Source of the DNA: Ketobacter sp.
GTDB taxonomy: Bacteria > Pseudomonadota > Gammaproteobacteria > Pseudomonadales > Ketobacteraceae
Assembly: GCA_041626995.1 (NCBI GenBank)
Contig: JBFKSL010000001.1
Span: 1-37,083, forward strand
Direction of reading: 5' to 3'
DNA length: 37,083 bases
Made by a program: the position numbers and the translations under genes. The notes below the pieces were generated by a model. It searched no databases. It saw only the letters and a list, made by a program, of their open reading frames with translations, and was not told where the DNA came from. Shown here piece by piece: positions 1 to 37,083 of this stretch (the first letter of the stretch is position 1; the number at the start of each line of letters is the position of its first letter).

Positions 1-141
1 GCCTTGCAGGCAGAGCAACGGAGAGCTGAACAGTTTAGGGAGTCTCAACAGGAGGGCTTATTAACTCAAGCTAAAGGCGTAGGTGAGGCCGCTTTAACTT
101 TCGGCACTGGCGCAACAACTGGGGCGCTTGGGCTATTAACA
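1..141. repeat. Terminal direct repeat, left copy (circular-assembly overlap)
   Basis: Bases 1-141 (GCCTTGCAGG...CTATTAACA) are identical to 36943-37083, and an ORF reads in frame across the junction. Confidence 0.97.
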
Positions 142-1569
142 GGCAATGCCCTTGGTGCCCTTGGTGAACTAACAGGATTTCTTGATCAAGGTGAGGGCGA
201 AAGATTAGGTGAAAGGCTTGCTGGTGAATTTACATACATTCCAGAAACAAAGACAGGTCAAGATATAGTAAAAGGAATAGGCGACTTACTGGCTCCTTTG
301 CCGCCAGTATTGGGAACCGCGCCACTTACAACAGCCGGAGGCTTGACCAGGCTGGCATCAAAGACGCCACCAGCAAAAAGGGCAAAACTAAGTAGGCAGT
401 TAATAGCCGAACAAATACGTGCAGGGAACCCCAACACTGAGTTGGTTACAAAGACACTAACCGAGGCTGGTGAGGTTGTAACAAACAAAACAGCTAAGCG
501 ATCACTTGATATTTTAAAACGCTCAATTGGCGAAGATAGGGCGGTTGGTACTGTTTCTGTGTTGGAAACGATGTCACCAACATCAAAGAAGCAAGTTAAT
601 AAAATGTTAGACATCATAGACAAGGGAAGAATAGACCCTGTTTTCGGTCAAACCAATAGACCGTCTGACATTTTAGGTGATGCAGTTGCCAACAGGGCAA
701 AGGCCATTCACACAATAAACGAAAGAGCCAGTAAGCAAATAGGCTCAATATCGAAGGGGATAGATAAAACCGTTGACATAAGCGCGCCCGTTAACAGGTT
801 TGAGCAACAACTCAGGGACTTGGGAGTTACATTCTCTATCGGTGATGACGGGTGGATCACGCCTGATTTTTCTCGGTCCAGATTTGTCGGCGGCAGTCAG
901 AAGGACCTAACGGTTTTGATTAACAGCCTGAAAAACCCTAAAAAGAAATTTGCAAAGGCGCATGAGCTTAAGAGAGATATAAGGGATAACATAGACTTTG
1001 ACTCCATCGGGCAAAGTCAGTTAAAGGGGCAATCTGAACAAATCCTAAAGGAACTATCCAGAGGTATTGATAATATACTGGATGAAACTTCGCCTAAATA
1101 TAAAAAGGCTAACGAATCCTTTGCTAAAACCGTTGCAATAAAGGACGCATTCGAAAAATTGGCAGGTCGGGACGTTGGAATATTTAACGACCTATCAACC
1201 AAGGCACTAGGCGGCAAGGCTAGAAGATTGGTTTCTAATGCCGAGTCAAGAGTTGGCATAGAACAGCTATTACTTGCAGCAGACGACACGCTTGGTAAAT
1301 TTGGTGTCAAGTTTAAGGACGATATACCAACACTAGGCTATATAGTCAGCCGACTAGAGGATACGTTTAAAATTGAACCACCAAGGTCATTCCAAGGCGG
1401 GATTGAATCAGCTTTAACAAGGGTCGCTCAGGGGCAAGGAGTAGCACAGACAGCCCTAGAAGGGGTTTTGCAAACTGGCAAGAAACTAATTGGCAGGGGC
1501 GATCCAGATTTCGGGAAGAAAATGAGAGCCTTTAGATCTCTAACAAAAAAAGAACAGGGTAAAAAATAA
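1..1569 (+). CDS. DNA transfer/ejection protein (P22 gp16-like position), 3' part; the true start is ATG 36772 across the circular join (about 579 aa)
   Basis: 36772 to 36943 is 57 codons, in frame with base 1. Helical Ala/Gly/Lys-rich protein, third of three ejection-type genes before the tailspike. Confidence 0.7.
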   Translation, partial: ALQAEQRRAEQFRESQQEGLLTQAKGVGEAALTFGTGATTGALGLLTGNALGALGELTGFLDQGEGERLGERLAGEFTYIPETKTGQDIVKGIGDLLAPLPPVLGTAPLTTAGGLTRLASKTPPAKRAKLSRQLIAEQIRAGNPNTELVTKTLTEAGEVVTNKTAKRSLDILKRSIGEDRAVGTVSVLETMSPTSKKQVNKMLDIIDKGRIDPVFGQTNRPSDILGDAVANRAKAIHTINERASKQIGSISKGIDKTVDISAPVNRFEQQLRDLGVTFSIGDDGWITPDFSRSRFVGGSQKDLTVLINSLKNPKKKFAKAHELKRDIRDNIDFDSIGQSQLKGQSEQILKELSRGIDNILDETSPKYKKANESFAKTVAIKDAFEKLAGRDVGIFNDLSTKALGGKARRLVSNAESRVGIEQLLLAADDTLGKFGVKFKDDIPTLGYIVSRLEDTFKIEPPRSFQGGIESALTRVAQGQGVAQTALEGVLQTGKKLIGRGDPDFGKKMRAFRSLTKKEQGKK

Positions 1570-3797
1570 TGGCATTCACTCAAATAGCGGGTATAGCACC
1601 AAACTTTAGAGACTACAAAAACGATTGGCTGAAAGCTTACGAACCGGGCACGACCGCTCCAAAATTAATGTCGGATAACGACACGGGTTCGCCAACAGTG
1701 GCAAAGTATGAAATAAACGCTGATGGCTTCCCTGTCAGCTCTGGTGGCGCAATTGTAATCCCGCACATAGATGGGGATTACGATCTATGGCTATTCCCTA
1801 CAGAAGCCGAAGCAGACGCAAACGACACAACTAATGCGATTCGATTGGCTGATGATATAGAAAACTATTTAACGAGTTCAACGGTAGGCGACGCTATAGG
1901 CGGATTTGTCACATACGATTTTGACACCGTAACAAACGCCAAAAACGGACAAACGATAGGCGGCGAGACCGTAACATTAGAAGTCGGCGATGTAATACGG
2001 ATAAAAGAAAGGGGTAGCGCGTTATTTGATGTAATAGCGGGAACGGGAACCGCCAACACTTACAACATAATCGCTCATGCCACATTGAATATAAGCTTTT
2101 CGCTTAGAGTGAGTAAGATAATAAAACCTGTTGAATGGGGCGCTATTGATGGACAGGACGCAACTTCGGTTTTACAGGAAATATCATCAAACTTAACATC
2201 ATACACTACAGTTGACTTTGAGAACGCGGAATACTTTTTGTCGGCTTCTGGATTGCCAGCGGACCCTTTTGGTCACAGAATTTTCGATCTTAACAACAAG
2301 GACGGAATAAGATTTATAGGCAACAGAGCAAGAATAAAATGCACTAACCACGATGTTGCGAATAATGGCGGGTTGATGTTTGTTTTTGCTAAGGCTTGTA
2401 ATGACTTTAGTGCATCGGGTTTTGATTTTGACATGTCGTTCACTGGGATAAACACAAGTTCTAGTTTTTACCCTTGGGGTGGGGCTTTCGTTGGTAATGA
2501 CGGAAGTGATGCTGATGCAGGTGGTGTGAGAACCCAAGGTAATTTGAATGGAAATTGGAAGATATCTGATTGTACATTTAAGATGTTTCATCCGTCTGGT
2601 CAATTTGCCCAGTCCGGTACATCATACCTTGGCGATCCGAACAACGGCTTTAAAATATTCCCCATTTCCGTCTTTGGCCCGTTTGATGCCGTAGCATATG
2701 CAAACCAATGCAGAAAGATAACAATAGACAATTGCACATTAAAAGAGGGTGGAAACTCATATGGCTTTTGGACATGGGCGTGGAATGACGTAAGCATAAC
2801 AAATAACACCGCCGAGTCATTTGTGGCAAAACAATCTAACCAGTCAGGAGTCTTTAGTGGCAGGGGTGAACCCTTTATTAGGTATCATCAATTCCACTGC
2901 ACCGGACTAACAGTAATAGGCAACGATTTTAGAGCAAAGCCATGTAGCGAGAGGGTAACTAGCGGCTTTGAGGGCAGCGGGGATTTTATGCACTATAACA
3001 CCAACCTTTTAGGTAATTTCGGACATGGAAAATGCTCGGTATCAGGTAATGTGATAATGCTGGGTAGGGGTGATGATGCGAATGCCGTGAACGACTGGGG
3101 TGTATATTTAATAGCTTACGGCTCAATAAGTGTCGTGGGTAATTCTTTTGACGAGTCACCGGAAACTACAAACGCAAGGGGCGGCAGCGTTGGTATTTAC
3201 TGGAATGCGGAAAGTGTAGGGGGGCAAGGTAACTCAACTCTATCCGTGGTTGGGAATACATGGAATGCCGCTTGTGACTATCAAAACAACATAGTCATAT
3301 CAAATGGAGGCTCAACAAAGGACAATAGAAGACTTAAGCAACTAACGGTAAATGGAAATACCACACTAGGTCAATCGCAGTACTTTGTAAGCATGAGTAA
3401 TACAGGCACCTCTTACGGCGTTCAGGATTTGAAGATTTCTGAAAACCTAATTAGTGGAGAGTTCAACATCTTGTTTGATAAAAACAATACAAACTCAAGG
3501 GCAATTGAAGTGTCTGGATCAGAGACCACCGATATGTGTGATGTGTCTAAAAATGTAATTAGAGGCAAATACTACGGGGTAGAAACAAACAACCACTCAG
3601 GGCGTTTTGTTGCCGACTATAATGAATTTATTGATGTTAATACTCGGTGGGTCGGTGTTATCCCAATAATATCAGACAGAGGGGACAACGCTCCAACCGA
3701 TGCCGCCGCCGATGGCTCTATGTACATCAGGCTGAACGGCATTACCGCCAACGTGCTATACATGCGCGAGGCTGGGGCTTGGCGCGTCGTCGGGTAA
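1569..3797 (+). CDS. Tailspike / receptor-binding protein with N-terminal virion anchor and parallel beta-helix (pectin lyase-like) domain
   Basis: 742 aa; N-terminal head-binding-like segment (YEPGTT...NADGFP), 'WGAIDGQDAT' beta-helix entry motif, repeated Asn/Gly-rich ITNN/VIGN/VSGN/VVGN rungs; last gene of the virion module. Confidence 0.85.
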   Translation: MAFTQIAGIAPNFRDYKNDWLKAYEPGTTAPKLMSDNDTGSPTVAKYEINADGFPVSSGGAIVIPHIDGDYDLWLFPTEAEADANDTTNAIRLADDIENYLTSSTVGDAIGGFVTYDFDTVTNAKNGQTIGGETVTLEVGDVIRIKERGSALFDVIAGTGTANTYNIIAHATLNISFSLRVSKIIKPVEWGAIDGQDATSVLQEISSNLTSYTTVDFENAEYFLSASGLPADPFGHRIFDLNNKDGIRFIGNRARIKCTNHDVANNGGLMFVFAKACNDFSASGFDFDMSFTGINTSSSFYPWGGAFVGNDGSDADAGGVRTQGNLNGNWKISDCTFKMFHPSGQFAQSGTSYLGDPNNGFKIFPISVFGPFDAVAYANQCRKITIDNCTLKEGGNSYGFWTWAWNDVSITNNTAESFVAKQSNQSGVFSGRGEPFIRYHQFHCTGLTVIGNDFRAKPCSERVTSGFEGSGDFMHYNTNLLGNFGHGKCSVSGNVIMLGRGDDANAVNDWGVYLIAYGSISVVGNSFDESPETTNARGGSVGIYWNAESVGGQGNSTLSVVGNTWNAACDYQNNIVISNGGSTKDNRRLKQLTVNGNTTLGQSQYFVSMSNTGTSYGVQDLKISENLISGEFNILFDKNNTNSRAIEVSGSETTDMCDVSKNVIRGKYYGVETNNHSGRFVADYNEFIDVNTRWVGVIPIISDRGDNAPTDAAADGSMYIRLNGITANVLYMREAGAWRVVG

Positions 3798-3887
3798 AAA
3801 CTCGTCAAGTGTGGGTGCAATTTCGCCGTTGCACTCACATTCATAGCAGTACTCAATCCACATCCTTCTAATTTCTTGCTCAGTCAT
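3756..3887 (-). CDS. Small hypothetical protein (43 aa, MTEQEIRRMWIEYCYECECNGEIAPTLDEF...)
   Basis: Below the ORF-track cutoff. ATG at 3887 with GAGGG SD directly after the ninG stop; TAG at 3758-3756 overlaps the tailspike 3' end. Confidence 0.55.
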   Translation of the reverse strand: MTEQEIRRMWIEYCYECECNGEIAPTLDEFLPDDAPSPSLAHV

Positions 3888-3889
3888 TG

Positions 3890-4522
3890 TTAAACCCTCG
3901 GTTTATGCCCTAACTTGCGTATAACTTCACGCTGTTTAATTATAGCTTGTTCTATATCTTGCCAAGCTGGAAATTGCTCTTTCAGTGGCTTGTGGTTATG
4001 TTCACCTTCCAACCAATCTAAATGAGATTGCCCATACTTTTTAACAATAAAATCCCTATACTCTGCCCTCATTCCAGAGCCATATTGATTACATTGTACG
4101 CTACATTGTTTATGTATGTTTGTAGGCTCAAATCGTATGGGGGATACACCGCCACGACCAACAGCTATAAAATGCCCAGCATCATATTTGATATTGGGGT
4201 TAGTTGTCCCGCACGTGCAACAAGGCTCGAATTCATCCCTAATCAATATTTCTTGATTGACTAGTTTTTGCAATTTGTCGAACCATTGTGAGCGCGTCAT
4301 GAGTGCCTTTAATTTCTCCCTGTCCTTCCTCTTTTGCGCCTTCTCACTTTCCTTTAGTTTATTCGCCTGTTTCCTTGCTCGCTTTAACCTATCGGCCTCG
4401 CGCCTCTTCTGGCTCTTTTCTATAGCGCAGGTGTCGCTACAAAAGAAATATTTGGGAGTCTGAACTCCAACAACCTTTCTTTCATACTTGCCACAATTTG
4501 CGCATTTCTTTTTACTGGCCAT
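3890..4522 (-). CDS. ninG: NinG/Rap-family recombination endonuclease
   Basis: N-terminal CxxC...CSxxC, then IRD..PCCTCG, DAGHF, RFEPTNIHKQC..QCN..GSG motifs typical of NinG; likely start ATG 4522 (MASKKKC). Confidence 0.9.
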   Translation of the reverse strand: MASKKKCANCGKYERKVVGVQTPKYFFCSDTCAIEKSQKRREADRLKRARKQANKLKESEKAQKRKDREKLKALMTRSQWFDKLQKLVNQEILIRDEFEPCCTCGTTNPNIKYDAGHFIAVGRGGVSPIRFEPTNIHKQCSVQCNQYGSGMRAEYRDFIVKKYGQSHLDWLEGEHNHKPLKEQFPAWQDIEQAIIKQREVIRKLGHKPRV

Positions 4523-4652
4523 TTTGACCAACCACGAACGGCAATACAAATTGAAGCACTACAGCGGTTGTAATGCCGACAACAAACGAAAACGCGAATA
4601 ATGCACTAATAAACAACAGCGCCCACGTTACAATCTCTTTTACCCTAGCCAT
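4512..4652 (-). CDS. Small membrane protein (46 aa)
   Basis: ATG 4652 with GGGGG SD; long hydrophobic stretch IVTWALLFISALFAFSFVVGITTAVVLQFVLPFVV. Confidence 0.6.
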   Translation of the reverse strand: MARVKEIVTWALLFISALFAFSFVVGITTAVVLQFVLPFVVGQNGQ

Positions 4653-4753
4653 ACTGTTAACCCCCATAAAATAAATGTAGTAATCACAACCCAAACCAAG
4701 GGTTCTTTAAGTAAGTCTTTCATAGTCTTTCTATCGTTAAATCTTCTATTCAT
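4640..4753 (-). CDS. Small single-TM peptide (37 aa, MNRRFNDRKTMKDLLKEPLVWVVITTFILWGLTVWLG)
   Basis: Not in the ORF track. ATGA overlap with the stop of 4750-5214; basic N-terminus followed by a hydrophobic helix. Confidence 0.55.
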   Translation of the reverse strand: MNRRFNDRKTMKDLLKEPLVWVVITTFILWGLTVWLG

Positions 4754-5214
4754 AAATCCCATCCTTGCCAGTTTGGATCTGTCAAAACAAAACCCTTGCC
4801 GCCCATATCTCTAAAAATATTATCCAAGTAAACCCTATTCTGCTTAGAAGTCATTAGCCTGGTTACAGGAAAGTCTATAGGTTCCTGCATTAACAAAAGT
4901 TTATCTTCATAACTCAGTGGTTTGATAATCTTGTCATACTGCAATCTACACGCCTCAGATTCTTCCCGCAGTATAGGCACGCCGTAGTGTAGTTTAAGCG
5001 TTGCACGTACCATTTCAGGTGTTATTTCGGGGTTTAGTTGCTGCATTTGCTCAGTTAGTTCTAAGACCCACTTTCTTTGGAGCCTGTTTTGATTGACTGA
5101 GCGTTTAACGCCATCCACTAACGACACAGTAAACTTCCCCTCTCGCCCCTTGATATGGTTGATTAGTTTAGCCTTGTCCGTGTCGTTGTGAACTGCGAAA
5201 TTAACGGTTTTCAT
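4750..5214 (-). CDS. NinB/Orf-like recombination protein
   Basis: KRSVNQNRLQRKW motif (cf. NinB RSxxQN), C-terminal TRLMTSKQ...YLD..G..LTDP; upstream of ninG. Confidence 0.6.
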   Translation of the reverse strand: MKTVNFAVHNDTDKAKLINHIKGREGKFTVSLVDGVKRSVNQNRLQRKWVLELTEQMQQLNPEITPEMVRATLKLHYGVPILREESEACRLQYDKIIKPLSYEDKLLLMQEPIDFPVTRLMTSKQNRVYLDNIFRDMGGKGFVLTDPNWQGWDL

Positions 5215-5432
5215 TTGTCCATCGGCGCAATAAACAACTCTATTGCACGCTCTATATCATCAATATCCGCCAGTGATTGCTTGTAGTAAACACACTCCCC
5301 ATGATCTTCAATCTCAGCCACTTGTACACCATCCTCGTCAACCGTGTAATGAGCAACAAACCCGTTACTCAACTTGGCATGGTGAAAATCGTTGCACAAG
5401 TCACCTTCCTTTACCTCGATTACCTCAATCAC
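5211..5432 (-). CDS. Hypothetical protein
   Basis: 73 aa ORF overlapping both neighbours in the leftward operon. Confidence 0.65.
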   Translation of the reverse strand: MIEVIEVKEGDLCNDFHHAKLSNGFVAHYTVDEDGVQVAEIEDHGECVYYKQSLADIDDIERAIELFIAPMDK

Positions 5433-5766
5433 TTTTCCGCCCCTCTGCTATATCAGACATGACATCAACCATACATTCGTGCAAAACCTCAGCCGAAAAC
5501 CTGTCTAATTCTTGTTGAATCTCGTAGTTTGACGTAAGCGAAGGAAGCGCCACAACCTTATTAAATATGGCTTTTTCGGTCTTTGTTTTGTTGTTCGCGA
5601 GCATAAGACCGCCGAAAGATATGTATCTCAACACTGCGACTTCATAAGCATAATTAGCAATCTCGGCGCAATCGTGCATTTTCTTATAATGTTTCTCCAC
5701 GACCCACGATTTTGACGTCGCGGGTACGGATAACACAAGCAGCAATAAACAGGTTAATTTTTTCAC
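5425..5766 (-). CDS. Hypothetical exported protein
   Basis: Signal-peptide-like N-terminus MKKLTCLLLLVLSVPATS; AGGAG SD. Confidence 0.7.
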   Translation of the reverse strand: MKKLTCLLLLVLSVPATSKSWVVEKHYKKMHDCAEIANYAYEVAVLRYISFGGLMLANNKTKTEKAIFNKVVALPSLTSNYEIQQELDRFSAEVLHECMVDVMSDIAEGRKSD

Positions 5767-5945
5767 TTTGCTAGCTCCTTATAAATACTCTTAACAATTT
5801 TAGCAGCTTTAACGCCGACAGTATCGTGTTCGGTATGACCCTCTGCGATTAGAGCGCAGGCTATTTGTATGACGTGGTTTATTGTCTCGTTTGAGTAATC
5901 CCCAAGCTTGTCGGATAGCTCTGCAAGCACGCTGCTTTTAATCAT
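5763..5945 (-). CDS. Hypothetical protein
   Basis: 60 aa; 4-nt start/stop overlaps on both sides. Confidence 0.65.
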   Translation of the reverse strand: MIKSSVLAELSDKLGDYSNETINHVIQIACALIAEGHTEHDTVGVKAAKIVKSIYKELAK

Positions 5946-6172
5946 AACATACCCCTTACTTTATCAATTGCTAGTTTAAGATTATCCTCAGTGACAGATG
6001 TTGCAATCTCTACAACCCACTCCCCACAATCCATGCCTTGGCCGTTAACCCTAAGCACATCAAAGTGGCATACATTTATTTGTATAGACATGCTCGGGTA
6101 GCAACCCTTGTTGGCTTGGACCTCGTTAAACTCATAAACCAAACCCACCAATTCTTGTATTAATTCCTTCAT
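5942..6172 (-). CDS. Hypothetical protein
   Basis: 76 aa; SD AAGGGGATAAAC before ATG. Confidence 0.7.
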   Translation of the reverse strand: MKELIQELVGLVYEFNEVQANKGCYPSMSIQINVCHFDVLRVNGQGMDCGEWVVEIATSVTEDNLKLAIDKVRGML

Positions 6173-6196
6173 GTTTATCCCCTTTTTAGTCTACCT

Positions 6197-6439
6197 TTAT
6201 GAAACAGAACTTCTGTTCTGTTCAAAGTGTTTAATAAATTCCTCAAACTTACAGTCAACTGACTCGGCAAGCATGATGCCCTTGAGTATTGTGCAACCAA
6301 TTATGCCCCGTTCAATTTCTGACACATGACCTCGGCCCACACCGCTTAACGTGGAAACTTGTTCCAATGTCTTGTTAGCTGCTTTTCTCTTGGTTTTTAA
6401 CCATGAGCCGAACAACTCTCTGAATAGTTGCTTATCCAT
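6197..6439 (-). CDS. XRE-family helix-turn-helix regulator
   Basis: FGSWLKTKRKAANKTLEQVSTLSGVGRGHVSEIERG is a canonical HTH_3 pattern; no C-terminal peptidase domain. Confidence 0.9.
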   Translation of the reverse strand: MDKQLFRELFGSWLKTKRKAANKTLEQVSTLSGVGRGHVSEIERGIIGCTILKGIMLAESVDCKFEEFIKHFEQNRSSVS

Positions 6440-6446
6440 TTTAAAT

Positions 6447-6692
6447 CTACCTCAATCCGCCCCACGGGTTTGATTTCTTAGGTTCCGATGCTGTTGCTTT
6501 GAAAATCGAATAGCCAGTTTCCCAACTTTCGCCCGTTCTCACTCTGAAAAACTCAAACAAAGTAGATTGAACGCCATCCTCAAACTGAATGCCGCCGTGC
6601 CTTCCTTTTTCCATAAATTCGTCAGGTGAGAAATTCTGGTGTGTTACCTTCTCCCCGCGTTGAATGGCTTTGATTGCTTCACCTTTTAACAC
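6447..6692 (-). CDS. Hypothetical phage protein, first gene of the leftward operon
   Basis: SD AGAGGA 9 nt before GTG 6692; N-terminus KGEAIKAIQRGEKVTH. Confidence 0.7.
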   Translation of the reverse strand: MLKGEAIKAIQRGEKVTHQNFSPDEFMEKGRHGGIQFEDGVQSTLFEFFRVRTGESWETGYSIFKATASEPKKSNPWGGLR

Positions 6693-6726
6693 TGTTAAAA
6701 ATCCTCTATCTAAGTACACTTTCCAA

Positions 6727-6763
6727 CTTTATAGAGAGAATGCCGCTTACTATCTCTATAAAG
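6727..6763. promoter_or_regulatory. Perfect 11-bp hairpin in the leftward leader
   Basis: CTTTATAGAGA-N15-TCTCTATAAAG. Confidence 0.6.
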
Positions 6764-6824
6764 CCCCTATTTGTTCGTAACGCTAAACCCTAAACTTTTG
6801 TGTAGTCGCGTTTCGATGGAGTTA

Positions 6825-6890
6825 ATACTACACGTTATTTTTTATTGTGCAACCTTTTTTGTTGCAAAGTCTGAAATTTTTATTTAATAT
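6825..6890. promoter_or_regulatory. Divergent promoter pair with palindromic operator-like core
   Basis: TGCAAC-CTTTTTT-GTTGCA (6848-6866) holds back-to-back TTGCA -35 boxes; rightward TTGCAA-17-TAATAT (6862-6890), leftward TTGCAC-16-TAGTAT. Confidence 0.6.
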
Positions 6891-6922
6891 GTACTCGTTC
6901 CTTACAAATAAAGGTGTTAATT

Positions 6923-7126
6923 ATGGACTTAGGATTATCGCTAAAGATTGCTTTAGCAAGAAAGAAAATGACTCAAACAGAACTGGCTAATGATTTAGGT
7001 GTTAGTAGACAAATTGTAACCAGGTGGGTGATCACCGGAAACATGCCTAAAAGCAAAATGGCTGAACTGGCAGAGTATTTTGGAATGAAACCGAGCGAGT
7101 TTGTCGCACTGGGAGAGTGGGAATGA
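6923..7126 (+). CDS. Cro-like XRE HTH regulator
   Basis: LKIALARKKMTQTELANDLGVSRQIVTRW; first gene of the rightward replication operon; AAGGTG SD. Confidence 0.9.
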   Translation: MDLGLSLKIALARKKMTQTELANDLGVSRQIVTRWVITGNMPKSKMAELAEYFGMKPSEFVALGEWE

Positions 7127-7572
7127 AATTATTCAAGATAGAAGATCACAATGAATTCAGAGCAAAGGATGGTAAAAAAATAATATACCTCCTCAAGTAT
7201 AAAGGAGAAAACCTATATGTTGGACAGACGGTTGAACTAAAATGCAGGGCAAGGTGGCACAGAAGCTCCTACACAAAAAAGGAGTTTGACGAAATTTATT
7301 ACTATTTTTGTGACGAGTCGGAAGCCAACAATGAAGAGGCAGCATCAATTGTCAAATACAACCCCAAAATAAATGGCAACCTCCCTCCAAATGATGCATA
7401 CATTTCAGCAAAGAAGTTTATGGATCAACTTTTGTGTGAACTAAAAACAAATCACGAAAGTTATAACTTTAGTTACATAGCAAGCCGATGGAACAGCGAT
7501 GCGCTGCCATACATCGATGCGAACAAACTAGAAGATTTAAAACAAGCTTTTAAGCAAATATTAAATAAATAA
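7123..7572 (+). CDS. GIY-YIG family endonuclease
   Basis: IIYLLKYKGENLYVGQT...R..WH, later E...I..YNP.IN; ATGA overlap with the cro-like stop. Confidence 0.8.
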   Translation: MKLFKIEDHNEFRAKDGKKIIYLLKYKGENLYVGQTVELKCRARWHRSSYTKKEFDEIYYYFCDESEANNEEAASIVKYNPKINGNLPPNDAYISAKKFMDQLLCELKTNHESYNFSYIASRWNSDALPYIDANKLEDLKQAFKQILNK

Positions 7573-7620
7573 AAAAGCCCCGCAGCAAACGAGGCAATTT
7601 AAACACACAAGGTAATTATA

Positions 7621-8289
7621 ATGAATAGCTACTTAAAAGTAAAAAACTGGGACGAGTTTCAGCATTACAGCAACCGAACCCCACCATGGATTAAATTACA
7701 CAATAGTTTACTCGATGATTACGAGTTTGAATTACTATCTGATGTAGCGAAAGGGCACCTGCTTTGTATATGGATGCTAGCTAGCAGGACAGGTAACAAA
7801 ATACCCAATAACCCACAATGGATAAAGAAAAAGATAGGGGCTAGCTCAAACGTGGACCTACAAACCTTCTTGGATGCCGGATTTCTTATGCTGCACACCG
7901 GCGAGCAAGATGCTAGCAAGGTGCTACACAATGAGGAGCAGGATGCTACGAACTACGTTCCACCAGAAGAGAAGAGAAGAGAAGAGGAGAAAGATAAAAG
8001 GCCTTTTTTTGATGTGTTTTGGAAAAACTGGATTCATGCAAAAAAACAGATTGGTTTAGGTGGAAATTATGGGGCTAGATCTGACGCATTAAAAAAGTGG
8101 AACACACTCTTTGGAAAGTTGTCTTTTGATGAAATGGAAAAACTAACGGATGACATTGTTGACTTCACCATGCTTGTCTATGGTGACATACTTGAGGCTG
8201 ACTCTGAAAACAGGCAACCAAAGTTTTTTAATTTTAGAAACATGTATCCACAGAAATTTTTAGCTACAAAGGGGTGGGAGAATGAATAG
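7621..8289 (+). CDS. Phage replication initiator (lambda O-like position)
   Basis: KNWDEFQHY...PPWIKLH..LLDD.EF N-terminus of phage initiators; central iterons and EKRREEEK linker; followed by dnaB. Confidence 0.8.
   Translation: MNSYLKVKNWDEFQHYSNRTPPWIKLHNSLLDDYEFELLSDVAKGHLLCIWMLASRTGNKIPNNPQWIKKKIGASSNVDLQTFLDAGFLMLHTGEQDASKVLHNEEQDATNYVPPEEKRREEEKDKRPFFDVFWKNWIHAKKQIGLGGNYGARSDALKKWNTLFGKLSFDEMEKLTDDIVDFTMLVYGDILEADSENRQPKFFNFRNMYPQKFLATKGWENE
7904..7999. other. Putative replication origin (iterons plus purine-rich tract) inside the initiator gene
   Basis: AGCAAGATGCT (7904), AGCAAGGTGCT (7915), AGCAGGATGCT (7937): palindromic AGCA-n3-TGCT in 11-bp register, followed by AGAAGAGAAGAGAAGAGAAGAGGAAAAGATAAAA. 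Confidence 0.65.
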
Positions 8290-9658
8290 GTTTGAATTTA
8301 ATTTAATCGGCTGTCTTGCTAGTGATGTTTTTTGGATGCGTGATCCTGAGTCACTCACTGACGCAATGGATATTGCCAGAAGGGAATACTTCTCAACTGA
8401 CTTGGGCAAGGTTATATATTCATCCGTCCTGCAAATACTACAAAGCGATGCAGCACCGGACAAGGATCTAATAGACCAACTGCTAACAAACAACGACACA
8501 TACAGGAATTATGACGGGCAATCGGTATTGGCTGACGCGGTGAGAAACTCAAAGACTGAGCTTAACGCGGTCGTGTATGCAAGAAAAATTAGAGAGGAGC
8601 ATTTCCTGAGGGATGCAAAGACAAGGTTTGCAGAGGGGTTAAAAATACTAAATGAGCACGGAGATGCTAAGAATAAGATTGAACAGGCACTAAACATCGC
8701 AGGAGACGTGTCCACAGACTACGATATGGCGCGAAAAGATGCGTCCCTATGTGATGCTATTGCCAAGATGATTGATCGCCTTGAGGACGTTTCTAGCAGG
8801 GGAAGTACAATAACAGGTGTAGATACTGGTTACGCGAGACTTAATCAAATCACGCATGGGTTGCAACCTGGCAATACGATTGTTGTTGCCGGTGTGCCAG
8901 GTGGGGGCAAGACAACATTCTGCATGAATATTATGGCACACGCCGCACTAGAGGCTGACAAAAAGGTTTTATTCTACTCACTTGAGATGCCCAAACATGA
9001 GATTGCCATGAAGTTATGTTCATGGAGGACTGGCATTCAGATGGCTGCATTTCACACCGCCGAGGTGGCTACAGATGATGTGAAAAAAGAAATGTTGAGA
9101 CACCACATTGGCGAGATGAAAAAAGACAACCTATTCATAGATGATGATCCAGAAATAACGGCAGAAACCATAGAAAACAGAACAAAACAACACGCAATGA
9201 AGATGGGCGGGATAGACCTGATATGTGTTGACTACCTCACACTCATGGATGCTCAAGGTGACAACGAGACAACCAAGGCAGGTAATGCGGCCAAATCATT
9301 AAAAAGGCTAGCCAAGAAATTCAACTGCCCAGTAATAATAATTAGCCAAATGGTTAAGAATCTAACAGGAAGGCCAACAAAGGCAGATCTTAGACAAACG
9401 GGCCAACTAGGCCAAGATGCTAGTTTAATAATGTTTTTATACAAAGAAGAAAATCAAGTTACAGAGAGTGGACAATCTCAAATAGTTGAATTGATAATTG
9501 ATAAGAACAGAATGGGGGAGACTGGCTCAATAAACCTAGAGCCGCAATTTGCAATAAACAGGATGATAGAAACCGACAGGGAGGCGGCATTTCCACTTGA
9601 TAGGGATGGAAACCCAATAAAACACAACAAAGGATCAAAACTGGGGCGTGTAGCATGA
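8282..9658 (+). CDS. dnaB: Replicative DNA helicase, DnaB family
   Basis: ITGVDTGY..LN..T.G, Walker A GVPGGGKTT, FYSLEM, VDYLTLM, LKRLAK..NCPVIIISQ, DLRQTGQLGQDA, KNRMGETG. Confidence 0.95.
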   Translation: MNRFEFNLIGCLASDVFWMRDPESLTDAMDIARREYFSTDLGKVIYSSVLQILQSDAAPDKDLIDQLLTNNDTYRNYDGQSVLADAVRNSKTELNAVVYARKIREEHFLRDAKTRFAEGLKILNEHGDAKNKIEQALNIAGDVSTDYDMARKDASLCDAIAKMIDRLEDVSSRGSTITGVDTGYARLNQITHGLQPGNTIVVAGVPGGGKTTFCMNIMAHAALEADKKVLFYSLEMPKHEIAMKLCSWRTGIQMAAFHTAEVATDDVKKEMLRHHIGEMKKDNLFIDDDPEITAETIENRTKQHAMKMGGIDLICVDYLTLMDAQGDNETTKAGNAAKSLKRLAKKFNCPVIIISQMVKNLTGRPTKADLRQTGQLGQDASLIMFLYKEENQVTESGQSQIVELIIDKNRMGETGSINLEPQFAINRMIETDREAAFPLDRDGNPIKHNKGSKLGRVA

Positions 9659-9867
9659 ATAAAAAGCAATGGCTCGACCACTGGTGGAAAGAGATAGATA
9701 GTTGCAAGCACTGGGCTATCAAGAAGCAAGCGGAGCGCCTACCAAGAGAACCAATCGAAACCATAGAACTAACCGGTAATGAGGAAAAACTGGCTTGGTT
9801 AGGTAGGACGGCAGAGCTTTTTAACAAACAAGTAACAATGAAAAATAACTTCAAGAGGTTTCGATAA
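9655..9867 (+). CDS. Hypothetical protein
   Basis: ATGA overlap with dnaB. Confidence 0.65.
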   Translation: MNKKQWLDHWWKEIDSCKHWAIKKQAERLPREPIETIELTGNEEKLAWLGRTAELFNKQVTMKNNFKRFR

Positions 9868-10004
9868 TGCTAACTAAAACACCACTAGCACAACTCATGC
9901 AGGAAGCTGCGGAGCTACACAAGAGGTGGAGCAGTCGCACACCGCAAGAGGTTAGATTTAACATAGTTACAGTAGCTAGAACACTAAAACAAAGAAGGGG
10001 TTAA
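9867..10004 (+). CDS. Small hypothetical protein (45 aa, MLTKTPLAQLMQEAAELHKRW...)
   Basis: Not in the track. TAATG coupling, GAGG SD, fills the gap to 10007. Confidence 0.6.
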   Translation: MLTKTPLAQLMQEAAELHKRWSSRTPQEVRFNIVTVARTLKQRRG

Positions 10005-10006
10005 TT

Positions 10007-10366
10007 ATGAGTGTATTCGATAAGTTGTTTGATAGAAGGTACACAATAGAGCCTGACACAGAGGATCAAGAGCCAATAGTTAGAAAGGACGAGTATAGAT
10101 TCTCTGAGTTTGGAATAAGAAACGTATGCAATGTCGATTGGTCGCGGCTATACAGTTATTCGATGGATCGCCATTCCAACCACCACAACTATTACTCATG
10201 CATTTCTACCTTTGAAAGAGATATGGAGTATTTAAAAGGTGTAGCCGACACCCTTCCGAGCAACTCTGAAATGAAAGACATTATAATCAGGTTGACTGAC
10301 TTGGTGAATTACATAAACCTGCCATTGATGTTTGATGTAACTACAACAACAGAGGAGAATAAATAA
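10007..10366 (+). CDS. Hypothetical protein
   Basis: 119 aa; AAGGGG SD. Confidence 0.7.
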   Translation: MSVFDKLFDRRYTIEPDTEDQEPIVRKDEYRFSEFGIRNVCNVDWSRLYSYSMDRHSNHHNYYSCISTFERDMEYLKGVADTLPSNSEMKDIIIRLTDLVNYINLPLMFDVTTTTEENK

Positions 10367-10626
10367 TGAGTATTGAAATAGAAGAAAATGCAGTGGAACT
10401 ATATTCACAAATGACAACACTACTCTTAAGCTGGCAAATAGCTCGACACATGGGCAAATCACAAGCTGGAAGTATAAAGAAAACAGCAAGAAAGTTGATG
10501 AACGAAACCAAGTGTCCTCAGGTGTACGAGACATTTAAAAAGATAGCCCGATGTCAAAGCGATTTTAAAGTCGTGGAGGTGGCGAGAAAGTGCCTCGAAG
10601 AAAACAAGAGGCTAGGCTATTTGTAA
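10366..10626 (+). CDS. Hypothetical protein
   Basis: 86 aa; GAGGAG SD, TAATG coupling. Confidence 0.7.
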   Translation: MSIEIEENAVELYSQMTTLLLSWQIARHMGKSQAGSIKKTARKLMNETKCPQVYETFKKIARCQSDFKVVEVARKCLEENKRLGYL

Positions 10627-10688
10627 CTTAACAATTTAGAGCAATCAATCTACAATGCGCCCCTCAATTCAACAGAGGGGCAAACCAC

Positions 10689-10775
10689 ATGAAAAACCGC
10701 ATATATTCAACTATCGAAATAACCGCAATCCTTATCATTACCATCACCATATTCCAACTGTTGGCTAAATTGTAA
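10689..10775 (+). CDS. Small hydrophobic peptide (28 aa, MKNRIYSTIEITAILIITITIFQLLAKL)
   Basis: SD GAGGGG lies in the 3' arm of the hairpin GCCCCTC-AATTCAACA-GAGGGGC; single TM helix. Confidence 0.55.
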   Translation: MKNRIYSTIEITAILIITITIFQLLAKL

Positions 10776-10790
10776 ACAAAGTGATACACT
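10761..10790 (+). promoter_or_regulatory. Putative sigma70 promoter
   Basis: TTGGCT-18-TACACT with extended -10 TG (TGATACACT). Confidence 0.4.
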
Positions 10791-10820
10791 ATGGCTAATT
10801 CTCAATCCGAGGGTTTAGTT

Positions 10821-11009
10821 ATGGATTTACTAACACAAGTAAGAATACTAAAATCAAAACACAAACTAAGTCGTGGAACTAGATACCTGTTCGATGTGGA
10901 AGATGGCATCGCCCGGTTTAGGACTAAGCGTAAGCTTGTAATGATGCCAGAAGAGTTTGTGGGCGATATTGAGATGGAAGTGTTAGACCAACACGAATAT
11001 TTGATGTAG
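10821..11009 (+). CDS. Hypothetical protein
   Basis: GAGGG SD before ATG 10821 (the track starts it at 10791). Confidence 0.6.
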   Translation: MDLLTQVRILKSKHKLSRGTRYLFDVEDGIARFRTKRKLVMMPEEFVGDIEMEVLDQHEYLM

Positions 11010-11011
11010 CT

Positions 11012-11046
11012 AAATAAAAAGGGCCGAGTTATAATCAACTCGACCC
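11012..11046 (-). terminator. Rho-independent terminator for the leftward methylase operon
   Basis: Minus strand GGGTCGAGTT-GATTAT-AACTCGGCCC-TTTTTATTT. Confidence 0.75.
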
Positions 11047-11082
11047 CTAAGCCGCTGGCGTTTATCTCCTTTGCGTCGGCGG

Positions 11083-11793
11083 CTACCTTCCGTTGAACTC
11101 AAACACGGCATTAGCAAAACCCCTAGGGGTGGCACTGCGAATGTTTTTAGTTTTGAGCGACTTACCACCAAGCTTTTTATGTTGGTCACTATAGCCAGCC
11201 TCAACATTTACAGGCCACTTATCAGGCATAACAAACCCATTACCAGACCATATACAAGTCTTTTTGGGGTATGCGTCTCGGGGCTTTATGTAATCAGGGT
11301 AGAGCGGGTGAGTATCATCCTTTGGTAAGTAACCCCCATACTCATGCGGATGAAACATATAGTCGGGCTTTCTCCATAGGCTACTAATGACGCTAACCGG
11401 ATTTTCCAAGGCCCATGAGCAACCGAGTGCATTACCCAAGTCGCGAACCAAGTACACCAACTCCATAGCCTTTAGTTGAAAGTCTGGATCCGCTCGCCTC
11501 TTTCTTTCGAAATGCGCCGCCCCACTAACAGCCAATTGCGTACACTCTGGGAAGCCAAATACAAAGCTTACGTCCTCGCCAGTCACGTCAATAATGCGCC
11601 TAACACCCTTAAAATCGCCCCGTTCCTTTATCGAGTCATCAAACCACATGCCAACATTCAAAATATTTTCGTGGCCCCCTTTTGTGACACCTAAAGGATG
11701 TTGACCATCAAAGCAATAACAAAGGTAACCAGCATCGGCCCAGGGCTTAGCCATAATCCCAGTATAATCAAATAAAAATACAGCCTTCTTCAT
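11083..11793 (-). CDS. Phage DNA cytosine methyltransferase-like protein (short, atypical C5-MTase family)
   Basis: Motif I-like FLFDYTG, catalytic-like FGFPECTQLAVSG, motif VI ENPVS, Y.KKTCIW, C-terminal RSATPRGFA.AVF. Confidence 0.75.
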   Translation of the reverse strand: MKKAVFLFDYTGIMAKPWADAGYLCYCFDGQHPLGVTKGGHENILNVGMWFDDSIKERGDFKGVRRIIDVTGEDVSFVFGFPECTQLAVSGAAHFERKRRADPDFQLKAMELVYLVRDLGNALGCSWALENPVSVISSLWRKPDYMFHPHEYGGYLPKDDTHPLYPDYIKPRDAYPKKTCIWSGNGFVMPDKWPVNVEAGYSDQHKKLGGKSLKTKNIRSATPRGFANAVFEFNGR

Positions 11794-11946
11794 GCGAAAC
11801 TATCCCAATACTTACTTAACTCTTTTTCCATTCTAATATCCTCAGCCTTTCTCCTGGCTTCACGTCTACGCTTTTCCGCAGCAGTTACACGACATTTTTT
11901 TGGCCTTAGCTTCTATTTGCATCATTCTCAATTTGCGCTCTAACAT
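11790..11946 (-). pseudogene. Small basic protein interrupted by one extra base in an A7 run (or recoded)
   Basis: 157 nt between the coupled ATG (11946) and the TGA overlapping the methylase start = 52 codons + 1 nt; removing one A from T7 at 11895-11901 yields MLERKLRMMQIEAKAKKCRVTAAEKRRREARRKAEDIRMEKELSKYWDSFA. Confidence 0.6.
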
Positions 11947-12185
11947 CACACCAGCTCCCATTCTTCAACTTCTTCAATTAATATCTCGTCCAGCTTATCA
12001 ATCTTTGCATCATCAGCAGCTATAAGCGCCCACAATCCAATCTCATTGCCTTGTTTATCAGTGGTAAACACATCTACAACACTATCAATAATAGTGTCGT
12101 TATCGTCGTCTTTATGAGCTGTAAACAACACCGTAATCTCAGTCTCAATGAATAAGAACTCTGTTTTATAGTCTAGTTTATACAT
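11946..12185 (-). CDS. Hypothetical highly acidic protein
   Basis: 79 aa, D/E-rich; strong SD AAGGAG; first gene of the second leftward operon. Confidence 0.75.
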   Translation of the reverse strand: MYKLDYKTEFLFIETEITVLFTAHKDDDNDTIIDSVVDVFTTDKQGNEIGLWALIAADDAKIDKLDEILIEEVEEWELV

Positions 12186-12215
12186 TTGTTTATCTCCTTT
12201 TGATTAACGAGATTA

Positions 12216-12309
12216 AATTTAGCAGAAAACAAATTAGAGTCAACACAAAGCAAAAAAATAAATTAAAAAGTAAAAAATAGTTGCATCGAATAAAGTTATG
12301 GATAATAAT
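12216..12309. promoter_or_regulatory. Second divergent promoter region
   Basis: Leftward TTGACT-16-TAAATT with TGC extension (12243-12216); rightward TTGCAT-17-AATAAT (12281-12309); A-tract between them. Confidence 0.55.
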
Positions 12310-12338
12310 GCACTCACTGAAACGAAACGGGGTTAACA

Positions 12339-12545
12339 ATGAGAAACATAGAATTAGGAAAACAATTTAAGAAGGCTTGTATTGACGCAGATATTACAGC
12401 GGCGGATATACACAAAGGAACAGGGATTAGTAAACCTACTATTACTAAGATTATGCGCGGTGAGATGTCGGTCAGCTTTGCGAACTATAATGAAGTTGCT
12501 AACTTTCTTGGCAAGCGCATTAAATGGGTTTTTGAGGATAAGTAA
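12339..12545 (+). CDS. Cro/CI-like XRE HTH regulator
   Basis: FKKACIDADITAADIHKGTGISKPTITKIMRG. Confidence 0.85.
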   Translation: MRNIELGKQFKKACIDADITAADIHKGTGISKPTITKIMRGEMSVSFANYNEVANFLGKRIKWVFEDK

Positions 12546-12779
12546 ATGAAAGCCAGAGATTACTTAAACCAAATTGAGTTGATGCACTTACGCAATGACT
12601 GTTTAGAGGAATTGAAAGCGGTGTTAAATAACGAGCCTACAAAGAACGCTACGGCGATTTTATTCCGCGACTACATATCGCAAGGGCTAGTAAGTAAAAG
12701 CGAGGCTACGTCGTTTGTAGAAGGCTTAGTTGCGATTGAGGAAAGTGTAACTAATCAAATGTTAGAGGTGTGGGGGTAA
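12546..12779 (+). CDS. Hypothetical protein
   Basis: 77 aa; GAGGA SD; abuts both neighbours. Confidence 0.7.
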   Translation: MKARDYLNQIELMHLRNDCLEELKAVLNNEPTKNATAILFRDYISQGLVSKSEATSFVEGLVAIEESVTNQMLEVWG

Positions 12780-12780
12780 T

Positions 12781-13320
12781 ATGGATTTACAAAAACTATC
12801 TGAGCCACTATCAATTGATCAAGTTGATTTTCGGGTTCAGTCAATCAATAGCGGCGGCTATGCAACAATTTTGGCTTATAAGGATGCTAGGGCAGACATG
12901 GAGAGGTTGGACGAGGTTGTGGGACCGCTAAACTGGAAGCGCGAACACTCACAGGGTAATCACAATTGTGTTGTGTCTATTTACAACTCGGAGATAAAGG
13001 AGTGGGTATCCAAGGAGGATACGGGCACAGAGTCCAACACAGAGGCGGCAAAAGGCTTGGCTAGCGACTCATTCAAGCGTGCTTGCTTTAACTGGGGGAT
13101 CGGTCGAGAACTTTACGACTACCCAGTGATATCAATAAAGCTGAACCCAAGTGAAATTAATGAGAAGAACGGCAAGAAGTACGCAAGCTGGAATTTTAAA
13201 TTGAAAGAATGGGTTTGGTACTCGGAATTCACTGGGAAAAAGATTAGTTTTTTAGCGGCCAGAGACAACAACGGTCAAGTTAGATTTCAATGGGGTAAAA
13301 TGAAGGAGAAGAAACAATGA
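12781..13320 (+). CDS. Rad52/Sak-like single-strand annealing protein
   Basis: LAYKDAR.DMERLDEVVGPLNW, WVSKEDTG.ES..EA.KG.ASDSFKRAC..WGIGRELY. Confidence 0.88.
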   Translation: MDLQKLSEPLSIDQVDFRVQSINSGGYATILAYKDARADMERLDEVVGPLNWKREHSQGNHNCVVSIYNSEIKEWVSKEDTGTESNTEAAKGLASDSFKRACFNWGIGRELYDYPVISIKLNPSEINEKNGKKYASWNFKLKEWVWYSEFTGKKISFLAARDNNGQVRFQWGKMKEKKQ

Positions 13321-13811
13321 GTTCAATATTTCAACTAACAACAGAGCAGTTAAGCTTAAAACGACTGGTTGAGTCAGGCGAGTTAACCGAGGAGATGGTA
13401 GCTGATACACTAGAGGGAATGGATCACGAGCTAGACCAAAAAATAGAGTCTTACTGCCATGTCATTAATGCAATGAATGCAGACCTGCTAACAATCGATA
13501 ACGAGATAACAAGGCTAAAGACCCTACAATATGAAAAGAAAAACCAAGTAACCAGGGTCAAGCGCCAACTAACGGATGGGCTGCAAAGAATAGGAAAAAC
13601 CAAGTTCGACACCGGGCTATTCAAAGGTCACATAAGAAAAGGTGTTGAATCCGTTAAAATCACAGATGATTCATGGCTACCTAGCGACTTTATTAGCGAA
13701 AAAATCACAGTGTCAGTTGATAAGAATGGCCTCAAAAAATGGATAAAAGAGGGCAACGAATGCCAAGGTGTTGAGCTTGTAGCTGGCGATAGCTCGCTGA
13801 TAATCAAATGA
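13317..13811 (+). CDS. Siphovirus Gp157-family protein
   Basis: DTLEG..ELDQKIE, EI.RLK coiled coil, T.LF...IRK...SV.I.D...LP..F, VDK..LK..IK.G...G.EL; adjacent to the annealase. Confidence 0.88.
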   Translation: MSSIFQLTTEQLSLKRLVESGELTEEMVADTLEGMDHELDQKIESYCHVINAMNADLLTIDNEITRLKTLQYEKKNQVTRVKRQLTDGLQRIGKTKFDTGLFKGHIRKGVESVKITDDSWLPSDFISEKITVSVDKNGLKKWIKEGNECQGVELVAGDSSLIIK

Positions 13812-13857
13812 GCTGGTTTGACGAAATAGCGGTGGCACTACACCGCACTTTAAGCAG

Positions 13858-13913
13858 AGATAACCTTTTAAATTAGCGGATGCTTGCAGTCCGACTAGAT
13901 TTTGTTGTTATGT
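13858..13913 (-). mobile_element. attC-like recombination site 1 (56 bp)
   Basis: Minus strand ACATAAC-AACAA-AATCTAGT-CGGACTGCAAGCATCCG-CTAATT-TAAAAG-GTTATCT: AAC/GTT cores, 5/6-nt spacers, arms pairing with two extrahelical bases. Confidence 0.7.
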
Positions 13914-13933
13914 TGCGCAGCAGGGGGATTGAC

Positions 13934-14749
13934 TTGAAGCACTTAGACTTATTTGCAGGGATTGGCGGCTTTTCACTAGCTGCTAAATGGGCAGGAATTG
14001 ACACAGTGGCATTTTGTGAAATAGACGAAAGTTGCCATAAGGTTTTAAATAAACACTGGCCTATGCTGCCGATACATAAAGATATTAAAAAACTGGATGG
14101 AAATGATTATGCAGGAATTGACCTTATTACCGGGGGATATCCGTGCCAACCTTTTAGCGTTGCCGGAAGCCAAAAAGCGGAAGAAGATGACCGCCACCTC
14201 TGGCCGGAAATGTTCAGAATTATTACACAAGCAAAACCCACTTGGGTCATTTGTGAAAATGTTTACGGCCACGTCAAATTGGGACTGGACAGTGTGCTAC
14301 ATGACTTGGAAGGTATCGGCTACGCCTGCCAGTCGTTTATTATTCCGGCTCTCGCCACAGGTGCAAACCATAACAGGGAGCGAGTTTTTATTGTGGCCTA
14401 CTCCCCAAGCAATGGACAGCATGAAGGCAAGGCCAGAGTCAGCAATGGAAAGGCAAATGAATACAGCGAGGAAGGGAAGGACGAAGATTGCAACAATGAA
14501 GGATTCAGCCGTTTACGGTTTGGTGTGGACTGGAAAGGCAAAACGATTGGGCGATGGGGAGTTAAACCCCCAGCGCTTAGAGTGGATGATGAACTACCCA
14601 ATAGGATGGACCGAAACAGAATGATAGGCAACGCTATTGACCCAATGATAGCTTACGAATTAATAAAAAGTATTAAAGCGACACAACTTTTAAATAACGG
14701 GCGGCCCACCGCCCAAACCAAACAACAAAAGGGGGTTAAAAATGAGTGA
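13934..14749 (+). CDS. DNA (cytosine-5)-methyltransferase, alpha polypeptide (motifs I-VIII and X)
   Basis: DLFAGIGGF, GGYPCQPFS, ENVYG, HNRERVFIV, GNAIDP; likely TTG start at 13934 after GGGGGA SD; motif IX absent. Confidence 0.93.
   Translation: MKHLDLFAGIGGFSLAAKWAGIDTVAFCEIDESCHKVLNKHWPMLPIHKDIKKLDGNDYAGIDLITGGYPCQPFSVAGSQKAEEDDRHLWPEMFRIITQAKPTWVICENVYGHVKLGLDSVLHDLEGIGYACQSFIIPALATGANHNRERVFIVAYSPSNGQHEGKARVSNGKANEYSEEGKDEDCNNEGFSRLRFGVDWKGKTIGRWGVKPPALRVDDELPNRMDRNRMIGNAIDPMIAYELIKSIKATQLLNNGRPTAQTKQQKGVKNE
14109..14624 (+). CDS. Nested +1-frame beta polypeptide of the C5-methyltransferase (carries motif IX)
   Basis: Open frame of over 170 codons wholly inside the MTase gene, ending LNPQRLEWMMNYPIGWTE; start could be 14097, 14103 or 14109. 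Confidence 0.82.
   Translation: MQELTLLPGDIRANLLALPEAKKRKKMTATSGRKCSELLHKQNPLGSFVKMFTATSNWDWTVCYMTWKVSATPASRLLFRLSPQVQTITGSEFLLWPTPQAMDSMKARPESAMERQMNTARKGRTKIATMKDSAVYGLVWTGKAKRLGDGELNPQRLEWMMNYPIGWTETE
14681..14700 (-). mobile_element. Degenerate half attC-like site closing the MTase cassette
   Basis: Plus strand ACACAAC-TTTTAAATAACGG resembles AGATAAC-CTTTTAAATTAGCGG of site 1; ACACAAC is near-complementary to GTTATGT at 13907. Confidence 0.5.
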
Positions 14750-15050
14750 ATACTTTCAATCTATGGAAACTGGCGAGATAATCAAAGCCAAAGGCAAGTT
14801 GTGCGCACACTGGGAAAGCCTAGCAATGCAGGTTAAGTGCGAAACTAACGCACGAACTGGGCGCCCAGGGAAGGAATACAGCGAGAAAACACTATCAATA
14901 ATACATGACTTGACACTATCAACAGCAGAGGCAGCAAGATTGTCGGGCGTTGCAAGGTCAACAGTTAAATACAGAAGAAAGAAGGTAAAAGATGAAAAAA
15001 AGCGAATTGAGCAAGAGGCAAAAAGAGCTAATTTACAAAAGCGAACTTAA
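14742..15050 (+). CDS. Hypothetical protein with C-terminal HTH
   Basis: LSTAEAARLSGVARSTVKYRRKK; GGGGG SD. Confidence 0.7.
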   Translation: MSEYFQSMETGEIIKAKGKLCAHWESLAMQVKCETNARTGRPGKEYSEKTLSIIHDLTLSTAEAARLSGVARSTVKYRRKKVKDEKKRIEQEAKRANLQKRT

Positions 15051-15120
15051 CTCTATGAGGGTGTCAACTCTGACTGGCATACCGCAATACATAATTAGAC
15101 AGTTGAGGGCGAATAAATAA
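14992..15120 (+). CDS. Tiny HTH-like protein (42 aa, MKKSELSKRQKELIYKSELNSMRVSTLTGIPQYIIRQLRANK)
   Basis: Not in the track. AAGG SD; pattern parallels the HTH of the preceding gene. Confidence 0.5.
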   Translation: MKKSELSKRQKELIYKSELNSMRVSTLTGIPQYIIRQLRANK

Positions 15121-15121
15121 C

Positions 15122-15149
15122 TTGCAAAATTAAAATAGTGTGTAATAAT
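15122..15149 (+). promoter_or_regulatory. Putative sigma70 promoter for the structured-RNA cluster
   Basis: TTGCAA...TGTAATAAT, same design as the promoters at 6862 and 12281. Confidence 0.55.
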
Positions 15150-15156
15150 TTATTTT

Positions 15157-15293
15157 GCAGTGTAGGAGCTGTGATTAGGTTATAGCAAGAGGGTTATGAG
15201 TACAGGTTCAGTAATTTCAAAGTGGGTAACTCCTACATTGCGATTGCTATAACCGCCCCACTTGCTGGGCTTGTACTGATAGCCCTTTTTTTT
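15157..15293 (+). ncRNA. C4/CI-like antisense or attenuator RNA
   Basis: Long G-U-containing stem (15188-15226 with 15256-15287) plus T tract; its loop carries CTCCTACATTGC and TTGCTATAACC, complementary to GCAGTGTAGGAG (15157) and GGTTATAGCAA (15178). Confidence 0.7.
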
Positions 15294-15388
15294 GTATCCG
15301 GTGTGAAATTTAGTAGCTTTAATTTAGCTAAGAGAGTGAGCACAAATAGTAAGAAAGCCTAAGTAGGCAATCTAGATACGGATACAAA
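15291..15388 (+). ncRNA. Putative multibranch structured RNA 2
   Basis: Closing helix TTTGTATCCG/CGGATACAAA; inner hairpins TAGCT-n7-AGCTA and GCCT-AAGT-AGGC. Confidence 0.5.
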
Positions 15389-15492
15389 CCCTTTCACAAC
15401 CCCACATATTAAGCATTCGCTACTTACTGCAAAACAGCAAAAATTTAACTGGCTACACACAATGACGTTATAGACGCGGATAAACAGATTTT

Positions 15493-15601
15493 GTGCAGGG
15501 TGATGGTTTTGACCTATCCAACAAGGATGTGAATTAGGTTCCTGATTACTGTTGTGTGACTAATAGCTAAAGATGTAAAGCGGGTTAATCCATCCCTGCA
15601 C
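15493..15601 (+). ncRNA. Putative multibranch structured RNA 3
   Basis: Closing GTGCAGGG/CCCTGCAC, ATGG/CCAT and TTGACCT/GGGTTAA; inner ATCC/GGAT, ATTAG/CTGAT and CTGTTG/TAATAG hairpins. Confidence 0.55.
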
Positions 15602-15638
15602 TTACGTCTAGATGACCATATTAAATAAGGGGTATAAG

Positions 15639-15815
15639 ATGTACGTAGAAGACAAAAACAAAGCAAACCTTTGCATGGTAGTAAGCAGAGATGAGGACAC
15701 ATTTAAATTTGAAATGTACGACGATCTTACAGATGAGACCAGACCACTCACAATTGAGATAGGCAAGGCTGAGTTTATAGAACTTATCGCCGCAATGGTA
15801 AGCAAACTAAATTAA
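15639..15815 (+). CDS. Hypothetical protein
   Basis: AAGGGG SD before ATG 15639 (the track starts it at 15612). Confidence 0.65.
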   Translation: MYVEDKNKANLCMVVSRDEDTFKFEMYDDLTDETRPLTIEIGKAEFIELIAAMVSKLN

Positions 15816-15845
15816 CCAACAAACAAAACGTAAAGGAAATATAAA

Positions 15846-16130
15846 ATGAAAATACTAGAAGTCACAAGCAAGTATAGAATCTCGGTTATACCTCATAACT
15901 ACCAACTTCAAGAATTTATTGAAGGGGGTAAGATGGTTCGGAATGTAGCAACTGGCGAAATGGTAGAGCAAAAGTCAGAGTGGAAGAATCGCGATGTATA
16001 CTACGCGAATTTAAACGCAATGGTTAAACACATAGCTCGACTCGAATCAGACGAGAACGCAACAAATCTAAACGAATGGCTCGCTCATTTTGAGTCAATC
16101 ATAAACAAAGCAAAGGAGATACAACTATGA
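15846..16130 (+). CDS. Hypothetical phage protein, DUF5405-like
   Basis: KYRIS...NYQLQE...W....YY.NL..MV pattern; AAGGA SD. Confidence 0.6.
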   Translation: MKILEVTSKYRISVIPHNYQLQEFIEGGKMVRNVATGEMVEQKSEWKNRDVYYANLNAMVKHIARLESDENATNLNEWLAHFESIINKAKEIQL

Positions 16131-16453
16131 AGAAATTAATATCAGCACTAGCAGTATGTTTACTGGCGGCTTGCGGAATGACGCCGGAACAAGAGGCGGA
16201 ATATTACTCAAATCTAGATTCGGTGTGCGGATATGACGTTAAAGCCAAGGGCAAGATTGTCTTCGTCGGACAGACTGATAAATGCTTGCGGACATTGTTT
16301 GGTGACAGTCCGTCTCAGTGGAAATCAAACACAACAGTGGTTGAGGGAATGGTCAGAGAGCAGCGCATATATAACAGTATTTTGGTGTCGGCTTACAAAC
16401 TGCCAAAGTACATTTATCTAACCAACGGCAAGGTTACAGCGTACCAGTATTAA
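16127..16453 (+). CDS. Lipoprotein
   Basis: MKKLISALAVCLLAAC lipobox; AAGGAG SD. Confidence 0.8.
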   Translation: MKKLISALAVCLLAACGMTPEQEAEYYSNLDSVCGYDVKAKGKIVFVGQTDKCLRTLFGDSPSQWKSNTTVVEGMVREQRIYNSILVSAYKLPKYIYLTNGKVTAYQY

Positions 16454-16465
16454 GGAGATACAAGC

Positions 16466-16924
16466 ATGATAACAAAATTAGTAAGAATAGGCCGCGACGC
16501 AGAATTAAGAGTGCTACCCAACGGTACACAGGTTTTAAACTTTCCAGCGGTTTACGATGTAGGGTACGGAGATAATAAAAAGGGGCAGTGGATTGAGTGC
16601 GCCATGTTTGGCAAACGCGCTGAGTCGCTTGTTCAGCACTTTACCAAGGGTAAGCAAATTGTAATCTATGCTGATGATGTTCAGGTTGAAACGTACAACA
16701 AGAACGACGGCACACAAGGCGTAAAGCTAAAGTGTAAATTAATCGAGTTTGATTTTGCTGGCGGTCAACAACAAGCGCAACAACAAGCTGGTGGATTCCA
16801 ACAACAACAAGCACCACAGCAATTCCAACAGCAGCAGCCACAGGGAACGGCGGGTTATGGTACGAGTGGGCCAACGCCACCACAACAGCCGCCAATGGAA
16901 TTCGATGACGACATTTCTTGGTAA
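16466..16924 (+). CDS. ssb: Single-stranded DNA-binding protein
   Basis: RIGRDAELR, W..C.MFGKRAE.L...KG..I OB fold; Q/G/P-rich linker; acidic tail FDDDISW. Confidence 0.95.
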   Translation: MITKLVRIGRDAELRVLPNGTQVLNFPAVYDVGYGDNKKGQWIECAMFGKRAESLVQHFTKGKQIVIYADDVQVETYNKNDGTQGVKLKCKLIEFDFAGGQQQAQQQAGGFQQQQAPQQFQQQQPQGTAGYGTSGPTPPQQPPMEFDDDISW

Positions 16925-16972
16925 CATTGAGCAAACGGGCAACTTGTTGTCCTGTTCTGCGATGTGTTATAG
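16919..16972 (-). mobile_element. attC-like recombination site 2 (54 bp)
   Basis: Minus strand CTATAAC-ACATC-GCAGAACA-GGACAACAAGTTGCCC-GTTTGC-TCAAT-GTTACCA; two extrahelical bases on the same arm as in site 1; the ssb stop TAA lies within the core. Confidence 0.65.
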
Positions 16973-16982
16973 ATACCCACCA

Positions 16983-17006
16983 AGGCCGCATAACAGCGGC
17001 TTTTTT
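16983..17006 (+). terminator. Rho-independent terminator
   Basis: AGGCCGC-ATAACA-GCGGCTT followed by a T tract. Confidence 0.85.
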
Positions 17007-17021
17007 ATTGCATACAATTTA

Positions 17022-17030
17022 TGCTAAAAT
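17022..17030 (+). promoter_or_regulatory. Extended -10 promoter (probably late)
   Basis: TGCTAAAAT just after the terminator; the same layout occurs at 20549 (TGTTAAAAT), with a related TGATATAAT at 25515. Confidence 0.5.
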
Positions 17031-17060
17031 AAAACCGTGGAAACAGCATGAGTTACAACT

Positions 17061-17297
17061 ATGGTTCGCCAAGTTAAGGGTTACAAGCCCAAATACAACC
17101 TAAAAGATATTATCTCGTTTAAACTAAGCGCATCCCACGATGCCCCCAAAGGCACGGTGTTCGACTTGGAACACGACGATGCTACATATACAGCACACCC
17201 ACACGACCGGCCTAGAGACAAGCGCGGGGCGAGATGGGTAGATAGCGCATTTAAACAAAAGAAAGTCGGGCGAGTCAGAGTATATGCCCAAACGTAA
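17061..17297 (+). CDS. Hypothetical basic protein
   Basis: 78 aa; first ORF after the promoter. Confidence 0.6.
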   Translation: MVRQVKGYKPKYNLKDIISFKLSASHDAPKGTVFDLEHDDATYTAHPHDRPRDKRGARWVDSAFKQKKVGRVRVYAQT

Positions 17298-17481
17298 ATT
17301 TATCTTTTGCAGACTATGCAAAGACGACCCAATCAGCCACTTTGCGACATACTACTATGAAATTAAAAACGGATTCTTCGATCCGCCAAGAAAAGAGCCA
17401 GTTTGTGAAAAGTATCTCAAAGATAACAATATACGCACTAGTCATCCTCGCGTTAGTCGCATCAACGAAGGCGGGAGCTAA
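17284..17481 (+). CDS. Hypothetical protein with CxxC
   Basis: 65 aa; overlaps the upstream gene and the beta-barrel gene start. Confidence 0.45.
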   Translation: MPKRKFIFCRLCKDDPISHFATYYYEIKNGFFDPPRKEPVCEKYLKDNNIRTSHPRVSRINEGGS

Positions 17482-17848
17482 TGGTACAGTGGATATACAA
17501 GTGGGTGAGACTGATAAAAGAGTCGCCGCACAAGTTCGAATTACTCGCGGCTTCTTTGCCTTGGCTGACGTTGATACTAATATTTATATGGGCCTTGGTT
17601 ACGGGTGGCAGTACAACGCCGGGGAAATCATACTCGGTTATACTGAACGAAACGAAGTACAACTTGGGGCCACTTACAGACACCCAAAAACCGAATGGTC
17701 AGTTGACGGTAAGTTAATAGACGACCTAGACGAGTCTAGCCCACGCTTTGATTTTGGTTTGAGCTACCATCTAGGAGCTGGCAAGGCGGCTGTCAGACTG
17801 GCTTACGAGCAGAATAAATGGTGGATAGGCATAAGGCGCACGCTATGA
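17405..17848 (+). CDS. Putative outer-membrane beta-barrel protein
   Basis: Signal peptide (M)KSISKITIYALVILALVASTKAGA, then amphipathic strands (YMGLGYGW, VQLGATYRH, FDFGLSYHL, VRLAYE, WWIGIRRTL); start uncertain (17357 or 17405). Confidence 0.65.
   Translation: MKSISKITIYALVILALVASTKAGANGTVDIQVGETDKRVAAQVRITRGFFALADVDTNIYMGLGYGWQYNAGEIILGYTERNEVQLGATYRHPKTEWSVDGKLIDDLDESSPRFDFGLSYHLGAGKAAVRLAYEQNKWWIGIRRTL
17481..17717 (+). CDS. Possible nested single-TM protein inside the beta-barrel gene
   Basis: GGGAG SD and TAATG coupling to 17284-17481; TM segment LLAASLPWLTLILIFIWALVTGG. Confidence 0.4.
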   Translation: MVQWIYKWVRLIKESPHKFELLAASLPWLTLILIFIWALVTGGSTTPGKSYSVILNETKYNLGPLTDTQKPNGQLTVS

Positions 17849-18144
17849 GCGAAGATATAGGCTTTTCGGCTGTGGATGAATTCGACAAGGAATCGGAGCC
17901 TATGGCTCATGCTAGCAAAGGGAACTTGCCCCGAAAGGGCAGGATGAAAGTCGATAACTTACTAGGCCAATATAATGAAGCTATAAGCATCTTTGACGAT
18001 AGAGTAATAAAAGCCGATAATCTAATAGCTGAGTCCAATACAGACGAGCAAAAGCAATATTGGGGCGATATAAAAGACAAGGCTATCAAGGCTAAGTCAA
18101 ACGCCCTAGAAGCACTGAGAAATTTTTATAAACACATAGGATAA
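17845..18144 (+). CDS. Hypothetical protein
   Basis: ATGA overlap at 17845; helical C-terminus. Confidence 0.7.
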   Translation: MSEDIGFSAVDEFDKESEPMAHASKGNLPRKGRMKVDNLLGQYNEAISIFDDRVIKADNLIAESNTDEQKQYWGDIKDKAIKAKSNALEALRNFYKHIG

Positions 18145-18149
18145 AAAGC

Positions 18150-18623
18150 ATGAGTTTAGACATAGAAAAGCTATTTTTACGAATAGCGCAAACAACACCA
18201 ATTAACGAAAACGCTTGCGGCGTTAATTTTTGGATCTTAACGCTCGACGATGAACTGCAAGATGAATTGTTTGAAGAGAATGATTACTTGTCGTTCCTGG
18301 AGAAAGCAGCAGACCTTGGTTTTGCAATCAAGTCTAAGACTGATGACACAGTGACACGAGCCAAAGACTTTGCAGGAATGACTGACGAGAAGATGGTCAA
18401 ATTCTGGCAATCAAAAGAGATTACAGAGCTAAGCGAAGAACCTACATTTAAACAAATGGTAGGTTTATCGGTAGCTCGCAACTCTGGCTTAGACGAGCAA
18501 GTGGAAGCTTTGCAGCTAGAGTATGAGGAAGCTCTAGAAGCACAAGAAGCGCTAGACGGTGCGATTGAAATTGACCAAAACGCACTAGCACAGGATACTG
18601 CAGCATATCAGCAGCAAGTATAA
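18150..18623 (+). CDS. Hypothetical acidic protein
   Basis: 157 aa; AGGA SD. Confidence 0.75.
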   Translation: MSLDIEKLFLRIAQTTPINENACGVNFWILTLDDELQDELFEENDYLSFLEKAADLGFAIKSKTDDTVTRAKDFAGMTDEKMVKFWQSKEITELSEEPTFKQMVGLSVARNSGLDEQVEALQLEYEEALEAQEALDGAIEIDQNALAQDTAAYQQQV

Positions 18624-18625
18624 TA

Positions 18626-18904
18626 GTGTTGGGGGTGATATTCCCTATATTGCCCCTTCCTCGCTTCTCAAAATATAACAAGTGGTTTTACCGCTGGTAC
18701 TTATTATCGCCACGGTGGAAAAGCAAACGAAAACAACGGTATAATTTAGACGGTGGCATTTGCCAATGTTGTTTTAAGCCAGTGGCTATAAACGAGTTCG
18801 AGTGCCACCATGTAAGTTATAAACGTCTCGGCAACGAATCCATGAAGGATTTACGCACGATGCACAAACAATGTCACAGACAAACCCACGGGAAGAAGAC
18901 ATGA
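18626..18904 (+). CDS. HNH endonuclease
   Basis: YLLSPRWK.KR, CQCC, ECHHVSYKRLGNE...DL...H..CH...H. Confidence 0.8.
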   Translation: MLGVIFPILPLPRFSKYNKWFYRWYLLSPRWKSKRKQRYNLDGGICQCCFKPVAINEFECHHVSYKRLGNESMKDLRTMHKQCHRQTHGKKT

Positions 18905-19326
18905 GCAAACCTATTAAAGTGATCCAAATGGTTCCAGACGACCATTTTACAGATAACTACGGCGGGGAATTCCCTAATGCCGTTGTTGTGCTAAACCACG
19001 TTGTTATTGATAGTCGCAACGAGCTATCCGCAGACTACGGCAACTTTATTTATGACGATTCCGAGTCAACCATCAGCGGCATGGCGTATAGCTGTAACTT
19101 TTGGGTAGATCGCAAGTTTATGCCAAACGTAGACAAAGCAAACCCTAACCCTATGGAGAAACGTTCACGTCCATTACTTACAACTGACTACAACGCGGTT
19201 TTTGTTGTGGATATGAGCAAGTATAGCGATGTTTACGATAACCATCCTGGTGACTTTACAGACGCGGCATTAGCGGTCTGTGAGCGCCACTTCCGCAACG
19301 AAGTCTTACCAAGCTTGCGGGTGTAG
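18901..19326 (+). CDS. Hypothetical protein
   Basis: ATGA overlap with the HNH stop. Confidence 0.7.
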   Translation: MSKPIKVIQMVPDDHFTDNYGGEFPNAVVVLNHVVIDSRNELSADYGNFIYDDSESTISGMAYSCNFWVDRKFMPNVDKANPNPMEKRSRPLLTTDYNAVFVVDMSKYSDVYDNHPGDFTDAALAVCERHFRNEVLPSLRV

Positions 19327-19327
19327 C

Positions 19328-19780
19328 ATGGGCCCACTAAGCAGCGTTAAGTTAATTGTTGTGCATTGTGCGGATACCAAGTCCGACATGGATGTGACAA
19401 AAGAAGATCTTTATGCGTGGCACGTTGTCAGGAATGGATGGTCAGATATAGGCTATCATTACTTTATAAAGTTTGATGGCTCTATACACGAATGCAGACC
19501 AACTAAATATGCTGGTGCCCATTGCAAAAAGGTCAACGATATTAGCTTGGCTATCTGCTTAGAGGGTGGATACAACGGGGAGGACAACTTCACTCAGGCG
19601 CAGTTAGACTCCCTGTTCTCACTTATTACAAACATAAAATCCACGTACCCAAACGCGGCAGTAATAGGACATAACACCATAGACAATAAAGCCTGTCCTA
19701 GTTTTAATGTCGTGGAATGGTACGAGTTCAAAATAGAAAGCAGCGGTGCAATCACCGCCATAGGTGGACAGTATGATTGA
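19328..19780 (+). CDS. Endolysin, N-acetylmuramoyl-L-alanine amidase (T7 lysozyme-like)
   Basis: IVVHCADT, WH..RNGWSDIGYHYFI, GAHC, ICLEGG, IGH..I.NKACPSF. Confidence 0.95.
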   Translation: MGPLSSVKLIVVHCADTKSDMDVTKEDLYAWHVVRNGWSDIGYHYFIKFDGSIHECRPTKYAGAHCKKVNDISLAICLEGGYNGEDNFTQAQLDSLFSLITNIKSTYPNAAVIGHNTIDNKACPSFNVVEWYEFKIESSGAITAIGGQYD

Positions 19781-20126
19781 ACCCACAGAAGACGAAAGAA
19801 AAGAAGCTGTAAGGTTGGCAGCAATGCCAAAACCTGACGCACAACTAATCGAGTTGCTCATTGATGCGTTGGAAGCAGCAAATGACATTAGGTTTAGTTC
19901 AGTGGAAATAATAGAGTTGCTGAAGGAGGTGCGTGACGATAAACGCGAGTTTCGTCACGACTGGAAAGCGGAAAAGCGAGTGGGCAAATACATCGGGATG
20001 TTTATGGCCGCCACATCTGCGGCCAGTGTGTGGATTATGATTATCGGAATTATGTACCTACCAGAAGAAACTCGAAAACTGTTTAGAACGATACTAGACT
20101 TCTTTGGTATCAGTTTGGGGGTGTGA
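19773..20126 (+). CDS. Membrane protein in the lysis block (holin/antiholin candidate)
   Basis: Soluble N-terminus plus TM segment IGMFMAATSAASVWIIIIG-like stretch; GGTGG SD. Confidence 0.55.
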   Translation: MIEPTEDERKEAVRLAAMPKPDAQLIELLIDALEAANDIRFSSVEIIELLKEVRDDKREFRHDWKAEKRVGKYIGMFMAATSAASVWIMIIGIMYLPEETRKLFRTILDFFGISLGV

Positions 20127-20127
20127 C

Positions 20128-20484
20128 ATGGGTGTATGGTCAAAGCTATTCGGTAGCGGTGATACAATCAACAAGGGAATGGACTTAATAGACGAGGCTT
20201 TTCACACAGAACAGGAGAAGACCGAACAGAAGGTTAAACTCTTACAAGCTTACGAAGCATTCAAAGTTGCACAAAGGCTGTTTATGTTGTCGGTTGTTAT
20301 GCCTTACATGTTTTTATGGTCTATAATTGGTATCGCGACATTTGTAATCGATTGCATGAATGCAGACTTTACGGCATCAAGGGCTTATCTAGTTGAGGGC
20401 CAGGTTATATATCTAGTGATGTTAATGGCTGGGTTTTACTTTGGTGATACACTTGCAGGCAAATTCATAAACAGGTTAAAATAA
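20128..20484 (+). CDS. Putative holin (GTA 3TM-holin-like)
   Basis: N-terminal KLFG...MDLIDE.F.T.QEK, two TM helices, C-terminal GFYFG motif. Confidence 0.7.
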   Translation: MGVWSKLFGSGDTINKGMDLIDEAFHTEQEKTEQKVKLLQAYEAFKVAQRLFMLSVVMPYMFLWSIIGIATFVIDCMNADFTASRAYLVEGQVIYLVMLMAGFYFGDTLAGKFINRLK

Positions 20485-20513
20485 CAAAAAGACACACTCC
20501 TCTGTAATTTTTT

Positions 20514-20541
20514 GGCCCACTGTTAAAGGTGGGCTTTTTTT
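20514..20541 (+). terminator. Rho-independent terminator
   Basis: GGCCCACT-GTTAAA-GGTGGGCT followed by a T tract. Confidence 0.88.
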
Positions 20542-20586
20542 ATACATGTGTTAAAATAACTCTATACAAACAATGGTTATTTAGCG

Positions 20587-20895
20587 ATGAATCACCCAGT
20601 CATACGGAAAATATCTAAGTATCAATTTGAGCTGGTCGAACCATTCACAGCTGACGGCATAACGGTTCCGGCAGGATTCAAAACCGATGGCGCAAGCGTC
20701 CCTCGTATATTCTGGACCTTCTTTAATCCATGCGGTGAGCTGTTTGAAGCCGCTGTCATTCACGATTATCAATACAGATTTAAAATCGGCAACAAAAAAG
20801 AAGCTGACAAGCGATTTCACAAAATAGCTAAAATGTACGGAGCCAAGCGTTCTATATTTGCGTATTGGGGTGTTAAACTCGGCGGCAACTGGTAA
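20587..20895 (+). CDS. DUF1353-family protein
   Basis: ITVPAGFKTDGASVPRIFW, AAVIHDY.Y, KEADKRF, Y.GVKLGG. Confidence 0.9.
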   Translation: MNHPVIRKISKYQFELVEPFTADGITVPAGFKTDGASVPRIFWTFFNPCGELFEAAVIHDYQYRFKIGNKKEADKRFHKIAKMYGAKRSIFAYWGVKLGGNW

Positions 20896-20904
20896 ACAAC
20901 AGGA

Positions 20905-21624
20905 TTGAAAATGAAACAACTACACGAATTTGCAACACTACAAGATGCCAAGGAGTACGAATTTAAAGGCTCCCGCTTTATCTCTAAAAGTACAATGTCC
21001 CTGTACCTAAAATCAGTTAACCTTTACTTGTATATCATCGAAGTGTCACAGGGTAAACACGACGGAATAGAGATACACAAAGCGAAAGAAACCTGCTTGA
21101 TGATTGTTAATTCATTGAACAGTGGTAACGCCGACGGCAAAGACTTTAACTTTATTCAAGGTCACCAATCAGGATTTGGTGATGCAAACATTGCCGAAAT
21201 TGACAATATGATAGCTAACACGATGCCAGAAAAGGCCGCTGAACTAACACAGTTAAAAGCCATTTGTATCAATCACTGTAACCCAGTGTCAAAGCCTTAC
21301 AAAAATGCAACGCAAACAGAGATTGACACGGCTAAGGCTCAAGCGGAATTAAAAGCAAACATGGACGCGGGTTTGTATAGCTTTAAAACAGTCAGTGATT
21401 GGGGTGGGCAAGACTTGGTGATTGATGTTCCTACCGAATTGCCTATACCCATGCCGTTCACAGTATGGATAACAGAGACGGGATTCAAACAGGAGAATGC
21501 AGGGCGATCTAGGACAATCAAAGAGGCTGGCAAGTACAAAATAGACATGAGTGGAATTAGAAAGCGCGGAGAAGTAGAGGTCAGAGTTCCATATCTAAAC
21601 GCAGAATACACAGCGAGTATTTAG
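20905..21624 (+). CDS. Hypothetical (probably virion-associated) protein
   Basis: 239 aa; AGGA SD; start at 20905 or 20911. Confidence 0.7.
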   Translation: MKMKQLHEFATLQDAKEYEFKGSRFISKSTMSLYLKSVNLYLYIIEVSQGKHDGIEIHKAKETCLMIVNSLNSGNADGKDFNFIQGHQSGFGDANIAEIDNMIANTMPEKAAELTQLKAICINHCNPVSKPYKNATQTEIDTAKAQAELKANMDAGLYSFKTVSDWGGQDLVIDVPTELPIPMPFTVWITETGFKQENAGRSRTIKEAGKYKIDMSGIRKRGEVEVRVPYLNAEYTASI

Positions 21625-21625
21625 C

Positions 21626-22267
21626 ATGGCATGGGCACTGAAATTTGACGGTGTTGACGACTTTGCGGCATTTGCCAAAGTTTCAAAGGTTGGGGATTTT
21701 AAAATAGAGGCGTTGGGCGTTGAGTTTTTATCAACTCCAACAGGATCGGACTTTGAGACCATTATGGGCTCTGACAACTTTACGGACTTTCTTGCATACA
21801 GGGCCAGTTCGAACGGGTGGTATTGGCGCAATAATAATGTTAACACTGTGTTCCCCAATACAACCGTACCGCTCCCCGTCGGTCAGTTTGACTTAACGTT
21901 AGAGCGAATCGGAAGTACCGCAACACTAACAGTTAACGGCTCGTCTGATTCCGCATCATCGAATGGCGCAAATCCATTTAGGGTAGCAGCAATAGGAATG
22001 ATCAATAGCAGTTCACCCTCAGCTGCGCATGGCGGAAACATAAGGATTCAACAACTAAAATTTTATGACACAACACTATCCCTACATCTTGATGCTGACT
22101 CATCTAGTCACGACCCGGGAACACCAGTACTGAGCGACATAGTAGGTACGAATCATGCTACAGGGTCGAACATGCCAACCGATGGCAGCGCTTGGGAAGA
22201 ACTAGGCGGAGGTCCAGCAACCGTAATACCCGTTATAATGAATTCATATAAACAAAGAAGGCTTTAA
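21626..22267 (+). CDS. ConA/LamG-like beta-sandwich protein
   Basis: ALKFDGVDD N-terminal motif, R.G.T.TLTVNG, beta-rich composition. Confidence 0.65.
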   Translation: MAWALKFDGVDDFAAFAKVSKVGDFKIEALGVEFLSTPTGSDFETIMGSDNFTDFLAYRASSNGWYWRNNNVNTVFPNTTVPLPVGQFDLTLERIGSTATLTVNGSSDSASSNGANPFRVAAIGMINSSSPSAAHGGNIRIQQLKFYDTTLSLHLDADSSSHDPGTPVLSDIVGTNHATGSNMPTDGSAWEELGGGPATVIPVIMNSYKQRRL

Positions 22268-22268
22268 A

Positions 22269-23474
22269 ATGTTTCTAAGAAATTCAACAAGTCAAGTTAT
22301 CAAGTTTGGGCCTTTCTTAGACTCAACGGATGGAGTAACAGCAGAGACGGCACTAACGATAACTCAGGCTGATATGCAACTATCTAAAGACGGTGCGGCA
22401 TTCGCGCAAAAAGCAGCGGCAGGAAATGCCACGCACGACACAGATGGTTGGTATTCAACAACGCTTGATGCAACTGATACAGCTACAAACGGCGAGTTAA
22501 TAATACAAGTTAATGTAGCAGGTGCGCTGCCAGTTTGGGTCAAATACTATGTAGTCCCTGCAAGTACATATGATGCACTAACTACCAATGGTCTAAATAA
22601 CGTGGCGGCAACCGACATTGTAAGCGCGGGTGCTATAACTACATCAAGCGGTGCGGTGTCCACTGTAACAAGCGTCACTAATGATGTAGGTGTCACTCAG
22701 GCGGCGGCGGATAAGGCGTGGAATACAGCTACGCGCACAATCACCAGTCTACCAAGTGCGCCAGCCAATTGGTTAACAGCAAGCGCAATAGCGACAAGTG
22801 CATTAAACGGCAAAGGCAATTGGAATATTGGCAAGACAGGCTACAGCCTAACACAGTCATTCCCTACCAACTTTGCAGACATGGCCATTACAGCAACGAC
22901 AGGTCAAGTTACAGTAGGCACCAATAACGATAAAACAGGTTATTCAATCAGCGGCACCAAAACAACACTTGACGCACTGAATGACATAGCAGCAACAAGC
23001 ATAGTTAGTGGTGGTGCAATCAATACAACGGCGGGTGCAATAGATAACGTAACGCTAGTTGCAACCACTACAGCTAATACCGACATGAGAGGTACTGACA
23101 GCGCATTACTAGCAAGTTCAGCTCCTGCCAACTTCTCAGACATGTCAATCTCAGCCACAACCGGACTTGTTGATATAACCCAAGCGGCAGCAGATAAGGC
23201 ATGGTCAACGGCCAGCAGGGTATTAACAGCGGGTACAAATCTGAACGACATTAGTGTAAATGATATACTCACAACGCAAATGACAGAGAGTTACGCAGCA
23301 GACGGAGTGGCACCAACACTTGCACAGGCTATATTCGTTACTATGCAAAACCTGCAAGACTTTAGTTTTAGCGGCACCACACAAACAGTTAAGAAATTGG
23401 ATGGTACAACAACGGCAGCCACCTACACGCTAGACGATGCGACAGCTCCAACAAGTAAAACAAGGACCACATAA
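22269..23474 (+). CDS. Thr/Ala-rich fibre-like virion protein with internal duplications
   Basis: N-terminal GPFLDSTDG..AET.LTI...LSKDG.AF BppU-like domain; duplicated blocks TQAAADKAW, NF.DM.I.ATTG.V, AAT.IVS.GAI.T, KTGYS. Confidence 0.7.
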   Translation: MFLRNSTSQVIKFGPFLDSTDGVTAETALTITQADMQLSKDGAAFAQKAAAGNATHDTDGWYSTTLDATDTATNGELIIQVNVAGALPVWVKYYVVPASTYDALTTNGLNNVAATDIVSAGAITTSSGAVSTVTSVTNDVGVTQAAADKAWNTATRTITSLPSAPANWLTASAIATSALNGKGNWNIGKTGYSLTQSFPTNFADMAITATTGQVTVGTNNDKTGYSISGTKTTLDALNDIAATSIVSGGAINTTAGAIDNVTLVATTTANTDMRGTDSALLASSAPANFSDMSISATTGLVDITQAAADKAWSTASRVLTAGTNLNDISVNDILTTQMTESYAADGVAPTLAQAIFVTMQNLQDFSFSGTTQTVKKLDGTTTAATYTLDDATAPTSKTRTT

Positions 23475-23695
23475 TGAGTGTTGCTAGCTTGGTAACTAGG
23501 GGTTTCAGTAACGGGACTTTTATTGGCTCAATTCCAGAGTTGGTTACAATGGGTTATACTATAGGTGAAAATATAGTATGGACCATGCAGGATCCAACAA
23601 CCACGAGTTGGGCAGTACAATCAAAAGTCGCATCAACATGGGTAACACAGAGTAACACAGCCACTACATGGACTGTAAAGCAGCCGAGTAGTTAA
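23474..23695 (+). CDS. Small hypothetical protein with periodic Trp repeats
   Basis: TAATG coupling; four W-x-x-Q repeats at a 10-aa period. Confidence 0.7.
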   Translation: MSVASLVTRGFSNGTFIGSIPELVTMGYTIGENIVWTMQDPTTTSWAVQSKVASTWVTQSNTATTWTVKQPSS

Positions 23696-23740
23696 TTAAA
23701 CCTAAGTCTTAGACTTATCGAACAACCGCGAGGAATCGAA

Positions 23741-24070
23741 ATGGCACTAGTAGAGAAAAAGCGCAAGAGAGGCGATAATACAAAAAAGACCTCTAGAGAG
23801 ATAAATAGAGAAGAATTAAAGAGGTATTTATCCGAAAGAGGAAAGGTTTCTTATATATTTGATTTGCTTGAAAAAGTAGATGACCTAAACAATGATATGG
23901 AACCCATTGAATTACAAAGGGTTAAATTGAGTATAGATACAAGATTGTCACTTCTTAAAAAGTATCTTCCAGATGAAAAGTCCGTCGAAGTTAAAAACGA
24001 AGAGGGTGGGACTTTCAAGACTGATTCTAAATGGCAAATAGAGTTTATCAATGCCCAGCCTCAAGATTAA
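23741..24070 (+). CDS. terS: Putative terminase small subunit
   Basis: Immediately upstream of and overlapping TerL; LLKKYLPD.KSVEV motif; GAGGA SD. Confidence 0.7.
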   Translation: MALVEKKRKRGDNTKKTSREINREELKRYLSERGKVSYIFDLLEKVDDLNNDMEPIELQRVKLSIDTRLSLLKKYLPDEKSVEVKNEEGGTFKTDSKWQIEFINAQPQD

Positions 24071-25517
24071 TAAACGACTCGAAAAGCTGTTTTACGCTAA
24101 GCAGCAAATCATAGTTCTTATCGGTGGCCGAGGTTCGGGCAAATCCATAGGTGTGGGTGACTACCTTGCATTTAAGATGGCAACAGAAGGTGCTGATATT
24201 TATTGCTTAAGGGAATTTCAAGACTCTGTGTCTGATTCTGTCCATAGGGTGTTCGCTGACTCAATACAGAAGCGGCTCTGTTTAGATGGTTGGGACGTAC
24301 AAGAAAATAAGATTGTGGGTCCACAAGGACAAAGGACTGTTTACAAGGGGGCAAACCGAAACCCAGACTCTATGCAATCAGCTCAGGGTTATAAGTACTC
24401 ATGGTTTGAAGAGGCGCACAGGGCCAGCCAAAGCTCAATAGATAAGCTGCTGCCCACCATACTAAGAAACCCCGGCGCTAAATGTATTTTTACAGCCAAC
24501 CCACAATCAAGTGCAGACCCATTCAGTAAGCGATTTATAACGCCTTACCTAAAGCAGCTAGAAAGGGACGGTATTTACGAAGACGACCTGCATCTGGTTA
24601 TGGTCGTTAACTGGCGCGATAATCCTTGGTGGAATGAAGAACAAGAAAGGTTAAGGCTTTGGGATTATGAAAACCTACCACGATCTAAATACGGCTGGAT
24701 ATGGGAGGGCAAGTTTAACGACCATGTGGACAACTCCATAATAAAGTCTGATTGGTTCGATGCCTGTATAGATGCCCACAAGTTAGACAGGCTAAAAGAC
24801 TCATTTACACCACATGGCGCAGTTATAGCCGCCCATGACCCGTTCGACGATGGCAAAGACGCTGGTGGCTTTGCTGTAAGGCATGGTTCAATAATCAGAG
24901 CCGTTAAGTCTAAAGATAAAGGTGAAATAGACGAGTGTTTCGACTGGGCAGCAGCAGAAGCCAAGATTGCAAAGGCTGACTGGTTTGTCTGGGATGGTGA
25001 TGGGATGGGGACGGGCCTTAAGAGACAAGCCTCTTTAGCTTTTGATGGAACTAGAACCGCATATCAAATGTTTAAGGGTGGCTTATCAGGCAAAGCACAA
25101 GACAACGCAGACAAGATTTACCAAAAGGAATTTGGCGGGAAAGAAACAAACCCCAAGACTTACTCAGAGACATTCAAAAACAACAGGGCGCAATACTACA
25201 CAATGTTAGCCGATAGAGTTTTCAACACTTACAAGGCTGTCACAAGAGGTGAATATATAAACCCTGATGAAATGATAAGCTTTGACTCGGATGGTATAGA
25301 GGATTTAAACACGCTTAGATCGCAACTTTGCCGCATACCAAGAATCGAAAACCCAAACGGCCTGATTCAGTTGATGAGCAAGAAGGATATGAAAGATAAA
25401 CTTGAACTGGACTCACCTAACGAGGCTGATGCTGTAATGATGACCATGTTTATTCCACCGATTAGAACCAAGAAGAAGCGCAAAACTCTTAATTATGGTA
25501 AAAGCGCTCTATGTTGA
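24051..25517 (+). CDS. terL: Terminase large subunit (PBSX / P22-Sf6-like)
   Basis: Walker A GGRGSGKS, Walker B WFEEA, NW.DNPW, nuclease HDP.D.G.D, D.DG.G, SPNEADA. Confidence 0.96.
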   Translation: MPSLKINKRLEKLFYAKQQIIVLIGGRGSGKSIGVGDYLAFKMATEGADIYCLREFQDSVSDSVHRVFADSIQKRLCLDGWDVQENKIVGPQGQRTVYKGANRNPDSMQSAQGYKYSWFEEAHRASQSSIDKLLPTILRNPGAKCIFTANPQSSADPFSKRFITPYLKQLERDGIYEDDLHLVMVVNWRDNPWWNEEQERLRLWDYENLPRSKYGWIWEGKFNDHVDNSIIKSDWFDACIDAHKLDRLKDSFTPHGAVIAAHDPFDDGKDAGGFAVRHGSIIRAVKSKDKGEIDECFDWAAAEAKIAKADWFVWDGDGMGTGLKRQASLAFDGTRTAYQMFKGGLSGKAQDNADKIYQKEFGGKETNPKTYSETFKNNRAQYYTMLADRVFNTYKAVTRGEYINPDEMISFDSDGIEDLNTLRSQLCRIPRIENPNGLIQLMSKKDMKDKLELDSPNEADAVMMTMFIPPIRTKKKRKTLNYGKSALC

Positions 25518-25552
25518 TATAATGATAATAATTAGACAATTAAGAGTCCCAC

Positions 25553-27613
25553 ATGGCTAAGATGACCGAAAACGAATTAGTATCCATACTGTCCAACGCA
25601 GAGCAGCAAGCCGCGATTTACACAGGCGAGTTCATGGCAGAAAACAGCAAGTTTCTTAACGCTTACTTTGGATACAAAACAGGCGACTTTGCAGCCATTG
25701 AAAACCAATCCTCTGTAGTCTCAACCGACGTAGCCGATGTGGTAGAGGCAGACATGCCAAGTTTGGCGCGTGTCTTTCTTGGCTCTGGTGATGTTATTAC
25801 GTTTGTTGCCAATACTGACAACGAAGTAGAGGTTAGGGAAGCAGAGGAAAAGACCAGATACGTTAATTGGGTTGTTCGTAATCAGCCAGAATCATTTCAA
25901 ATTATTCACAATTGGCTAAAGGACGCAGAGATCCAGAAAAACGGAGTGGTTAAGTATTTCATAGAAGAACAGGACGATGTTGAGGTTGTTGAATATGAAG
26001 GTGTTGATAGAACTGAGCTATCAGCGATAAGGGATAGTTTAGTTGGTTCAGAAGTTGATCGCGTCAAGGTCGAGGCTGTAGAGCAAGAAGAAACACAGGA
26101 ACAGTTGTTCAACATAAAGTTTCGCGTAACCAAGAAAGACAAAAAGATATGTATTATCAATATCCCACCAGAATCATTTCTTATTACCAAAAACGCCAAG
26201 TCACTAGATGACGCCCAACTGGTTGGTGATAGAGTTAGAAAGACTAGAGGTGAATTGCTTGCCGAGGGCTTTAAGCGTGACATTATAAACCTACTTCCAA
26301 CCGTGGATAGTGACGACAGAAAACAAACTAACATCGACTCAATCCGAAACCGCGACCAAGGCGGAAGCTCACCAGATGGAACAACAGACTTGGCAGACTG
26401 GGCCAATGAGCATGTTGAAATATCAGACCTATATATAAAAGTTGATTTTGATGGGGATGGGATAGCCGAGCGCAGGCATGTAATGATGTCCGGCAACCAA
26501 ATATTAATAAACGAATACTTTAATCATGTTCCTTACGCCTCACTTTCTGCCGTGCTAATGCCTCATAAAGCTATTGGCCGCAGCCGTGCCGAAATAACCT
26601 ACCCTACACAAGTGCAAAAGACCTCACTGTTGCGTGGTATGTTTAACAATATCCACATGGTTAACAACCCTAGGCACATAGTTCATGATGATGTTGATCT
26701 AGATGATATGTTAACAGTGAGAACAAACGGTATTGTAAGAATGGACAGTAACTCGGAAATATTGCCACAACAGGCTGTTTTTCCACTTACTACACCTTAC
26801 ATCGGCGATAAGGCATTGCAGACAATTCAATATGTGGATCAGGCCAGAGCGCAAACAACTGGCTCCCTATTGGCCTCTCAAGGCCTAGACGCAGATAAGA
26901 TAAACAAAGAGACAGCAACGCGATTTAACGGCGTTCAGGATGCTTCTGATGCGAAGATAGAGTTAATAGCGCGCAACTACGCAGAAACAGGGTTTAGAAA
27001 GTTATACGAGGGTATAGCGTGGCTTGCTTCGAGGTATCAGGACACACAAACAGAATTCAGGGTGTTAGGCAAATCCCTTTCTGTCAAACCTAGCTCATGG
27101 AAGTACAATCACCACGTTGAAACTAACGTCGGTTTAGGTGCTGGCAATAACGAAAAATTAGTCGAATCTTTACAAGGCATCTACGCAATACAACAACAAG
27201 AAATTGCACAAGGTTCGCCACTGGTAGACAACAAGGACAAATACAACACTCTAAAACGTATTATCGACGGCCTAGGACTCCCGAACGTACAAGAGTTCTT
27301 TAACGATCCAGAAGAGCCTAGTGAGTTGCTGTTGGCGCAGAATGAACTGTTAAATAAAACTGTGTTACAATTGCAAGAGCAAGTGCAGATGATGCAAAAC
27401 CCATTGGCTGACGCTGAGCAAATAAAAGCACAAGCTAAGCTTATTGAGGCCCAAGGAAAGGCTCAAATGGACCTTGTCAAGATGAGGCAGGAGCAAGAGA
27501 AGTTTAACCGAGAGCAAGCTAGAATGATGCGAGAATTCCAAGAGGAAATGGCATTTAAACTAACCAAGCTTGAAATTGACTCTAGTAAGAATGTACCGGG
27601 CAGCAAAGTATGA
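25553..27613 (+). CDS. Portal protein (P22-like, long C-terminal coiled coil)
   Basis: 686 aa after TerL; S.VVS.DV.D.VE..MPSL.RVF, D.DGDGIAE.R, IARN.AETG; Q-rich tail. Confidence 0.92.
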   Translation: MAKMTENELVSILSNAEQQAAIYTGEFMAENSKFLNAYFGYKTGDFAAIENQSSVVSTDVADVVEADMPSLARVFLGSGDVITFVANTDNEVEVREAEEKTRYVNWVVRNQPESFQIIHNWLKDAEIQKNGVVKYFIEEQDDVEVVEYEGVDRTELSAIRDSLVGSEVDRVKVEAVEQEETQEQLFNIKFRVTKKDKKICIINIPPESFLITKNAKSLDDAQLVGDRVRKTRGELLAEGFKRDIINLLPTVDSDDRKQTNIDSIRNRDQGGSSPDGTTDLADWANEHVEISDLYIKVDFDGDGIAERRHVMMSGNQILINEYFNHVPYASLSAVLMPHKAIGRSRAEITYPTQVQKTSLLRGMFNNIHMVNNPRHIVHDDVDLDDMLTVRTNGIVRMDSNSEILPQQAVFPLTTPYIGDKALQTIQYVDQARAQTTGSLLASQGLDADKINKETATRFNGVQDASDAKIELIARNYAETGFRKLYEGIAWLASRYQDTQTEFRVLGKSLSVKPSSWKYNHHVETNVGLGAGNNEKLVESLQGIYAIQQQEIAQGSPLVDNKDKYNTLKRIIDGLGLPNVQEFFNDPEEPSELLLAQNELLNKTVLQLQEQVQMMQNPLADAEQIKAQAKLIEAQGKAQMDLVKMRQEQEKFNREQARMMREFQEEMAFKLTKLEIDSSKNVPGSKV

Positions 27614-27912
27614 GATCTAACGAAGAGCAACGACGGGAGGCTTTAAGCGACATTAGCAGGGCTTCCCAAGCCGACGAGTTATTAAGAAACCCGCTTTACA
27701 TTGAAGCCATTTCTGCGATGCAGCTAGCATTGCAAGAGACGTTTGCTGATACAAAATTAGACCAAGAGAGGGAGCGCCACGAACTATGGCAACGGATGCA
27801 GTTACTAAAACAATTTCAAGCCAAATTTGAGCATATAGTCAAAAAAGGCGCGAAAGCACGAGAAACTTTAACACTACTCGAAAAGAGTAAACAATTTATA
27901 GGACTACGATAA
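27610..27912 (+). CDS. Conserved head-region hypothetical protein
   Basis: A..LL.NP...EA...ER.ELW; between portal and scaffold. Confidence 0.75.
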   Translation: MRSNEEQRREALSDISRASQADELLRNPLYIEAISAMQLALQETFADTKLDQERERHELWQRMQLLKQFQAKFEHIVKKGAKARETLTLLEKSKQFIGLR

Positions 27913-28865
27913 TGCTAACAATCCCCAGCGGAACTAGCGAACAAGAAACTATAAACAGAATCAAAGCAGCTAGAGGTAATGCGGAGCCAGTTGAGCCAAC
28001 CGAAGAGCCGGAAGTTGTTGATATGTCGATAGACGATACCGATGAAATCACCGAAGAGGCCGAGGAATTGCACACTGATGCAATCGAACAACCGGAAGAG
28101 GTGGAACAAGTCGAAGAGGCAGTAGCAAGTGAAGAGGATGAACTATATCTTGATCTAGACGGTGAAGAAATACCACTGTCACAGGTTAAGGAATGGAAAT
28201 CCGGCCACATGATGCAGTCTGATTACACTCGCAAAACAACTGAGTTAGCCGAACAGAGAAAAGAGTTTGAGTCCATGCAGCAAGCTTTCAATGAAAAGCA
28301 AAATGCAATGATGTCAAACTTTGAAATCCTAGAGGCTATGATTGCCGAGGATGAATTAACACCCGAGCAAGCTCAAGAAATGCGGGAGTATGAACCAGAA
28401 GCATATATAAAGCATATGGAGAAACAACAGAAGCGCAAAGAACTGTTAAAGTCTAAGCCCCCTGTTAACACTCCTAGTTTTGACCCTCAAGTCGAACAGC
28501 AAAAACTGGTGCAAGCCAACCCACAATGGTTGGATAATGGCAAGCCCACGAAGGCTTACGAAGAGGACACAAAACTGTTGAATGATTATGCACAGCAACG
28601 AGGTGTAACTGCTGACAAGTTCGCCACGTTTGATGCTACAATGATTCAAATTATGATTGATGCGGCAAGGTTCCAAAAAATAAGTAAAAGCAACGCAGCA
28701 GTTGAAAAGAAAGTCAGAAAGGCACCTGTAACAACTAAACCAAGACAGGCTGTTCAATCTGGTATTCATGACAAAATAGAGAAAGCAAAAGCTAAATTAA
28801 AGCGCACTGGCTCTATGGAAGACGCTGTTGCATTGAAAAAGTTACAAAGACAATTCAACAATTAA
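27912..28865 (+). CDS. Capsid scaffolding protein
   Basis: Acidic N-terminus, DGEE..L......G..MQSDYTRKT.ELAEQRK, C-terminal LK.TGS..DA; precedes the capsid gene. Confidence 0.88.
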   Translation: MLTIPSGTSEQETINRIKAARGNAEPVEPTEEPEVVDMSIDDTDEITEEAEELHTDAIEQPEEVEQVEEAVASEEDELYLDLDGEEIPLSQVKEWKSGHMMQSDYTRKTTELAEQRKEFESMQQAFNEKQNAMMSNFEILEAMIAEDELTPEQAQEMREYEPEAYIKHMEKQQKRKELLKSKPPVNTPSFDPQVEQQKLVQANPQWLDNGKPTKAYEEDTKLLNDYAQQRGVTADKFATFDATMIQIMIDAARFQKISKSNAAVEKKVRKAPVTTKPRQAVQSGIHDKIEKAKAKLKRTGSMEDAVALKKLQRQFNN

Positions 28866-28876
28866 GGTAAATTACT

Positions 28877-29833
28877 ATGGCAACTCCAGCAAATACTACA
28901 TCAACATACGATGCGATTGGTAATCGTGAAGATTTAAGCGATGTTATTTACGACATTTCACCAATGGACACCCCTTTCATGTCGGGCATTGCTCGTGTTC
29001 AAGCGACAGCAACAAACCATGAATGGCAAACTGACTCACTAGCGACAGCAGCCAATAACGCTGTTATTGAAGGTGAGGATGCAACAACCACAGCAGCGGT
29101 AGCCTCTGTCCGTTTGGGTAACTACACTCAAATCAGTGACAAGGTTCCTCGTGTTACTCGCACCCAGCGACAAGTTCAATCGGCTGGCCGTGGCGATGAG
29201 CTAGAGTACCAAATCATGAAAATGGGTAAAGCCTTGAAGCGTGATATGGAAACCGCGCTATTGGCGAACAAGGCCAAGGCTGCGGGTTCTGAATCAGTGG
29301 CTAGAGAATTAGCAGGTGTTGAATCATGGATTGCAACTAACGTTAACTTGGGTGCTACAGGTACAGCTCCAACCGGTGATGGCACAGACACGCGTGGCGC
29401 TGGTACAGCTCGTGCATTTGACGAGGCAGACTTAAAGAACGTTCTAGCCTCTTGCTGGGATGAGGGCGGTGACCCAGATATGATTATGCTTGGTTCATTC
29501 AATAAGCAAGCAATGTCTAGCTTTGTTGGTGGTGGCACGTCCGGCCCAGCACAACGTACAGTTGATGGGGATGCGACTCGTGTAAATACAGCTATTGATA
29601 TTTATGTTTCAGACTTTGGTTCCTTAGCGGTTGTTCCTAACCGTTTCCAAGTTCAGTCATCTTGCCTGGTTCTAGAAATGGACATGTGGGCTATGGCTAC
29701 CTTAGCTGACTTCCAAGAGACGCCACTGGCAAAAACTGGTGACTCGGACCGAGTTCAGCTACTTTCTGAATACACATTAGAAGCCAGAAATGAAAAGTCT
29801 TCTGGTATTGTTGCTGACTTGACTACTGCTTAA
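28877..29833 (+). CDS. Major capsid protein (DUF5309/SU10-like, HK97 fold)
   Basis: GNREDLSDVIY.ISP.DTPFMS, HEWQTDSL, NYTQI, LKRDME, LAKTGD; followed by a terminator. Confidence 0.93.
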   Translation: MATPANTTSTYDAIGNREDLSDVIYDISPMDTPFMSGIARVQATATNHEWQTDSLATAANNAVIEGEDATTTAAVASVRLGNYTQISDKVPRVTRTQRQVQSAGRGDELEYQIMKMGKALKRDMETALLANKAKAAGSESVARELAGVESWIATNVNLGATGTAPTGDGTDTRGAGTARAFDEADLKNVLASCWDEGGDPDMIMLGSFNKQAMSSFVGGGTSGPAQRTVDGDATRVNTAIDIYVSDFGSLAVVPNRFQVQSSCLVLEMDMWAMATLADFQETPLAKTGDSDRVQLLSEYTLEARNEKSSGIVADLTTA

Positions 29834-29838
29834 TCAAT

Positions 29839-29856
29839 GGGGCTTCGGCCCCTTTT
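29839..29856 (+). terminator. Rho-independent terminator
   Basis: GGGGC-TTCG-GCCCC-TTTT. Confidence 0.9.
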
Positions 29857-29864
29857 GAGGTATT

Positions 29865-30038
29865 ATGACTGACAAGATGATAACAAAGCGAAAGCCCAAG
29901 AAAATCAAAGTCAAAATAAAGCGTGGGTATCGGTTTAACGAAGACTTGCCAACGCGTCGAAAAGGCACGGAAGTTACAATAGGGTCGAATGAATTTGATT
30001 TTGCGCATGCAAATGGGTATTTGGAGGGCGGGGTTTAG
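29865..30038 (+). CDS. Small basic hypothetical protein (57 aa, MTDKMITKRKPKKIKVKIKRGYRF...)
   Basis: Not in the track. GAGGT SD; fills the gap after the capsid gene. Confidence 0.7.
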   Translation: MTDKMITKRKPKKIKVKIKRGYRFNEDLPTRRKGTEVTIGSNEFDFAHANGYLEGGV

Positions 30039-30049
30039 GCCCCGTTTTT
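30028..30049 (+). terminator. Rho-independent terminator
   Basis: GCGGGGT-TTA-GGCCCCGT-like stem followed by a T tract. Confidence 0.7.
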
Positions 30050-30053
30050 GTTT

Positions 30054-30398
30054 ATGAGTAAAATTATACTTGATGTTGATAATTGGGCTGGCACTATTGA
30101 GACTTACGAAAAGGACAAAATGACAGGCCAGGTCAGGGTTACGAAGACGCAAGATGTAGATCCCATTTTTAGCGCCAACACAGCAGAGAAAAATGCAATT
30201 TGGAACAATACATGGAAGGGCGATATGCACAAGGTCGCTTCAATCCCGTGGGTTATTGCTGAGCAATGGCAGAATGAACTAAAAGCTATGGGCGCACCAA
30301 ATACAAGTCCATTTCATGGAAGCAACAGATCGTTTTTAATAGCCAAGCTAAACGACTATAATTACTCAAAGTTAAGAACTAAATCAGGACGCGTATAA
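30054..30398 (+). CDS. Conserved virion-region hypothetical protein
   Basis: TQDVDPI..AN, HKVASIP....EQW, LND..Y..LRT..GRV. Confidence 0.8.
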   Translation: MSKIILDVDNWAGTIETYEKDKMTGQVRVTKTQDVDPIFSANTAEKNAIWNNTWKGDMHKVASIPWVIAEQWQNELKAMGAPNTSPFHGSNRSFLIAKLNDYNYSKLRTKSGRV

Positions 30399-31024
30399 TG
30401 GCAATTTCCAACTATGACGAATTAGTAAAAAAGATAATATCTGTAGGGGAGCGTGACGATTTAGGCACAGAGGTTAACGATTTTATACTTTTGGCTGAAA
30501 CAGAGATGTATAACAATCAGGTCGAAGCTTTAAAAATTCGTGATATGGAAACAATTCAAACAGCCACAACGTCAACCGGAAGATTTCTAGCGCTACCAGA
30601 CAACTTTGAGTCTATGAGGTCAAGCCGTATAGTTATAAACTCAGGTGGCGAAATAAGATACCAAGCACCAGAACAAATGAACAGGCTGCCAATAACAGGC
30701 AGACCGCGCTTCTTTACTGTTATAGGTAATGAAATCGAGTTCGATAGAACACCAGACAGTGAATACACAATAGAGGCACAAGCCTTAACTAGACCACTAG
30801 GGCTAAGTACGACCAACCAAACAAACACAGTATTAACAAAATTCCCCACTGTCTATTTATATGGGTGTATGGCTCAATTTTTTATAAGGGCGCAAGACGA
30901 TGAGCAAGCGTTCAAATACAACGACTTATTTTTTAATGCCATAAAGGGCGCAAACAAGTCACAAAAACAAGGAAAGTACGGCCCAGCACCACAAATGGGG
31001 CTAGATATGGGTATGGTGGTTTAA
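30398..31024 (+). CDS. Head-tail adaptor protein
   Basis: NY.EL...I..., FI.LAE, LP.NF..MR, G.PRFF......I.F..TPD..Y, P.VYLYG. Confidence 0.75.
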   Translation: MAISNYDELVKKIISVGERDDLGTEVNDFILLAETEMYNNQVEALKIRDMETIQTATTSTGRFLALPDNFESMRSSRIVINSGGEIRYQAPEQMNRLPITGRPRFFTVIGNEIEFDRTPDSEYTIEAQALTRPLGLSTTNQTNTVLTKFPTVYLYGCMAQFFIRAQDDEQAFKYNDLFFNAIKGANKSQKQGKYGPAPQMGLDMGMVV

Positions 31025-32452
31025 ATGCCTTTTCAATCAACTGAGTTTCCAATTACAGGCCCATCATACCAGAGCCGCTCCAAGCCATTGTCGAGCCAGC
31101 AGACAGTTAACTGGTATCAACAAGCAAACGCAAACCAGAAGGATGAGTTTGTATTAATGCCCTTTCCCGGATTGCTTCAGGTTGGCTCTTATTCTACACC
31201 GGATAACGACCGCGGCATGACAAGGATGGCGGAGGTGCTTTACCAAGTAAAAGGAACCTCACTGTTTGAAATAGATAAGTTTGGAAACCACACAAACAGG
31301 GGTGCTATAACTGGCGTAGGTCGATGTATATTCGCCAATGACGGAACAAACCTAGTTATAGTTACCGACCAAAGAACATTTATCTATTCAAAAGATACAG
31401 GTTTAATAACTGAGTCTCTGGTAACTGGAACGACTGGCGCTTTATCGGTTGATATTATCAACACGCAATTCCTGTTTACCTTTACCAACACAACATACGT
31501 TGCAAACTTGGACAACGTGACAAAGCTGTTCGTGACGGACGGGCAGGTTGGTGCAGATGTAAAGCCGGATAACCTAGTTAGAGATTTTGTATTCGAACAA
31601 ACAATCTGGAGGTTTGGTAAAAGAACAGTCGAAGCGTGGTATAACAACCCCTCAGTAATTCCACCACTATCAAGACTTGACGGACAGATATTTGATGTTG
31701 GTGTACTATCCCCTCACTCAATAGCGGCGACAGATGAATTCTTTTACTGGTTGGGTGATGATAATGCGATTTATCGGGCCAGAAGTGGCGTTAAGGAGCG
31801 CATAGGCACTGACGCAATAAGTAACGCACTTGCTATGAGTGACAACTCAGGTGCAAAGGCTTACACGTTTACGCTTGAGGGTTATAATTTCTATTGCATA
31901 ACATTACCACTCTTAAATAAGACGTTTTTGTTTAATGAGTCACTAGGTCGAGGCATGGGATGGTCTGAGCTGTCCAGCGGATTGAATGGTAACTTGTATC
32001 AAGGCTCGTCGCTTTGTGGCTGTTACGGCGCAAATTATGTGGCTGACAAGGACAGCGGTAAGGTCTACAAACTAGATCTGGACACATACACAAACGACGG
32101 AAACCCAATCCTAAGAACAAGAGTCACAAGAAGCATTAACGGTGGCCTGTTTGGACAGAAGGGTAAGCGTGTTCAAATGTCCCGCCTTGAATTGCTAATG
32201 GAGACAGGTGTTGGCTTATTGTCTGGTCAAGGTGAGGACCCACGAATAATGATAGAGGCCTCATATGATGGTGGTAGAACGTGGGACAGTGGCACATGGG
32301 CTAGGACCGGGAGGTTAGGAGAGCATGTATTGAAGGTTGAATGGTTTAACTTAAAATCCTTTTATGACTTGATACTAAGGATAACCACCACAGACCCCGT
32401 GAACTTTACTATCTATTCTTCAACAATAGACCTAAGACTGGCGGGTAAATAA
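31025..32452 (+). CDS. Packaged-DNA stabilization / tail hub protein (P22 gp10-like)
   Basis: 475 aa beta-rich; VNWY, PGL, PD.LV, FG..TVE.W, S.DGG.TW, G..GE....VEW..L. Confidence 0.85.
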   Translation: MPFQSTEFPITGPSYQSRSKPLSSQQTVNWYQQANANQKDEFVLMPFPGLLQVGSYSTPDNDRGMTRMAEVLYQVKGTSLFEIDKFGNHTNRGAITGVGRCIFANDGTNLVIVTDQRTFIYSKDTGLITESLVTGTTGALSVDIINTQFLFTFTNTTYVANLDNVTKLFVTDGQVGADVKPDNLVRDFVFEQTIWRFGKRTVEAWYNNPSVIPPLSRLDGQIFDVGVLSPHSIAATDEFFYWLGDDNAIYRARSGVKERIGTDAISNALAMSDNSGAKAYTFTLEGYNFYCITLPLLNKTFLFNESLGRGMGWSELSSGLNGNLYQGSSLCGCYGANYVADKDSGKVYKLDLDTYTNDGNPILRTRVTRSINGGLFGQKGKRVQMSRLELLMETGVGLLSGQGEDPRIMIEASYDGGRTWDSGTWARTGRLGEHVLKVEWFNLKSFYDLILRITTTDPVNFTIYSSTIDLRLAGK

Positions 32453-32955
32453 TGATTAATGTAAATCCACCACCACGACCAAGAATGCCACAAACATTCT
32501 TACGGGACCGTGAAGTCAATGGTTACATGGAGCAGTTACAGACCATCATATTCCAACTGTACACAAGGTCAGGCGGGTCTGGTGATGCGATGGCGCAAGC
32601 GTTGCAGGATATTGTAACTATATTTGGAGAGCTAACAGAACTTGACGAGTTACGCCCACTAATAAACAAAAATACCAGTGACATAAACGGCCTTTTACTA
32701 AAGGCCTTTAAGTTAGTAACTGTAACCAGTGATTACACCACTGGGCCTAACGAGGTTATAAACTGCGAAAACACAACACCCATTACAATCACACTTGACC
32801 CAAACGCTAAGAAAATGGACGAGGTTAACATCAAGAGAGCCAATGCAAAAGTGACCGTTATTGGTCTTATTGATGGTAAGAGTGATAGAATAATAAACAT
32901 TAAAAATTACTCACTAAAGCTGGCTTATACTGGCTCTAGGTGGATTGAGATATGA
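32452..32955 (+). CDS. Tail needle-like / tail accessory protein
   Basis: Follows the gp10-like gene; short coiled coil plus C-terminal beta knob (TITL.P...IDG...W.EI). Confidence 0.55.
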   Translation: MINVNPPPRPRMPQTFLRDREVNGYMEQLQTIIFQLYTRSGGSGDAMAQALQDIVTIFGELTELDELRPLINKNTSDINGLLLKAFKLVTVTSDYTTGPNEVINCENTTPITITLDPNAKKMDEVNIKRANAKVTVIGLIDGKSDRIINIKNYSLKLAYTGSRWIEI

Positions 32956-34379
32956 GCAACAATGTAACCCAACAGCTAGAACAAACTGCATTTGGCGAAC
33001 TGCTAACAGCGGAACTAACACCTATTGTGCAAATATCAGCCCAGTACGGCATTGAGGAGGATTTAAATATAATTAATGCCAATGGTGGCAGTTATCAGTT
33101 ATCCAATTCATTATACGAAGTATCAAGTGGGACTAATGCAGTCGGTGTGTCGTCACTAAACACAAAAAAACAAGCGAACTACAAGCCAGGTCAAGGGTTG
33201 GTGGCTAGGTTCTCTGGCGTATTTGACACACCACAAGCCAGTAACCTACAGGCGGCTGGCTTTATAACCTCAGAGGACAGTTTTGCTTTTGGTTACCTAA
33301 ATACAACTTTCGGAATCATAACATCTCTGGGTGGTGCTGTTGAAGCTCAAGAATTAACCTTAACTGTTGCGGCAACAGGAGCAGAAAACGCAACTGTAAC
33401 AATAGATGGGACTGGTTACACGGTACCGCTAACATCCGGAACAAAAGCGCATAACTGCTGGGAAATAGCCAACAGCCTAACATCTCAAGTTGCCACCTAT
33501 TTATTTTCATCAAACGGCGACACTGTATATGCAATGAGTAAACTACCTGGCCCGCAAGGATCGTTTGCCTTTTCAAGTTCAACAGCAGTTGGTGCATGGG
33601 TACAGCAAGCGGCAGGGGTTAATCCAACACAAGCGGTTATCGAGCCCAGCAACTGGAGTCATGACAGCGCGGAATGGCTAGATCCATTAAAGGGCAACGT
33701 TTACGAGATTAAATTCTCATACCTTGGTTTTAGCGGTATTGAGTTCTACATCAAAGATCCCGAAACCAATGATAAAATACTGGTTCACGTTTACGAGTAC
33801 GGCAACACCAGCACAACACCAATTGTACGAAATCCAACATTTAGATGTGGCTGGGTTACCCAAAACTTTGGTAACACCACTAACGTAACAGTCAAGGGTG
33901 CTAGTGCGCTAATAGCCATAGAGGGCAAAAGCGTGTCGGACAATACGCCAAGAGGCATTGAGGGTTCTCTAACAGCGGTTGGTACAACACAGACTAATTT
34001 AATGACAGTTAGAAATCGCTTTCATTTTGGCGACATAATAAACCGAGCATCAATAATACCGTTATTGCTATCTTTCGGCACCGACTCAGCTAAGGGTGCG
34101 TTTGTACGAGTCACAGCAGGAGCAACTTTCGGTGGGGACTTAAATTTTAGCTACTTGGATAAGACAAACTCAATCATAGAGACTGCAACCGATGCAGTAA
34201 CAGTTTCAGGTGGCCGATTTATAGCGTCCTTTTTGGTCACATCGGCGGGGCTAGTTATATCAAGCGACAACTTTAGAACCCGAATAGAACCCGATGAGAT
34301 TATAACAATATCAGCCGCAGTAACTAAAACGCCATCAGCCGATGTATTCGGTTCAGCATCGTTACTGGAGGAGGTTTAA
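32952..34379 (+). CDS. Beta-rich virion structural protein
   Basis: 475 aa; TAFGEL.TAE.TP..Q, Y.PGQG...RF; within the tail module. Confidence 0.7.
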   Translation: MSNNVTQQLEQTAFGELLTAELTPIVQISAQYGIEEDLNIINANGGSYQLSNSLYEVSSGTNAVGVSSLNTKKQANYKPGQGLVARFSGVFDTPQASNLQAAGFITSEDSFAFGYLNTTFGIITSLGGAVEAQELTLTVAATGAENATVTIDGTGYTVPLTSGTKAHNCWEIANSLTSQVATYLFSSNGDTVYAMSKLPGPQGSFAFSSSTAVGAWVQQAAGVNPTQAVIEPSNWSHDSAEWLDPLKGNVYEIKFSYLGFSGIEFYIKDPETNDKILVHVYEYGNTSTTPIVRNPTFRCGWVTQNFGNTTNVTVKGASALIAIEGKSVSDNTPRGIEGSLTAVGTTQTNLMTVRNRFHFGDIINRASIIPLLLSFGTDSAKGAFVRVTAGATFGGDLNFSYLDKTNSIIETATDAVTVSGGRFIASFLVTSAGLVISSDNFRTRIEPDEIITISAAVTKTPSADVFGSASLLEEV

Positions 34380-34705
34380 TGCCTAGAGCGCAATCAAACC
34401 TAGCAATAGGCAGTATATCAACAACAGACATAACAAGCCTTTATACCGTTCCGTCAGGCTCAATTGTCACAGTGTATTTAACTCTATTCAATACAGCTGC
34501 GACTGACAGTGTTGTAAGTGTAATAGTTAACGATGAAACAACGGACAGGACTATAGAAACGCTAGAATTAACTTCAGGCGGTGGCGAACAAAAACTAGCC
34601 GCGTTATTGTCAACACAGAAGCTAACAGCAGGTTTTTCTGTTAAAATACAATCAAGCAATGCCAATACAATTAACTACTTTTTGTCTGGCTCAATAATTA
34701 CATAG
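34379..34705 (+). CDS. Small beta-sandwich virion protein
   Basis: LYTVPSG.......N motif; TAATG coupling. Confidence 0.7.
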   Translation: MPRAQSNLAIGSISTTDITSLYTVPSGSIVTVYLTLFNTAATDSVVSVIVNDETTDRTIETLELTSGGGEQKLAALLSTQKLTAGFSVKIQSSNANTINYFLSGSIIT

Positions 34706-34713
34706 GTGCAAGC

Positions 34714-35592
34714 ATGGGTTTTTCATTAAGCGACTTAGACTTTATTTCGCCAATTGTCGGAAAAGGCGGCATTATTGACGAGATCGGACGAGGAATAGAC
34801 AAGAAATTGCTAGGCGGCGATGCGGCAGATGCAGCAGAAGAGGCAGCGTCTTTACAAGCGATAGCAGGCGAAAAGGCTGCGGCTTTGTTTGATCCATTTG
34901 TGGGTCTTGGTGCGAGTGGCATAGAGCAGGCTGGATTCTTAACAGACCCCAACCAGCAGTTCCAATTCTTGCAATCCAACCCACTGTTCCAGTTGGGGCT
35001 AGATAACCTCAACCAGCAAACAGCAAGAAGCGCGGCAGCAAGTGGAAGAGTTGGCGCTACGGATACCAACCAGCAGCTTATTAACAACGCTCTATTGGCC
35101 GCAAGCCCACTAATACAGCAACAAAAAGCCTCAATAGGCGACTTACTTAATATCGGACTGGGAACCGCAGGAAGCCAAGGCAATCTATTGACTGGTATCG
35201 GTGCAGCCCAAGCGGGTGGCGTTGTTGGTGCGGCAAACGCAAGGCAACAAGGTGTTGGTAATCTATTAAACTTAGCTGGAACCATAGGCGCTATGGCATC
35301 GGCCCCAGGAGCAGGAGCGGCAGGAGCAGGAGCGGCAGGAGCGGGTGCCTCAAGTGGGTTGTTAGCATCAGATTTAAGGTTGAAAGAAAATATAGAGTTT
35401 ACCGGCACTGAGAACGGCCACAAAAAGTACAAATGGAAGTGGAATGGTCTAGCTGAAAAACTTGGATTATCCGGCACCTCAAGTGGTGTAATAGCTCAAG
35501 AGGTTGAGCAGATAAATCCTAATGCGGTTGTCATGAAGGATGGGTTTAAACATGTTAATTATGAATTGATAGGGGTATCAAATGGCAATTGA
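34714..35592 (+). CDS. DNA transfer protein (P22 gp7-like) with C-terminal peptidase S74 chaperone domain
   Basis: G/A/Q-rich body (NPLFQ, SAAASG..G, AQAGG.VG.ANA), then SDLRLKENI...GVIAQEVE...P.AV....G...VNY. Confidence 0.8.
   Translation: MGFSLSDLDFISPIVGKGGIIDEIGRGIDKKLLGGDAADAAEEAASLQAIAGEKAAALFDPFVGLGASGIEQAGFLTDPNQQFQFLQSNPLFQLGLDNLNQQTARSAAASGRVGATDTNQQLINNALLAASPLIQQQKASIGDLLNIGLGTAGSQGNLLTGIGAAQAGGVVGAANARQQGVGNLLNLAGTIGAMASAPGAGAAGAGAAGAGASSGLLASDLRLKENIEFTGTENGHKKYKWKWNGLAEKLGLSGTSSGVIAQEVEQINPNAVVMKDGFKHVNYELIGVSNGN
35306..35344 (+). repeat. Short coding tandem repeat
   Basis: CAGGAGCAGGAGCGG x2 plus CAGGAGCGG, encoding a GAGAA linker before the S74 domain. Confidence 0.8.
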
Positions 35593-36772
35593 TCCAAGAA
35601 TATCACTAGCGGTGCAGCAAGCCAATATTGCACCAGCTATAGACCTGTTCCAAAGAACGCTGCAACAGCAGCGAGCAAACAGCATTCAAGACCGGTTATT
35701 ACCTGGACAATTACAGTTGCAACAACAAGCTTTGGCACAAGGTAAACAAGCCATTGAGCAAGGTGAGTTATCCCTACAGGCATCCAGAATAAACATCGAT
35801 AATGAAGAGGATAAGCGTGACTTGCGTTCACTCGCTGAGTTCTCAACACTTAATAAGCCTCTATTTGAAGAAGCTGTAAAAGGTAATGTAGACCCCCTCA
35901 GAGCAGCCTTAGAAACAAGGGTTAGACAATTAGGGCCAGAACGGGCAACGCAAAGTGCGGAGGCTCTACGGGCCATTAATAGTAACGTTCCTTCACAAAT
36001 AAGTCTGGCATTGAGGGGCTTTCAGAACGCAGAGAATCTAGCTAAGCAAACCGGATTGCTTGGCAGAACCGAAACGCCAGCAGCCTTAAGGGAATTCCAA
36101 ACCACAGTTGAAACCGCTGGATTGACACCAGAAGAGAAACAACAGGCAGCTAGAATAAAACTAGGTTTACAACCAAGAGCAACGGGAAGTGCTTCACAAA
36201 CCATAGCGGCACAGGGAACTGCAGAAGAAGTTGCAGAAGTCGAAAAGACAATCAAAGGTGCAGGTGAAGAAGGAAGATTGACAGCAAAGCTTAAATTACA
36301 GCCAGAAATAGAATCCGCTGTAAAGGGTGCTGTAGCCCAAGCCGTACAGGCAGCAGATAAAGTAAAAGAAGAACGCAGCGACAGCAACGCATTCTCTGTT
36401 TACGAAGTTGGTATAAACGGCTTAAGGCAGGCGCTTGGTGACACATCAACAGGGCCATTTGTTGGAGCCTTACCCGCTATAACGTCTGAAGCAAGAACAG
36501 CAGACGGAGCGATTGCAGCTATGGCACCGATACTTAAGCAAATGTTTAGAAGTGCAGGTGAGGGCACGTTCACTGATAAAGACCAAGAGTTACTTGTTGC
36601 CATGATACCAACTAGAAAAGATAGCCCAGAGACTAGGCAGTCCAAACTTGCAAACATAGATGCAATTGTAAGGGCAAAGTTGAGGCAACCAGAGCAACAA
36701 GAGCCACGAGCCGAACAAGCACAGCCACAAACCGGAACGATTGGGCGCTTTACTTTTGAGGTGATTGATTAA
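35582..36772 (+). CDS. DNA transfer/ejection protein (P22 gp20-like position)
   Basis: MAIDPRISL N-terminus, Q/A-rich helices, G.GTFTDKD..LL..M.P motif; second ejection gene. Confidence 0.7.
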   Translation: MAIDPRISLAVQQANIAPAIDLFQRTLQQQRANSIQDRLLPGQLQLQQQALAQGKQAIEQGELSLQASRINIDNEEDKRDLRSLAEFSTLNKPLFEEAVKGNVDPLRAALETRVRQLGPERATQSAEALRAINSNVPSQISLALRGFQNAENLAKQTGLLGRTETPAALREFQTTVETAGLTPEEKQQAARIKLGLQPRATGSASQTIAAQGTAEEVAEVEKTIKGAGEEGRLTAKLKLQPEIESAVKGAVAQAVQAADKVKEERSDSNAFSVYEVGINGLRQALGDTSTGPFVGALPAITSEARTADGAIAAMAPILKQMFRSAGEGTFTDKDQELLVAMIPTRKDSPETRQSKLANIDAIVRAKLRQPEQQEPRAEQAQPQTGTIGRFTFEVID

Positions 36773-37083
36773 TGGCAACCTTTCAAGTCACAGACCCACA
36801 AACAGGCAAAACGGTAAGGTTAACTGGTGATTCTCCACCTACCGAGCAAGAGCTTATCGATATATTCTCACGAATTGGAGGCCAACAACCTACCCAACAG
36901 TCACAGCAAGATTTGATTGATTCTGACATACCCACCGAGGAGGCCTTGCAGGCAGAGCAACGGAGAGCTGAACAGTTTAGGGAGTCTCAACAGGAGGGCT
37001 TATTAACTCAAGCTAAAGGCGTAGGTGAGGCCGCTTTAACTTTCGGCACTGGCGCAACAACTGGGGCGCTTGGGCTATTAACA
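36772..37083 (+). CDS. 5' part of the gp16-like DNA transfer protein (continues into 1-1569)
   Basis: TAATG coupling, GAGGTG SD; MATFQVTDPQTGKTVRLTGDSPPTEQEL... open to the contig end. Confidence 0.85.
   Translation, partial: MATFQVTDPQTGKTVRLTGDSPPTEQELIDIFSRIGGQQPTQQSQQDLIDSDIPTEEALQAEQRRAEQFRESQQEGLLTQAKGVGEAALTFGTGATTGALGLLT
36943..37083. repeat. Terminal direct repeat, right copy
   Basis: Identical to 1-141. Confidence 0.97.

Follow-up and report, generated by a model that had tools for sequence, protein, structure and literature searches.

Integron-type attC sites in a phage without an integrase, probably left by inverted gene cassettes

We found that two hairpins in the DNA of a marine phage are, judged by their sequence and predicted fold, attC recombination sites of the integron type. 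Our reading of the window (the whole stretch of DNA that was analysed, 37,083 nucleotides), to which we give a probability of about 70%, is that the hairpins were likely left by inverted gene cassettes, whose insertion at the 3' ends of two phage genes was likely the work of an IntI integrase acting in trans, and that the hairpins are now likely fixed relics. Both sites are regarded as relics because the partner attC that follows the methyltransferase gene at site 1 is without its right arm, and because site 2 is without a gene.

Two attC hairpins on the coding strand

Site 1 (13858..13913) and site 2 (16919..16972) were both located by a geometry scanner and by a covariance model. As the first-pass annotation had noticed, these palindromes have attC top-strand geometry when read on the minus strand, so that the + (coding) strand corresponds to the recombinogenic bottom strand. 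Each of them, 54-56 bp long, can fold into the R''-L''-L'-R' hairpin that defines attC, with 5-6 nt spacers and AAC/GTT cores; crossover is predicted at AA|C between 13863 and 13864 in site 1, and between 16924 and 16925 in site 2. The cores of both deviate from strict RYYYAAC/GTTRRRY, again as had been annotated, and so do those of many class 1 and chromosomal control attC. The extrahelical bases of attC, of which the first is usually G and the last T, 6 bp apart, lie on the arm opposite the AAC triplet at both sites. At site 2, where the first is C, they are C16957 and T16950, at a distance of six base pairs. At site 1 they are G13898 and A13894, three pairs apart, and the 6-bp spacing requires T13890, a third unpaired base in the covariance-model alignment.

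Within the window the geometry scanner picked up no site other than these two (scores 10.4 and 11.4); none of 15 three-base block shuffles contained a match of at least 10, and three matches in total reached at least 9. The covariance model, home-made from the bottom strands of 13 class 1 integron attC, ranked sites 1 and 2 first and second in the window, at their exact coordinates and on the + strand only, in agreement with the proposal that they are attC oriented opposite to the genes. Their scores were 19.1 and 17.3 bits (rough E 0.004 and 0.013), compared with 10.9 bits for the next-best match in the window, and with 13.8-28.2 bits for chromosomal attC of the co-binned bacterium under the same model. 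Class 1 integrons served as a check on strand calling: in them, the strand that matches lies opposite to the genes of the cassettes. Across viral contigs, degenerate patterns had 0 matches for site 1 and 0 for site 2.

We consider it extremely improbable that the resemblance to attC is accidental and that both elements are plain RNA hairpins acting as terminators or in translation control. Such a role would be consistent with their location between genes, with the terminator-like score of the inner stem of site 1, and with modest folding z-scores; folding alone is indeed a weak signal, with bottom-strand z of -1.65 and -2.06, and the top strand of site 1 is slightly more stable than the bottom one (-4.7 versus -4.3 kcal/mol). 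What argues against it is the top two covariance-model ranks with exact ends, a breakpoint exactly at the crossover and, in relatives, the strictly biased strand and the matching ends (both described below), as well as a separate terminator-like hairpin after site 2 (16982..17011, + strand), which is kept by a strain without site 2. A search of Rfam gave nothing near a gathering score.

Breakpoints at an inverted methyltransferase cassette

The crossover of site 1 opens an 823-bp inverted gene cassette (13864..14686, + strand), in which the attC comes first and the gene second. The unit is bounded, as a cassette is, by two crossover cores with matching ends: of the 7 positions in the R'' flank of site 1, 5 agree with the cassette's own end and 3 with the left neighbour. 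Its gene encodes a C5 cytosine methyltransferase (13934..14749, + strand, TTG start; PF00145, phrog_363 and alignment) and lies on the attC's bottom strand, downstream of it, and not, as in the classical layout, on the top strand upstream. Homologous methyltransferases end near 14686; here the stop TAA has become CAA and the frame is about 20 codons longer. A nested ORF of 175 amino acids in another frame (14097..14624, + strand), seen in the ORF list and in homolog comparison, is open and keeps a conserved C-terminal motif in all 17 close homolog loci; it likely encodes the beta (second) chain of a methyltransferase composed of two chains, an architecture resembling that of M.EcoHK31I (PMC2836561). 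The enzyme likely helps the phage to resist host restriction enzymes. Among bacterial genomes the top identity to it was 58% in the best 80 of 113 matches, and it was not found at E<=1e-60 among 300 genomes of the order.

The region 14681-14700, annotated at first as one half site, does hold attC-type elements, although it divides into two: the cassette-end core (R' box, 14681..14687, + strand, predicted crossover 14686/14687) and, from 14687, the left arm of a further attC (14687..14711, + strand) with the right arm missing. That arm is nearly identical to the one of an intact 55-bp attC in another contig (L100:6588). An attI was also considered for the half site, for which the attC left arm is the better fit; nothing in the contig resembled the co-binned attI region convincingly.

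A related strain (runs X2 and X3) is without the 823-bp unit, and its identity with the phage ends at 13863, exactly at the crossover of site 1. The insertion point is the 3' end of a 22-codon ORF (13808..13876, + strand), whose first 56 bases are common to the cassette-free strain. The right breakpoint falls 45 bases beyond the cassette end. The empty allele, which comes from one study and from a strain about 90% identical, has G where clean excision or a clean target would give C, and the 45 bases of the half site are missing from it as well; it is therefore not an exact IntI product. Among methyltransferase loci of other contigs, L018, L100 and L101 carry a 99% identical gene followed by three different attC-like sites. 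Identity of L100 and L101 stops at TAAC, that of L018 and L100 two bases later, and L097 and L098 diverge there too. The expectation that accessory genes of relatives change at the crossover points was supported, at the left breakpoint of the empty allele and at these loci. Close phage relatives for 12.5-18 kb were absent from INPHARED (best capsid match 49%), none with Gp157 was found in IMG/VR, and an SSB search for them returned only matches of 25-32% identity.

Site 2 lies at the end of ssb (16466..16924, + strand, by profile and homolog comparison), the stop codon of which, 16922-16924, is the TAA of the site, as the first reading of the sequence had it. The ssb product ends in DISW, and its three closest homologs in DIPF. 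SSB homologs ending in LLSCM were considered as attC read-through and dropped, the tail looking like a normal extension. No recognisable cassette gene follows site 2, no candidate cassette end in the next 2.5 kb scored above 8/10, and the site is absent from the related strain in run X3; site 2 appears to have lost its gene.

The same junctions bear on another origin of the sites, which we consider unlikely: the attC may have arrived as fragments of another phage's array through Sak-type homologous or microhomology recombination, no integrase having acted here. A Rad52-like annealase gene 0.5 kb upstream, an empty allele that is not a clean IntI target, an insert that includes a half attC resembling one in another contig's array, and last ssb codons that differ from those of relatives upstream of the site 2 crossover would all fit such a transfer. 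Identity with the cassette-free strain, however, reaches the last base before the crossover, with no foreign DNA to the left, which speaks against it.

Cassette polarity and the source of the integrase

The inverted polarity extends to relatives of the methyltransferase. In homolog loci (n=160), 41 of 41 covariance-model matches were on the methyltransferase sense strand; an alignment holding top-strand matches was left out of the analysis. Only 9 of the 17 closest homolog loci had a scored attC directly beside the gene. R'' was closer to the cassette's own end than to that of the neighbour in 24 of 26 phage pairs (worse in 0) and in 28 of 29 classical pairs. Calls by the longest ORF gave 16 inverted, 4 ambiguous and 0 classical for homolog loci, and 1, 2 and 25, respectively, for controls. 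In IntI-carrying viral loci these calls (21 inverted, 10 classical, 31 ambiguous) and the stop positions (39 versus 28 of 98) were mixed, and family matches were therefore used instead. One phage attC (L022:5645) is at least 90% identical to attC on 3542 of 3667 matching plasmids. By our mapping, attC1 and attC2 of phage PH101, recombined by IntI1 in PMC9892861, are on the coding strand.

Six-frame searches of the contig revealed neither a tyrosine recombinase (no PF00589 or TIGR02249 match), confirming the absence of an integrase noted at first, nor a serine resolvase domain. The co-binned genome, in turn, encodes two IntI above the curated cut-off, and IntI is present in 26 of 27 genomes of the family. 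The attC of the co-binned bacterium are 60-120 bp long, mostly 114-117, and those of the phage are shorter. Searches for a link between phage and bacterium found no BLAST match and no CRISPR array, and no capsid homolog was found in the 27 family genomes. Other phages (IMG/VR contigs such as L330, L347 and L361) have their own IntI with inverted arrays. The enzyme was probably one of two: the host's chromosomal IntI, at slightly better than even odds, or, at slightly less, an IntI encoded by a temperate phage co-resident in the cell. Action of a host IntI in trans is plausible, with a phage-encoded IntI as the alternative.

The first-pass annotation had the phage gain or shuffle genes through reversed attC with a host IntI, and suggested a search for an excision junction between about 13862 and 16923. 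The attC, their polarity and the change of genes at crossovers were supported; a mobile unit of the 3 kb between sites 1 and 2 was not, and the unit is 13864-14686. That the sites are still active, a host IntI shuffling or excising the intervening DNA (the 3-kb stretch from one site to the other included), is very unlikely. In favour of it, the two sites are complete and share one orientation, the co-binned genome has IntI, and in 18 of its 20 scored attC the first unpaired base is C, as in site 2. Against present activity, no joint between about 13863 and 16924 was seen in contigs of 4 runs of one study (contigs drop rare variants), excision of the 3 kb would remove ssb, and the natural partner attC is half deleted.

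If the sites are relics of cassettes placed by IntI, the enzyme would have cleaved this strand, the folded bottom one, at AA|C, and the cassette would have been joined either to an earlier attC or to a secondary site of the attG type; later deletions would have removed the neighbouring attC and the gene of site 2, and the methyltransferase would shield the phage's DNA against restriction. With the cassette inverted, a newly arrived gene could be read from the early operon of the phage, and, provided that the fork moves rightwards from the replication genes at 7.6-9.7 kb, the bottom strand would be the lagging-strand template; neither iterons nor a clear origin were found.

Comparison with known integron systems

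Integrons are viewed as bacterial devices and, recently, as stores of anti-phage genes. We see an even chance that tailed phages run an integron-type exchange of their own, with an inverted cassette pool rich in DNA-modification genes and largely apart from the forward pool of the host; as part of the same reading, the pool would be stocked by IntI-encoding temperate phages and tapped by integrase-less phages via any IntI in the cell. If true, the reversed build would make each gene part of the phage's early operon, and the recombinogenic strand would serve as lagging-strand template. Such a pool would be a counterpart to integrons, a site-specific trade in methyltransferases and other counter-defence genes, and part of phage mosaicism would have a defined mechanism. 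Cassette construction would then differ in polarity between the phage and host pools, with apparently the same attC chemistry.

With attC and cassettes of class 1 and chromosomal integrons (PMC5027507) the phage sites share the R and L boxes, the 5-6 nt spacers, the unpaired bases opposite the AAC triplet and the bottom-strand AA|C crossover, and the phage unit shares the matching cassette ends; the pattern of G, 3 bp and A in site 1 recurs in a class 1 cassette attC (L206:4125). The sites are just below the attC size range of 57-141 bp (PMC5027507, Nivina et al. 2016). In contrast to classical cassettes, the phage-type gene follows its attC, is carried by the bottom strand and often has the TAA of the next site as its stop, and, in contrast to complete integrons, neither intI nor attI is on the phage molecule.

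Phage attC sites are already published: CALINs, attC clusters without integrase, occur in virulent phages and carry DNA methyltransferases (PMC9892861, Qi et al. 2023), and 5 of 6 phage attC recombined with attI1 by IntI1; the text makes no comment on a bottom-strand position of the genes. By our mapping, PH101 is inverted as is the present phage, TJE1 is classical, and P12002L attC1, which failed to recombine in that study, is on the coding strand. The present phage, with sites 3005 bases apart plus the half site, is a borderline case of the CALIN rule of that paper (at least two attC within ~3 kb, no intI), and differs in having one whole cassette and two relics. It also resembles SALINs, isolated cassettes that IntI has placed outside integrons, at short GWT sites, and whose folded attC is later lost via slippage (bioRxiv 10.1101/2022.09.11.507474), although these are ordinary cassettes of bacterial chromosomes and the empty allele of site 1 has no GWT at the crossover. 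Our literature search found no paper on phage-borne IntI with inverted arrays, nor the inverted cassette design. The phage-borne IntI arrays (L330, L347 and L361) encode IntI downstream of the array, which the present phage does not, and share with it the bottom strand as coding strand and the DNA methyltransferase cargo.

Two attC sites in the window

Both hairpins of the window are real attC sites. They lie where the first-pass annotation had placed them (site 1, 13858-13913; site 2, 16919-16972), and were the sole matches of a geometry scanner in the window, while 15 shuffles of the window gave none at a score of at least 10. A search with an attC model, which that annotation had proposed, was run with a covariance model trained on 13 class 1 attC bottom strands; the two sites ranked first and second among 14 matches (19.1 and 17.3 bits), each on the + strand only. 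In the plasmids that gave the training sites, the model-matching strand lies opposite the cassette genes (a sixth plasmid stretch of this strand control had no scanner match). Folding of sites 1 and 2 is weak by itself (z about -1.7 and -2.1), and a site of phage PH101 that is active with IntI1 folds no more strongly in the same computation (z -1.5).

The 37-kb contig has a terminal repeat of 141 bases. Four marine metagenome runs contain it; all belong to one study, and one of them may be its own source. Two ORF scans (61 and 36 ORFs) assigned terminase, portal, capsid, DnaB, Sak/Rad52, Gp157, SSB and two methyltransferases.

The methyltransferase cassette and its alleles

The phage carries one whole inverted cassette (gene on the attC bottom strand), one half site and one orphan site. 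The R'' flank of site 1 matches the core at 14681-14687 in 5 of 7 positions, against 3/7 for the left neighbour and 3/7 for an alternative core at 14692, and we therefore delimit an 823-bp cassette at 13864-14686. Homologous methyltransferases are mostly ~250 residues long, and the stop in their loci is often the TAA of the attC that follows; at that position, in core 14681-14687, the window has CAA and reads ~20 residues further. The sequence after the cassette end is a near-repeat of the left arm of an intact attC in a comparison locus (L100:6588), so a second attC has lost its right arm. The N-terminus of homolog P0005, matching 7 of 8 codons of the site 1 right arm in another frame, suggests that the attC travels with the gene. 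A long ORF (14097-14624, + strand), nested in a different frame within the methyltransferase gene, is conserved in 17/17 close homolog loci; the two probably form a two-chain enzyme like M.EcoHK31I, packed in one cassette.

One contig from each of two marine metagenome runs, X2 and X3, joins 13863 to 14732 through six other letters. Its left breakpoint coincides with the predicted crossover of site 1; because a small upstream ORF in any case ends only a few bases further on, we put the odds of a chance agreement, by our own estimate, at 5-10%. Since this allele belongs to a strain ~90% identical to the window phage, shows G rather than C past the break and has no half site, it is suggestive but is not a clean excision product. 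In place of site 2, a contig in X3 ends ssb in the ordinary DIPF, and a similar skip is seen in X2. An excision joint between sites 1 and 2, anticipated earlier, did not appear in contigs of the four metagenome runs. Elsewhere, the non-coding stretch 15152-15618 has three different replacements across co-occurring strains. The second methyltransferase gene (phrog_757; 11083-11793, - strand) is missing in a related strain (joint 11089-11809); a GC-rich hairpin at ~11050-11085 stops at this breakpoint, and no attC match lies beside the gene.

Polarity in relatives and the source of the integrase

Phage cassette chemistry appears to be as in integrons, with gene polarity reversed. In 160 methyltransferase loci (the best 80 of 574 viral and the best 80 of 586 metagenomic), the covariance model found 41 attC sites, 41/41 on the gene's sense strand, and the scanner placed 33 of 35 attC-like matches, a few likely false ones included, on that strand over 176 loci; these counts are not independent, because the loci include duplicates and close kin. 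Most loci had no attC; among the 17 closest ones of near-full length, 9 have a scored attC directly adjoining the gene. At 27/44 sites of methyltransferase loci a bottom-strand ORF ends at the R' box, versus 5/37 in controls. Three loci (L018, L100 and L101) share a 99% identical methyltransferase gene followed by three different attC-like sites, identity stopping at TAAC or two bases past it. End matching puts the crossover at the left bottom-strand AA/C in 24/26 phage pairs and 28/29 classical pairs (gene on the top strand, as in bacteria). Two viral-contig sites (L022:5645-5704 and 5018-5107), nearly identical to attC sites of class 1 resistance cassettes, head phage genes in the inverted layout.

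The window sites probably owe their insertion to an IntI acting in trans, and are probably now fixed. The claim that the phage lacks a tyrosine recombinase held: the contig is binned as C1 of a 4.69-Mb genome, G000, and a six-frame search found 7 matches in G000, all away from C1 and none on it, and no resolvase domain on C1. At 6197-9658 the gene order resembles that of temperate phages (NinB and NinG lie to the left of divergent genes for helix-turn-helix, replication initiator and DnaB proteins), yet an integrase is absent. Two IntI of G000 score above the TIGR02249 cut-off, and one of them adjoins a classical array; IntI also occurs in 26 of the 27 other genomes of the family. The link between phage and G000 is by binning only, and a search of 300 genomes of the order for the window methyltransferase gave no match at E<=1e-60. 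One array of G000 (L199, C480: 611-3051) flips attC orientation midway, with two sites on one strand and three on the opposite one; no cassette array adjoins the second IntI (L204, C409: 1948-2985), whose contig is 4.4 kb long.

Besides the host enzyme, a phage-encoded IntI is a genuine candidate, because IntI, phage genes and inverted arrays occur together on viral contigs. When viral contigs were searched with an alignment of IntI, 13/13 selected IntI exceeded the TIGR02249 cut-off, and 4/4 inspected loci had phage genes (such as terminase, portal, tail, replication or second integrase). Among the best 80 of 111 loci, 125/135 attC model matches lie on the intI strand. Phage-family matches in 10 array-selected loci fell on 10/39 bottom-strand and 0/30 top-strand ORFs, and include methyltransferases, PAPS reductase-like and Mom-like proteins. 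Many viral contigs (in L291-L370, for example L330, L344, L347 and L361) encode IntI downstream of inverted arrays; three of the four inspected also encode a phage integrase of their own, and the remaining one a transposase.

Comparison with known systems

The window element is not a complete integron. Its unit works like an integron cassette and fails one defining feature, gene polarity. A literature search of titles and abstract openings, with most subscription journals outside it, found no paper on inverted phage cassettes. An attG preprint (bioRxiv 10.1101/2022.09.11.507474) gives GWT as the insertion target and slippage as removing attC, and recombination is higher when the bottom strand is the lagging-strand template (PMC5371416). 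Phage attC clusters and methyltransferase cassettes are already published: Qi et al. 2023 (PMC9892861) described both in virulent phages, where IntI1 recombined 5/6 tested phage attC sites. The text of that paper is silent on genes being on the bottom strand, which its figures or Dryad annotation may show. When its sites were mapped, PH101 attC1 and attC2 proved to share the strand of the annotated genes; in PH101 (L196:30919-32987) the bottom strand is the coding strand at all four attC, two of them near-identical. PH101 thus has the inverted layout of the window phage, whereas TJE1, from the same study, has the classical one.
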